Origin: an uncultured Ruminococcus sp.
Lineage (GTDB): Bacteria > Bacillota > Clostridia > Oscillospirales > CAG-272
DNA length: 64,000 nucleotides
NCBI GenBank assembly: GCA_964558485.1
Contig: CAZLED010000003.1
Location: 4,571 to 68,570 of the forward strand
Reading direction: 5' to 3'
Made by a program: the position numbers and the translations under genes
Part shown: in pieces, positions 1-64,000 of the stretch
How the letters are laid out: each line of letters starts with the position of its first letter
Numbering within the stretch: position 1 is the stretch's first letter
The notes under the pieces: model-generated
What the model was told of the DNA's origin: nothing
The model's input: the letters and a program-made list of their open reading frames with translations, nothing else
The model's database searches: none

Positions 1-1777
<1,777 letters not shown>

Positions 1778-1789
1778 CTACCCCATAGG

Positions 1790-2290
1790 CTCCGGCGTTT
1801 GGGCGTGGGCAAATCGGTCGGAGTAGTGGCTGACGTGTGGTGGTCTGATGCGGCAAGGTTTTGGTAAAACGAATGTAGGGCGGCGACCCATGTATGGGTC
1901 AACCTACCCTTGGTATTCTCATCGCTCTCAGGTGACAACATCCCGCCGTCGAACGTCTATGTTTGGATTGTATTGGTTGGTACAAACGTACATTTTAATG
2001 TATAAATTTCGTATATCTGATACCCATGTAGAATACCAATTTATTTGGCAACAGAATGTTTGTTTTGGTGAATACCCATATCGTACGGTCGAACACGTCA
2101 GACGGCGGGATGTTGTCAGCCAAGAGCGATGAGAATACCAAGGGTAGGGTCATCCCGCCCTACATGCGGCGTACAAAATCGATTTTGTAGCGATACCCAT
2201 GAAGGAACACCCCAAAACCCCAACGCCAGTTTGAAACCAACCCCCATCGTGGGTTCCGCAGAAAGGGAGTACAAACTTCCTTCCCCCTTG
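1790..2290. repeat. Dispersed intergenic REP/REPIN-like element, copy A
   Basis: 48-bp inverted repeat 1903-1950 / 2101-2148 with 3 mismatches, and outer ATGTAGGGCGG/CCGCCCTACAT at 1873-1883 / 2155-2165. Homologous to about 35.9-36.3, 57.6-58.1 and 61.3-62.1 kb. Confidence 0.85.
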
Positions 2291-2475
2291 TTACCCACAT
2301 TATACTCCATGCGCCCCGTAAAATCCATAGGGATTTGGTGAATTTTTTCTTTTGGTGAAAAATCAAACGATCTTGTGGACTGTCCGGCGGCGTATTCGGC
2401 TTGCATAAAAAATAATCACCAAAAAATGACGTAAATTTTTGTGACAACATACAGCGAAAAATGTCTCTGTAGGAA

Positions 2476-2504
2476 TTGACAAATACGGTTTGGATGTGTA
2501 TAAT
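2476..2504 (+). promoter_or_regulatory. SigmaA promoter of the solute-binding protein gene
   Basis: TTGACA-17 nt-TATAAT. Confidence 0.75.
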
Positions 2505-2611
2505 AAGGTATATCCTAAATCTAAAAAAAATGGTGAAACCCGTTATCGTTCTTCTATGGTGAAAACCGATTTCGATAGAATTTGCGTGGTTTGGCTTTAT
2601 AGGAGGTTCCT

Positions 2612-4108
2612 ATGATGAAAATGAAAAAACACACCCTCGCTGCTCTGTTTTTAGCACTTGTGACGCTGTTGCCGTCTCTGCTGGCTTGCTCCTCCGGCGG
2701 CGGTACCGAAACCACACCTACGGCAGATCTGTCTACCGATACCACAGCCGTAGTGGAGACCGAAGAGACCGAGCTGATGCCCGACATCCCGGAGCTGGAC
2801 TTCGGCGGTGAACAGTTTATGTTCCTGACCTCTGACGAAAACGACGACAATGGCGTGGACTGGATGACCTATGACGTGTGGGTAGAGAACACTACCGGTG
2901 ACGTGATCAACGACGCTGTGTTCGAACGGAACCTGTATCTGGAAGACACCTACAATATCAAGATGGCAGAGTTCCAGGGCGTTACGGATACCTTGGCAAA
3001 ACAGGACGTGACGGCCGGTACCGGTGAATACGATGCCGTCATGACCAATATCGTAGACGCAGCCAGCATGGCACAAAGTGGGTATACACTCAGTATGTAC
3101 GACCTGCCCTATGTGGATCTGACCAAGCCGTGGTGGGACCAGGGCTGTGTAGAAGACCTGGAGCTGTACGGCGAGATCTACTTTGCCACCGGTGACATCA
3201 CGGTCATCGACAACGACGCCACCTGGGTGCTGATGTTCAATAAGCAGATCTACCAGGAGAACGGCTTTGACAATATTTATGACAGAGTAAGAGCCTACGA
3301 CTGGCTGTATGACGATATGCTGGAAATGATGTCTGCTGCTGCCAGAGACGTAAACGGTGACGGCAAAATGGCACACGCCGATGACATTTTCGGCTTCGCT
3401 ACCTCGGATGACTCCGGTCAGGGTCTGTTCTATGCATCCGGTGAAAAGCTGGTGTACAAGGACAGCGATGGTTCTCCGTACCTGTGTGAATCGGCAGACC
3501 GTATGGTCGGCGTGGTAGAAAAGGCCGGTAAGATGATGTCCGACAAGAACGTGACCGTGCTGACCTCTGTGGTTGGTACCTCCGATGGTCTGCGGCAGCT
3601 GTTTGAAGAGGGCAGAGCACTGTTCTTCGGCGAAGTTATGCAGTGCATCACCCGTATGCGGGAAAGCGAAACGGACTTCGGTCTGATTCCGTGGCCTCGT
3701 TATGACGAAGACCAGGACGGCTATCACCACTTTGTACATGGTACTGCCGGTAAGGTCGTGACCATCACCTCCGCTGTACAGGATCAGGAAATGTCCGGTG
3801 CGATCATCGAAGCCATGGCAGCCAAGTCCATGTACACCCTGACCCCGGCCTACTACGACGTAGCCATCACCCGGAAGTCCATGAGAGACGAAGAATCCAT
3901 CGAAATGCTGGATATCATCCTGCAGGACAGACGGTATGACCTGGGCTATATCTACAACTGGGGCAGCCTGTACTCCAACATTCGTACCATCATTATCGGT
4001 GGTAAGGACACCTTTGCTTCCACTTGGGAAAAGTCTCAGAACTCCTTCAACACCGCTATGGAAAAGACCATGACCAAGTACGAAGAACTGGCCGCACAGC
4101 GTGGCTGA
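2612..4108 (+). CDS. Extracellular solute-binding lipoprotein (carbohydrate ABC type, orphan)
   Basis: Lipobox LLAC, T/E-rich linker, DFGG / DLTKPWWD / G.ALF / DFGLIPWP motifs. RBS GGAGG. Confidence 0.85.
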   Translation: MMKMKKHTLAALFLALVTLLPSLLACSSGGGTETTPTADLSTDTTAVVETEETELMPDIPELDFGGEQFMFLTSDENDDNGVDWMTYDVWVENTTGDVINDAVFERNLYLEDTYNIKMAEFQGVTDTLAKQDVTAGTGEYDAVMTNIVDAASMAQSGYTLSMYDLPYVDLTKPWWDQGCVEDLELYGEIYFATGDITVIDNDATWVLMFNKQIYQENGFDNIYDRVRAYDWLYDDMLEMMSAAARDVNGDGKMAHADDIFGFATSDDSGQGLFYASGEKLVYKDSDGSPYLCESADRMVGVVEKAGKMMSDKNVTVLTSVVGTSDGLRQLFEEGRALFFGEVMQCITRMRESETDFGLIPWPRYDEDQDGYHHFVHGTAGKVVTITSAVQDQEMSGAIIEAMAAKSMYTLTPAYYDVAITRKSMRDEESIEMLDIILQDRRYDLGYIYNWGSLYSNIRTIIIGGKDTFASTWEKSQNSFNTAMEKTMTKYEELAAQRG

Positions 4109-4168
4109 TCCAATCAATACTCGAACCGGTATGGGGACGACCTGTACCGGCAGCGCATAAAATCGAAC

Positions 4169-4202
4169 AAAAAAGGACCTTGCGGAAACAAGATCCTTTT
4201 TC
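4169..4202. terminator. Bidirectional intrinsic terminator
   Basis: AAAAAGGACCTTG-cggaaa-CAAGATCCTTTTT between convergent genes. Confidence 0.7.
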
Positions 4203-4221
4203 TTATAGGTATTGTCTTACC

Positions 4222-5148
4222 TTAGTGCTTCTTGGAAACAGCGTAACCAGCAGCAGATACGATAGCAGCAACAGCAGCGATCACACCGGCGTCAAAGGTC
4301 TGGGGAGCAGCAACCGTGGTTTCAGCAGCAGCGTCTACGACTTCAGCAGCAGCTTCGGTCTCAGCTTCGGTTTCAGCAACGATCTCGTCGCCCAGGGTCA
4401 CGTTCCAGTACAGGTACTTGCCGTCTTCGTTGATACCACCAACAGCAACGTCAACCGGGTTAGCGGTGTCGTCCATAGCAGGCATATACAGGGAGTAGAA
4501 AATGAATTCGTCACCAGCCATACGCTTTGCGCCTTCGGGCATGATGTCGGACCATGCGAACTTGGTTTCGTATACGGTCACACCGTTTTCACGGGAGATG
4601 GCGATGTCGCTGTAAGCAGGCTTGCCGCCAACTTCCAGAGAAGTGCCGGTCTCAACGCTTTCGTTGTAAGCCAGGATCTTGCCATCGTTGTTCATACCAA
4701 CCAGGATCTTGGTGATGGAGTCGGTGATCTCCTTGTCAGACAGCGTCATCCAGATAAAGGAAGTGCCCTGCCATACAGCGGCTTCACTGCCTTCGGGGGT
4801 GGCGTTGTAGGTAGTCTTGGTCTCTACTACGGAGCAGTAGTACAGATAGTTGTCGTCCCAACGCAGGTAGGTGTCCATAGCGGTGGGCAGCAGATCGTCG
4901 GATTCCAGCAGTTCCGGTCTGTCAGCAGCGCACAGGCTCAGGTAAGCGGCACGATCTTCCTTGGTGAAGGAGGAGATGGGAGAAGAACCCCATTCTTCTT
5001 CGGAGAACTTACCGTCGATCTTGGGAGCGTTAGAGATGGCTTCGATCTCGATGTCAACGGTACGGCCGGTAACGTCGACAGCAGAGGTGGAGATGGCAGC
5101 AGAAGCAGCCATTGCTGCAACCAGCAGCAGCGTGATAACCTTTTTCAT
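4222..5148 (-). CDS. Secreted DOMON/CBM9-like sugar-binding protein with APQTFD C-terminal sorting signal
   Basis: Signal peptide, APKIDG...EW motif, acidic linker, then APQTFD, a hydrophobic helix and a KKH tail. Confidence 0.7.
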   Translation of the reverse strand: MKKVITLLLVAAMAASAAISTSAVDVTGRTVDIEIEAISNAPKIDGKFSEEEWGSSPISSFTKEDRAAYLSLCAADRPELLESDDLLPTAMDTYLRWDDNYLYYCSVVETKTTYNATPEGSEAAVWQGTSFIWMTLSDKEITDSITKILVGMNNDGKILAYNESVETGTSLEVGGKPAYSDIAISRENGVTVYETKFAWSDIMPEGAKRMAGDEFIFYSLYMPAMDDTANPVDVAVGGINEDGKYLYWNVTLGDEIVAETEAETEAAAEVVDAAAETTVAAPQTFDAGVIAAVAAIVSAAGYAVSKKH

Positions 5149-5353
5149 GATGGGTCTCGCTTTCGTGGATTGGATATTTGCTTACACCGCCATGTTGAAG
5201 GAGCGGTGCGAAACAAGTCTATTATATCACGTTTCGCCCGAAAAAGCAAGAGAAAATCGAGAAATATTACATTTTGTAAACATAATGAATGCACAGAGAT
5301 TTACGGAAGCATACTGGGACGGAGCGACATTGCCAGATCACCATGATCCCACC

Positions 5354-5386
5354 AAAAAGGACACCGGTCAAACCAGTGTCCTTTTT
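5354..5386. terminator. Intrinsic terminator downstream of the fucosidase
   Basis: AAAAAGGACAC-cggtcaaacca-GTGTCCTTTTT. Confidence 0.7.
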
Positions 5387-5405
5387 GCTTCTTATCTCAA
5401 ACTGC

Positions 5406-6689
5406 TTACTTCACTTCCACCGCATACAGCCACTGACACCGCACGTCTTCCGGGTCGATGGGTGGGAATACCAGCTCTGCCTGGCCACCGTGATCCCGTA
5501 CCGTGATGGGTGCATCCGGGGCAGCAAGCAGCGTTGCCGTAAGTCCCGGACGATAGGGAATATGCGCCAGGGTGCGGGTGCCAAAGGGGAACCGGTTCAG
5601 GATCGCATAGGTGGTCTCGCCCTTCTTCGTGTAGTACACGCCGTCCTCGTTTTCCTTGGTGTATACCTCCGTGTCGTAGATGGCTTCCCCATTGACGGAC
5701 AGCCACTGTCCCATTTGCAGCAGCCGCTCCTCCATGATCACCGGAATGGTGCCATCTGCCGCCGGACCAATATTCAGTAGGAAGTTGCCACCCTTGGACA
5801 CTAAGGAACACAGTGTCTCGATGCATTCCTTGGGGCTCATGTAGTCCGCCGTGGTCTCGATCCGGTTGATGCCAAAGGATTTGCCAATGCCCCGGCATTC
5901 CTCAAAGGGTCGATCCAGCACCACATCCTCGATCCGCTGATTGCCGGTGATGTAGCCGTATTCCGTGGTGAAGTTGCCGCCTAGGTGCCCTCTGGTCTCC
6001 TTGCCCCACCGGTCGTTGGGCACGATGAAGTCCCGGACAGAGGATTCGTTGTACAGCCAGGAGAGAAATTCCGTGGAGTGCCAGGTTTCACTGGGATGAT
6101 CCCATTCGCCGTCGGTGAACAGGGTCCAGGGCTGGTACCGCTCGATCAGCTCCTGCAGCATGGGGTGCAGATGCTCTATGGCATACCGCTCCGGGCTTTC
6201 CAGATACAGGGGATTGACCCATTCGTACACCGAGTGGTACACGCCAAACTTCACGCCGGTGCCCTCCATGGCTTCCCGCAGCTCCATGCAGAAGTCCCGA
6301 TGGGGACCCACATCCCAGCTGTTCCAGTTCCAGGCGTACTTGGAAGGATACAGACAGAACCCGTCGTGGTGCTTGGAGACCAGATTGATGTACTTGGCAC
6401 CGGAATCCCGGAACAGCTTGGCCCAGGCGCTCGCATCAAAGAGCTCTGCCGTAAAGCCGGAGACAAAGTCCTCGTAGGTCTTGCCGGGATAGACTCTGTC
6501 GTGGAAGGCTCTCACCGGGTGATCGGGATGCTGCATCTGATCCCGGTACCATTCGGCGTACTGCCCTCTTGCGGTGTAGCCCGGCACCGAGTACAGACCC
6601 CAGTGGATAAAGATACCAAATTTTGCCTTGCCGAACCAATCCGGCACCGGACGTGCATTCAACGATGCCCAGTTGTTTTCATACATCAT
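5406..6689 (-). CDS. Alpha-L-fucosidase (GH29)
   Basis: KFGIFIHWGLYSVP, KHHDGFCLY and LLNIGP.ADGTIP motifs. Confidence 0.92.
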   Translation of the reverse strand: MMYENNWASLNARPVPDWFGKAKFGIFIHWGLYSVPGYTARGQYAEWYRDQMQHPDHPVRAFHDRVYPGKTYEDFVSGFTAELFDASAWAKLFRDSGAKYINLVSKHHDGFCLYPSKYAWNWNSWDVGPHRDFCMELREAMEGTGVKFGVYHSVYEWVNPLYLESPERYAIEHLHPMLQELIERYQPWTLFTDGEWDHPSETWHSTEFLSWLYNESSVRDFIVPNDRWGKETRGHLGGNFTTEYGYITGNQRIEDVVLDRPFEECRGIGKSFGINRIETTADYMSPKECIETLCSLVSKGGNFLLNIGPAADGTIPVIMEERLLQMGQWLSVNGEAIYDTEVYTKENEDGVYYTKKGETTYAILNRFPFGTRTLAHIPYRPGLTATLLAAPDAPITVRDHGGQAELVFPPIDPEDVRCQWLYAVEVK

Positions 6690-6741
6690 ATGGTGTGACC
6701 TCCACTTTTTATTTCTAACTTCTTATTTTTCACTTCTGACT

Positions 6742-7701
6742 TCACTCCACATCCGGTACTACCTCAGCCGGGGGTTCGTCCAGCTGCCAGGGATTGCGGA
6801 AGATGCTCTTCAGATACCGCATGGCAGAGGCATAGTAGTACCCGTCGCAGATCCGCTCGTCCAAAACGAAGGTATAGTCAATGTAGGATTTGCGCTTGAC
6901 GACTCCCTGTGCGTCCGGCTCATAGACACGGCGCTTGGCACCAAAGGCAAAGAACACCGGGCAGGTACCAAAGTCGTACAGGTGGTGGTAGATGGGGGGA
7001 ATGCCCAAAGAGCCCATGGACGTGATGAAATAGGAGCAGTGGAAGGGGCTCAGGTCGGTGAGGAACCGGGGGATCAGCCCAAAATAGTCCATGGCACGCA
7101 GCAGTGCAATGACCGCCTTCAGCAGCAACGCCGGGATCAGGCTCAATACCTTGGCGGTGCTGTCGAAGCTGCCGCCGGGATCCTCTCTGTACCCCACGAT
7201 CTTTTCGTTCAGGGCATTGTATACGTCTTCGATGGTGGCGTCCGGCAGCAGACTGATCTTCACCACGGTGTCCGGGGATTCCAGCGACATTTCCTTCTTG
7301 ATGGTCAGAGACACATCCACGTGCCGCTTGGTCCACACCCGTTGTCCCCGGATAAATCGGTTCAGAGCAGGACGAGCCGCCACCAATCGGATATAGGCTG
7401 CGATCATGATGTGCATCATACTGATGTTGGTCATGCCGGCCTGCTGCTTTTCCTTCATATATTTTTCCAGCTTCTCCACATCCAGGGAGTCGGAGATAAA
7501 GTTCTGGGAGCCTACCCGGTCCACCATGATAAAGGGGATCATAGCGGCCATAGGCGAAATGCTTTTGACACGCCGGGCTTCCTTGATCTTCTTTTGCTTT
7601 TTCGGCTTTTTCGGTGTCGTAGTATCCGGCGCAGCGGTTTCCGATAGATCCTGTTCCTTTGGCATGGCTTCGTCTGTTACAGTGGTTTTCGTGATGTCCA
7701 T
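6742..7701 (-). CDS. 2-oxoacid dehydrogenase E2-like acyltransferase catalytic domain protein, no lipoyl domain
   Basis: P.LNRF, FITSMGSLG and DERICDG (canonical DHRxxDG). Confidence 0.7.
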   Translation of the reverse strand: MDITKTTVTDEAMPKEQDLSETAAPDTTTPKKPKKQKKIKEARRVKSISPMAAMIPFIMVDRVGSQNFISDSLDVEKLEKYMKEKQQAGMTNISMMHIMIAAYIRLVAARPALNRFIRGQRVWTKRHVDVSLTIKKEMSLESPDTVVKISLLPDATIEDVYNALNEKIVGYREDPGGSFDSTAKVLSLIPALLLKAVIALLRAMDYFGLIPRFLTDLSPFHCSYFITSMGSLGIPPIYHHLYDFGTCPVFFAFGAKRRVYEPDAQGVVKRKSYIDYTFVLDERICDGYYYASAMRYLKSIFRNPWQLDEPPAEVVPDVE

Positions 7702-7890
7702 TGGTATACCTCTCCCAAGGTGACCGTGACCAGGCCCACCTTGCTATTCTCATATTTCGCATCTATACAACCATTATACCATGGATCGTCAAAAAATGCA
7801 ACCGTTTTTTTCCCCATGGAGAAAATCAAATGTGCGGTCGTCCACATAGAAAACCCACAATATTTTTGCCGATACCCTTTGCCAATACTC

Positions 7891-7919
7891 TTGACAAGGC
7901 GGCAAAAAGGTGCTATAAT
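7891..7919 (+). promoter_or_regulatory. SigmaA promoter of the candidate antitoxin sRNA
   Basis: TTGACA-17 nt-TATAAT with extended -10 TG. Confidence 0.85.
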
Positions 7920-7924
7920 AGAAA

Positions 7925-8080
7925 CAACAAGAGGTGGTCGTCAAACCACCCCATGTTGCTGGTAGCCCAACAAAACGGCTGCCACACTTATGTACAAAAT
8001 TAGGAATTACGAGTTGGAAGTTATCGCTTCCGTCTCAACCCAGTGAGCCATTCTGTGTGGGACAGACGGCTCACTTTTTC
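7925..8080 (+). ncRNA. Candidate type I antitoxin sRNA, about 155 nt
   Basis: Own promoter, three hairpins (GGTGGT/ACCACC, TGGTAGCC/GGCTGCCA, GGAAG/CTTCC) and terminator GTGAGCC...GGCTCAC-TTTTT. Convergent with the peptide ORF. Confidence 0.65.
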
Positions 8081-8190
8081 ATTGTATCATCGTAATGAAA
8101 TTCCTTGTACAACTTGTAGCTATACCAAACGATAGCTAAAAATGCACCGATGCACTTCAAAACGTAGTATGCAACTTCTAAAGCAAACAT
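8071..8190 (-). CDS. Small hydrophobic peptide, candidate type I toxin (39 aa)
   Basis: Manual translation MFALEVAYYVLKCIGAFLAIVWYSYKLYKEFHYDDTMKK. RBS GAAAGGGGG upstream. Confidence 0.7.
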   Translation of the reverse strand: MFALEVAYYVLKCIGAFLAIVWYSYKLYKEFHYDDTMKK

Positions 8191-8330
8191 TTCTATGTGA
8201 CCCCCTTTCACGAGAAATCCCGTGAAGAAAGCACTCGAAACATCCATCACCTCCTCTCCGGCAGAAACGAACTTTCTTGCACGGTTCAGGGGACAGCCGT
8301 CTTATATGTTTGTTGGATTATCCATGGGAT

Positions 8331-8360
8331 ATTATAGCATATATTGGCGGTATTTGTCAA
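8331..8360 (-). promoter_or_regulatory. SigmaA promoter of the candidate toxin mRNA
   Basis: Minus strand TTGACA-18 nt-TATAAT with extended -10 TG. Confidence 0.75.
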
Positions 8361-8531
8361 TGGAAAATGGAAATATAATTCCTGCAAAATGGATCCAACA
8401 TGGCAGAAGTTTCTGCGCACGTCGGATCCTTTTTATACCCGTACGTTTCGGGTATAAATTTACAATCATGTCACAAAATCCATCTTGTACTATGCTATAA
8501 TGGTGTCACCACAGACGCTGGATAAAGGTCT

Positions 8532-8795
8532 GTGCCTATCCCATTCGCTCCATCTCACAAGCGAACGACCGGGCGCAAAATCGTCCGATCAAGCCGCATT
8601 GGTGCCGGTGCCGACCATGGCGTTCTCAGAGTTGCAGAGGATGCCACGCCGGAAGCCTTCACTTCGCGGAACGTTTTTTTTGTGTGCTGCAGAAGTTTTC
8701 TGCTGCAGAATTTTACTGTTGCAGATGTATCTGTTGAAGATTTTTCTGCTCAGAATGTATTCTGCCAACGAAGGAGGGGATTTTTTCTTTTATGA
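8532..8795 (+). promoter_or_regulatory. Candidate leader-peptide / attenuator region of the ABC exporter operon
   Basis: GTG-start 87-codon ORF whose TGA overlaps the ATPase ATG. Hairpin plus T8 at about 8650-8681. Extended -10 at 8493-8501. Confidence 0.4.
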
Positions 8796-9782
8796 TCGAA
8801 TGCGAACACATTTCCAAAACCTTTCGGGTTGCCAGACGAAATGGCGGCATGGGCGCAGCGGTGAAGGCGCTGTTCCGGCGGGAATACACCGACCTGAAGG
8901 CCCTGGACGACATTTCCTTCACCATTGCCGACGGAGAGATGGTGGGGTACATCGGACCAAATGGCTCCGGCAAAAGCACCACCATCAAGATCATGAGCGG
9001 CATATTGCACCCGGATATGGACGGCGGTATCTGCCGGATCGATGGGCGTATCCCCTGGAAGGAGCGGCGAGCCCACGTGCAGCACATCGGTGTGGTGTTC
9101 GGCCAGCGGTCGCAGCTGTGGTGGGACGTGCCGGTGCTGGGATTCCTTCGAGCTGCTCCGGGACATCTACCAGATCGATCCGGTTGTGTATCGGCGCAAC
9201 GTGGACGAGCTGACCGAATGCCTGCAGCTGTCCGAGATCTTGCGTACCCCCGTGCGGCAGCTTTCCTTGGGCCAGCGGATGCGGTGCGAGATCGGTGCGT
9301 CGCTGCTTCACGATCCGTCCATCCTCTTTTTGGACGAACCTACCATCGGTCTGGATGCGGTATCCAAGATCGCAGTCCGGGACTTCATACGCCACCGGAA
9401 CGAAGCGCACGGTACCACGGTGATCCTGACCACCCACGATATGCAGGACATCGAAGCCCTGACCAAACGGATCCTGCTCATCGGCAAGGGGCATATCCTG
9501 CTGGACGGCTCTCTGGATACGCTGAAAAACCAACACGCCGAGGTACGAAAGATCACCGTCACCCACACCGGCAGCTGCACCGAGACCGAGCCACTACCTG
9601 TAGGTCTGACTGTGCTGGAGACACAGCCGGGGCGTACCGTATTTGCCGTGGATACCACCGTGCTGGGCGTGTCGGCTGCCATTGGCGTGCTGTCGAACCG
9701 GTTGGAGATCACCGACCTGTCGGTCACCGGTGCTACGGCAGAGGAGCTGGTGGTGTCGCTCTACAAGGAGTTTGCCATATGA
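8792..9782 (+). pseudogene. ABC exporter ATP-binding subunit with an apparent +1 frameshift near 9139
   Basis: Walker A GPNGSGKST is in one frame. LSLGQRMR, ILFLDEPTIGLD and the H-loop are in the next. An extra G in CTGGGATTCC breaks VPVLDSFEL. Confidence 0.85.
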
Positions 9783-10609
9783 CAAAGACATCCATATGGG
9801 GCAGTCTCCAAAAATACATCACCTTTTTCCGGATCCGGTTCACGGCTGGGCTCCAATACCGGGCAGCGGCACTGGCTGGCATCTCCACCCAATTTGCCTG
9901 GGGTCTGTTTACGGTGCTGCTGTACAAGGCCTTTTGGGAAGGGGACCCGAATGCCTTTCCCATGGGCATGGCGCAGGTCGCTACCTATATGTGGCTGCGG
10001 CAGGCCTTTCTCAGCCTGTTCAACAGCTGGCAGACCGATGCTTCCATTTTGTCCGACATCACCGGTGGGAACATCGCCTATGAGCTGACCCGGCCGCTGA
10101 ACCTGTATGCCCTGTGGTTCACCAAGACCCTATCCGTGCGAACGGCCAATGCGGCACTGCGTTTTTTGCCGGTGCTGCTGGTGGCGGCTCTGGTACCGGC
10201 TCCCTATGGGATGCTGCCGCCGGCCGGTGTGGCAGGACTGTTTGGCTTTCTTATCACCATGGTGCTGGGTACCCTTGTGACCTGTGCGCTGGTCAGGTTC
10301 ATCTATATCTGCACCTTTTACACCATGCAGCCCTTGGGCGTACGGATGGTGTTCAATGCCATCACGGATTTTTGCGCCGGCAACCTGGTTCCCCTGCCGT
10401 TTCTGCCTGCCGGGATCGCTGCGGTGTTGGAGTACACGCCCTTTGCCGCCATGCTGAACTATCCCTTCCGGATCTACTGCGGCCACATCGCCGGGGCAGC
10501 TATCTGGCGGTGCATGGGACTGCAATGCTTCTGGCTGGTGGTACTGGTGATGCTGGGGAGCTTTCTGCTGCAACGTGCGCTTCGCCGTGCTGTGATCCAG
10601 GGAGGTTGA
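9779..10609 (+). CDS. ABC-2 family exporter permease
   Basis: MTKTSIWG... multi-TM, G.IAYEL.RP motif. ATGA overlap with the ATPase stop. Confidence 0.85.
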   Translation: MTKTSIWGSLQKYITFFRIRFTAGLQYRAAALAGISTQFAWGLFTVLLYKAFWEGDPNAFPMGMAQVATYMWLRQAFLSLFNSWQTDASILSDITGGNIAYELTRPLNLYALWFTKTLSVRTANAALRFLPVLLVAALVPAPYGMLPPAGVAGLFGFLITMVLGTLVTCALVRFIYICTFYTMQPLGVRMVFNAITDFCAGNLVPLPFLPAGIAAVLEYTPFAAMLNYPFRIYCGHIAGAAIWRCMGLQCFWLVVLVMLGSFLLQRALRRAVIQGG

Positions 10610-10613
10610 TGGG

Positions 10614-11390
10614 ATGAAGCTATATTTTCATTATCTATCCGTCCATCTTCGGGCCCAGATGCAGTACAAGACCTCCTTTGTGCTGACGATTTTGGGGCAG
10701 TTTGTCGGATCCGCTACGGCACTGCTATCCATCCTGGTGCTGATGGATCGGTTCCACGTTTTGCAGGGCTACACCACGGCGCAGGTGCTGTTGTGCTTTG
10801 GGGTCATGCTGATGGCGTTTTCCCTGGCAGAGTGCTTCTTCCGAGGCTTTGACACCTTTGCCGGTGTGCTGTCTCAGGGGCAGTTCGACCGGATCCTGGT
10901 GCGTCCCCGAAATGAGGTGTTTCTGACCCTGTGTACCAAGATCGAGCTGTCTCGCATGGGACGATTTTTCCAGGCGGCGCTGGTGTTTGCCTATGCCATT
11001 CCACATAGCGGCGTGAGCTGGACATGGGACAAGGTTCTCACCCTGTGCTTCATGGTGCTCTCCGGCGTGGCGCTGTTTTCGGGACTGTTCGTGGTCTATG
11101 CGTCCATTTGCTTTTTCACCACGGAAGGGTTAGAATTCATGAACATCTTCACCGACGGCGGCCGGGAGTTTGGTTCCTACCCCATGTCCATCTACGGCAA
11201 GCGGCTCCTGCGTTTCTTTACGTTTGTCGTACCGCTGGCGGCAGTGCAGTATTATCCCTTTTTGTATCTCATCGGTCAGGCCGACCATTGGTGGTATCCG
11301 TTGACCCCGATCGCCGCATGGGTGTTTCTCATTCCCTGTGGGATCTTCTGGAAAGTAGGACTGCGGCATTATAAATCCACAGGTTCCTGA
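10614..11390 (+). CDS. ABC-2 family exporter permease (second subunit)
   Basis: Multi-TM, G.FDRILVRP and YP.SIY motifs. Confidence 0.85.
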   Translation: MKLYFHYLSVHLRAQMQYKTSFVLTILGQFVGSATALLSILVLMDRFHVLQGYTTAQVLLCFGVMLMAFSLAECFFRGFDTFAGVLSQGQFDRILVRPRNEVFLTLCTKIELSRMGRFFQAALVFAYAIPHSGVSWTWDKVLTLCFMVLSGVALFSGLFVVYASICFFTTEGLEFMNIFTDGGREFGSYPMSIYGKRLLRFFTFVVPLAAVQYYPFLYLIGQADHWWYPLTPIAAWVFLIPCGIFWKVGLRHYKSTGS

Positions 11391-11580
11391 AAGGAATCCT
11401 GCTGGGTCCTAAAACGAAATATTGTGCATCTCATCCAAAATAATATAGCGACATCTGTGCAGTTAGTGGAAAACCGCACAGATGTCGTTTTCTTGTTGAC
11501 AATGGCACAAGGGTATGGTATACTGATATAGACATAGATCGTCAACGGTAGTATTCCTATCCGCGAAAGGAGGCTTCCCC

Positions 11581-12258
11581 ATGAAACTACGTAGTTGTAT
11601 TCTGTTTGTGATCGTGTTCTGTCTTGTGTCCTGCACTTCCACCGAGTTGGAGGTAGACCCGGCACGATTCACACCACTGACAATCGGTGTATTGGAATAC
11701 GATGCAGATACGGATAACTCCCGTATGCACGAAATGCAGATTGGGGAAACCGTGACCACGCAGATGGGTTGTATGTACGGTACGGATGATACGTATAATA
11801 TCAACCTATATTTTGCTTACAATGGCGGTACCTGTACCCTGATTTCCGACAACGAAGACGTGCAGATCAGCAGAGGACAAAATGCGGAGCTGTTTACACA
11901 GGAAAATTTCCTGGAATGGGAAAAACGTACCTTTGGGTTTGAGGATTCTCTGAACAACGAGGGCTATTTTGCCATCAATCCTTTGGGTTCGAACCATGGG
12001 CATACCTGGCTCTATACCCATGAGATGGAAATCTTTTACAACGAACTGCGAGATGAACCGGCTGGCAGAGAGTATTGGCTAACGGCTACAGCCTTTGACC
12101 AGACAGAGAAAAAGACCATTGTGACTGCCAAACTCAAGATCGTACAACGACCCTATGAAAACAAACCGGAAATTGCAAAATACGATAAATCTCCTCTGTT
12201 TGACATAACACTTGTAGAATACACCTTAGACGATATGTATCGTATGATGCTGGAATGA
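11581..12258 (+). CDS. Hypothetical lipoprotein
   Basis: Lipobox LVSC, RBS AGGAGG, promoter TTGACA...TATACT upstream. Confidence 0.7.
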   Translation: MKLRSCILFVIVFCLVSCTSTELEVDPARFTPLTIGVLEYDADTDNSRMHEMQIGETVTTQMGCMYGTDDTYNINLYFAYNGGTCTLISDNEDVQISRGQNAELFTQENFLEWEKRTFGFEDSLNNEGYFAINPLGSNHGHTWLYTHEMEIFYNELRDEPAGREYWLTATAFDQTEKKTIVTAKLKIVQRPYENKPEIAKYDKSPLFDITLVEYTLDDMYRMMLE

Positions 12259-12263
12259 GAATA

Positions 12264-12295
12264 GAAAAAGGGTACCCACCTGGGTGTCCTTTTTT
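12264..12295. terminator. Bidirectional terminator
   Basis: AAAAAGGGTACCC-acct-GGGTGTCCTTTTT. Confidence 0.7.
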
Positions 12296-12731
12296 ATTCC
12301 CCAAATACATACCCACCATCCGCATACCATACCGACCGCAGCGTTCGTCCCGTGTCTCCCCCACCGTAGCCCAGCGCACCACCGGTTGGGTCCAGTCCAT
12401 CTATGGCATACCCCACCGCCGCTTTTGCTTGTGCCAATATTTTCTCCTCCGGTGGCCGTGCGATGCGCCCCGTGTCCGTGCAGGCCAAAAAATCCGCCGA
12501 CCAGATCACCTGTGCCGCCGTGAGCCCATTTTGCTCCATCCGATGTAAGATCACCGCCGCCAATGCGATCTGCACCCCAAAGGATGCCTCCGGACATTCC
12601 GCCGCCACCGCATGGGCGATCTGCTCCTTGGCCGTTTCCGAGACCAAAGCCGGTGCAGCACCTGTGGATGTGGCGCAGAGCAGTACCGCAAGCAGAAGTG
12701 CTGGCAGAACCGTGAGCCATTTTGCCGCCAT
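12294..12731 (-). CDS. SleB/CwlJ-like cell wall hydrolase (Hydrolase_2)
   Basis: Signal peptide, VAAE, QIALAAVILHR and DPTGGAL motifs. Confidence 0.7.
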   Translation of the reverse strand: MAAKWLTVLPALLLAVLLCATSTGAAPALVSETAKEQIAHAVAAECPEASFGVQIALAAVILHRMEQNGLTAAQVIWSADFLACTDTGRIARPPEEKILAQAKAAVGYAIDGLDPTGGALGYGGGDTGRTLRSVWYADGGYVFGE

Positions 12732-12956
12732 TGTTTGTTCCTCCTGAAAATCATCGTTTCATGTATAGGATGCCCCAAACACGCAAAACCATACTGCTTC
12801 TGCAGAAATCGTAAAATTTATGAAAAAATTTATAATTTCCCTCTACCATTTTGCGTCCATATGGCGTATACTATAGTATATGCATATTAAAGTGGGATTT
12901 GTGTCCAATTTGCTGGAAGCGGACACAGCTTCTGCCCAAGATCCATAGAGAATGGA

Positions 12957-13490
12957 GTGAACTATATGGAACAACATACCAAACGAAAGATCCGTATCGA
13001 GATCGCCGGCGTGAACCTGATGCTGGTGACGGACGAAGATGACACCTTTGTGGAAAACGTGGCCGCACAGGTCAACGAAAAAATGGAAGCGATCCTCCGT
13101 GGCGGCATTCGCTCCGGTACATCCACGATGGATGCGGCGCTGCTCTGTGCCATCGATTCGGTGGGAGATCGTCTGAAGGCGGAAAAACGGGTCCGCAACC
13201 TGGAAGCACAGCTTTCCCTGTACGAGGTCAATATGCGGAACATGAAGGAAGAGCTGGAAAAATACCAGTCTGCACCCACGGCCGATGCCAGCGCTGCACC
13301 CGATGGCGATGGGTTTGCCAAGCTCAGCCAGACCCTGCGGGAAAACGGCGGTGCGGAAGCAGAGGATAAGATCCGCACACTGGAAAAATATCTGGACAGC
13401 AAGAAATCCGGACAGGACAGCGGTATGTCCCGGGAAGAGAAGATCCGGTACATCGAATCCCTGCTCCGGGGCAACGAAGAGGATAGTTAA
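12957..13490 (+). CDS. zapA: Cell division protein ZapA family
   Basis: IRIEIAG N-terminus and AALLCAID followed by a coiled coil. Confidence 0.7.
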   Translation: MNYMEQHTKRKIRIEIAGVNLMLVTDEDDTFVENVAAQVNEKMEAILRGGIRSGTSTMDAALLCAIDSVGDRLKAEKRVRNLEAQLSLYEVNMRNMKEELEKYQSAPTADASAAPDGDGFAKLSQTLRENGGAEAEDKIRTLEKYLDSKKSGQDSGMSREEKIRYIESLLRGNEEDS

Positions 13491-13538
13491 GGTTGCAAAG
13501 CAGACAGTGACAGAAAGCAGCAGAGGGTACATAGACAA

Positions 13539-15797
13539 ATGGAAATCATAGAAAATCGGACGGGCAGAGCAGGTCTGCCGGAGCTATTGTCCCCGGCCGG
13601 CTCCCCGGAAGCGTTGACGGCTGCGCTCTCTGCCGGTGCAGATGCCGTGTATTTTGGTGGTGCGGCCTTCTCCAACCGGATGCGGGCCCGGAACTTTGAC
13701 GACGATGAGCTGACCGATGCCATCCGGGAGACCAGACGCTGGGGCGTGCGCTCCTACATCACCATCAATACACGAGTCCGGGACAGCGAAATGCGGGACG
13801 TGCTGACCCTGGCAGACAAGCTGGTCGCTGCCGGGGCCGATGGATTTATCGTCGCCGACATGGGGATCGCTGCCCAGCTCCATAGTCGCTACCCGGACGT
13901 CCATCTCCACGGCAGTACCCAGATGACCCTCATGCGTGCCGACGACGCCAAAGCCTTGTTGGACTGCGGCTTTACCCGGATGGTGGTGCCACGGGAAATT
14001 TCGCTTGCGGAGCTGACGGCGCTGGTGCAGGAAAGTCCATTGGAGATCGAAATGTTCCTACATGGTGCGTATTGTGTGTCGGTGTCTGGGCAGTGTCTCA
14101 TGAGCTGGGTCATGGGCGGCAGAAGCGGCAACCGTGGGGAATGTGCCCAGCCTTGCCGGATGGCCTATCGTCTGGAACGCACGAAGACCTTTGGCGATAT
14201 GGCACCGGACAAAAAGCACCTGCCCAATGTGGGCTCCCGGAACGCTGCCGACTATCCCCTGAGCCTGAAGGATATGTGCCTGGCAGGACAGATCCCGGCG
14301 CTGATCCGGAGTGGTGTGGCGTCGCTCAAGATCGAAGGACGACAAAAACCGGCACCCTATGTGTACGGCGTGACCCGGATCTATCGTACCCTGTTGGACG
14401 AGGGACGCTGTGCCACACCGGAGGAGCTCCGGCAGCTGGATGCACTGTTTTCCCGTGGCGGCTTTTCCGATGGCTATTTCCGTTCCAGTGGGGACGTACA
14501 CGCCTACCGGAATATGGGTGGGATCCGTCCTACCACAGAGGAGCAGCTGCAGGAGAAGACGGAGACAGAGACCGTCACCAAATTCGACCTGTCCCAGCGG
14601 GCCGACCCATGCACCGGCACATGGACCCTGCATAAAGAGGTACCGGCCACGCTGACCATGACCCATGTGCCCACCGGTATCTCTGTGACCGCTGCCGGAG
14701 ACGTGCCGCAGGTGGCCACCGGCAATCCGGTCACACGGGAAAGCATTCTGAAAAACCTGGCCAAGCTGGGTGGTACGCCATTTTGTTGGGAAAAGGATAT
14801 GCCCCAGACCCACATCGACGAGGGACTGTGGATGCCCATGTCGGCGGTGAATGCCCTGCGCCGTGCTGCAGCAGAACAGTTGGAGACGGCTGTGTGTGCG
14901 TCCCGGCTGCTGTATGATCCGCACGACCAGACACAAAAGGGCACACCGTACCAGCACCATGCCGATGCCATTCCGGCATTCCCCGGAGATCGTTCGCCTG
15001 CTGTGGCCGTATTGACCGACCGGCGGCAGTGGTGCGACGAAATGGCCGATCTCTTTGAGACGGTATATGTGCCGGTCAGCGACTATCTGCGCTGGGCAAA
15101 GGAAGGCGCGGTGCCGGAGATGGTGGGGGCCGACCTGCCGCTCATGTGCTTCGATACCGCAAAGATGACCGCATGGGTGGATGCGCTGGCCGATGTGGGC
15201 TGCCGAAAAGCACAGTTCCACAGTCCCGGTCAGTTGCTGCTGCTGAAACAGAAGGGCATCCACGCCACCGGTTCCTTCCGGTTGAATCTGTGGAACAGCG
15301 ATGCCATGGACTGGTGGTACCAGCGTGGCGCCGATCGGTTGACCGCTTCGCCGGAGCTGTCGCTGGGGAACCTGCGTACCCTGGCAGAAAACGGTACGCC
15401 CGGCGGTGCTATCGTGTACGGCCACATTCCCCTGATGCACACGGAGCGTTGTGTGCTGGCGGCTGTGCCCAAGGTGCAGGACAAGTCCAAAAAGCTGGTC
15501 ATTCCCTGTGGCGGTCTGGGTGGCCGAATGGCAAACATGGAACCGGCTGCCAAAGGCTGTGGTGCTTGCCAGGGCAGACTCATCGACCGGACAGGCTGTG
15601 CGTTCCCCATGATGGCGAAAAACGGGGAGACCGTCATTTACAATAGTCTGCCCCTGTGGATGGCCGACAAAATGACCACGCTGCCGTCTTTGACCCATCG
15701 GGTGTTCCTTTTCACCATCGAATCGGTGGACGAGATCCGGTCGGTGCTGCAGGATACCATGGCCGGTGTGCGCCGTGTGGGTCGCCGGATCAAATAA
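13539..15797 (+). CDS. U32 family peptidase / RNA hydroxylase with C-terminal extension
   Basis: ELLSPAG, GADAVYFG, HGSTQM, SGNRGECAQPCR and SLKIEGR. Confidence 0.9.
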   Translation: MEIIENRTGRAGLPELLSPAGSPEALTAALSAGADAVYFGGAAFSNRMRARNFDDDELTDAIRETRRWGVRSYITINTRVRDSEMRDVLTLADKLVAAGADGFIVADMGIAAQLHSRYPDVHLHGSTQMTLMRADDAKALLDCGFTRMVVPREISLAELTALVQESPLEIEMFLHGAYCVSVSGQCLMSWVMGGRSGNRGECAQPCRMAYRLERTKTFGDMAPDKKHLPNVGSRNAADYPLSLKDMCLAGQIPALIRSGVASLKIEGRQKPAPYVYGVTRIYRTLLDEGRCATPEELRQLDALFSRGGFSDGYFRSSGDVHAYRNMGGIRPTTEEQLQEKTETETVTKFDLSQRADPCTGTWTLHKEVPATLTMTHVPTGISVTAAGDVPQVATGNPVTRESILKNLAKLGGTPFCWEKDMPQTHIDEGLWMPMSAVNALRRAAAEQLETAVCASRLLYDPHDQTQKGTPYQHHADAIPAFPGDRSPAVAVLTDRRQWCDEMADLFETVYVPVSDYLRWAKEGAVPEMVGADLPLMCFDTAKMTAWVDALADVGCRKAQFHSPGQLLLLKQKGIHATGSFRLNLWNSDAMDWWYQRGADRLTASPELSLGNLRTLAENGTPGGAIVYGHIPLMHTERCVLAAVPKVQDKSKKLVIPCGGLGGRMANMEPAAKGCGACQGRLIDRTGCAFPMMAKNGETVIYNSLPLWMADKMTTLPSLTHRVFLFTIESVDEIRSVLQDTMAGVRRVGRRIK

Positions 15798-15820
15798 GGT
15801 TTTGCAAATAGGAGTATAGT

Positions 15821-16258
15821 ATGCGTATCAAAATACAAAAGCTGCGGGACAATGCCACCTTGCCGGCGTATCAATCGGCGCTGGCAGCCGGTGCCGACCT
15901 GTATGCCGCTATCGAAGCACCTCTCACCCTGGCACCCGGCGCACGAACACTGGTGCCCACCGGGATCGCCGCACAGCCGGAACGGGAAGACTGCGTACTG
16001 CTGCTGACGGCAAGAAGCGGATTGGCGGTGAAAAAAGGCGTGACCCTGTCCAATGGCGTGGGCGTGATCGATGCAGATTACCGTGGTGAGATCGGTGTGG
16101 GTCTGGTGAATCTGGGCAGCGAAGATGTCACCATCCAGCCCGGTGACCGCATTGCCCAGCTGCTGGTGGTGCCCATTGTGCGTGCAGATTTTACAGAAGT
16201 AGAATCACTGGACGAGACCGAACGGGGCAGCGGCGGCTTCGGACATACGGGTGCGTGA
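15821..16258 (+). CDS. dut: dUTP diphosphatase
   Basis: AGADL, RSGLA, GVIDADYRGE, RIAQL and RGSGGFGHTG. Confidence 0.97.
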   Translation: MRIKIQKLRDNATLPAYQSALAAGADLYAAIEAPLTLAPGARTLVPTGIAAQPEREDCVLLLTARSGLAVKKGVTLSNGVGVIDADYRGEIGVGLVNLGSEDVTIQPGDRIAQLLVVPIVRADFTEVESLDETERGSGGFGHTGA

Positions 16259-16511
16259 GATGCGAAGAGGATTTTGGATGACCCTGCTGTTTGTCTGCGC
16301 CGGGATCGTGGTAGGGTCCATGGTGGGTGAGCTGACCGCCGGTGTCCCGGTGCTGCAGTGGCTGTCCTACGGCCTGGATTTCGGTACCGCCGCACCGGTG
16401 ACTGTGGACCTGCACGTCCTGGAATTGACCTTCGGCATCACCGTACGGATCACCGTATCGCACATCGTTTTTGTGGTCCTGGCGATCATTGTGGGACGGA
16501 GAGTGGAGTAA
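16251..16511 (+). CDS. DUF4321-like small membrane protein
   Basis: Two hydrophobic segments, a conserved position after dut, and L.L.V...TFG pattern. Confidence 0.65.
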   Translation: MREMRRGFWMTLLFVCAGIVVGSMVGELTAGVPVLQWLSYGLDFGTAAPVTVDLHVLELTFGITVRITVSHIVFVVLAIIVGRRVE

Positions 16512-16515
16512 GGCA

Positions 16516-16550
16516 GAAGTCAGAGATCAGAAGTTAGAAGTCAGAAGTGT
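16516..16550 (+). repeat. Heptamer tandem array (GAAGTYA)n
   Basis: GAAGTCA GAGATCA GAAGTTA GAAGTCA GAAGTGT. Similar arrays at 6702-6743(-), 18673-18714, 25092-25119 and 51158-51185. Confidence 0.8.
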
Positions 16551-17055
16551 GGAGAGTTGTGGGAGCGTTCGTTAATGAAGAATGAATGGTGAATAATGAA
16601 TAATTGTGGTGGAAATAGCTACGCTATTTCGAATTGTTTCTAACGTGTAGCTGAGACGGGAAGATAACCACGAAGACGTTGGACGGGTTTTGCAATTCCT
16701 ATATACACCGGCGTTTGGCTCTATCACAAAACGTGCGCCGAGCTTGACCGCTCCACCATAAAGCCCTGTCTAAGCGCAGCGCCGTACGGTATACCTCCAC
16801 TCCCGCTGCAGAACCGTCCCATCACTCAACGAAGTTGAGTGGGTGCACACCCAACAACCCGACACTGACGCCACTGGAACCAGATCGGTAACGCTCTGCC
16901 TGCAGTGACAAAATGTCAGCGCACCAATGCCCAAAAAGTTTTTGCCGTACTTAGCGCAGCTAAGTACAGCTTTTTCAAAAAGCCGCGTCTCTCCTCCCAA
17001 ACGTCGAGGATTACGAACGTAACCTCAGTACTACTACCGTAACCTGCAAGAAAGG

Positions 17056-17664
17056 ATGAAAAAAAGAAAAATGGAACAAATGAAGGATAAGCTGGTGCTG
17101 GCTTCCGGGTCTCCCAGACGGCACGAAATACTGGATACGGCAGGGCTGCCCCATGTGGTGCGGGTGTCCCATGTTGACGAATCGACGGTGTCGTACTGTG
17201 TGGGAAAGCCGGAAGAATACGTCATGGCACTGGCAGAGCTCAAGGGCAGCGTGGTACCGCCAATGGACGGGGAAGTGGTGCTGTCCGCCGATACCGTGGT
17301 GTATGTGCCGGAGACCAAAGAAGTGTTGGGCAAACCCAAGGACCACGACGACGCTCTGCGGATGTTTTACCTGATGTCCGGCAAGACCCATAAGGTCATC
17401 ACCGGTGTGTGCCTGCAGGACTGGACGGGACAAAAGATCACCTTTGCCGCCACCACCGAGGTCACATTCCGACCCTTGGACGAGGACGAGATCGAACACT
17501 ATATCCGGACCGCAAACCCCTACGATAAGGCAGGTGCCTATGGGATCCAGGAGGAAGCCTGCGTCTTTGTACGGGAGATCCGTGGAGAATATACCAATGT
17601 CGTGGGATTGCCCATCACTGCCGTGTACGAGGCACTGCGAAAAATGGAGGACGAGCGTACATGA
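17056..17664 (+). CDS. maf: Maf nucleotide pyrophosphatase
   Basis: LVLASGSPRR, SADTVV and DKAGAYGIQ. Confidence 0.95.
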   Translation: MKKRKMEQMKDKLVLASGSPRRHEILDTAGLPHVVRVSHVDESTVSYCVGKPEEYVMALAELKGSVVPPMDGEVVLSADTVVYVPETKEVLGKPKDHDDALRMFYLMSGKTHKVITGVCLQDWTGQKITFAATTEVTFRPLDEDEIEHYIRTANPYDKAGAYGIQEEACVFVREIRGEYTNVVGLPITAVYEALRKMEDERT

Positions 17665-18662
17665 AAAGCATCGGGATCGACCTGGGTACCGCCAATACCC
17701 TGGTCTATATGAAAGGACGCGGCATCGTGCTGCGTGAGCCTTCGGTGGTGGCCGTGGAAGCCAAAAGCCGGAAGGTCGTGGCAGTGGGCAGCGAAGCCAA
17801 AATGATGCTGGGCAAGACCCCCGGCTCCATCGTGGCCATGCGTCCCTTGAAGGATGGGGTCATCGCCGAATTCGATATCACCGCCGCCATGCTCCACCAC
17901 TACTTCAAAAAAATATCCGGCAATACCATCATGAGCCGACCCAAGGTCATGATCTGTATCCCCTATGGCGTCACCGAAGTGGAACGCCGTGCCGTGGAGG
18001 ACGTGACCCTGGAGGCCGGTGCCCAGTCGGTGGCGCTTATCGAAGAACCCATCGCAGCAGCCATCGGCAGTGGTCTCCGTGTGGACGACCCACGGGGCTG
18101 CATGATCGTCGATATCGGCGGCGGTACCACCGAGGTGGCCGTACTGTCCCTGGGTGGCATCGTCCTGTCTACATCCCTGCGCATCGCCGGTGACGAGCTG
18201 GACGAAGCCATCATTGCCTACATCAAACGCCGGTACAATATCCTCATCGGGGACGTGACCGCCGAGATCCTGAAAAAGCGCATCGGCAGCGTCCACCCGG
18301 CAGCCGACCGTGGTTCCATGAGCGTGCAGGGTCGGAATCTGCTCAACGGCCTGCCTGCCATCGTGTCCATTTCCTCTGCGGAGATCCGGGAAGCCATGAG
18401 CGATCAGGTGGAGCATATCGTGGAAAGCATCCGTACCACACTGGAAAATACCCCACCGGAGCTGGCATCGGATATCTACGACACCGGCATCATGCTGTCC
18501 GGCGGCGGCGCTATGCTGGCTGGATTGGATCTGCTGATCTCCCGGATCACGGGCATCCGTACCGTGGTTGCCAAGGGCCCCATCGACTCCGTTGTCATCG
18601 GCATCGGTCGGTGCATCGAAACCGAAGGACTCCACGGCAGCATCCGGTACCGGACACGATGA
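17661..18662 (+). CDS. mreB: Rod shape-determining protein MreB
   Basis: IGIDLGTANT, EPSVVA, DIGGGTT and GGGA. Confidence 0.95.
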   Translation: MKSIGIDLGTANTLVYMKGRGIVLREPSVVAVEAKSRKVVAVGSEAKMMLGKTPGSIVAMRPLKDGVIAEFDITAAMLHHYFKKISGNTIMSRPKVMICIPYGVTEVERRAVEDVTLEAGAQSVALIEEPIAAAIGSGLRVDDPRGCMIVDIGGGTTEVAVLSLGGIVLSTSLRIAGDELDEAIIAYIKRRYNILIGDVTAEILKKRIGSVHPAADRGSMSVQGRNLLNGLPAIVSISSAEIREAMSDQVEHIVESIRTTLENTPPELASDIYDTGIMLSGGGAMLAGLDLLISRITGIRTVVAKGPIDSVVIGIGRCIETEGLHGSIRYRTR

Positions 18663-18853
18663 GGGAAAGGCAGAAGTGAGAGGGCAGAGGTCAGAAGTTA
18701 GAAGTTAGAAGTCAGACGTACGAAAATGCAATGCAAGTGTGGGGCAGAGGTTAAAGCGGGCGTTTGTGTAAGGACACGGAAATGTACCTGTGAAGCATGA
18801 AGTATGTTGGAAACGTTCGTGCTTGACCGCTCTGTTCTAAAAATAAACCAATT

Positions 18854-19690
18854 ATGAAACAGTTTTTCAAAAATCGATTTTTCTATATCATGACCGTGCT
18901 GGCGCTGCTGGTGACCATCGTACCCATGGTGTTTTACCAGATGGGCGTGTCCTTTGTGTTCCGGGATGCTGTGAACGTGCTGCTGACGCCCATGCAAAAG
19001 GTCTTCCAGGCGGCCGTGGATGCGGTGGACGGATTTGCTGCCTACTTCTACAAATTCGACGATCTGGTGGAAGAGAATATCGCCTTGAAGGAAGAGGTGG
19101 CAGAGCTGCAGGCCCAGATCTACGACAACCGGGAAATGGAAGAAATGTACGCCTGGATGAGCGGCTTCCTGGAAATGAAACGGCAGCACATGGACTACAG
19201 CATGACCGAAGCCTCTGTCACCGGTCGGGCCAGCGGTACCTATTCGTCGATGCTGAAGCTGGACGTGGGCACCGGCGCCGAGATTGCCATCGGTATGCCC
19301 GTGGTCACCGAATCCGGCATCGTGGGGCAGATCACCGAGGTGGGCTACAGCTCCTCGATGGTGACGACACTTGTCGAAGCCCAATCCGCCATCGGTGCCT
19401 ACGTGGAGCGGACCGGTGAGGCCGGTATCGCCCAAGGAGACATCCAGCTGACGGAAAAGGGACTGGTGAAAATGGAGCTGTCGTCGGATACCGCCACGCA
19501 GATCGGCGACCGGATCCTGTCTGCCGGCACCGGGGACGTGTACCCACGGGGACTGGTCATTGGCTACGTGCAGTCCATGGAGGTCAATCCCTACACCCGG
19601 ACAAAAACCGTGTACATCCAGTGCGCCGTTGCCACCGCCGGACTGAGCCACGTGATGATCCTGACCGACTTTGCGTTATCCGTAAAGTAG
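18854..19690 (+). CDS. mreC: Rod shape-determining protein MreC
   Basis: N-terminal TM, coiled coil, G.YP.GL.IG. Follows mreB. Confidence 0.9.
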   Translation: MKQFFKNRFFYIMTVLALLVTIVPMVFYQMGVSFVFRDAVNVLLTPMQKVFQAAVDAVDGFAAYFYKFDDLVEENIALKEEVAELQAQIYDNREMEEMYAWMSGFLEMKRQHMDYSMTEASVTGRASGTYSSMLKLDVGTGAEIAIGMPVVTESGIVGQITEVGYSSSMVTTLVEAQSAIGAYVERTGEAGIAQGDIQLTEKGLVKMELSSDTATQIGDRILSAGTGDVYPRGLVIGYVQSMEVNPYTRTKTVYIQCAVATAGLSHVMILTDFALSVK

Positions 19691-19770
19691 CGTTACGATA
19701 AAGCAGTCGGGACACAGAGCATGAACCCATCGTCACGATCCATACGAAAACCATAGAAAGGAGACGACCC

Positions 19771-20343
19771 ATGAAACTGCCGGAATCCCTGCAGGAGAAC
19801 CTGCGTGGCTGGCGACTGCGTGCCTCCATCGAGATCGAACCCATCATTCGTGCGCTGGTCTGCCTGGTGCTGATCTCCTTTTTTGCCCTGCTGCAGACCA
19901 CGCTGTTCGCCCGGTTTCGTCCCTTTGGTGCGGTGCCGGATCTGCTGCTGCCGCTGGTGGTGGCCATCGCTATGACTGCCCGGGAAAAATGGGGTGCCGT
20001 CAGTGGCATCATGGCAGCCTTTCTCATCGAATCCTTGGGCGGCGCATCGGTGACCATTCTGGCGCTGCTGTATATGCCGGTGGGCTATATCTGCGGCCTG
20101 CTGACCGTGTACTATTTCCGGGACGGTCTGGCGGTGCGTGCCCTGTATACCGTGGTGACGGCACTGGCAAAGGCGCTGTTCAATCTGGTGATCTTAGCCA
20201 TGTCCATGCCCAGCGTCAGCTTGCCCCAGGCATTCTGGTACGTGGTGATCCCGGAATTTTTTGCTACGGTGCTGTTTGCCTTTCTGCCCCATCTGGCGGT
20301 CAGGTATGCGTTCCGGCTGACCGAAGGAAAAAAAGAAAAATAA
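19771..20343 (+). CDS. mreD: Rod shape-determining protein MreD
   Basis: Hydrophobic, GAVPDLLL motif. Follows mreC. Confidence 0.8.
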   Translation: MKLPESLQENLRGWRLRASIEIEPIIRALVCLVLISFFALLQTTLFARFRPFGAVPDLLLPLVVAIAMTAREKWGAVSGIMAAFLIESLGGASVTILALLYMPVGYICGLLTVYYFRDGLAVRALYTVVTALAKALFNLVILAMSMPSVSLPQAFWYVVIPEFFATVLFAFLPHLAVRYAFRLTEGKKEK

Positions 20344-20402
20344 GCTGCGCAGTGGGTCGTTTGTCCTGCTGCGTGACATCGTTTGATAAATAAAGGAAAT
20401 AC

Positions 20403-21416
20403 ATGACAAAAGAGATAAAATTGGTGCTGGCCCCTATGGCAGGGTACACAGACGGTCCCTTTCGGCGGATCTGTGTGGAGAACGGATGCCGGGAGACCGT
20501 CAGCGAAATGATCTCGGCAGCGGCGCTCCACTACCGGGACAAAAAAACCGCCACACTGGCACGGATCCTGCCGGGTGAGGGCAGCGTGACCTTCCAGCTA
20601 TTTGGACACGACCCCATCCTGCTGGCAGAAGGCGCCGAGATCCTGCTGACCGGTGGCTACGAAGGCTGCGCCTACGACCACGAACCGGCGGGGATCGATA
20701 TCAATATGGGTTGCCCGGTCCGCAAGATCACCTCCAATGGAGACGGCAGCGGCCTGATGCGTACCCCGGAGCTGGCGGCCAAGATCGTGGAAGCGGTGGC
20801 ACCGGTGTGTCGGCAGCATGGCAAGCCCCTGTCCGTGAAGATCCGTGCCGGTTGGGACAAGGCTTCCATCAATGCACCGGAAATGGCGGTACTGCTGGCA
20901 CAGGCCGGCGCCGATCGTGTGAGTCTCCACTGCCGCACGAAGGAAGAGCTGTACACGCCGGGCATCCATCTGGACGTGCTGGCCGATACCATCGCTGCCC
21001 TGCGGAAAGCTGCGCCTGCCTGTGAGATCGTGGGCAACGGCGACATCACCACCTGGCACGACGCCATGACCATGCTGGATATGGGCTGCGACGGGGTCAT
21101 GATCGGACGAGGCGCCCTGGGCGATCCCTGGATCTTTGGACAGATTCTGGAGGCTGCTGCCGGGAAAACGCCCCACGTGCCCACCGATGCGGAACGACGG
21201 CAAATGGCGGCACGACTGGTCCGGGAAGTAGTGGCAGAAAAAGGTGAGCATATCGGCATACGAGAATCCCGTGGACGTGCGGCGTATTTTATCCAGGGGA
21301 TGCGTGGCAGTGCCAAAATGCGGGACAGACTGAACCATGCGGAAAGTCTGGATGCATTTTTGGCCATCTTGGAAATGCCGACAGAGAATACAGAAAAGGA
21401 AGACACAGAACTATGA
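20403..21416 (+). CDS. dusB: tRNA-dihydrouridine synthase
   Basis: LAPMAGYTD, IDINMGCP, NGDI and GVMIGRGALGDPW. Confidence 0.9.
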   Translation: MTKEIKLVLAPMAGYTDGPFRRICVENGCRETVSEMISAAALHYRDKKTATLARILPGEGSVTFQLFGHDPILLAEGAEILLTGGYEGCAYDHEPAGIDINMGCPVRKITSNGDGSGLMRTPELAAKIVEAVAPVCRQHGKPLSVKIRAGWDKASINAPEMAVLLAQAGADRVSLHCRTKEELYTPGIHLDVLADTIAALRKAAPACEIVGNGDITTWHDAMTMLDMGCDGVMIGRGALGDPWIFGQILEAAAGKTPHVPTDAERRQMAARLVREVVAEKGEHIGIRESRGRAAYFIQGMRGSAKMRDRLNHAESLDAFLAILEMPTENTEKEDTEL

Positions 21417-29960: not shown

Positions 29961-31430
29961 TTATTCCTGCTCGGTTTTCTCTAGTGCTTCGTAGAACTTG
30001 TCGATGGTGGATTGCGCTGCTTGTTCGTTCTTGGCGTAGAAAGAAGCAAAGTCGGCAGAGTTTTGCTGGATCACAAGGTTGCCAACGGTGTAGAACAGGT
30101 TGTTGAACCCATTGGAAAAGCCAAAGTAGTTACCGCCGATCTCGTAGGCAATGGTGTCAAAGAGAATGTCCAACATATTCTTTGTGTCCTCGTCTCGTGC
30201 CAGCTTGCCGGACAAGGTCACATCGTAGAAGGTCGGAATGACTTCGTTTTCGCTTTCCCAAGAGAGGTATTCCAGCGTGGCTCCCACCATGTCCGGGTTC
30301 TGGATGGTCAGCGGGATGCACATGAGGTCGCCCCAATCCTGCGAGATGTAGTTTTCCTGCTCCTCGTCATATTTCGGATAGGGCAGGATCCCCACGTCGA
30401 TCTCACAATCCCGGTACACGTCCGCCATGGTCACAGCACCCAGACGGAACAAAATGCGTCCCGTGTGCATCTGGATCATGTCTTCCTCGGCAAATCCATT
30501 GGGAATAAACACCGTACCGGGGTTGGAGACCATTCTGTGCATGGATTCGATAATGTGAAAAGTCTTTTCCGTGTTCATGGCAAGCTGGATCTTCCCATCG
30601 TTGCCAAAGCGTGTGATGAATTGATCCGCACCGGTCACAAAGGGAATGTATTTGGAGGTCTCGTCGGCGGTCACACCGGCAATGTCATCGTCCTTGGTGA
30701 ATTGCCCGTCCCCATTGAGGTCCCGTGTGGCAGAGATCGCCATATCTACAAATTTGTCGATGGTCCACTTGCCTTCGTATACCAGCTCATAGGGATTGTC
30801 CATGTTGTTGTCTACGATCATTTCCTTGTTGAAGAAAACGGCATCGGGTGTGGGGATCACATAATCGGATACGCCATAGTAGGTGTTTTTCCCCAACCGC
30901 AGCATATCCATACGTTCCCGGTTCCACCAATCCGCTGTCATATCAATATTGGGCAGGGTGTCCAGGTTGTACAGCATCCCGGTGGTCACCAGTTCGGCCA
31001 CGCTTGCAATGCAGTGGATCAAGCACAGGTCGTACACATCGTCTCCGGCGGTCACGGTGTTCTTGATCTTATTCACCACCTCGGCGTATTTAAGATCCAA
31101 TTCCTGTGCGATGTCCACGTTGAGAAATTCCTCCGTTTTGATCATACGGCTGAAAATGGCATCGTTCATGGCGTCCCCGTTGGCTTCTTCGGCAAATAGA
31201 TAGTTGGAATGCCAGTCCCATGCGTTGATCAGGAAGTTAGCACCGCCAAAGTCCAGGTCTTCGGAAAGCCCGTGCATGGCTCGTGTCTCTTCGGGCTCGG
31301 TTTCGGTAACGGTGGTATCGGTGCCGGTGGTATCCGTATGGGTTGTGGTTTCGTCCTGTTCGGTTTTGCTGCAGGCTGCCATGGAAAGAAGCATAGCCAT
31401 CAGCAGCAGGGCAGCGGTGATCTTTTTCAT
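29961..31430 (-). CDS. Extracellular solute-binding lipoprotein (tandem copy 1)
   Basis: Lipobox MAAC, DFGG, WWN, GILPYPKYDE.Q and ARDED motifs. Confidence 0.88.
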   Translation of the reverse strand: MKKITAALLLMAMLLSMAACSKTEQDETTTHTDTTGTDTTVTETEPEETRAMHGLSEDLDFGGANFLINAWDWHSNYLFAEEANGDAMNDAIFSRMIKTEEFLNVDIAQELDLKYAEVVNKIKNTVTAGDDVYDLCLIHCIASVAELVTTGMLYNLDTLPNIDMTADWWNRERMDMLRLGKNTYYGVSDYVIPTPDAVFFNKEMIVDNNMDNPYELVYEGKWTIDKFVDMAISATRDLNGDGQFTKDDDIAGVTADETSKYIPFVTGADQFITRFGNDGKIQLAMNTEKTFHIIESMHRMVSNPGTVFIPNGFAEEDMIQMHTGRILFRLGAVTMADVYRDCEIDVGILPYPKYDEEQENYISQDWGDLMCIPLTIQNPDMVGATLEYLSWESENEVIPTFYDVTLSGKLARDEDTKNMLDILFDTIAYEIGGNYFGFSNGFNNLFYTVGNLVIQQNSADFASFYAKNEQAAQSTIDKFYEALEKTEQE

Positions 31431-31619
31431 AAAAATCCCTTCTTTGATTCCAGCAGAATTTGTTCAAACGTCACTATAGCATAAAATTGTGAACGGCTTT
31501 AGGGGGGGAGTGAATAAAAAATGAACAAACGAAATCTTGTGTATTTGCACAAAATTACACCTATATTTTTGTGCAAAAAAACACCGCCGATCCCCAATAG
31601 AATCAGCGGTGTGGTTATG

Positions 31620-33086
31620 TTAGCCTTCGATTTTTTCAAGAGCTTCGTAGAACTTGTCGATAATAGCTGTTGCGGATTTTTCGTTCTTGGCGTAGAAAGA
31701 GGCAAAGTCAGCGGAGTCTTGCAGGATGATCATGTTGCCGACTACGTAAAAGAGCTGGTTGAAGGCACCGGAGAATCCAAAGTAGTTGCCACCCACTTCA
31801 TAGGCTACATTGGAAAAGAGCAGGTCGAGCATATTCCGGGAGTCTTCGTCACGAGCCAGCTTGCCGGACAGGGTCACATCATAGTACGCCGGTACGACTT
31901 CGTTTTCGCTTTCCCAAGAGAGGTATTCGATCGTTGCACCCACCATTTCGGTCTGCTGGATGGTCAGCGGAATGCACATCAGCGAACCGCCATCGTTGGA
32001 GATGTAGTTTTCCTGGGCTTCATCATACTTCGGGTACGGCAGGAAACCAACGTCCACTTCACAGTCTCTGTACACGTCTGCATCCGTGATCACGCCCAGT
32101 CGGAACAAAATGCGACCGGTGTCCATCTGCACCATGTCTTCCTCTGCCATCCCATCCGGTACGAATACGGCACTGGCGGTGTTGATCATATTGTAGAGGA
32201 CCTCCAAAATGTGGAAGGTCTTCTCCGTGTACATATCCAGCTTCCGTCGTCCATCGGCTGTGGCAGAGGTCAAAAATTGTCCGGCAGCGGTCATAAACGG
32301 TACGTATTTGGAGTACTCGTTGCAGGTCATGCCCCAAACGTCATCGTCCTTGGTGTATTGTCCATCGCCGTTCACGTCACGGGATACGGTCAGGCACATA
32401 TTCGAAAACTTGTCCAGTGTCCATTTTCCTTCGTATACCAGCTCGTAGGGGTTCTCCATGTTGTTGTCCACGATCAATTCCTTGTTGAAGAAGATCGCAT
32501 TCGGCGTGGGGATCACGTAATCGGATACGCCATAGTAGGTGTTCTTGCCCAGCCGCAGCATATCCATACGGTCACGGTTCCACCATTCCGCATCCAGATC
32601 CACGTTGGGCAGGATATCAAAATTGTACAGCATCCCTCTGGAGACCAGCTCCGACACACTGGCCATGCTGTGGATCAGACACAGGTCGTACACATCGTCT
32701 CCGGCGGTCACGGTGTTCTTGATCTTGTTTACCACCTCGGCGTATTTCGGCTCCAGTTCCTGCACGATCTTGACGTTCAGAAATTCTTCCGTTTTGATCT
32801 TCCGATTGTACAGGGCATCGTTCATGGCATCCCCGGTAGCTTCTTCCGCAAACTGATAATTGGAATGCCAGTCTCGTGCGTTGATATTGAATTCCTCGCC
32901 GCCAAAGTCCAAGTCTTCGGAAAGCCCGTGCATGGGTCGGGTCTCCTCGGGCTCGGTTTCGGTAACGGTGGTATCGGTGCCGGTGGTATCCGCATGGGTT
33001 GTGGTTTCGTCCTGTTCGGTTTTGCTGCAGGCTGCCAACGAAGCCAGCATAGCTACGAGCAGCAGGACGGCAGTGACTCTTTTCAT
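31620..33086 (-). CDS. Extracellular solute-binding lipoprotein (tandem copy 2)
   Basis: Start MKRVTAVLL, lipobox LAAC. Close paralogue of copy 1. Confidence 0.88.
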   Translation of the reverse strand: MKRVTAVLLLVAMLASLAACSKTEQDETTTHADTTGTDTTVTETEPEETRPMHGLSEDLDFGGEEFNINARDWHSNYQFAEEATGDAMNDALYNRKIKTEEFLNVKIVQELEPKYAEVVNKIKNTVTAGDDVYDLCLIHSMASVSELVSRGMLYNFDILPNVDLDAEWWNRDRMDMLRLGKNTYYGVSDYVIPTPNAIFFNKELIVDNNMENPYELVYEGKWTLDKFSNMCLTVSRDVNGDGQYTKDDDVWGMTCNEYSKYVPFMTAAGQFLTSATADGRRKLDMYTEKTFHILEVLYNMINTASAVFVPDGMAEEDMVQMDTGRILFRLGVITDADVYRDCEVDVGFLPYPKYDEAQENYISNDGGSLMCIPLTIQQTEMVGATIEYLSWESENEVVPAYYDVTLSGKLARDEDSRNMLDLLFSNVAYEVGGNYFGFSGAFNQLFYVVGNMIILQDSADFASFYAKNEKSATAIIDKFYEALEKIEG

Positions 33087-33305
33087 AGTGGGATCCTCCT
33101 GTATTTTATTGCGCCCCAGTGTAGTGGCATCAGTATACCGCAAAATTGTGAACGGTTCTCGGGGGGGTAGTGAATAAAAAATGAACACGAGAAATCTTGT
33201 AGATATGCCCAAATTTCATCGGGATATCTTCTATTTTTGTGCAAAAAAACACCGCTCGTTGGGGAAGCGTTGGTTTTCCAACAAAGCGGTGTGGGTTGGC
33301 AGCGG

Positions 33306-34775
33306 TCAGCCTTCGATCTTTTCCAGACCCTTGTAGAAGGAATCGATGGTGGACATGGCCGATTTTTCTTGCTTGGCGTACCAGGAGGCAAAGTCGCCGG
33401 TACTGTTGATCACCAGCTCGGCGATGGGGTTGTACATGGAGCTGAACCCACTGGAGAAGGCGAAGTAGTTGACGCCTACCTCATAGGCGATGGTGTCGAA
33501 CAAAATGTCGATCATGGCACGGGAGTCTTCGTCTCTGGCCAGCTTGCCTGCCAGCAGCACATCGTAATAGGCCGGGATCACCGTGTCGGCACTGTACCAG
33601 GACAGCAGCTCCAGCACGGCACCCACCATGTCCGGATCCTGGATCGTGGCCGGTACTGCCATCAGACCACCCCAGTCCATGGAGATGTAATTCTCCTGTG
33701 CCGCATCGTACTTGGGATAGGGCAGGATCCCCACATCGATCTCGTAGTCCCGGAAGACCACGGCACCGGCAATGGTATCCAACCGGAACAACAGTCTGCC
33801 GGAATCAAATTCGAACTGGGCAGATTCATCCTCGGCCGTGGGCTTGAATACGGCACCGGCTTTATCCGTGAGCTTCTGCATCTTTTCGATGATGGAGATG
33901 GTCTTCTCCGTGTTCAGTGCCAGCTCTACCCGACCGCTGTCGTTCTTCTGGGTCAGGAACTGGTTACAGCCGGTCTGGATGCTCAGATACTTGGAGGTCT
34001 CCGTAGCGGACAGGCCGTAGTTGTCGGTGTCCGGATCCATTTGCCCGTCTCCGTTTACGTCTCTGGTGAAGGTCAGCGCCATATCGATCATGGTGTCCAG
34101 CGTCCATTTGCCTTCGTACACCAGCTCATAGGGATCCTCCATGCCGTAGTCCGTGACGATATTTTTGTTGAAATACACCGCATAGGGGCAGGGGATCATG
34201 TAGTCGGACACGCCAAAGTAGGTGTTCTTGCCCAGTCGCAGCACGTCCATTTGGGCCCGGTTCCACCAATCGGCAGTCAGATCCACATTGGGCAGGTTAT
34301 CATAGTTGTACAGCATCCCACCGGTGACCAGCTCGGATACGCCCTGGATGCAGTGGAGCAGGACCAGCTGGTACACGTCGTCGCCGGCGCTGATGGCCTT
34401 TTTGGCTTCGGACACTACGTCAGCGATGTATCCGGCATTGTATTGGGTCAGGTCCACGTTCAGATATTCCTCGGTTTGAATGGTACGGGTGAAGATGGCA
34501 TCGTTCATAGCGTCCCCGGTGGCTTCATCGGCAAAGAAATAGTATTGATAGCCCTGCCATTCCGGGTAGGCGATATTGAAGGTGGCGCCGCCAAAGTCCA
34601 GCGTATCCGGGATCTGGTGCATGGGTCTGGTCTCTTCTGTCTCGGTGACGGTGGTGTCGGTGGAAACGGCATTGGTGGTGTCTGCGGCGTTGGTGGTCTC
34701 TACCTCTGTTTGTCCACAAGCGGCCAGAGAGAGGAGCATCGAGAACAGCAGCAGGGTGACGGTGATCTTGCGCAT
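33306..34775 (-). CDS. Extracellular solute-binding lipoprotein (tandem copy 3)
   Basis: Start MRKITVTLL, lipobox LAAC, same motif set. Confidence 0.88.
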   Translation of the reverse strand: MRKITVTLLLFSMLLSLAACGQTEVETTNAADTTNAVSTDTTVTETEETRPMHQIPDTLDFGGATFNIAYPEWQGYQYYFFADEATGDAMNDAIFTRTIQTEEYLNVDLTQYNAGYIADVVSEAKKAISAGDDVYQLVLLHCIQGVSELVTGGMLYNYDNLPNVDLTADWWNRAQMDVLRLGKNTYFGVSDYMIPCPYAVYFNKNIVTDYGMEDPYELVYEGKWTLDTMIDMALTFTRDVNGDGQMDPDTDNYGLSATETSKYLSIQTGCNQFLTQKNDSGRVELALNTEKTISIIEKMQKLTDKAGAVFKPTAEDESAQFEFDSGRLLFRLDTIAGAVVFRDYEIDVGILPYPKYDAAQENYISMDWGGLMAVPATIQDPDMVGAVLELLSWYSADTVIPAYYDVLLAGKLARDEDSRAMIDILFDTIAYEVGVNYFAFSSGFSSMYNPIAELVINSTGDFASWYAKQEKSAMSTIDSFYKGLEKIEG

Positions 34776-34870
34776 GAAAGTATCCTCCATAAGTGAATGA
34801 ATGGGGTCGGCGGACAAAAAACTCCCGCAGGAAAAACGGGAGCTTCTTGTTATAGAGAAAGGAGATGATT

Positions 34871-35683
34871 TTATCTCTTCTTGGAAACGGCGTAACCAGC
34901 GGCGGATACGATAGCAGCAACAGCGGCTACGATACCGGCGTCGAAGGTCTGGGGAGCAGCAGGAGCTTCAACAGCAGCATCTACCACTTCAGCTTCGGTT
35001 TCAACGGGAGCTTCGGTCTCCGGTTCGGGATAAGAAACCTCGTCGTCGGAGAAGGTCAGCGTGATGTCAGCAGCCTGAGAACCGGAAGCGTAACCGGTAC
35101 CGGGGTGCGCATCGTGGGTGACCATATCGTTGACCTGCATGGACATATTGATGGTGCCGCCAACTTCCAGGTTTGCAACGGGCATAGCGTATTCTACGAT
35201 GTAACCGTCGTCGGTCTCGGAGGTAGCGTACTTGCAGTCAGCAGATTCGAAGGTGGGCGTGCCGTTTACGTTCTGTACAAAGAAGGTCAGACCGGTAGCT
35301 TCGGCGTGGGACTTCCACTTGCCGGAACCTTCGTCGTACCACAGCTCAGCGGCGTCGGCCTGCCAGTTGGTGGGGTTCGATTCGTAGACGTCGGCGCCAA
35401 CGCTGATCACATCGGAGTCGGTAACAACAACAGCAACATACAGATAGTCGTCGTCCCACAGGAAGTAGGAGGTAGCGGACATATCAACGTCACCGTCCCA
35501 GTCCCACTTGTGGAAAGCAGGGTTGCCCAGGGTCTGGGTAGCAGACTGGGTATAGATCTCGTCCAGTTCACCGTCCACAACGGGCGTACCCTTCAGCACA
35601 TCGGTGGTGTCAGCGGCAGCAACAGGAGCGATCATAGTAGCAGCCAGCATAGCGACCAGCAGCAGAGAAGCGAGTTTCTTCAT
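34871..35683 (-). CDS. Secreted DOMON/CBM9-like protein with APQTFD sorting signal
   Basis: Signal peptide, TPVVDGELD, WDDDYLYVAV.V.D, then APQTFD, a hydrophobic helix and a KKR tail. Confidence 0.72.
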   Translation of the reverse strand: MKKLASLLLVAMLAATMIAPVAAADTTDVLKGTPVVDGELDEIYTQSATQTLGNPAFHKWDWDGDVDMSATSYFLWDDDYLYVAVVVTDSDVISVGADVYESNPTNWQADAAELWYDEGSGKWKSHAEATGLTFFVQNVNGTPTFESADCKYATSETDDGYIVEYAMPVANLEVGGTINMSMQVNDMVTHDAHPGTGYASGSQAADITLTFSDDEVSYPEPETEAPVETEAEVVDAAVEAPAAPQTFDAGIVAAVAAIVSAAGYAVSKKR

Positions 35684-35887
35684 AATAGTTGTCTCCTAAT
35701 AATAGACATTTGTAATATGCAAGGCGATCGACATCCACCTGGCTATGTCAGTATTATATCATTTTTGTTAACATAAATCAATGGTCATATACAACAAGAT
35801 ATCCAGTTTTTGTTTGTGTATAGTAGACAAAACACAGCTACAAATGTGGCGGACAGTTGAGGGGAATGGCGCATTTCCTTAATATAA

Positions 35888-36400
35888 AACCAAGGGTAGG
35901 TTGACATATAGGAAAACATGGTTACGTTTCCGGGTGTCGCTACAAGAACGATATTGTACGCCGAATGTAGGGCGGGATGACAACTACTTGACAGAACCAA
36001 CAATTTGGTATTCAACATCCCGCCGTCGAATGTGTTAGACCGTACGGTATGGGTATTGGGTACACGTTCGTCCTATATCAAAATGATTTTGTATCCCACA
36101 TTGGTATCGGCTGCGCAAAATCTCAAATCAAAATGTACGTTTGCACAATACCAATATAATACAGACATAGACGTTCGGCGGCGGGATGTCGTCAGCCAAG
36201 AGTGATGAGAATACCAAGGGTAGGTCATCCCGCCCTACTTTCGTTTTACCAAAACCTTGTCGCATCAAATCCCCATATCGGAATGCACAAAAGCGGTACG
36301 TCTGGGCAGCCTGATCAAAAAACGGGATTACCAAAGCAAACGAGATTTTTCTGCTGATATCGCCCCTACAGTGAATAGTGGAGTTTTCCCAACTTCGCCG
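35888..36400. repeat. Dispersed REP/REPIN-like element, copy B
   Basis: Perfect 15-bp inverted repeat GTAGGGCGGGATGAC at 35967-35981 / 36224-36238 and the 48-nt core at 36177-36224. Colinear with the reverse complement of copy A. Confidence 0.85.
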
Positions 36401-36525
36401 TAGGTGAATGTTGATTACCCTCTGAGGACTGCCTGTACAAGGCAGTCATTCCGATACTTATCGAAAAACAAAATTGGAACAAGCCAAACGCCAGTGGAAT
36501 ACAAAAAAGGGGGTCAAGCCCCCTT

Positions 36526-38307
36526 TTATACCAGATAGCGTTTGATTTTTTTCGCCGAGGTCTTCTCGAACTCCGTCTTGCGGAACTCCAGCTTGTGGAT
36601 CTGCTTGAAGGAAGGCAGACGCTTGTTCAGCGCCGTGATCTCCTTCTGGATCTCCTTGTAGATGTCCGTGTCCACGTCGGCGAACTTTTCCGCAAAGGCA
36701 TCCTGGTTCGGGAAGATCACGGCCGTCAGCTTGGTGGAGCCGTCCTCTTCCACACGTCCTACCACCACCGATTCGGCGATCAGATCGATCTTGCCTAAGT
36801 ATTCTTCGATCTCCTCCGGGAACACGTTCTTGCCGTTGTCCAGCACGATCACCGACTTCATCCGGCCCGTGATGGTGATGTAGCCATCCTTGTCCATATA
36901 GCCCACGTCTCCGGTCCGGAACCAGCCGTCGTCCGTGAAGGCGTCTCTTGTGGCCTCCGGATCGTTGTAATAGCCCAGCATCACGTTGTCGCCTTTGACC
37001 TGGATCTCCCCGGTGATATGCCCGTCTTCCGTCAGGTCCGATCCGGTGATCCGTATGTCGCAACAGGGCACGGAGGGTCCGATGGAACCACACTTCCGCT
37101 TGAAATACGGCGTGACGGCCAGCAGCGGCGCACATTCGGTGATCCCGTACCCTTCGTACAGGGAAATGCCAAAGGATTCAAAGATCGGGATCAAAGACGG
37201 ATCCAGTGCCGCACCACCGCAGATGATCTTTTTCAGATTGCCGCCGAATGCAGCCCGCACGTCCCCAAACAGCTTGTCGGACACATCGATCCCAAACCGG
37301 TTCAAAAATCCGGCCAGCTTCAGACCACCGGTCAGCGCCTTGTCCTTGCCAGACCGCTTGGCTTCCGACAGGATCTTTTTGTACATGGTGTTCACGAACA
37401 TGGGCACCAGCACCAGACCCGTGGGCTTGTATTCCTTGAAGCTGTTCAGCACGTGCCGCAGGGAATCGTTGATGCAGATCAGACAGCCCAGGTTCACAGC
37501 CGCCATCATGCAGCACAGCTCATAGGTGTGGTGGATGGGCAGCACAGATACCAGCACGTCGTCGGAGTTGAAATCCACCGCAGCATCGGCCGAGGTGACC
37601 GCAGCGTAAATGTTCTGCTGGCTCAGCATGACGCATTTGGAGGAGCCGGTGGTACCGGAGGTGAACAGCATCTCTGCCATTCTCTTGGTATCGATGGGCA
37701 GATCCAGCAGCACCTGCCGCATGGTCGCCACGTCCACACCGGCATTTGTCCCCAGAGTCAGCAGCGTATCAAAGCCATAGCAGCTTGCCGGTGCATCTGT
37801 GGTCGGATCAAAGGAAATCGTGAAGCGCACAGACGGATGGTCAGTTGCCAGATCGTGGAAGGTGTCGTTCATGGAGGCCGAATGGATCAGGCAGATCGCA
37901 TCCACCGAGGTGAGAAAATCCCGGGTGACGGAAGGATCCAGCTCCTTGTCCATGGGGATCGCCACACCGCCGGCCAGCAGGGTACCCAGATAGGATGCGA
38001 TCCACATGGGAGACGTTTCCCCAACGATGCCAATGCGGATGTTTTCGTTCAGGTGGTCGGTGATGGTATCGTCGTATTTCTGGCAGGTGCGGATGAGACC
38101 ATCGGCGAAGCGGTACACCATGGAGGTGAATTCCGTGTAGGTCAGGGAATGCTTTTCGCCTTTTTCCTTCCAGATGAACATGGTCTTGTCACCCCAGGTC
38201 TCCAGAGATTGGCAGAACTGGGATACATTTTCTATGGTATTGTAGATCCGTTCCCGCTTCTTGTGGCTGCGGACGGTGTATTGCTTCTTCATGGCAGTAT
38301 CTCCCAT
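36526..38307 (-). CDS. Long-chain fatty acid-CoA ligase (AMP-binding)
   Basis: FTSGTTG..K, YEGYGITE and WFRTGDVG. Confidence 0.92.
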   Translation of the reverse strand: MGDTAMKKQYTVRSHKKRERIYNTIENVSQFCQSLETWGDKTMFIWKEKGEKHSLTYTEFTSMVYRFADGLIRTCQKYDDTITDHLNENIRIGIVGETSPMWIASYLGTLLAGGVAIPMDKELDPSVTRDFLTSVDAICLIHSASMNDTFHDLATDHPSVRFTISFDPTTDAPASCYGFDTLLTLGTNAGVDVATMRQVLLDLPIDTKRMAEMLFTSGTTGSSKCVMLSQQNIYAAVTSADAAVDFNSDDVLVSVLPIHHTYELCCMMAAVNLGCLICINDSLRHVLNSFKEYKPTGLVLVPMFVNTMYKKILSEAKRSGKDKALTGGLKLAGFLNRFGIDVSDKLFGDVRAAFGGNLKKIICGGAALDPSLIPIFESFGISLYEGYGITECAPLLAVTPYFKRKCGSIGPSVPCCDIRITGSDLTEDGHITGEIQVKGDNVMLGYYNDPEATRDAFTDDGWFRTGDVGYMDKDGYITITGRMKSVIVLDNGKNVFPEEIEEYLGKIDLIAESVVVGRVEEDGSTKLTAVIFPNQDAFAEKFADVDTDIYKEIQKEITALNKRLPSFKQIHKLEFRKTEFEKTSAKKIKRYLV

Positions 38308-38350
38308 TTTATGTTTCTGTTATAATAGAATGTAGAAAATCGATATCGGC

Positions 38351-38833
38351 TTACAGGGCAGCTTTCGTGGGCACGGCGTCTGTGGGCCCTTCAGAGAATC
38401 GGCTCAGACCGTTGTCCAGCTGCTCTAAGATCTGGTAAAACTGCACCAGCTGTTCGTCGGTGATCCCGGCGGTGATCTGGGCAACAGCGTCCTCTAAGAT
38501 GATCCGGATCTGACCCATGGCAGCCTTGCCGGCATCGGTCAGGATGAATTTGTTGTTGTATCGGGAACCTTCCCGGTCGCTGTAGGAAATGTAGTCGGCC
38601 CGGCACAGCTCACCGGTGACACGGGACACAAAGGCTTTGTCCACCTGGCAGTTCCGGGACAGCTCCGCACCGGTCAGCCCTTCGGGATGCTTGTCTAACT
38701 GGAACAGGCACATCAGGTGCATACTCCGCAGATCGAACCGAGCCAGCTTTTCGTTTTTGATCCGCTGCAGGCTTTTGGCGATCCGGTCGATGGCAAAGGA
38801 AAACCGCAGGAAGCGGTCGTCATAGGATAACAT
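38351..38833 (-). CDS. MarR family transcriptional regulator
   Basis: Winged-helix pattern GLTGAELSR...VDKAFVSR...LTDAG. Confidence 0.85.
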   Translation of the reverse strand: MLSYDDRFLRFSFAIDRIAKSLQRIKNEKLARFDLRSMHLMCLFQLDKHPEGLTGAELSRNCQVDKAFVSRVTGELCRADYISYSDREGSRYNNKFILTDAGKAAMGQIRIILEDAVAQITAGITDEQLVQFYQILEQLDNGLSRFSEGPTDAVPTKAAL

Positions 38834-38988
38834 GATGGGAACCTCATTGGGGAAGTAAATAATGAATAATATAGATTGATTTTACATCTTTGGTGCAAAA
38901 TCTATTTTTGAATCGAAAAAAGTATCTGCGCTTGCACCCATGTGGGGCACTCACGTGGATACCATTGTACCATAGAAAAGTTGACTTG

Positions 38989-40262
38989 TCAATGATGAAA
39001 TTGTAAACAGTATGGGAAATCATACGGGATGTGCCGGCAGAAAAAATAACTGGTCATGGAACATACCGGATAGGTGTGTACGTGCTGGAAGGATTGCTCC
39101 AGTTGTAAGAAAGATACACAACTCCAAGTAAAATTTCTGCGATACGATTCTGCTGTAGCTATCATATCATCTCCGGAAATTGTACTTTGTAGAGAGAAAC
39201 TTGCTACTGGTTCTTCGATGATCGGTGTGATTTCAACCAAACGGGATACTCGCTCCTCTGACAATACTGCTTCGTTTAGCTGAACCAATTCCATTTTATC
39301 TTCTGTTGTACGCAGATAATACACCGCACATCGATGACTTTCACTGCATTGTCAACACCTTTATACTGCTCTGGCAACGGTTGCGAACGCAGAATTTCCC
39401 CATCATAGGTCAATTCCCAAATGGATTGTTCATACACGATCCGGTAGTCTTCGTCCGAATCCACCTCAGAGATCCGTGCCACAAAGGAATCTTCCCTCAG
39501 GGTAAGCGGTTCCACACCGACAAGCATATGGGCAGAGCGTATCGGGATCGTTTTTACAGAATCATCCAGGTATGTTAGTTCCAGTTCGCACAAACCGCTG
39601 AGAAGATAATCATCTTCCAAAATTGGCGTGACGGTATAGGTTGTTCCGTCTGATAGCGTTTTTTCGGTAACCACCGTTGGTTCGGTTTCCTTTGTGCGAC
39701 CTTGCAGAGCATCTATAGAGAAAATATACGTCTTCCCACCGTCTTTGCCGGGGATGGTGATGTACAACCTGTCATCCCGAATGGAAAAATCGGAGACGCT
39801 GTCCATCTCATTCCATGGTGAAACATCCAAAAGGACACGGCTTTCAGCTGGTGTTACACAGTATACTTTCATATCCGTACCAATGGCGTACAGTTCTCCA
39901 TCCTGCACAGCAATATGTTCTGCTACAAATCCGTCCAGTAGGTACCGGTCTACCAGTTTATTATCTGCATATACCAATACTGTATTGGTGCCGGAATCCA
40001 GCAGGTAGATGTTGTCTCCATCGATGGCATAATCCTCTGGACCGTAGATAGTACCGTGCACATCGGTTACATAACCAAGCGACTCTGTAGTGCGAGACAC
40101 AGAAGAATTGTCATACACATTTTCTGCGTTGGCGAAAGTTCTGCTTTCCATAGACACGGTCAGGATAGAATTGGATTCAAATGCATCTGCTAATACGGGT
40201 ATAGCGACTAGAGCCAGCAATAGGGCAAGGCATGAGCCACAGGAGAGATGTGTTTTGATCAT
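38989..40262 (-). pseudogene. Secreted beta-propeller-like protein, frameshifted near 39332 and apparently 3'-truncated
   Basis: RBS AGGAGG and ATG at 40262, signal peptide, GPEDYAIDGDNIYLLDS. The frame switches at VKVID/VYYLRTTED. Confidence 0.55.
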
Positions 40263-40294
40263 ATGATACCTCCTTTTTGTGTTATTGTATGTCC

Positions 40295-40482
40295 AAAAAA
40301 CAAAAAAGCGCATAGATCGTCTCAATTGTTTGAACAACCTATGCGTCAACGGAAGTGAATTTCAACGGATATTGCACCGTTCCATGGAGTTTTCGACACC
40401 AAGGGTGCGTTGGCATAGGTCGTTCATACAGGGAGACACGATAGAAAATCATTATTATACCACACCAACCTCTGCGTGTCAA
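40295..40482 (-). promoter_or_regulatory. Promoter plus leader with a terminator/antiterminator pair
   Basis: TTGACA-17 nt-TATAAT at 40482-40454. Terminator stem CGCATAG/CTATGCG plus a U-tract. 40413-40442 is complementary to 40316-40344. Confidence 0.55.
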
Positions 40483-40576
40483 TTGTGTACTTTTACAAAA
40501 TTACTATATTACAATTGTACATAACCAACAAAAGTACGCCCATATCCTGCGACATAAGCGTACTTTTTCATAAATA

Positions 40577-41542
40577 TTATTCACCACACAAAATCCGGTC
40601 GTACCCACAAAGGTCAGCGTTGCCATACAGCGTAGCATAGTCTTCGCCCAGATAGCAACCAAAGGAAGTCACGGAGTCAAAGCCCAACTTCCGGTAGGCT
40701 GCCACGTCTGCCTGACACACACTTTCTCGTAGGTGAAATGCCTTCGGTGGTTTTTGCCAGCCGGAGAAGAGGGAATTGTCCATCCAATAGTCTAACACCT
40801 TGGCATCCGCTTTGCCAAAGAGGTCGAGCAGTGCCGGCACTGTGGCCGTTTCTGCCCGGTTTTGTTCGCAGCCTTCGTCAAAGAGCGGTCGGTCGTGGTC
40901 CCGATGGATGGGTGCGTATTCCAAAAATACGTTGTGCCGGGGGGCGATGGTCGGTGGTACTAGGGTAGCGCAATACGCCAGATAGCTCTGCTTGGCACCG
41001 GGTCTGCCAGCTTCCAAGCCTTCCGCAATGGCGTTGGTCAGCAGCATACACTGATCGGACGGGCTCAGGTCACGGCACTTTTCGCACATACACCCGGCAG
41101 AGGCCACATCGTCGATCCAGAAGTGGTACTTGCCGGTGGTGGGCACGAAAATTTTCGCCAGCGCACAGGCCCGTTCCCGGATATAGTCCAGCACGTCCGG
41201 TTCGCCCACACAGCAGTTGAACTGAGGTGTCCGCTGCCCATGCTCGTCCATGCGGAACCAGTGGGGGTGCGTGGCAAACTTGTCTCGTTCCAGCATCCAG
41301 GACAGGGCGTGCATCTCAAACTCGATCTCGATCCCGGCCTTCTCCATGCGGCTCTGGAACCTGGCCCATGCCGGTGTGGAGAGCATATGGATGGCCTCTT
41401 CCATGGTCTGGTGCGCATCGGTACCGCCGGCCGGATGGATCCCCACCACGTTCAGGTGCAGTCCTTCGCCAGTGAGCCGGTCTGCCCAATAGTCGGTCAG
41501 CGCATCCTCCGCATGGATCACGATCCCACGATGTGTCAGCAT
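40577..41542 (-). CDS. DUF4838-like / glycoside hydrolase-like TIM-barrel protein
   Basis: HP.WFRMDE.GQR....NCC, DLSPSDQ...LTN.IA and YLAY..T..PP. Confidence 0.55.
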   Translation of the reverse strand: MLTHRGIVIHAEDALTDYWADRLTGEGLHLNVVGIHPAGGTDAHQTMEEAIHMLSTPAWARFQSRMEKAGIEIEFEMHALSWMLERDKFATHPHWFRMDEHGQRTPQFNCCVGEPDVLDYIRERACALAKIFVPTTGKYHFWIDDVASAGCMCEKCRDLSPSDQCMLLTNAIAEGLEAGRPGAKQSYLAYCATLVPPTIAPRHNVFLEYAPIHRDHDRPLFDEGCEQNRAETATVPALLDLFGKADAKVLDYWMDNSLFSGWQKPPKAFHLRESVCQADVAAYRKLGFDSVTSFGCYLGEDYATLYGNADLCGYDRILCGE

Positions 41543-42262
41543 TTATTCTGCCTCGTAGCCCAGCTCGTCCATTTCGGCCTGGAAGAAGTCAAACATATGC
41601 ACGCCGTCGTCGGTCTTGTAGCGGCCTACGGAGTCGGGGCGCATCTCGATCTTCGCCATGGGAATGCCAAGGAACTTTTCCAGTCTGGCTAAGGTCTCGT
41701 CCTGATGGAACACCATATCCTCGAAGCGCACGGAGATCAGATTCTTCGGTGCGGGGGTGGCGTGCATGATCTCTCTCTGGTAGTACCAGCTGATGGCACG
41801 ATTGGTGCGCACGTCGTCGGTCTTGTCGTACTGGATGCCGAAGGTGTTCAGATCGTCGGTCACGTGTGCGCCTAAGATGCAGTCACGGGGATCACGCACC
41901 CAATGGATGTACTTGATGTCGGGGAACATCCGTACGATCCAGGGATAAACCAGCGTGGTCTCCGGGATCTTCCAGCCTTTGTTTTCCGCCTTGGATTCTA
42001 GCACGGAGTGGAGAAAGCCCTCGATCAGGGTCTTGAATTCCTGGGGGATCTCGCAGGTCAGGGCACGGGAGAAGTCCCATTTGTTGTTGCCCAGATAGTC
42101 AACATAGTGTGCGAATACCCGGCAGGCATCGTACATTTGCTCCGGTGGGATCAGGTCGCCGGACTTGTTCAGGGGTTCGCCCATAAACACGCCGCTGGCC
42201 GTTAAGGTGTGGGACATAGACCGGGTGCCGCCATGTCCTCTGCCGATCACAGTGATCATCAT
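41543..42262 (-). CDS. Sulfotransferase family protein
   Basis: 5'-PSB-like GRGHGGTR, WGWKIP-like GWKIPET, 3'-PB-like WVRDPRD and VRFED. Confidence 0.8.
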   Translation of the reverse strand: MMITVIGRGHGGTRSMSHTLTASGVFMGEPLNKSGDLIPPEQMYDACRVFAHYVDYLGNNKWDFSRALTCEIPQEFKTLIEGFLHSVLESKAENKGWKIPETTLVYPWIVRMFPDIKYIHWVRDPRDCILGAHVTDDLNTFGIQYDKTDDVRTNRAISWYYQREIMHATPAPKNLISVRFEDMVFHQDETLARLEKFLGIPMAKIEMRPDSVGRYKTDDGVHMFDFFQAEMDELGYEAE

Positions 42263-42428
42263 ATGTGTAGTCCTCCAATAAGTTAAGGATGTTTTTTGTA
42301 CGGTATCAGTGTACCATGTTTGCCGGGATTTGTCAAGAGGGGATTTTGGAGAAAGCTTTAATGCTACGGGAGCAAAAAAAGCCTATCTCCATTTTTATGA
42401 AGATAAGCTTTTGATACAGAGTGTTTAC

Positions 42429-42926
42429 TTAAGATACTTCCTTCACATAATCCAATCTATCGTGATAGTAACATCCAAGCATATTCGATAGAGCGTTGCA
42501 ATACCAGTAGTTCGTTACATATGTGACACCATCGATGGTAACGGTTCCCATTTCTCGTCCGAAAAAGGAGGTCGATCTACCAGGGCAGATCGTGTGTACT
42601 TCTCCATTTTCCATATATACTTTCAACACTTGGTTTCCACCGCCCAATGTCATTTCATCTTTCCAGGAGATCCAGCTATAGGGAAAATACAATTTCAAAC
42701 GATACACGCACGAAAAGAAATCTGCATCAGAGGAAGGCAACTCATATTCCACTTCGTGTACACCCAACGTATAGGTATATTTTTCAATATCATTACGCTT
42801 TTCGATGGAACGAAATGATTCATAAGTAAAACCGGTGGTCATGTAGGCTTGCAATGCAACCACTATGGTGAGAAGTACGATTACAACGATGCATAAGGTT
42901 AACGTAACTTTGTACCGTTTTGCCAT
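42429..42926 (-). CDS. Hypothetical membrane-anchored protein (AT-rich)
   Basis: RBS GAGGAG and an N-terminal TM helix. Confidence 0.6.
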   Translation of the reverse strand: MAKRYKVTLTLCIVVIVLLTIVVALQAYMTTGFTYESFRSIEKRNDIEKYTYTLGVHEVEYELPSSDADFFSCVYRLKLYFPYSWISWKDEMTLGGGNQVLKVYMENGEVHTICPGRSTSFFGREMGTVTIDGVTYVTNYWYCNALSNMLGCYYHDRLDYVKEVS

Positions 42927-43338
42927 ATGGAATCTCCTCAATATATGGAAACGTATTTCTCCAGAATCAACAAATTACCAGAGTTGGGACTTTCGTATGT
43001 ATATTCACCGTAATAATTTTGGTATTCATCGGTTTGCACGATCAAGTTTGGATGCAGAATTCCTCTCGACTGTGTACGCCATGTATTACTGTTTCTTGTA
43101 ACTCTATTGTACACGATTTATGTTGTGCTGTCAACATCTGTTCAAAAGAAAAATTATATTTATATAGATGCGGAAAAATCCATGCCTGAATTTATGTATT
43201 TTAGCTGAAACAAATTTGCGAACAAATTATTGCGGCGTGTCAATCGTATTTCTAACTTTGCATCTCCCCTCTGCATATACTGTCCATAGACGCAAATGTG
43301 TGTCTATCTCGTACCCCAAAAGCAGGAGGAAACAAAAA

Positions 43339-44196
43339 ATGGCAACCTTTCAAAACCGGGCGACCCTGTCTCTTGGCAATACCGTGATCAACTCCAACGT
43401 GGTGCAGGGTGAGATCACCGAGGTTTTGCAGCTGACCAAAACCGCAGTCCGTGGGGCCTATGTGCCGGGTGACACCGTGACCTACGCCGTCAGCATCCGT
43501 AACTCCGGCACAGCACCCTACACCAACCTGACCCTCACCGATGACTTAGGTGCCTACACCTTTGGGGACACCACCCTGACGCCGTTGACCTACGTGGATG
43601 GCTCCGTGCTGGTGTACGAAAACGGCACCCTGCAGCAGACCCCCACCGTCACCGCACCCTTGACCATCACCGGGCTGACCGTACCGGCCGGCGGCAATCT
43701 GCTGGTGGTCTACAGTGCCGTGGTCAATCGCTATGCACCACCGGCCTCCGGTTCTACCATCCGCAACACAGCGACCCTGTCCGGTGGTGGCATGACCACC
43801 TCGCTGACTGCTGCCGAGACCATCACAGCAGAGGACAGCCCGGCACTGACCATCACCAAAGCCATTTGCCCGGCAGTGATCACGGACAACGGCACGGTGA
43901 CCTACACCTTTGTGATCCAGAACACGGGCAATACCCCGGTGACAGCCGCCGACGAAGCCGTGATCGCCGATACCTTTGAGACCACCGCCACAGGGCTCAC
44001 CGTCACCTTTGCCGGTCAGCCCTGGACGGAAGGCACCGACTACACCTACGACAACACCACAGGACAGTTCACCACCACCGGCACCATCACCGTTCCGGCA
44101 GCCACCTACACCCAGGACAGCACCACCGGCGAATGGATACTGCAGCCCGGCGTGGCAGAGCTGGTGATCACCGCTGCCGGTGTGCAGGTGCGGTGA
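43339..44196 (+). CDS. DUF11-like repeat-domain protein (two Ig-like, Thr-rich domains)
   Basis: RBS AGGAGG. LTKTA..G.Y.PGDTVTYAVSI.N and ITKA......NGTVTYTFVIQN. Confidence 0.7.
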   Translation: MATFQNRATLSLGNTVINSNVVQGEITEVLQLTKTAVRGAYVPGDTVTYAVSIRNSGTAPYTNLTLTDDLGAYTFGDTTLTPLTYVDGSVLVYENGTLQQTPTVTAPLTITGLTVPAGGNLLVVYSAVVNRYAPPASGSTIRNTATLSGGGMTTSLTAAETITAEDSPALTITKAICPAVITDNGTVTYTFVIQNTGNTPVTAADEAVIADTFETTATGLTVTFAGQPWTEGTDYTYDNTTGQFTTTGTITVPAATYTQDSTTGEWILQPGVAELVITAAGVQVR

Positions 44197-44313
44197 CAAA
44201 TGCCCGTGCCCGACCGAATAGATCCGGCAAGCGCATACAAGATCCGAAAGAAAAAATACGGTGGGTACTTTTGGGGTACCTACCGTATTTTCATGGGTGC
44301 GCAAGGGCACGAC

Positions 44314-45216
44314 TTATCTTCTGTTCTTTCTGGACAGGGTGAAACCAGCGGCAGATACAACAGCAGCTGCAGCAGCGATCACGCCAGCATCGAAGGTCTG
44401 GGGAGCAGCAACTTCGCCGGCAGCGGCATCGTCGGCCACCACTTCGGCTTCAGTAGTGGTAGCTTCCGGCAGAGCGTCTACCAGGGTAGCCATGAACCAC
44501 TTGGTGCCGGCTTCTTCGGTGTAGCCACCCAGCTGTACAGCCTGCATGGGCTCGGTCATGTCAGAGGACATTTCCAGTACACGCTGTGCGGTGATGAATT
44601 CCAGGCCGGAAGAAATGGAGCTTTCCGCAGCCAGGTTCTTGTCCCACTTTACAGCCACTTCGTATACGGTGGTGCCGGCTTCCTTGTCGTGTACTACCTT
44701 GTAACCAGAGGTAGCAGCATCGCCGCCAACTACATCCAGACCGGTCTCAGCGATCTCATGGTAGAAGTATACGTTGCCATCGTTGCACAGAGCGAACCAG
44801 TACTTGGAGGTGTCGCCCAGGTCTTCGGATTCCACGTCGCTCTTCATGTCGAAGCGAATGGAGTCACCGCACCAGGGGTTTCCACCGGGCTCGGTCGGGT
44901 TGGTGTGGTCGGTATCGCCGATCACGCAGCAGAAATACAGATTGGTCTCGTCCCATCTGTAGTAACCCTTGATATCCTTCGAGGTGTGGCCAGCGGCGGG
45001 GTCGGTCACATACTGACCGATGTTGCTGCTGTCGATGCTTACCAGGGGTTCGCCCCAGCCTTCTGCAGGGTCAAAGATACCATCGATGGTGGGGGTCACG
45101 CTGCCCACTCTGGGAATCTCCAGTTCTGCGGTACGTTCTGCGGGAAGAGCACCCACCTGTGCAGCCAGAGCAGCTACCAGCAGGATCGTCATAACACCGG
45201 CTTGTACTTTTCTCAT
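44314..45216 (-). CDS. Secreted DOMON/CBM9-like protein with APQTFD sorting signal
   Basis: Start MRKVQAG, TPTIDGIFD..EGW, RWDETNLYF, then APQTFD, a hydrophobic helix and an RKNRR tail. Confidence 0.72.
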   Translation of the reverse strand: MRKVQAGVMTILLVAALAAQVGALPAERTAELEIPRVGSVTPTIDGIFDPAEGWGEPLVSIDSSNIGQYVTDPAAGHTSKDIKGYYRWDETNLYFCCVIGDTDHTNPTEPGGNPWCGDSIRFDMKSDVESEDLGDTSKYWFALCNDGNVYFYHEIAETGLDVVGGDAATSGYKVVHDKEAGTTVYEVAVKWDKNLAAESSISSGLEFITAQRVLEMSSDMTEPMQAVQLGGYTEEAGTKWFMATLVDALPEATTTEAEVVADDAAAGEVAAPQTFDAGVIAAAAAVVSAAGFTLSRKNRR

Positions 45217-45428
45217 GATGCATTCTCCTTTGTGATATATAAAAACTTCTGATTGTCGGTCCTGCAGCCGGTGTCGATCGTCGGACACAGGGAGCAAGCC
45301 AGCTACAATTGTACCACAAAATTTCAGTGAAAATATGGAATTTCTATGAACAAGACCATGTTTGGCAATAAAATACGGCAGGTATGAGAAATGCCTACCG
45401 TATTTTATACATTTGTACAACTTCGTAC

Positions 45429-48326
45429 TTATCGATCAAACAGAGGCGCAAAGGTGATGCGGCCGCTGGCTGGATCGGATTCCACCAGGCGTGCCTGCAT
45501 TCTGGTGCCCAGCGTATACAACGCACCACGGGAACGCAGGGTGCAGAAGGCCTCGTTGATGGTGGCATCCGGGAACAGCGGTGTGGGGATCATGCCCTCC
45601 ACCAGATTGTCGCAGCGGACGAACAGACCAAATTTCAGCACGGACACCACGGTCACGTCGAACACCTGTCCCACCTTGTCGGTCATGTACAGCGCCATAT
45701 ACAGATCCTCGATCTTACGCTGTGCCTGCAATGCCTGGATCTCTGTGACAGAAGAAGACACACCACGCTCCGGTGCCGCCTGGGCTAAGATCTCCGGGAA
45801 CGCTTCCTTAGGCAGGGTCGTCTCCGATGTCAGCCGACCGTTTTCGGTATAGGGCAGCACGGCAGTCAGCACATTGTGGACGAACAGGTCCGGATACCGG
45901 CGAATGGGGGAAGTGAAGTGGCAGTAGGTGGCGGCACCCAGACCAAAGTGGGCGCCCGGTTCAGCTACATATTTTGCCTTGGCCATGGTCCGCTGCAGCA
46001 CCGTGGAGACGATGTCCCCGATCTCCCGACGATAAGCTTCGGCTAAGATCCCGGAGAATTTATCGGCCAGCCCCGTTTTGCCTGCGCTGGTGTCAAACAC
46101 CCCTTTGTTGTTGACCAGCCCGAAGGTGGGCAGTCCCAGATTGTGGACATAGGTGGCAAAGGATTTCAGCCGTTCCTGTAAGGGTGTATCGTGGGTGCGG
46201 TACAGGCAGGGCAGCTCCAGGGAATGCAGAGTCTCTGCCACGGCCATATTGGCTTGCAGCATGAACTGTTCGATGATCTTTTCGGCGTCTCCCCGTTCCT
46301 GCCGCAAAATCTCCACCGGTGCGCCACTTTCGTCCAGCACGATCCTGGCTTCCGTATCGGACAGCTCCAGTACGCCACGACTGCGGGCCTGCTTTTTCAG
46401 TACCCGATACAGGGTCTGCATTTCCCACAGCATGGGCAGCACCAGCCGATATTTGTCGGTGAGGACCTCGTCCTCGGTGCCCGTCAGCAACGCATTGACT
46501 TCGCTGTAGACACCCCGTACGGCAGTACGCAGCAGCGATTTGTAGATCTCCACCTTTTTCCGTTGTCCGTTGGGAGAGAGGGTGATCTCACAGGTGATGG
46601 CGTATTTGTCTTCTCCGGCGTTCAGGGAACAGGCACCGTTGGACAGGGCCTCCGGCAGCATGGGGATCACCTTGTCCGTGAAGTACACGCTGGTGCCCCG
46701 GCGTCTGGCTTCCTTTTCCAGACAGGAGCCATAGGGCACATAATGGGACACATCCGCAATGTGTACGCCCAATACCCAGTCGCCGTTCAGATTTTTCCGC
46801 AGCGATACGGCATCGTCCAGATCCTTGGCGTCGGCGCTGTCGATGGTCATCAGGATCTGATCCCGCAGGTCCACACGACCCATATAGGTCAGCGGCTGTG
46901 CGGCGACGACTTCTGCGGCGGTTTTCACATAGGTTGGAAACTCCGTCCGGATCTGGCAGGTGTGCAGAATGGAGGCATAGTTGGCTTCCCGGCTCTTACC
47001 GCTGCCAAACACCGTGCCGATCTTGCCCCTGGTGTCAAAGACGGGGATCTCGTCCAGGGGATTTCGGTCGGGCTTTTGCGGAACGGTGATGGTGCGGGAA
47101 CGGGTGAAGGCAGGCTCCCCATCGGGCACGACCTCTACCTTGTCGCCGCTTTGGGCACCGATCATGGCGCAGTCCTCCGGCGACACATACACCAGCACCC
47201 GGAGCTTGTCGTTGTCCGGCTTCACCATGGCGTAGGTGTCGGCAATGGTCAGAACGCCCGTGATGGATACGCAGGCTCGTTCCAGAACATCGGTGACTTC
47301 CCCTTCGGCACTGTGCGCCACACCGGCCTTGGTGCTGGGACGACGGTTCACACGGACCCGAACCAGGTCACCGCTCATAGCACCCAGGGACGCACGGGGA
47401 TAGATGAAGATATCCTCACCAAGGCTTTCCTCCGGGTTTTCGGGAATGGCAAACCCAAAGCCTCTGCCACTGTAGCTGAACCGGCAATCGACAAAGATCT
47501 CCTGCTCCTTGGCAGGCTGTGGTGGTGTGACCTCGGTGGCCGCTTTCTTTTTCTTCTTCTTTTTCTTCTTTTTGGCAGCTGCCGTCAATTCCTGTACAGC
47601 CTGTTCGATCTGCTGTGCAGCGGATTCTTCAGCGGCAGCATCGGCCACTGACTCTGCTACTTCGGTTGGTGTAGCTTCTGGAATCGGCTCGGCAACGTTC
47701 GACACCGGTTCGATCACTTCCGGAATCGGTTCAGCAGCTTCGGTCACCGGTTCGGCTGTTTCGGTCACCGGTTCAGCAACTTCGGGAATCGGTTCGGCTA
47801 CTTCCGGTACCGCTTCGGCTTTCTTTTTTTTCTTGGCTTTTGTCTGGCCTTCGATCTGGCCTTCGACCTTGGCAGGTGTGCTCTTTTCCGGTGTGACTAC
47901 GATCGGCGTTGGCGTGGCGTCGGCAGCTTCCTGCACCGGTGTGGGTTCGGTGACCACGGCAGCATCGATCGGTTTCCCCTTTTTGCTTTTTTTCACCGGC
48001 TTCGGTGTGACCTCCACAACGGCCTCCGGCTGCGGTGTCTTGCTCTTTCCCTTGCCCAGGGTATGGGTCAGGGTGTTGGTACCGGCAGCTCTGGCAGCAT
48101 CGGTGACCTGACCGGCCTTATGCGTCGTGCCCGGTTTGCCTTCGACAATGATGGCATCCCGACCGGAGCTCTGTCGTTTGCGGCTGGGCTTTGGGTCTGC
48201 ATCCGCTGTGGGTGTGGGAAAAGCAAAGCCGCCGCCGGTAAAGCGGACCTTACGTGTGCGGATCCCGGAGGTGTCGTCTGCCGGTGTGGTTCTTTTGGGT
48301 GGTTTGGTATTTCTTTTACTTATCAA
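45429..48326 (-). CDS. rnr: Ribonuclease R with a long disordered N-terminal extension
   Basis: GFGFA CSD, TIDSADAKDLDDA, HIADVSHYV, HFTSPIRRYPDL and a C-terminal S1 domain. Likely TTG start after GAAAGGA. Confidence 0.92.
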   Translation of the reverse strand: MISKRNTKPPKRTTPADDTSGIRTRKVRFTGGGFAFPTPTADADPKPSRKRQSSGRDAIIVEGKPGTTHKAGQVTDAARAAGTNTLTHTLGKGKSKTPQPEAVVEVTPKPVKKSKKGKPIDAAVVTEPTPVQEAADATPTPIVVTPEKSTPAKVEGQIEGQTKAKKKKKAEAVPEVAEPIPEVAEPVTETAEPVTEAAEPIPEVIEPVSNVAEPIPEATPTEVAESVADAAAEESAAQQIEQAVQELTAAAKKKKKKKKKKAATEVTPPQPAKEQEIFVDCRFSYSGRGFGFAIPENPEESLGEDIFIYPRASLGAMSGDLVRVRVNRRPSTKAGVAHSAEGEVTDVLERACVSITGVLTIADTYAMVKPDNDKLRVLVYVSPEDCAMIGAQSGDKVEVVPDGEPAFTRSRTITVPQKPDRNPLDEIPVFDTRGKIGTVFGSGKSREANYASILHTCQIRTEFPTYVKTAAEVVAAQPLTYMGRVDLRDQILMTIDSADAKDLDDAVSLRKNLNGDWVLGVHIADVSHYVPYGSCLEKEARRRGTSVYFTDKVIPMLPEALSNGACSLNAGEDKYAITCEITLSPNGQRKKVEIYKSLLRTAVRGVYSEVNALLTGTEDEVLTDKYRLVLPMLWEMQTLYRVLKKQARSRGVLELSDTEARIVLDESGAPVEILRQERGDAEKIIEQFMLQANMAVAETLHSLELPCLYRTHDTPLQERLKSFATYVHNLGLPTFGLVNNKGVFDTSAGKTGLADKFSGILAEAYRREIGDIVSTVLQRTMAKAKYVAEPGAHFGLGAATYCHFTSPIRRYPDLFVHNVLTAVLPYTENGRLTSETTLPKEAFPEILAQAAPERGVSSSVTEIQALQAQRKIEDLYMALYMTDKVGQVFDVTVVSVLKFGLFVRCDNLVEGMIPTPLFPDATINEAFCTLRSRGALYTLGTRMQARLVESDPASGRITFAPLFDR

Positions 48327-48515
48327 ATGAACATCCTTTCCGTGGCTGAAAATTTTGTGTGGGTTCCTTTGTGACCATAGGGTTTCCAAAAGGCAGTGGT
48401 GGCATACGGTCGATCTATTTCCAGAGTTTCTGTGATTCTCACGCTTTGCACATATTCCAATATGTGATGAAAAAAGCGGAACCCATAGGAGTCCCGCTTT
48501 TGGCCTATCTCGATC

Positions 48516-48905
48516 TTATTCTGCAGCGCCGTCTTCACCAGCTGCTTCAGCATCGGTGTCTACCGCATCAGCGTCAGCGTCAACATCCGCTGCGTCAGTC
48601 TCTTCGCCGGTCACGGTCTCCACGTTGGCGGAATCCAGTACGGCATTGGACAGCAGGCTGCTGTAGTCAGTGGTATCCTGCATCAGGTAGGACACCAGCA
48701 CCAGTACACAGAAGACGATCGCAACCACGGTGGTCAGCTTGGACAGCTTCTTGTCCAGCGTAGAGCCCTTGGTCTTGCCGAAGAAGGTCTCAGCACCGCC
48801 GGCGATGGTACCGGACAGGTTGTGATCCTTGCCGTTCTGCATCAGTACAGCAACGACCAGGAAAATAGCGGCGATGATCAGAATAATGCCAATTGCGACT
48901 TGCAT
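48516..48905 (-). CDS. secG: Preprotein translocase subunit SecG with an acidic tail
   Basis: VLMQ.GK...LSG.I.GGA ETFFGK.K. Upstream of rnr. Confidence 0.9.
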   Translation of the reverse strand: MQVAIGIILIIAAIFLVVAVLMQNGKDHNLSGTIAGGAETFFGKTKGSTLDKKLSKLTTVVAIVFCVLVLVSYLMQDTTDYSSLLSNAVLDSANVETVTGEETDAADVDADADAVDTDAEAAGEDGAAE

Positions 48906-49216
48906 AATAGCCTCCATACTCTGCGTTGTGTTTTTTGGAAAATAGATATGGGCACAAGGATACCCTTATAAAACCACTTAGCTTATCTATTGTACCATAT
49001 TCTCTCCCCAAATGCAATAGTATTGGGGAAATTTCTTAAAAAAATTTTTCATAGATTTTGTAAAAATATCGGCCTGTGCCGTACACCCTGGAACCGACTT
49101 GCCGGATTGTGTCAAAGATACGGACTTGCAAAGCGGCGCCTTTTGTGCTATACTATACACGAAAACCATAGCCAACGCATCCGCATGGACTATATATATA
49201 AAGGAAGTATCTCATC

Positions 49217-49708
49217 ATGCAGACACGACTGTACACACCGGCCGACGTTGCCGCCATGACCCATATCTGGAATACCGTTGTCCGGGACGGCATTGCCTTT
49301 CCCCAGACCGAAGCGCTTTCCATCTCCGCAGCCGAAGCGTTTTTTGCGTCCCAAACGGCGTGCGGCGTGGTGGAAGAAAATGGTACGATTTTGGGAATGT
49401 ACATCCTGCATCCCAACAACATCGGTCGCTGTGGCCATATCGCCAACGCCAGCTATGCGGTTTCCGCCGATCACCGTAGCCGTGGGGTAGGAGAGATGCT
49501 GGTGCGGCACTGCATGACTACAGCCAAGGAACAGGGCTTTCGGATCCTGCAGTTCAATGCGGTAGTGGCCACCAATGCACCGGCTCGCCATTTGTACGAG
49601 AAGCTGGGCTTTGTTCCCTTGGGCACCATTCCCGGCGGCTTTCGTATGGGCGACACACCGGAGGACATCCGCTACGAGGATATCGTGGTGTATTACCATG
49701 TGCTGTGA
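49217..49708 (+). CDS. GNAT family N-acetyltransferase
   Basis: NASYAV...RSRGVG, QFNAVV..N..A..LYEKLGF. Confidence 0.9.
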   Translation: MQTRLYTPADVAAMTHIWNTVVRDGIAFPQTEALSISAAEAFFASQTACGVVEENGTILGMYILHPNNIGRCGHIANASYAVSADHRSRGVGEMLVRHCMTTAKEQGFRILQFNAVVATNAPARHLYEKLGFVPLGTIPGGFRMGDTPEDIRYEDIVVYYHVL

Positions 49709-49981
49709 GAGAGCCATACGACAGAAGGAGTACTGCGGTGATACAGGCTATGGCATAGGGCTTTGCCAACGTGTGCACGAACGTCTCTGCCGCAGATAAA
49801 AAATTTCTGTAAAAATTCCCAAAAGAGCATTGCAATCCGGCGGCATATATGCTATACTATCCATGTAGACCTTTGACTTTTGCTCAAAAGAGATCGTTTG
49901 GCATTTCTCCGAAAGAAGAAAGGCAGCGCTTCTCTCCAAAGGGAAAAGTCGTAAACTTCTCATGAAAAGGAAGGTACATAT

Positions 49982-51157
49982 ATGGAACAGGTACGTTTTG
50001 GTGTTGTCGGGATCGGTAACATGGGTTCCGGACACGTGAAAAACCTATTCGAGGGCAAGGTCCCCGGCGCCGTTCTGGCAGCAGTCTGTGACCTGAAGCA
50101 GGATCGTCTGGATTGGGTCAAGAGCTTCTGTGGTGACGATGCAGATATCGCCTATTTCCAGGACTACAAGGAAATGCTGGCTTCCGGCAAGATCGATGCC
50201 GTGATGATCGCCACGCCCCACTATTTCCATCCCATCATCGGTATGGACGCATTTGATGCCGGTATCCATGTGCTCAGCGAAAAGCCCATTGGCGTATACA
50301 CCAAGAAGGTATACGAATTTATGGCAAAGGCCGAAGAGCATCCGGAGCTGACCTTTGGGATCATGTACAACCAGAGAACCGACCACTTCTACCAGAAGAT
50401 GCGTGAAATGGTACAAAACGGCGAGCTGGGTGAGTTGAAGCGCTGCATCTGGATCATCACCGACTGGTACCGTACCCAGGCATACTACAACTCCGGCGGA
50501 TGGAGAGCGACCTGGGCAGGCGAAGGTGGCGGTGTGCTGATGAACCAGTGTCCCCACAACCTGGACCTGTGGCAGTGGATCTTTGGTATGCCCAAGCGGA
50601 TCTTTGCCACCTGCGCACTGGGCAAGTACCACGACATCGAAGTAGAGGATGACGTGACCGCTATGGCCGAATATGAAAACGGCGCCACCGGCGTGTTCAT
50701 CACCACCACCGGCGAATATCCCGGCACCAACCGTCTGGAGATCACCGGTTCCAAGGGTAAGCTGGTATACGAAGCCGGCAAGCTGCGCTACACCAAGCTG
50801 GGCGTAGACGAACGGGAATTCACCTTCTCCACCGACCAGGGCTTTGCTTCCATTCCGTTGGAGACCACGGAACTGGAGATCGAAGGTGGTCACGGCGAAC
50901 AGCACGTTGGTATCCTGAAGAACTTCACCAACCACATCCTCCACGGCGAGCCGCTGCTGGCACCCGGTAAGGAAGGCGTGAACGGTCTGTCCATCTGCAA
51001 TGCCATGATGATGTCCTCCTGGACGAACCAGTGGGTAGACGTCAAGAACGACGGCGAAGCATTCTGGACACTGCTGCAGGAAAAGATCAAGACCTCCCGT
51101 GCCAAGGAAGACTCCGGTGTGGTATTCGACACCGAAGGCACCTATGGGAATAAGTAA
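49982..51157 (+). CDS. Gfo/Idh/MocA family oxidoreductase
   Basis: GVVGIGNMG, IATPHY.H, EKP, GGGVLMNQCPH.LD. Confidence 0.92.
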   Translation: MEQVRFGVVGIGNMGSGHVKNLFEGKVPGAVLAAVCDLKQDRLDWVKSFCGDDADIAYFQDYKEMLASGKIDAVMIATPHYFHPIIGMDAFDAGIHVLSEKPIGVYTKKVYEFMAKAEEHPELTFGIMYNQRTDHFYQKMREMVQNGELGELKRCIWIITDWYRTQAYYNSGGWRATWAGEGGGVLMNQCPHNLDLWQWIFGMPKRIFATCALGKYHDIEVEDDVTAMAEYENGATGVFITTTGEYPGTNRLEITGSKGKLVYEAGKLRYTKLGVDEREFTFSTDQGFASIPLETTELEIEGGHGEQHVGILKNFTNHILHGEPLLAPGKEGVNGLSICNAMMMSSWTNQWVDVKNDGEAFWTLLQEKIKTSRAKEDSGVVFDTEGTYGNK

Positions 51158-51240
51158 GAGATAAGAAGTCAGAAATAAGAAGTGGCAGACTTACACTATG
51201 GTGTGGGTCTGCCGCTTTTTTGTTGCGTTGGGAATCGTAT

Positions 51241-51447
51241 TTACCGATTCACTTTGGGATTGTCGGTTCGTTCCAGCAGGTAGTCTATAGACACATCGAA
51301 GTAGTCCGCAAACCGGATCAGGGTGGCATAATCCGCTTCCCGTGCTTCGGTCTCGTACCGGGAAATGCTGTTTTGGTTCATCCCCAGATCCATCGCCAGC
51401 TTCAGCTGGGAGATCTTCCGCTTTTGTCGTAATTCTTTCAGGCGCAT
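51241..51447 (-). CDS. XRE family HTH transcriptional regulator
   Basis: RLKELR....ISQ.KLA..L......ISRYE......D...LI..ADYF.VS.DYLL. Confidence 0.9.
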   Translation of the reverse strand: MRLKELRQKRKISQLKLAMDLGMNQNSISRYETEAREADYATLIRFADYFDVSIDYLLERTDNPKVNR

Positions 51448-51477
51448 ATTTTTCTCTCGATTTTTTTGAATTTGGTC

Positions 51478-51529
51478 TTGACAAAATTATACCAAAATGG
51501 TATAATAGATTTATCCCGAATTGGTATAA
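51478..51529 (+). promoter_or_regulatory. SigmaA promoter overlapped by two 19-bp palindromic operators
   Basis: TTGACA 51478-51483, TATAAT 51501-51506. TTATACCAaaaTGGTATAA at 51487-51505 and TTATcCCgaatTGGTATAA at 51511-51529. Confidence 0.7.
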
Positions 51530-51544
51530 GCGAGGGAAATATGC

Positions 51545-52348
51545 GTGAACTTTGGAGGAAATATGGTGAACAGGGAAGAACTAATGGAGAGACTGGATTT
51601 CTGCGAAACTGCAATTCGCAAAATGATGACTTTTGGCAATACCATAAGCCAATGTAATGCGGAAGTGGAGGAACAACAATATTTGATTACGCTCTGCAGT
51701 AATGAGAAAGTATGGAAAGAAATTGTCACAACGATTGTTAAAACAATAATTGCTGGCATTGTAGGGCTGATAGGCAGTGGATTCGTTGTTCAAATATTAG
51801 CATATATATTCCATATTCCGGGTTCGACACAAGATGGGATTATGCTGATTATTAGCGGTGTAGCGAGTTTGATCGCTTTGTTAAGAGGTATAGGCGATAT
51901 CAACGATGCAAAGGATGCACCGCAAAGGATTGCACGGCTTGAAGAGGAACTGGCTGAGAAAAAACAGAAATTGGATTCTGTAAAAAAAGAGTTGGCAGAG
52001 TATAGGGGTTCTGCGGAATGGAGCAAAGCGGTGAGTTATATTCCGAAAGACTATTTCTATCTTTCTGCCATCGAAAAGCTTTTGTCGTTTGTGAAAAATG
52101 GACGTGCCGATACCATGAAAGAAGCGTTGGACTTATACGAAGAGTATCTGCATCGGGAGAAAATGGAATATGAAGCTAAGAGAGCAGCGGATAATGCGGA
52201 AGTGACAGCTATCGCTACACAAGAAGCTACGGAATATTCTAAGATCATAGCAGAGAAAGCGCAGAGTATAGAATACTTAACGCAAATGAATGCATACAGA
52301 ACTACTGAAATACAGAACAATATTGATATAGATATTACAATAGAGTGA
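51545..52348 (+). CDS. Hypothetical two-TM coiled-coil protein (AT-rich)
   Basis: Two hydrophobic helices flanked by coiled coils, and GRADT.KEAL.LYEE. Confidence 0.65.
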   Translation: MNFGGNMVNREELMERLDFCETAIRKMMTFGNTISQCNAEVEEQQYLITLCSNEKVWKEIVTTIVKTIIAGIVGLIGSGFVVQILAYIFHIPGSTQDGIMLIISGVASLIALLRGIGDINDAKDAPQRIARLEEELAEKKQKLDSVKKELAEYRGSAEWSKAVSYIPKDYFYLSAIEKLLSFVKNGRADTMKEALDLYEEYLHREKMEYEAKRAADNAEVTAIATQEATEYSKIIAEKAQSIEYLTQMNAYRTTEIQNNIDIDITIE

Positions 52349-52379
52349 TTATACCCATCACAAAAGGAGGAACATTCTT

Positions 52380-53105
52380 ATGAAACCGACATCCATTTCC
52401 AAAACCGTCGCAGCTGCCCTTGTGCTGACCACCGTTGCTACAGTCAGTGCATATGCGGGAGCTAACCGTAAGGAGATCAAGGCATACCTGGACTACGATG
52501 TGAAGCTCCAGTACAACGTGGAAGAAAAGACCATGCTGGACGCAAACGGCTCCCGTGTGTATCCGATCTTCTACAACGGTGAGATCTATCTGCCCGTGAG
52601 CCAGTTTGAAAACCTCATGGATGTGCCTGCCAAATACGATACGGCAAAAAATACCGTTCGGCTGGGCATCACCGGCGATGCAGTGGACTTTATCGATACC
52701 TACAAGCCGGTGTATATTTCCAATGGTGGGACAGCCAATCAGCATGTGATGTCCAGCAAAGGAAAGACGTTGGAGATCGGCAGCCAGAAGTATACCCACT
52801 ATATCCAATTCTATCCGGGAAAGGCAAAGTATAACGAAACCTACCATACGTATCTCTCCTATGATATAGGCAAGAAATACACCACATTGCAATTTGACAT
52901 CCACTCCAAAGCCAACCGAGACGATTCTATCAGCGTTCTTGGTGATGATGATAAGCTGCTCTGCAAGATCGACATGAAGCAGGGAGATATTTTGCAAACA
53001 GTCAAGATCGACGTAACCGGCGTTTCCCAGATCAAGTTTGTTTCTACAGCTGATACGGTTTCCAACGCACACTATGTCTACATCGTAAATGGCATCCTAC
53101 AGTAA
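52380..53105 (+). CDS. Secreted protein with a stalk/CAO-N-like domain and an NPCBM-like domain
   Basis: Signal peptide, D.NG..VYPI.YNG..YLPV, and LQTVKIDVTGVSQIKF. Confidence 0.6.
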   Translation: MKPTSISKTVAAALVLTTVATVSAYAGANRKEIKAYLDYDVKLQYNVEEKTMLDANGSRVYPIFYNGEIYLPVSQFENLMDVPAKYDTAKNTVRLGITGDAVDFIDTYKPVYISNGGTANQHVMSSKGKTLEIGSQKYTHYIQFYPGKAKYNETYHTYLSYDIGKKYTTLQFDIHSKANRDDSISVLGDDDKLLCKIDMKQGDILQTVKIDVTGVSQIKFVSTADTVSNAHYVYIVNGILQ

Positions 53106-53157
53106 AAACAGGTCTGTATATCATGCAAGCTTTCACTTGGTGATATACAGACCTGTT
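53106..53157. terminator. Long inverted repeat / terminator
   Basis: AACAGGTCTGTATATCA ... TGATATACAGACCTGTT, 17-bp perfect arms. Confidence 0.65.
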
Positions 53158-53306
53158 CCTTGATATCCAGATCGTCCCAGGCCAGCATACTATGGTGTGT
53201 GCAGTGTGCTTTTTGAACGGAGAAACAAAAAATTTATAAAAACCACTTGTACCCAGCCGGGTTTTGTGCTATACTGAATATAGAAAAAGGAACCCCGGAA
53301 AGGAGA

Positions 53307-54484
53307 ATGCGGCGGCATATGGAAAGGACAGACTATGACCCGCTGTTGTGGGAACAGGACGACGGACAGCCATCGGTCTTTGCCCAACACCTGGAGCGGA
53401 CACCGGAGGATATCATCTGTGACGAATCGTTCAAGAACCTATTGTCTACACGCTACTTTCTGGCGTGGATCCTGAAGGGCTGCGTGTGGGAATTCAAAGC
53501 GGTCAGTGTGTCGGACATTGCGGAGATCTACATCGAAGGCGACCCACAGGTATCGAATACGCCTGTGCATCCCGGTCAAAAGGGGGAACGCATCCACGGA
53601 CTGGATACCGCAGACAAAAGCCGGGATGAACGCACCACGCTGTACGACATCCTGTTCTATGCCACACTGCCGGGCTCTACGGAAAAGATCTGTTTATCAA
53701 TATCGAGGCACAGAACCGCTACAATCCAGGGTATCCGCTGACCAAACGAGGGATATATTATTGCAGTCGACTTCTGTCTGCCCAGTTTGGACGAGATTTT
53801 GCCGATGGACAGTACGACAAGCTGAAAAAGGTGTATTCCATTTGGATCTGCACCAATGCACCGGACAGCCGAAAAAACACCGTCACGCTGTATGAGCTGG
53901 CTGAGCGGCAGCTGCTGGGGCAAGCGGAGGAGAAGCGGGAAAACTATGATCTGTTGTCGTTGGTGATGATCTGCTTCAACAACAAGCGACCGGAGGTTTT
54001 CGGCGAGACCACGATGACGGGAGACGATCCCACGGATATGCTGCGCCTGCTGCGTATGCTGTTGTCCGCTGATCTATCCCCATTGCAGAAGCATCAAATG
54101 ATCATGGACGATTATCATATTCCCATGACACAACAAATACGTGAGGAGGTATACCGTATGTGCAACGTAAGCCAAGGGATAAGAGAACAAGGGATTGAAC
54201 AAGGGATCCAGCAGGGGCTTAAGCAGGGCATCCAGCAAGGTATCAAGCAAGGCATCCAACAAGGTGTTGAAAAGGGGATTCAGCAAGGCATCAAGCAAGG
54301 TGTTGAACAAGGGCTCCAACAAGGCATGGAGCAGGGGAGAAATTTGGAAAAGGCAGAGATGGTGCTGACCATGCTGAAGAAGAAGTATCCGGTGCAAATG
54401 ATCCTGGACTGCACAGGGTATCCTATAGAGAAGATCCAAGCCATGGCGGAGGAGCATCATATTCCCGTTGTATACGAAGCATAG
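53307..54484 (+). pseudogene. Rpn / PD-(D/E)XK nuclease family protein, frameshifted near 53690
   Basis: D...K.LL, LYDILFYA, then in the other frame LFINIEAQ..Y..GYPL.KRGIYYCSRL and KKVYSIWIC. C-terminal G(I/L)xQ repeats. Confidence 0.85.
54158..54484 (+). CDS. Candidate intragenic RpnS antitoxin (108 aa)
   Basis: Internal RBS GAGGAGGT 7 nt before ATG (MCNVSQG...), covering the 12-bp tandem repeats. Confidence 0.6.
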   Translation: MCNVSQGIREQGIEQGIQQGLKQGIQQGIKQGIQQGVEKGIQQGIKQGVEQGLQQGMEQGRNLEKAEMVLTMLKKKYPVQMILDCTGYPIEKIQAMAEEHHIPVVYEA

Positions 54485-54558
54485 CACAAAAGCAGCCTAC
54501 CCCCGATGTGGTATCGAGGATAGACTGCTTTTTTCGTTACATGGTGATTCGGTTGCTG

Positions 54559-57501
54559 TTATTCTACCGTGCGGATCTCCAGGAACATATCCCGGTTGGC
54601 TTCGATCTTTTCGGCACTGCCTACCGCACACAGGTATTCCTGGGGCAGGATGCTGTCGATCACGTCGCCGACCTTGCGGAAATCTTCGGCCGTGATGTCC
54701 AGCGTGGCCTTCCGGTGTGCCAGAATGTTTTCATAGGTGCGACCGGTCATGTAGCACTGGAAGGAACGGTCGATCTTTCCGGCAGGAGAATAGGGGCGCT
54801 CCGTGGACGAGAAGGTGCCGATCACGTACCGGTTCAGCTCCTCTTCCGGCAGGTCGGTGGTGTGCAGATACGTGCCGGTCTCCTTGTATACCCCATCGGT
54901 CTCAGCCAGACGAGGGTCACGGTAGGAGTAGAAGTACACGGACGCATCGTCAAAGCCACAGCCGCAGCCATAGGCACCGCCGGATACCCGGATCTTCTGG
55001 TACAGATACTCGTAACTTGCAGCCGTACGAGCCACCAGCATGGTACCACTGTACTTCTGTCCGGCTGCAGCCAGGTCGCCGCAACGTGCCAGATAGGTCA
55101 CCTGGGAAGAAATGGCAAGACCTTCGTTCTTCTTCACGGGTACCAGCGCTTCGCCGTCCCCAACGGAGGTGTGCTCCAGACCGGCAAAGGAGGCGCAGAA
55201 GGTGGGCAGACCGGCTTCCATAGCGGCATAGCCTGCTTCGTCTGCACCGATGCTCACCAGCAGCTTGGCCGGGTCGAACAGATACTTCGCCAGCTTGGTG
55301 AGCTTTTCAGCAGCGTCTGCACCCTTTTCGTCAAAGTTCTTCAGCAGATCCTGCAGGAACCAATAGTAGTCCATACCGCCGGTCATTTCGCTGAACAGGG
55401 CAGAGGGCAGGTAGTAGGACTGGGCACGGGCGATCGATACGCTGTGACCGTTGTTCTGGATCTGCCGCTGCTTGCCGGAAATGGTCTCGGCGATGATCTC
55501 ACGCAGCCGCTTCAGGTCGCCAAAGTGGGTGGTACGCAGGATCTCCGATGCGGTATCCAAAGCGTACCCCACCTTGTCTGCCAGCACCCGGAAATATACG
55601 GTGAACAGTGCATTATATTCCTTGCTTTCCCACTTGCGGTATACCGGCAGACCAAAGCTCAGGGAACCGGTGTACATCTTCATTTCTACCACAAGATCAC
55701 CGAAGGCATGGCCGTCCGTGTCCATCTTGCCCAGCGCTTCGGTCAGAAGACCCAGGTAGGGCAGATATTCCTTCGGCAGAGACGGTACCGGGAAGCACAG
55801 TCTGCCATAGGTGATGCCGCTGGTATCCACTTCATGGACCACAGCCGGTACGCCGCCGACCGTCCGCTCCGTGTTGTACAACGGCAGCGTTTCGTAGGGA
55901 ATGTCGTGTCTGTCCAGCACGGGGATGCAGTGCAGCTCTTCGTAGGTGGGTTCGTGGCTCTGGTATTCCCGGAGCGCATTGGTTTCAGCGATGATGGCAT
56001 CCACCTGTTCCGGTGTCAGAGAAGCCTTGTAAGCTGCCAGCTTTTCGGCAAGAGCAGCGGTGGTCTCCTCGTTCATGCCCGGCTTGGGGGACAGATGCAG
56101 CCACAGACCATGGGTGCTGTCCAGCAGATAGGTCTTGATCAGGTTTTCGAAGTAGCCGGTGCCCACCTTTTCCCGCAGTGCCACATAGACGTCCAGCACA
56201 TGGAGATTGTCGAAGATCTTGTCTTCGTCGTAGAGCCAGCTCTGCAGCATACTGATGGCGTAGTGCAGACCCTTGGGGCTTCCACCGTAGTCGGCTTCCC
56301 GGAACCGGAATTCGCTGCGGTTCAGAGCGGCCAGCAGTGCCTTTTCGGAGATGCCGTCCTGTACCAGCTTGGTCAGGCTGTCCCGGATCACCTGCTGGAA
56401 CTTGGGATAATCCTCTGCCTTGCAGTCCTTGGCAGCGATGATGAACATCCCCTCGATCATGTGGGTCTCGATACCGCCGTACACGTCAGAGCCAATGCCG
56501 GCGTCCAGCAGGGCCTGCTTGATGGGAGCACCGGGTGCATCCAGCAGCACTTCGCCCAAAAAGTCCCATGCGGTGTTGGCCATTACGTCGCCACTGCCAC
56601 CACAAGCGGCTGCATAGGCAAAGTAGGACTTGCCTGCCGGATCCTCATCCTTGCCGATGGGATAGCATTCGGTGATCTCCTTCACGCAGCCAAAGGGCTT
56701 CTGGGGTTCGATCTCGGTCTTGGGATCGATGGCAGTGAAGGCAGAAAGATAGTGTTCGTCCATCCATGCCAGCCGTTCTTCGATGTCCATATTGCCGCAC
56801 AGGAAGATGTAGCTGTTGGAAGGATGGTAGTAGCGTCTGTGGAAGTTCAGGTAATCCTCGTAGGTCAGAGAGGGGATCACAGCCGGGTCGCCGCCGGAGT
56901 TCACGCCATAGGTGGTTTCCGGGAACATCTGCTGCTGCAGGGTCTCAAACAGCACGGAGTCGGGAGAGGACATAGCACCCTTCATTTCGCTGTACACAAC
57001 GCCGTTGATCTTCAGCTCGTCGTCGGCGTTTTCCAGCTCGTAGTGCCAGCCTTCCTGCTGGAAGATCTGCTTGTACTTGTAGATGTTGGGATAGAACACG
57101 GCATCCATGTACACGTGCATCAGGTTTTCGAAGTCTGTGTCGTTGCAGGAAGCCACGGGATACAGGGTCTTGTCCGGGTAGGTCATGGCGTTCAGGAAGG
57201 TGTTCAGGGAACCCTTCACCAGCTGCATAAAGGGGTCACGGGCCGGGTAATTCTTAGAGCCGCACAGGACGGTGTGTTCGATGATGTGGGGCACACCGGT
57301 GGAGTCGGTAGGTGTGGTACGGAAAGCGGCGCAGAAGGTCTTGTTTTCGTCGTCGCTGGACAGCACACAGATCCGGGCGCCGGATTTGTCATGCCGGAAG
57401 ATCAGGCCCAGGGAGCGTACGTCACTGAGGTATTCTTCTTTGAGCAGCGTATACCCGGGCGTTGCACCCAGTTCAGCTGCCGTGGTAATGGATTTAGACA
57501 T
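54559..57501 (-). CDS. Insulinase family (M16C, presequence protease-like) peptidase
   Basis: DSTGVPHIIEHTVLCGS (HxxEH), TFLNAMTYPD.T.YP and GGAYG. Confidence 0.92.
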   Translation of the reverse strand: MSKSITTAAELGATPGYTLLKEEYLSDVRSLGLIFRHDKSGARICVLSSDDENKTFCAAFRTTPTDSTGVPHIIEHTVLCGSKNYPARDPFMQLVKGSLNTFLNAMTYPDKTLYPVASCNDTDFENLMHVYMDAVFYPNIYKYKQIFQQEGWHYELENADDELKINGVVYSEMKGAMSSPDSVLFETLQQQMFPETTYGVNSGGDPAVIPSLTYEDYLNFHRRYYHPSNSYIFLCGNMDIEERLAWMDEHYLSAFTAIDPKTEIEPQKPFGCVKEITECYPIGKDEDPAGKSYFAYAAACGGSGDVMANTAWDFLGEVLLDAPGAPIKQALLDAGIGSDVYGGIETHMIEGMFIIAAKDCKAEDYPKFQQVIRDSLTKLVQDGISEKALLAALNRSEFRFREADYGGSPKGLHYAISMLQSWLYDEDKIFDNLHVLDVYVALREKVGTGYFENLIKTYLLDSTHGLWLHLSPKPGMNEETTAALAEKLAAYKASLTPEQVDAIIAETNALREYQSHEPTYEELHCIPVLDRHDIPYETLPLYNTERTVGGVPAVVHEVDTSGITYGRLCFPVPSLPKEYLPYLGLLTEALGKMDTDGHAFGDLVVEMKMYTGSLSFGLPVYRKWESKEYNALFTVYFRVLADKVGYALDTASEILRTTHFGDLKRLREIIAETISGKQRQIQNNGHSVSIARAQSYYLPSALFSEMTGGMDYYWFLQDLLKNFDEKGADAAEKLTKLAKYLFDPAKLLVSIGADEAGYAAMEAGLPTFCASFAGLEHTSVGDGEALVPVKKNEGLAISSQVTYLARCGDLAAAGQKYSGTMLVARTAASYEYLYQKIRVSGGAYGCGCGFDDASVYFYSYRDPRLAETDGVYKETGTYLHTTDLPEEELNRYVIGTFSSTERPYSPAGKIDRSFQCYMTGRTYENILAHRKATLDITAEDFRKVGDVIDSILPQEYLCAVGSAEKIEANRDMFLEIRTVE

Positions 57502-57584
57502 ATCATTTTTCCTTTCGGTCTGTATTTTTTTATGATCTCTAACTTGCACATATGGGGGTAAGGGTGTCCAACATTCGCTTCCAG

Positions 57585-58075
57585 CGAAGTTGCTCCCTTT
57601 TACCGGACCCGCATTGGTTTCAACTGGCGTTGGGCGTATACCTATGGAGCGACTCCATTTGCCACGTTTTGGGTTTGTATTGGCGTACGGCGTGTTTCAA
57701 TGCTGAATGCCAAATTATTTGACGTGCAATGTTGTGCGTTGGCACAAATAACACACATCGAAAATAATATCGATAATGGGATATCTAATTTGACGGATAC
57801 CTATAACGTACGGCATATCACATTCGACGGCGGGATGACCTACCCTTGGTATTCACATCGCTCTTAGCTTACGACATCCCGCCGTCGAACAAATTGGTAT
57901 TCTCTATGGGTATCCACCAAACCGAATATCCCGCCGCCAAGCGTGTTTCGATGCACGGTATGGGTATTAAATACCCAGCATTCCACCGGAAGTGTGTAGT
58001 CCCAAGCCCAAACGCAGTTTGAAACCAATGGGGTTCCGCAGAAAGGGGATCGATCCCCTTGCCCCTCTTACCCCT
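57585..58075. repeat. Dispersed REP/MITE-like element, copy C
   Basis: 48-nt core inverted at 57839-57886, TTTTCAACTGGCGTTGGG at 57618-57635, GGGTTCCGCAGAAAGGG at 58031-58047. Confidence 0.82.
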
Positions 58076-58191
58076 TCATTATACCACATTTTTGCGCCAT
58101 ATGCAAGAGGGATATCGTGCATATTCACAACTGCCTCTTGACATTGTGGTGCCGGTGTGCTATACTTTGGGTGAAATTCTGTAAATGAAGG

Positions 58192-59349
58192 TTGGTGAAG
58201 TTTATGCAGCTCTCTACATTAGATAAACGCCTGGACGCTATGGCGGAAGAAGATATCCGGGATGGCCTTGTGGCTTGTGCCGGTATGCAGGTCGTGGTGG
58301 ATGGCAAAACGATATACAAGGCAAACCATGGCTATGCCGATGCCGACAGCTCGGTACCGCTGGCCGACACGCACCTGTTCCGTATGGCATCGATGACCAA
58401 GCCTGTGACTGCCGTGTGCGTCATGCAGCTGGTCGAAGGTGGCAAGCTGTCCCTGGACGACCCGGTGGAACGATACCTGCCCCTGTTCCAGTACCGGCAG
58501 GTGGCAGAGGTGTCCGGCGAGGGCAAGCTGACCGGTACCCATCCGGCACCCAGACCCTTCACGATCCGGGACCTGCTGACCCATTCGTCCGGCCTTGGTT
58601 CCGGTGCGTACTTCGGACAGTTCTGCAAAAATCCGGGCTTTGCAGATGGGGACACGCTGGCAAGCAAGATCGGCGACTGGGCAGACTCCCTTCTGGAATT
58701 CGATCCCGGCACCCGGTTCTCCTACAGTGGTCTGGTTGGCTTTGATGTGCTGGCCCATCTGGTGGAGCTGGCAGCGGATATGTCCTACGAGGATTATGCC
58801 AAGGCCAATTTGTTTAGCCCACTGGGCATGACCGACACCTGCTTCACACCCACAGCCGACCAGTGGACCAGACTGGTGCAAATGCACGAGACCGTGGAAA
58901 AAGGCGTGATCCGACCGGTGGATATGCAGGGACAGATCTTTGGCGGTTGTCCCACCACGTACCACTCCGGCGGCGCAGGACTGGTGTCCTCTTTGACCGA
59001 CTACACACGCTTTGCCCGGATGCTCCTGGGCGAAGGCACACTGGACGGCGTACAGATCCTGCAGCCGGATACCGTGGGATCGATGCATATCCGGCAGCTT
59101 CCACCGCTTGTGCCCGGCACAGACGCCACCTATTCCTGGGGACTGGCCATGCGTTTGGCTCTGTGCGACAACGGCTCCCAAGCACCGCTGCCCAAGGGTG
59201 CCTATGGTTGGTCTGGCGCCTATGGGACCCACTTCTGGTGCGATCCGGCCGGAGGGCTCTGTGCGGTGTATGTGTCCAACATGACTACAGCCGGCGGCTC
59301 CGGTGCCTTGACAGCACGGCATTTTGAGAACGTCGTATATGGGGAATGA
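58192..59349 (+). CDS. Serine hydrolase (beta-lactamase-related)
   Basis: FRMASMTKP (SxxK), LLTHSSG, FSYS and YGWSGA.GT. Confidence 0.9.
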   Translation: MVKFMQLSTLDKRLDAMAEEDIRDGLVACAGMQVVVDGKTIYKANHGYADADSSVPLADTHLFRMASMTKPVTAVCVMQLVEGGKLSLDDPVERYLPLFQYRQVAEVSGEGKLTGTHPAPRPFTIRDLLTHSSGLGSGAYFGQFCKNPGFADGDTLASKIGDWADSLLEFDPGTRFSYSGLVGFDVLAHLVELAADMSYEDYAKANLFSPLGMTDTCFTPTADQWTRLVQMHETVEKGVIRPVDMQGQIFGGCPTTYHSGGAGLVSSLTDYTRFARMLLGEGTLDGVQILQPDTVGSMHIRQLPPLVPGTDATYSWGLAMRLALCDNGSQAPLPKGAYGWSGAYGTHFWCDPAGGLCAVYVSNMTTAGGSGALTARHFENVVYGE

Positions 59350-59566
59350 CAGTTTCTAAATTTCCTTTTTTTGTAAAAAAGTTTTCACAACTTCTTGACA
59401 ATTCTGAAAAAGCATGATATACTATAGACAAAGCTGAAAAAGGACGCATTTGTGGCAAAAACACCAGAAATCGCCGCTTCCACACCACAAGGAACCTGTG
59501 TACGGTGGTGCGAACGATGGACGGTGCAGCGCCCGGTGCGAAACGTGACAAAAGGGGAAAGCGTAT

Positions 59567-60016
59567 ATGAAATGTCCTTCCTGTGGATTTCGGGAGAGCA
59601 AGGTCATCGACTCTCGTCCGGTGGAGGAAAACAACAGCATCCGCCGACGGAGAGAATGCCTGAACTGCCATGCCCGGTTTACGACCTATGAAGTGGTCGA
59701 TGTGTATCAGCCGGTGGTGCTGAAGAAGGATGGCACCAAGGAGCTGTTCGACAAAAATAAGCTGCTGACGGGACTGCTGAAGGCTTGTCAGAAGCGGCCG
59801 GTCAATGCCGAAGCGGTGGCAGACGAGATCGAATCCTCGCTGTACAATACCATGCGCCGGGAAGTGACATCCCAGCGGATCGGCGAATTGGCGATGGAAA
59901 AGCTCAAGGTACTGGATGCGGTGGCGTATGTGCGCTTTGCTTCGGTACACCGGGAATTCAAGGACATCGATACCTTTATGAAGGAGATCACCGATCTACA
60001 AAACAGTGAAAAATAA
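59567..60016 (+). CDS. nrdR: Transcriptional repressor NrdR
   Basis: MKCP.C....KVIDSR, IRRRREC..C..RFTTYE, ATP cone and VAYVRFASV. Confidence 0.97.
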   Translation: MKCPSCGFRESKVIDSRPVEENNSIRRRRECLNCHARFTTYEVVDVYQPVVLKKDGTKELFDKNKLLTGLLKACQKRPVNAEAVADEIESSLYNTMRREVTSQRIGELAMEKLKVLDAVAYVRFASVHREFKDIDTFMKEITDLQNSEK

Positions 60017-61322
60017 TCGATTGCAAAAAATAAAAAATGACGGTGATAGGTACCCCCAATGCTGGATCCATGGTGTTGGGGGTACACAGCACTGTCACCG
60101 ATTGGTGAAGGGACTGTCGCTATGGTGCGCTGTGTTGGTGTTGTCCTGCAGTCTTGCCGGCTGTGGTGTATATCGCCGGACGGATCTGTCCGATACCATG
60201 GAGACCGTTGGGGTCAGCCAGCCGGATCTGCCAGCCGCAGCCGATACGCCGGTGGAGAACGTGGAGAGCCCCATCACCGATCCGTATCTGGGTGTGGAGA
60301 TCACCTTTGTGGCGGCCGGGGACAATCTGATCCATCCGAATATCTACCAGGACGCCCGGTCCCGTGGCACAGCGGAAAAGGAATACGACTTTCTGCCCAT
60401 GTACACCGATGTGGCAGACCTGATCGCCGGTGCCGATTTTGCCTTTATCAACCAGGAGACCCTGATGGCTGGGGAGGCCTATGGCTACTCCGGCTATCCG
60501 ACCTTCAATTCCCCGCAACAGCTGGGGTACGATCTGGTGGAAGTGGGCTTTGACATTGTGGGACTTGCCAACAACCATATGCTGGATCGTGGCTCCGGCG
60601 GTCTATACGACAACGTGCAGTTCTGGAACGGTCTGCCGGTGACCACCATTGGCGCCTCCGTTGGGGAAGCACAGCCGGCATTTCTGGAAAAGGACGGCGT
60701 GACCATTGGGATGCTGTCGTACACCTACGGCACCAACGGCATCGTACAAAAAGCGGACGCAGTGGTCAAGGTGCCCTACATCGACAAAGACCGGATCCAG
60801 ACAGACCTGGCAGCACTGGCCGAAAGCGCACCGGACATCACCATTGTGTCCATGCATTGGGGCATCGAAAACGTGACCACGCCGTCGGAGGAACAAAGGG
60901 AGCTGGCACAAATGCTGGCCGACTGTGGCGTGGACGTGATCCTGGGGCACCATCCGCACTGCCTGCAGCCCATCGAGTGGCTGACTGGCAAGGATGGCAA
61001 CCGGACGCTGTGCATCTATTCGTTGGGGAATCTGCTCTCCGGCATGGCAAGACCCATCAACCAGGTGGGTGGCTTCCTGTGCTTTTCCATCGTGTCGGAT
61101 GGGGCAGGGGGTCTGATGATCGACAACGTGTCCTTCCGGCCGACGGTGTTCTACTACGGTCCCAGCTGGTACAACACGCATTTGTACTGGTTGGAGGACT
61201 ACACAGAAGACATCGCCGCAACCCATGGCGTGGGACTGAGCGGTTACACCCTGACCACCGCCGAAGCAAAAGCCATCGTGGAAAACGTGATCGACGGGAA
61301 ATTTTTGGTACCAAAAGAATAA
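60006..61322 (+). CDS. CapA family metallophosphoesterase lipoprotein (true start probably downstream of 60006)
   Basis: Lipobox LAGC, GDNLIH, NQE, ANNH.LD.G, HWG.E, HHPH and YSLGN. Confidence 0.88.
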   Translation: MKNNRLQKIKNDGDRYPQCWIHGVGGTQHCHRLVKGLSLWCAVLVLSCSLAGCGVYRRTDLSDTMETVGVSQPDLPAAADTPVENVESPITDPYLGVEITFVAAGDNLIHPNIYQDARSRGTAEKEYDFLPMYTDVADLIAGADFAFINQETLMAGEAYGYSGYPTFNSPQQLGYDLVEVGFDIVGLANNHMLDRGSGGLYDNVQFWNGLPVTTIGASVGEAQPAFLEKDGVTIGMLSYTYGTNGIVQKADAVVKVPYIDKDRIQTDLAALAESAPDITIVSMHWGIENVTTPSEEQRELAQMLADCGVDVILGHHPHCLQPIEWLTGKDGNRTLCIYSLGNLLSGMARPINQVGGFLCFSIVSDGAGGLMIDNVSFRPTVFYYGPSWYNTHLYWLEDYTEDIAATHGVGLSGYTLTTAEAKAIVENVIDGKFLVPKE

Positions 61323-61334
61323 AAAAGGGAGTTC

Positions 61335-64000: not shown

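Follow-up and report, generated by a model that had tools for sequence, protein, structure and literature searches.

Hairpin units of about 65 nt that carry a GTAG foot lie scattered between the genes of one Clostridia species, an uncultured gut member of the Oscillospiraceae, where they form a young and homogeneous family that has spread to many intergenic sites. We read them as species-specific extragenic palindromic DNA of the REP/BIME type, presumably spread by a RAYT-type enzyme, and put the probability of this reading at roughly 0.55. Its REP/BIME-like part is supported by the anatomy of the units, their abundance and their restriction to one lineage. Mobilisation by a RAYT-type HUH enzyme, which we infer, is plausible, with about even odds. 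The analysis started from a contiguous stretch of 64 kb, referred to below as the window, and was extended to contigs of the same species and of sister species.

Hairpin units and composite blocks in the window

A 48-nt core had been placed at five positions of the window by an earlier note. Using a degenerate version of the core, we recovered it at 1903-1950(-), 2101-2148(+), 36177-36224(+), 57839-57886(-) and 61608-61655(+), with 0-2 mismatches at each position, and these five occurrences compare with 0 in 100 dinucleotide-preserving shuffles. As the note had described, the two cores of copy A are inverted around a 150-nt spacer, and the region 1870-2170 folds as one long hairpin of 300 nt (-86.2 kcal/mol, z = -13.4). 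Copy B proved to be colinear with the reverse complement of A, on opposite strands (74.7% over 363 nt; A 1838-2198 against B 36275-35932), and carries as its boundaries a perfect inverted pair of GTAGGGCGGGATGAC, at 35967-35981(+) and 36224-36238(-), both as claimed. The copies are intergenic and non-coding, again in agreement with the note: they lie between genes, and the spurious open reading frames inside the blocks match no Pfam family, which led us to reject a coding reading. At gathering scores, the Rfam 15 covariance models matched nowhere in the window; in E-value mode all matches were either to generic long hairpins, MIR7533 among them, or due to chance. The tRNA scan of the window repeats returned nothing real.

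Judged from the sequence, what is repeated is not the whole block but a hairpin unit of about 65 nt. The units measure 63-78 nt, with a stem of 9-14 bp and a loop of 35-41 nt, and read on one strand 5'-(CGAAT)GTAG-GGCGGGATG-AC...loop(35-41 nt)...A-CATCCCGCC-GTCGA-3'. At the GGCGGGATG/CATCCCGCC stem, one strand has GTAG as its foot and the opposite strand TCGAC, and the feet fall into two sharp classes: R2, tgtag-GGCGGGATG-ac, which is usually preceded by CGAAT, and R1, tcgac-GGCGGGATG-t. The tgtag-GGCGGGATG-ac foot was present in nine of the ten full units examined (from the window and the loci L005 and L020), and unit C has the TCGAC type at both feet. There are two types of loop. In type 1 the loop is the 48-nt core; type 2 has the same length, reads TGAATACCAAATTGTTGG...AAGTAGTT, and was found at 35967-36029 of the window, L005:1427-1510 and L020:5560-5640.

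Folding of seven units as single-stranded DNA gave z-scores of -2.1 to -6.1 for six of them, with unit A1 no better than shuffled sequence. The GGCGGGATG/CATCCCGCC stem appeared in the folds of six of the seven units tested, the lowest-energy fold of unit D pairing otherwise, and unit C formed a perfect 14-bp stem (-20.7 kcal/mol, z = -6.1). Changes that break the stem are uncompensated and thus point to no RNA-type constraint. In half of the units (5/10), a small palindrome, either GACCCATGTATGGGTC or CCCCATGTATGGGG, is nested inside the R2 foot, which then becomes a 33-nt GTAG...CTAC 'double-foot' palindrome, GTAGGGCGGCGACCCATGTATGGGTCAACCTAC, of canonical REP size.

Successive units alternate in their orientation. 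An AT-rich spacer of about 150 nt separates facing R1 feet in copies A and B, and a conserved linker of about 90 nt separates facing R2 feet in copies E (L005:1270-1560) and F (L020:5390-5840), as well as at several joints in metagenome contigs. Copies A and B are inverted pairs that each fold as one hairpin, C and D are single units, and E and F show other orders of alternating units with conserved linkers. The arrangement that defines a BIME, namely alternating REP subtypes joined by conserved linkers, was thus found in A, B, E and F and at the metagenome joints. GTAGGG occurs 3.0 times per kb in the blocks versus 0.2 times per kb outside, a 15-fold enrichment. The REP/REPIN/BIME-like architecture proposed in the earlier note, with modular, dispersed, non-coding, GTAG-footed hairpins in inverted pairs and arrays, is borne out by these observations. 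The element size of 300-750 bp that had been attached to it is not, as the replicating entity looks like either the unit of about 65 nt or the pair of 290-360 bp.

Block A (1757..2290) separates ligA(-) from a gene for a solute-binding lipoprotein(+) and has the ligA -10 box (~2300-2305, minus strand) on one side and the ligA ribosome-binding site on the other. The block contains unit A1 (type 1, 1875..1952, minus strand), which has the long form of the GTAG foot with the nested palindrome GACCCATGTATGGGTC, the AT-rich R1-R1 spacer of the pair (1953..2100, about 150 nt), which is homologous to the spacer of copy B, and unit A2 (type 1, 2101..2163, plus strand), composed of GACGGCGGGATG, a 41-nt loop and CATCCCGCCCTAC. 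A terminator-arm module consisting of a CCAACGCCAGTTTGAAACC box and a hairpin (2212..2285, minus strand) is common to this block and blocks C and D. Block A also includes the 25-mer GTCAGCCACTACTCCGACCGATTTG, here called module S (1810..1834, minus strand), which is identical at 1810(-), 28120(+) and 61731(+); the copy at 28120..28144(+) adjoins a palindrome of the second family described below.

Block B (35835..36525) is flanked on one side by the stop codon of an acyl-CoA ligase gene (36526-38307, minus strand) and on the other by the conserved promoter of a gene for a CBM9-like protein (34871-35683, minus strand). Its left unit is of type 2 (35967..36029, minus strand, GTAG foot at 35967), its right unit is of type 1 with the core as loop (36176..36238, plus strand), and a truncated core lies at 35889-35905. 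Directly past the ligase stop codon, the block has a CCAAACGCCAGTGGAATAC box with a strong terminator hairpin (36484..36527, minus strand).

Block C (57562..58063) follows a gene for a 1017-residue protein and precedes a beta-lactamase-fold gene. It holds the single unit C (type 1, 57824..57888, minus strand) between inverted terminator arms at 57562-57634 and 58007-58060. Block D (61323..62096), between PGA_cap(+) and truB(-), has terminator arms at 61327-61408, 61977-61995 and 62067-62087 and the single unit D (type 1, 61607..61669, plus strand), the 3' stem arm of which carries an uncompensated G-to-A change. Extra R1-like feet were found at 57926-57940 and 61554-61566. The inverted terminator arms, each a hairpin with a CCAACGCCAGTTGAAAC box, bound blocks A, C and D directly past stop codons. 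On this composition the blocks are best described as mosaics that hold less abundant modules in addition to the hairpin units.

Copy number and distribution

We took the summed contig depth relative to flanking single-copy genes, in public gut-metagenome runs containing the organism (five DNA runs from three studies), as a measure of abundance. Depth was 25-70x single-copy over the core, measured in three runs, and 75-140x over the feet and adjoining linkers, again from three runs of the five. Because the terminator-arm module reached only about 5-25x, the hairpin units appear to be the amplified entity rather than the whole block. In each run, 81-111 contigs matched just part of the B stretch, most of them over the repeat units, and short-read contigs of the species (L007-L009) end inside the repeat. 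Contig depth suggests about 100 family copies per genome, and all copies seen lie between genes. The earlier note had named a mere handful of copies genome-wide as evidence that would refute its reading; a depth of 25-140x single-copy shows otherwise.

Sister species were reached through the proteins encoded next to the blocks. At site A, two sisters whose LigA is 93% (L012, L013) and 87% (L014, L015) identical have a spacer of about 340-380 bp between ligA and the solute-binding protein gene, with conserved promoters on both sides and without the whole block A of about 530 bp. At site B, two sisters with acyl-CoA ligases 92% (L018) and 88% (L019) identical have about 40 nt in place of the block of about 650-690 bp. 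Contig L019 and one contig of the window's species derive from a single sample. The neighbourhood of truB is non-syntenic in relatives at 82-84% identity, hence site D offers no clean empty site. Sites A and B, each empty in two sister species, speak against conservation of the repeats at the same loci across relatives, so that two of the three grounds for refutation given in the earlier note fail. The sisters lack whole mosaics of 0.5-0.7 kb rather than single units, a point that counts against the REP/BIME-RAYT reading, and divergence blurs the exact insertion boundaries relative to the empty sites. About 85 kb of sister-species DNA contained no family motifs beyond chance matches in coding sequence, compared with five cores in the 64 kb of the window. 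The family reached about 100 copies after the split from the closest sampled sister species.

Independent assemblies of the species carry blocks A and D at 99.8-100% identity, among them L029 with block D at 99.8%. No empty-site allele within the species was found in three DNA runs at sites A and B or in two runs at sites C and D, and the sole contig that skips block A belongs to a sister species. Within the species the blocks therefore look fixed, and the runs examined give no evidence of ongoing movement. Beyond the species, a strict core pattern, GGCGGGATG-N18-30-ACCAAGGGTAGG, gave chance matches only (in a Sphaerochaeta ABC permease gene and one unrelated contig) among 185,579 species-representative genomes and the JGI metagenomes, and none in IMG/VR viral contigs. 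BLAST of copy B against plasmid and phage records likewise returned nothing.

A second palindrome family and likeness to known repeats

The same species harbors a second, canonical GT[AG]G REP family, CT-GTAGG-GAACGGTC-TT-GACCGTTC-C, which we call REP2. Its short form, GTAGG-GAACGGTC-TT-GACCGTTC-C, lies at 28082..28105(+) of the window, with further copies at L020 and L005, and the family includes GTGG variants and tandem arrays. The long form, GT[AG]GGGAAC-CGCACAT..ATGTGCAC-TTGACCGTTCC-GTGCGGCAGC, carries a nested CAT..ATG palindrome and is arranged in tandem arrays at L020:3500-3690 and elsewhere. A third double-foot palindrome, CTGTAGGGGCGATTC-AC-GAATCGCCCCTACAG, was found in L024. The presence of REP2 in the same species adds weight to a REP-like reading of the larger units. 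The GTAGGG tag shared by unrelated palindromes is the best argument, though an indirect one, for an enzyme that may read GTAG.

REP2 has almost the same design as the REP of Stenotrophomonas maltophilia (23 nt, 8-bp palindrome, 3-nt loop; PMC8266576), which follows the group-3 plan: GTAG, a perfect palindrome of 8 bp around a short loop, and a CT at which TnpA-REP cleaves (PMC8266576). This likeness belongs to REP2 and not to the family with the 48-nt core. Canonical REPs are 20-40 nt in total, a length that only the long R2 foot (33 nt) and REP2 (24 nt) fit; the full units, at about 65 nt, are too long. A further parallel is offered by the 'double-foot' REPs of TnpA-Y1 subclass 2.4 (PMC6006769), which have GTAG at one end and its complement CTAC at the other, an arrangement seen here in GTAGG-TCATCCCGCC-CTAC and in the L024 palindrome. 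In our units, however, the two feet bracket one stem arm of a large unit and not a whole hairpin.

Several features recur in the REP/BIME system of E. coli, which comprises Y, Z1 and Z2 REPs, S/L and s/l/r linkers and a TnpA-REP of RAYT group 2. In both, a G+C-rich stem carries GTAG at its 5' foot (GTAGGCCGGAT... in E. coli, GTAGGGCGGGAT... here), units are of more than one type and alternate in orientation with two classes of conserved linker, and the location is strictly extragenic, often just past stop codons. E. coli REPs differ in their total length of 35-40 nt, compared with about 65 nt here including a loop of 35-41 nt, and linkers here measure 90-150 nt. Copy number is a further likeness, being on the order of a hundred here and typically in the hundreds for such families (10.1101/2021.07.10.451892). 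The host differs, being a Clostridia species with a RAYT that is so far a presumed one.

Bertels and Rainey reportedly described REPINs of Pseudomonas fluorescens in 2011. In REPINs of this and other bacteria, as in copies A and B, two inverted units form one hairpin around a variable spacer, and the families are non-coding and specific to one species. REPINs are about 100 bp long with palindromes of about 14 bp (10.1101/2021.07.10.451892), in contrast to pairs of 290-360 bp here, and are linked to RAYT groups 2 and 3, a link for which the present family has only a putative counterpart.

Mode of spread and consequences for the host

In the mechanism that we favor, the units would fold on single-stranded DNA, and a RAYT-type (TnpA-REP) Y1 HUH enzyme, encoded once and elsewhere in the genome, would recognize the GTAG foot and cut and rejoin them. 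REP2 would depend on the same kind of enzyme. The predicted source is a single-copy Y1 gene flanked by GTAGGGCGG or GTAGGGAAC palindromes. With IS200 TnpA and E. coli YafM as tblastn queries, the 64-kb window (E > 0.4) and the loci retrieved early in the analysis yielded no Y1 transposase homologue. This screen is weak, as it covers a small part of the genome.

Of the other modes of spread, the least unlikely would make the 290-360-bp pair a classical MITE, moved as double-stranded DNA by a DDE transposase from an insertion sequence with the same ends. MITEs such as Correia/CREE of Neisseria, RUP and BOX of Streptococcus pneumoniae and bcr1 of Bacillus cereus measure 100-400 bp and have fixed ends as well as target-site duplications. 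Our repeats share with them inverted ends, an intergenic location, co-transcription, the supply of terminators or promoters and variability between species. Size and absent coding capacity fit as well, A and B are colinear over about 361 bp, and the pair has a perfect 15-20-bp terminal inverted repeat, (CGAAT)GTAGGGCGGGATGAC, seen in copy B as perfect 15-bp inverted ends 257 bp apart. However, neither A nor B shows a target-site duplication at its ends, both being flanked by what are themselves conserved linker modules, and the units recombine in many orders: single, tandem, both-feet-alike (C) and reverse-order (E, F) units misfit one element with two ends. Nor would such an element explain the differing module depths (feet 75-140x, core 25-70x), and the window and the retrieved loci contain 0 transposase genes. 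We consider a MITE unlikely.

Enzyme-free spread by homologous recombination, gene conversion or replication slippage between the palindromes would account for the shuffling of modules between loci. It is consistent with the central module of block C, which is inverted relative to that of block D and lies between inverted flanks, and with one assembly in which copy F is fused to the flank of copy A (L005/L021 versus L020). Recombination alone is nevertheless quite improbable, as it does not distribute about 100 copies over unrelated intergenic positions where the sisters have empty sites, and it leaves the GTAGGG tag common to unrelated palindromes unexplained.

We give still less credence to a non-autonomous IS200/IS605 derivative (PATE) that an ordinary IS200-type TnpA, not a domesticated RAYT, would move. 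IS200/IS605 elements are common in Clostridia (PMC6006769), their chemistry works on single-stranded hairpins, and they leave no target-site duplication. Their left-end and right-end hairpins, on the other hand, are asymmetric and have specific tetranucleotide targets, unlike the symmetrical, alternating, GTAG-footed units described here, the Rfam scans showed no IS605-linked RNA, and neither a TnpA nor a TnpB gene was seen in the window and the early loci. A functional structured RNA family of small RNAs or cis-regulators, kept for its RNA fold, is barely credible: RNA contigs over unique block parts and the stability of the hairpins would suit it, but Rfam matches are absent, the repeats take either orientation relative to flanking genes, stem changes are uncompensated, the sisters lack the blocks at sites A and B and are free of family members over about 85 kb, and RNA depth per copy is at about the level of an average gene. 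Riboswitch, ribozyme and small-RNA readings were rejected, given the lack of covariation, the occurrence in both orientations and the absence from the sisters.

The RAYT-type reading also has to be set against the known range of these enzymes. RAYT groups 2 and 3, which are the REP-linked ones, are known mainly from Proteobacteria, and the RAYTs reported from Clostridia belong to group 1, with few associated repeats (PMC5581495). A survey of GTAG/CGTC REPs leaves Firmicutes unmentioned (PMC3733652), and a treatment of Y1 transposases names Clostridia only for the IS200 type, the IS200/IS605 elements of subclass 1.1 (PMC6006769). That this species houses an active or recently active REP-RAYT system, with two GTAGGG-tagged families, one of them with large units and about 100 copies, is a tentative proposal to which we assign somewhat less than an even chance. 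If true, it would imply either a horizontally acquired REP-linked RAYT or a group-1 RAYT of Clostridia that multiplies repeats, and would lie beyond the mainly proteobacterial range of groups 2 and 3.

For the host, the blocks may have side effects on neighboring genes. Since block A lies between the -10 box and the ribosome-binding site of ligA, this gene would be either transcribed through a structured repeat of about 530 nt or served by a new promoter; a promoter scan of block A found none inside. The likely result is a ligA 5' UTR that is longer by about 530 nt. Block B has a predicted strong terminator, absent in the sisters, directly past the ligase stop codon, and blocks of this kind would supply terminators directly past stop codons. 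In the metatranscriptome run X14, depth was 86 over 57661-57836, with zero in the bin just upstream, and 21 over 61633-61864. These contigs, which are unstranded and of low coverage, show only that unique parts of blocks C and D are transcribed.

Short-read assemblies of the species break up into contigs of 1-19 kb and now and then contain misjoins; the repeats account for this, which has a bearing on the quality of metagenome-assembled genomes. To our knowledge, work on REP/REPIN-RAYT systems has been nearly confined to Proteobacteria, and REP/BIME-like repeats with large, GTAG-footed units in a Clostridia species extend the known range. Their effects on genes would include a structured leader of 530 nt before ligA and terminators past stop codons. 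A young and abundant family, together with sister species that have empty sites and share its samples, could reveal the way in which repeats of this kind invade a genome.

Transcription around two mosaic blocks

Block A, a mosaic intergenic insert of ~530 nt, sits between the conserved ligA promoter and the ligA start codon (window 1745-2311). The ligA leader is ~560 nt long in the window's species, compared with ~45-55 nt in sister species, which lack the insert. In block C, another mosaic intergenic block, metatranscriptome contigs from two runs begin at ~57649-57661, and a promoter-like site (TTGGTT-17-TATACC) lies just upstream of these starts, inside the left terminator arm. The contigs covering 57649-57836 exceed those from genes on either side in depth, so this region may give rise to a separate small transcript.

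Contig joints at the repeat core

Comparison of L005 (= L021) 8079-8335 with L020:5355-6000 revealed differing neighbours of the DUF896 gene. In one MEGAHIT contig (L005), the holA/DUF896 locus is joined through the repeat core to the window's solute-binding lipoprotein gene beside block A, whereas in another sample (L020) the DUF896 gene adjoins an AI-2E transporter gene instead. Either the assembly is chimeric here, or copies of the repeat have truly recombined with each other.

The same DUF896 protein is encoded on a short contig, L024, which carries a perfect double-foot palindrome, CTGTAGGGGCGATTC-AC-GAATCGCCCCTACAG, at positions 10-45; the sequence CTGTAGGGGCGAT at window 36369(-) resembles the start of this palindrome. 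Separately, window 29961-34800 holds three solute-binding lipoprotein genes, tandem paralogues with 70-85% DNA identity and a period of 1656-1683 bp.

Further intergenic repeats

A second family of GT[AG]G-tagged palindromes, REP2, is co-resident with the main GTAG-footed hairpin family in the window's species. Its short form reads CT-GTAGG-GAACGGTC-TT-GACCGTTC-C, and its long form contains a nested CAT..ATG palindrome and occurs in tandem arrays with a period of ~65 nt. REP2 was found at window 28082-28105, L005:6193-6290 and L020:2390-2600, 3500-3690, 4255-4300 and 7795-7890. Between repeat arrays on L020 lies what looks, from its sequence, like a tRNA gene (3985-4080; GGTGGCTGAGCTGG...TTCGAATCCCACC), and this putative gene has its own consensus promoter and terminator.

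Heptamer-like repeats (GTCAGAAGT/GTCAGATGTCAGA) form arrays that flank the REP2 arrays and also lie 3' of several stop codons (L020:2330-2380, 3690-3720, 3800-3830, 4125-4160, 7735-7780 and 7895-7930; window 16510-16548, 18667-18733, 25079-25117 and 51145-51183). These arrays are a third abundant class of intergenic repeats in the window's genome.

Follow-up and report, generated by a model that had tools for sequence, protein, structure and literature searches.

A putative chromosomal type I toxin-antitoxin-like locus in an uncultured Oscillospiraceae gut commensal

The locus and its predicted transcripts

The 64-kb stretch of DNA analyzed here (the window) comes from an uncultured Oscillospiraceae gut commensal and contains, at 7702-8791, a 1.1-kb intergenic region with a GC content of 44% (54% for the window). 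Two convergent sigma-A promoters lie within it, one for a predicted mRNA encoding a 39-aa toxin-like peptide and one for a candidate antisense small RNA (sRNA). Their features are as follows.

8360-8331, minus strand: promoter of the peptide (toxin-like) mRNA, TTGACA-18-TGcTATAAT, 12/12 sigma-A with extended -10; predicted +1 at ~8324
8324-7922, minus strand: predicted peptide mRNA, ~400 nt, with a 134-nt leader, the 39-codon open reading frame (ORF), and a ~150-nt 3' UTR; fold z = -6.85
8324-8288, minus strand: 5' arm of a long-range helix, UCCAACAA plus GACGGCUGUC, pairing with 7960-7988 in the MFE fold
8259-8241, minus strand: upstream SD-like element AGGAGGUGAU and two AUGs (8247, in frame; 8243, uORF)
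8231-8201, minus strand: anti-SD/SD hairpin over the ribosome-binding site of the ORF, CUUUCUU (8231-8225) with AAGGGGG (8207-8201)
8190-8071, minus strand: toxin-like ORF, 39 aa plus stop (ATG 8190, TGA 8073-8071), encoding MFALEVAYYVLKCIGAFLAIVWYSYKLYKEFHYDDTMKK
7988-7960, minus strand: 3' arm of the long-range helix, in the mRNA 3' UTR; its complement is sRNA hairpin 2
7952-7922, minus strand: intrinsic terminator of the peptide mRNA, 9-bp stem (7952-7931), then UUGUUGUUU
7891-7919, plus strand: promoter of the candidate antisense sRNA, TTGACA-17-TGcTATAAT, 12/12 sigma-A; predicted +1 at ~7926
7926-~8082, plus strand: candidate antitoxin sRNA, ~155 nt, non-coding, four hairpins; fold z = -4.66
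7926-7957, 7960-7984, 7985-8010, and 8011-8036, plus strand: sRNA hairpin 1, hairpin 2, single-stranded AU-rich stretch, and hairpin 3
8042-8075, plus strand: sRNA terminator with T5 run (8075-8079), overlapping the stop codon and last two Lys codons of the ORF

Every element listed in an initial annotation of this DNA was found in place. The convergent promoters, which it had called near-consensus, are in fact perfect (12/12), and a TG precedes the -10 in both. Perfect sigma-A sites number six in the whole 64-kb window (0.02 expected by chance), and two of the six are the locus promoters. On contig L084, which carries the orthologous locus, the hexamers of the minus-strand promoter are identical and the plus-strand sRNA promoter has a perfect counterpart. 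The annotation had also proposed a leader of ~135 nt with a second SD-like element, and a multi-hairpin plus-strand RNA of ~155 nt with its terminator over the peptide stop codon; the leader comes to ~134 nt, its AGGAGGUGAU (8255-8246) is a 10-nt match to the anti-SD, and the sRNA is predicted as described.

The terminator stem of the peptide mRNA (7952-7931) abuts the +1 of the sRNA, and the predicted sRNA is therefore wholly complementary to the mRNA 3' UTR; it is also complementary to the last ~3 codons of the ORF. [quoted passage not shown] The L084 sRNA has the same four-hairpin layout (z = -4.31) and keeps the terminator; a single-stranded AGGAAUU stretch is conserved, and no ORF in the sRNA is conserved between the window and L084. 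A cmscan search, which had been suggested for the sRNA, matched it to no Rfam family and gave no T1TA family, either on 7000-9500 at E <= 10 or across the whole window at the gathering threshold. Candidate trans pairing of the sRNA with the SD of the peptide ORF or with a 5' GGGACAG motif was not conserved in L084 and was dropped.

The peptide, its orthologue, and searches for relatives

The ORF begins 10 nt downstream of an AAGGGGG SD (ATG 8190) and encodes the 39-aa peptide with one transmembrane (TM) helix that had been described. Its single TM-grade hydrophobic stretch lies at residues 3-21 (best 19-aa Kyte-Doolittle window, 1.85), and AlphaFold2 predicts one helix over residues 2-38 (pLDDT 86). 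The tail is weakly basic and of mixed charge (net +1), and a conserved Lys sits mid-way in the TM segment.

Searching 1.84 billion representatives with phmmer returned two matches only. P0001 (157 aa) stems from reading this locus past its TGA stop and is an annotation artefact. P0002 (40 aa; MFALQIAFYILKIIGAFLAIVRHSHKLYKEFQNDSDSMKK) has its initial Met opposite that of the 39-aa ORF in the alignment and is encoded on L084 at the same chromosomal site, in the gene order ABC transporter, locus, 2-oxoacid-dehydrogenase-like acyltransferase (89% aa identity), fucosidase. L084 is 78% identical overall and 49-58% identical in the body of the 3' UTR; both 12/12 promoters and both terminators are kept, with 49-83% identity between them. 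Lack of conservation had been named as grounds for doubting the peptide, and P0002 is 72% identical to it; in the 39/40-aa frame, 13 synonymous and 12 non-synonymous differences separate the window from L084 (dN/dS, 0.10; binomial p = 1e-4 for the synonymous excess). On this comparative evidence, the 39-aa ORF is a real protein-coding gene under purifying selection.

Gene callers annotated a 58-aa product from the in-frame upstream ATG (8247) on other, identical contigs. We rejected this 58/59-aa ORF: its ATG lies 2 nt from the SD, and its N-terminal extension is not conserved as protein, being disrupted by indels of 1 nt and 2 nt between the window and L084; the product is therefore taken to be the 39/40-aa peptide.

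Other searches were negative. Word-indexed protein searches found no relative except P0002, and scans of viral, genome, and metagenome collections with the back-translated peptide found none; the single metagenome match (L085) was the TM segment of a 384-aa glycosyltransferase and was discarded as spurious. Pfam, NCBIfam, and PHROGs gave no consistent match for the peptide, which matched none of the Fst/Ldr, Hok, TisB, or other Pfam/NCBIfam type I toxin profiles. Pfam Hol_Tox (PF16935) matched neither the window peptide nor P0002 at E <= 10, with MVTYSDLFEFGLLIIAVISFCFNINKKN as the positive control. An ungapped resemblance to TisB (charges at 5, 12, 26, and 29) was rejected by BLASTP and Pfam. 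Paralogues, for which tBLASTn had been suggested, were absent from the 64-kb window; nothing similar to the peptide or locus was found by tblastn and blastn against 50,697 GenBank phage records or in plasmids (tblastn without a match).

Only two full-length orthologues of this peptide are known. The nearest GTDB species representative, L004 (acyltransferase 93% identical), keeps only the last codons (..NDDAMKR and stop) and the 3' UTR region, and lacks the toxin-like promoter, the 5' half or most of the ORF, and the sRNA promoter. In 80 related species, the neighbourhood of the homologous acyltransferase gene yielded no copy of the locus other than this remnant.

Because the peptide is a small, aromatic-rich amphipathic helix and an ABC-2 type transporter operon is located 600 bp away from the locus, one might think of a leaderless bacteriocin, or of a secreted signal peptide, that uses this neighbouring ABC transporter. 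We regard this as very improbable. The peptide carries a net charge of only about +1. The transporter is driven by a promoter of its own, has a conserved leader, and persists in L004, where the peptide gene is lost; its ATPase gene is frameshifted here; and no transporter of this kind lies close to the phage relatives of the locus (below). Bacteriocin loci, moreover, do not feature antisense RNA and SD sequestration.

RNA structure, RNA in the gut, and related loci on gut phages

Folded independently, the mRNAs of the window and L084 adopt the same architecture (z = -6.85 and -6.37), in which the SD is paired with an upstream pyrimidine tract, the AUG with GAUGUUUC, and the 5' end is closed onto the 3' UTR. 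The predicted unpaired probability is 0.11 for the SD core of the ORF and 0.06 for its AUG. In L084 the SD is sequestered by the same pairing in other letters (CCUUUUUC with GGAAGGAGG), and the leader block GAUGUUUC, which pairs with the AUG region in both folds, is invariant. Three of the eight pairs in the outer 8-bp part of the long-range helix are compensatory double changes between the two, and the mRNA terminator has a structural equivalent with changed letters in L084. These models support a toxin-like mRNA folded so as to block translation, through sequestration of SD and AUG and through 5'-3' interaction.

The leader also carries a 16-nt block, AGGTGATGGATGTTTC, that is 100% identical in L084; in viral contigs this 16-mer occurred in ordinary SD+ATG contexts only. 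Out of frame with the peptide, a uORF of 11 codons starts at ATG 8243. Its stop, UGA 8210-8208, overlaps the true SD of the peptide ORF, and the uORF is conserved neither in length (27 codons in L084) nor in sequence.

Three gut metatranscriptomes hold the locus, and their assembled contigs cover 7949-8311 (65x), 8027-8301 (110x), and 8071-8314 (479x); in the two runs of higher depth, the remaining genes of the first 20 kb are covered 0-20x. RNA-seq had been proposed as a check, and for the minus strand it returned abundant RNA (up to 479x, neighbours at 0-20x). Depth falls to 5x or less past ~8314, and the common right-hand edge of the contigs (8301-8314) lies 10-23 nt short of the predicted minus-strand +1. 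Adaptor remnants persist on contig ends, and at nine junctions beside genes whose orientation is known the read-1 adaptor adjoins the 5' side of the RNA, which shows a stranded library. Read in this way, the X18 contig derives from minus-strand RNA whose 5' end lies at 8301, just 3' of an A/U-rich internal loop. The peptide-coding strand is strongly transcribed in vivo. The left-hand contig ends differ, at least one of them explained by graph branching with an L004-like variant. The 5' two-thirds of the sRNA (7926-8026) was unassembled in two of the three runs, possibly owing to small-RNA loss in library preparation, assembly-graph branching, or low abundance; X9 covers 7949-8311 and could include sRNA. 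A point against a toxin is the abundance of the mRNA in vivo with no evident harm, which fits an inert mRNA and fits a harmless protein equally well.

In metagenome DNA contigs (80% likeness), the 45-75 nt around the sRNA terminator (8007/8034-8079) reach up to 20x the depth of the flanks. This segment occurs in many contigs that diverge on either side, and where they diverge other ORF ends are encoded (WWLMMLVFAAKK, VAITIWAYNKDTMKK, and TVCQVVDKFIDTMKK, each followed by a stop, among others). With a 17-mer from the locus (AAAAAGTGAGCCGTCTG) as the seed, 28 IMG/VR loci were retrieved, of which 25 matched a window-plus-L084 profile at E < 1e-3; the other three (L171, L189, and L196) were chance matches. 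At least 24 phage loci in IMG/VR carry the RNA scaffold, and the small hydrophobic ORF, which ends in KK and a stop, differs from one locus to the next. Their contigs are those of temperate phage (endolysin, tail proteins, dUTPase, integrase, and tape-measure protein).

A consensus promoter lies 272-286 nt upstream of the hairpin in the IMG/VR relatives and a convergent one 136-193 nt downstream, the family's convergent consensus promoters standing ~420-470 nt apart. A 5' GACGGYUGCC pairs with a 3' GGCARCCGUC, and this inner part of the long-range helix is found in 12/12 family members, with UA<->CG covariation. In the leader of the phage relatives, a covarying hairpin presents an SD and AUG (GGAGG+AUG) in its loop and precedes a second SD. 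The last codons of the small ORF with the KK end form the U-run complement of the sRNA terminator. The window locus has the family-defining features: the conserved GTGAGCCGTCTG post-stop hairpin, convergent consensus promoters at this spacing, the 5'-3' pairing, an upstream SD+AUG element, and the small hydrophobic ORF with its KK end. Because the relatives were found with a 17-mer from the locus, invariance of the hairpin is partly ascertainment; the other family features are independent of the search key. In an alignment of 12 sequences, 92.6% of consensus-structure cells were paired (~40% in slid controls), and 11 pairs carried double changes, a count reached by 1 of 500 shuffles. The initial annotation had suggested that the peptide family may be new; this holds for the peptide and extends to the sRNA, with the refinement that the RNA scaffold belongs to a larger, undescribed gut-phage family.

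On contigs L188 and L190, a family remnant adjoins a locus encoding MVTYSDLFEFGLLIIAVISFCFNINKKN, which in L188 matches Pfam Hol_Tox (PF16935), of the TxpA/BsrG type (29.2 bits; E = 8e-7). The sRNA promoter of the Hol_Tox locus is near-identical, its 3' GGYRRCCGUC is complementary to the 5' leader in an analogous way, and its layout resembles that of the window locus. The peptide described here has no PF16935 match, however, and the likeness is one of RNA scaffold, judged by eye on one locus. The shared elements appear to link the scaffold to a recognised type I toxin family.

The peptide and sRNA genes might instead be two independent convergent genes, for a small protein and a trans-acting sRNA, with incidental overlap and shared bidirectional termination. 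Terminator sharing is frequent among convergent genes, and the single-stranded AGGAAUU of the sRNA could seed trans targets. Yet the overlap is the entire ~155-nt sRNA, beyond a shared terminator; the convergent layout recurs at near-constant spacing in phage relatives with unrelated ORFs; and the sRNA-complementary region includes the 3' arm of the covarying long-range helix of the mRNA. Independence of the two genes is improbable in our judgment.

Comparison with known systems and proposed mechanism

Type I toxins are hydrophobic or TM peptides of 20-60 aa on short mRNAs of 150-400 nt (PMC8594479), and the peptide (39 aa) and its predicted mRNA (~400 nt) agree with this in size and hydrophobicity. 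In Gram-positive type I families the antisense RNA lies on the 3' side, and Rfam holds 13 T1TA families (PMC8594479). The initial annotation likened the 3'-overlap layout to txpA/RatA and bsrG/SR4 of Bacillus subtilis, and the likeness held in every feature testable from sequence. The locus shares with these systems convergent sigma-A promoters, a membrane peptide of 30-60 aa, and a gene for a 3'-side antisense RNA overlapping the ORF end, here a predicted one (PMC8594479). It also shares an SD sequestered in the toxin mRNA, and their antitoxins use RNase III-type decay (PMC3834814, PMC6563280): RatA acts via RNase III (PMC6563280), and SR4 acts on both decay and translation (PMC3834814). As with those systems, its relatives are prophage-borne (PMC10730256). 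In contrast to them, the predicted sRNA falls fully within the span of the mRNA 3' UTR, reaches only ~3 codons into the ORF, and would have as its target the 3' arm of a long 5'-3' helix, and, unlike for SR4, modelling predicts that the SD is unchanged upon sRNA binding. Peptide and sRNA have no sequence similarity to Hol_Tox/TxpA or Rfam families.

An inert full-length mRNA, held by 5'-3' interaction and SD sequestration, is also known from hok/Sok (R1) and aapA1/IsoA1 (Helicobacter pylori) (PMC6733600, PMC5416894, PMC9841398), and the possible upstream reading frame is reminiscent of mok, although the uORF is not conserved between orthologues. The antitoxins of those systems pair at the 5' region, inside the mRNA, whereas the sRNA here would pair with the 3' UTR; they have no peptide homology to the locus. 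Clostridial type I TA has been characterised only in Clostridioides difficile, and a large earlier homology screen turned up almost none in other Clostridial species (PMC6563280). CD2517.1-RCd8 and CD0977.1-RCd11 of C. difficile likewise belong to class Clostridia, have convergent overlapping genes, associate with prophages, and were unannotated, and their toxins combine a hydrophobic N-terminus with a charged C-terminus (PMC7699646, PMC6563280). Their tails are Lys-rich, whereas the tail here is of mixed charge, and the host here, unlike theirs, is an uncultured Oscillospiraceae. No homology to the CD2517.1/CD0977.1 toxins or to their phage homologues was found by phmmer among 1.84 billion representatives or by tblastn and blastn among 50,697 GenBank phage records. 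In a full-text literature search, no paper came up that tied Oscillospiraceae or Ruminococcaceae to type I TA. As a kind, type I TA modules overlapping at the 3' side are familiar; what is new here is the family of the peptide, that of the sRNA, the clade of the host, and the particular three-way arrangement of 5' end, 3' UTR, and sRNA.

From its anatomy, the locus is probably a chromosomal type I toxin-antitoxin-like module, which may operate as follows. The strong sigma-A promoter at 8360-8331 would produce the ~400-nt mRNA for the 39-aa single-helix membrane peptide, and this mRNA would be inert, with its SD locked by the anti-SD, its AUG paired to a leader element, and its 5' end closed onto the 3' UTR. 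The convergent and equally strong promoter at 7891-7919 would yield the ~155-nt non-coding RNA, a perfect complement of the 3' UTR and last codons, whose pairing with the 3' UTR could create an RNase III substrate. Because the sRNA shares the sequence logic of the mRNA 5' arm, it would also displace the 5' end from the 3' arm and so may expose it to 5'-dependent RNases (RNase J or RNase Y). When the mRNA was folded with the sRNA-bound region held open, the 5' end was freed in 7/8 family members and SD access was unchanged, a result that favours sRNA action mainly via mRNA decay, like that of RatA and SR4, over SD occlusion. If the sRNA were lost or outrun, the mRNA would need activation. Two routes are candidates: processing, with the RNA 5' end at 8301, or loading of ribosomes at the upstream SD/uORF, where the invariant SD precedes the 11-codon uORF. 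The peptide would then insert into the membrane and cause cell arrest or death.

The same anatomy would also suit a small, non-toxic protein of the membrane whose expression is adjusted by an antisense RNA in cis, with no TA relationship; it could be a phage-derived "moron" (superinfection exclusion), a holin/antiholin-like modulator, or a regulator of a membrane complex. Consistent with such a role, the mRNA is among the organism's most abundant transcripts in vivo, the tail is not strongly cationic, the helix contains a conserved Lys, the relatives lie near phage lysis and tail modules, and inheritance is vertical at one chromosomal site in two species. Layered silencing (SD, AUG, and 5'-3' closure) with a full-length antisense RNA from a perfect promoter is, on the other side, a hallmark of a product kept off; in the sister species L004 the toxin-like and sRNA promoters have both disappeared along with the ORF's 5' half; and a bona fide Hol_Tox type I toxin in L188 sits on a visibly related scaffold. 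We consider a non-toxic protein unlikely, the TA-like module being our preferred reading.

A broader proposal is put forward tentatively, as a possibility that we rate below an even chance: that the locus is a chromosomal representative of a widespread, undescribed type I TA family of gut Clostridia and their temperate phages. By imitating the toxin mRNA's 5' end, the antitoxin would compete for the closing helix's 3' arm and unlock the mRNA to 5'-dependent decay; the SD+AUG in the leader loop would be an activation or standby site, and several phage members would start at AUU, AUA, or AUC.

Type I TA modules are nearly invisible to annotation. The locus is a tangible case, expressed in an uncultured gut commensal of the Oscillospiraceae, with a peptide that has no known relatives, and its RNA scaffold can serve as a search key for more gut-phage modules where peptide searches fail. 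If the peptide is toxic, it may provide a counter-selection or containment tool for gut Clostridia that are hard to manipulate, and the locus would be a model for antisense control by competition between the 3' UTR and the 5' end.

RNA ends and variable sequence around the toxin promoter

In the assembled contigs of a gut metatranscriptome run (X18), an abundant minus-strand RNA contig from the toxin-antitoxin-like locus (window 7891-8360) stops at 8301, where it is fused directly to the read-1 adaptor. This end lies 23 nt within the predicted toxin transcript (predicted +1 at about 8324, minus strand), borders on its 5' side the A/U-rich internal loop of the 5'-3' helix, and may be a processed 5' end. 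The toxin promoter and the start codon of the neighboring ABC-transporter operon have the following features between them.

8432-8458: perfect 10-bp inverted repeat TTTATACCCG/CGGGTATAAA, then TTT, with the toxin promoter on one side and the ABC-leader promoter on the other
8484-8700, plus strand: leader of the ABC-transporter operon, downstream of a TGcTATAAT promoter (operon ATG at 8792)

From its sequence, the inverted repeat with its TTT tract looks like a terminator. Further downstream, 108 nt of window 8651-8760 were substituted in RNA contigs from two runs, the substitute in X18 being 105 nt of different sequence; this stretch is a variable ctgcagaa-type repeat region, directly upstream of the ABC start codon. 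A single adaptor junction points to minus-strand RNA across window 8687-8776.

The ABC-transporter operon

The leader contains a two-hairpin block of 58 nt, CCATTCGCTCCATCTCACARGCGAACGACCGGGCGCAAMATCGTCCGATCAAGCCG (about 8555-8611), that is near-identical ("essentially invariant") across the window, the nearest GTDB sister-species representative (L004) and the contig carrying the syntenic orthologue locus (L084); the flanking sequence diverges. No match to the leader was found in Rfam at an E value of ≤10, and the block may be an undescribed cis-regulatory RNA.

The ABC ATPase gene (from 8792) is frameshifted at window 9139-9143 by one additional G in the run ctgGGGattcc->"ctgggattcc" (expected reading, ctg gat tcc). 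The gene was called with the same split on an independent contig (L001), and in one X18 RNA contig (2.4×), the frame is restored by the absence of a single nucleotide at 9139.

A dispersed repeat in the window

1860-2178 (further copies at 36204, 57839, and 61635): dispersed repeat

The repeat consists of 61-nt inverted arms (1896-1956 and 2095-2155, 87% complementary) around an AT-rich 138 nt, and its core, GATGAGAATACCAAGGGTAGG, is present in five copies in the window versus zero expected. At the repeat, RNA contigs of very short length reached 300 to 676× coverage, and no matching Rfam family was found. It looks like a REP- or MITE-like element, or it could be a multicopy structured RNA.

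Relatives of the locus in a sister species, a protein library, and phages

In L004, the locus is reduced to a decayed 3' fragment (580-800), separated from the acyltransferase gene by ~4.3 kb of additional DNA (789-5000) that includes a 503-aa open reading frame of unknown function. P0001, listed as a 157-aa "protein" in a library of 50%-identity representatives and matched to the 39-aa peptide by phmmer, was rejected as an annotation artefact, namely, the locus translated past its TGA stop; the gene call was presumably made with a code in which TGA is Trp.

Among IMG/VR phage loci sharing the RNA scaffold, two (L188, 1595-1974; L190, 9446-9825) contain a tandem "TA island," in which a Hol_Tox (PF16935; TxpA/BsrG-type) toxin locus, equipped with a convergent sRNA promoter of its own, is followed directly downstream by a family remnant that lacks a promoter. 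The hydrophobic open reading frame of most phage members lacks an in-frame AUG, GUG, or UUG at a suitable Shine-Dalgarno distance. In these members, including L173 (~1040), L175, L169, and L172, an AUU, AUA, or AUC sits 9 to 11 nt past GGAGG, embedded in a conserved UACAUAAUYACU; L195 has an ordinary AUG close to the corresponding position. This arrangement suggests that non-canonical initiation may act as an additional brake in the phage members.
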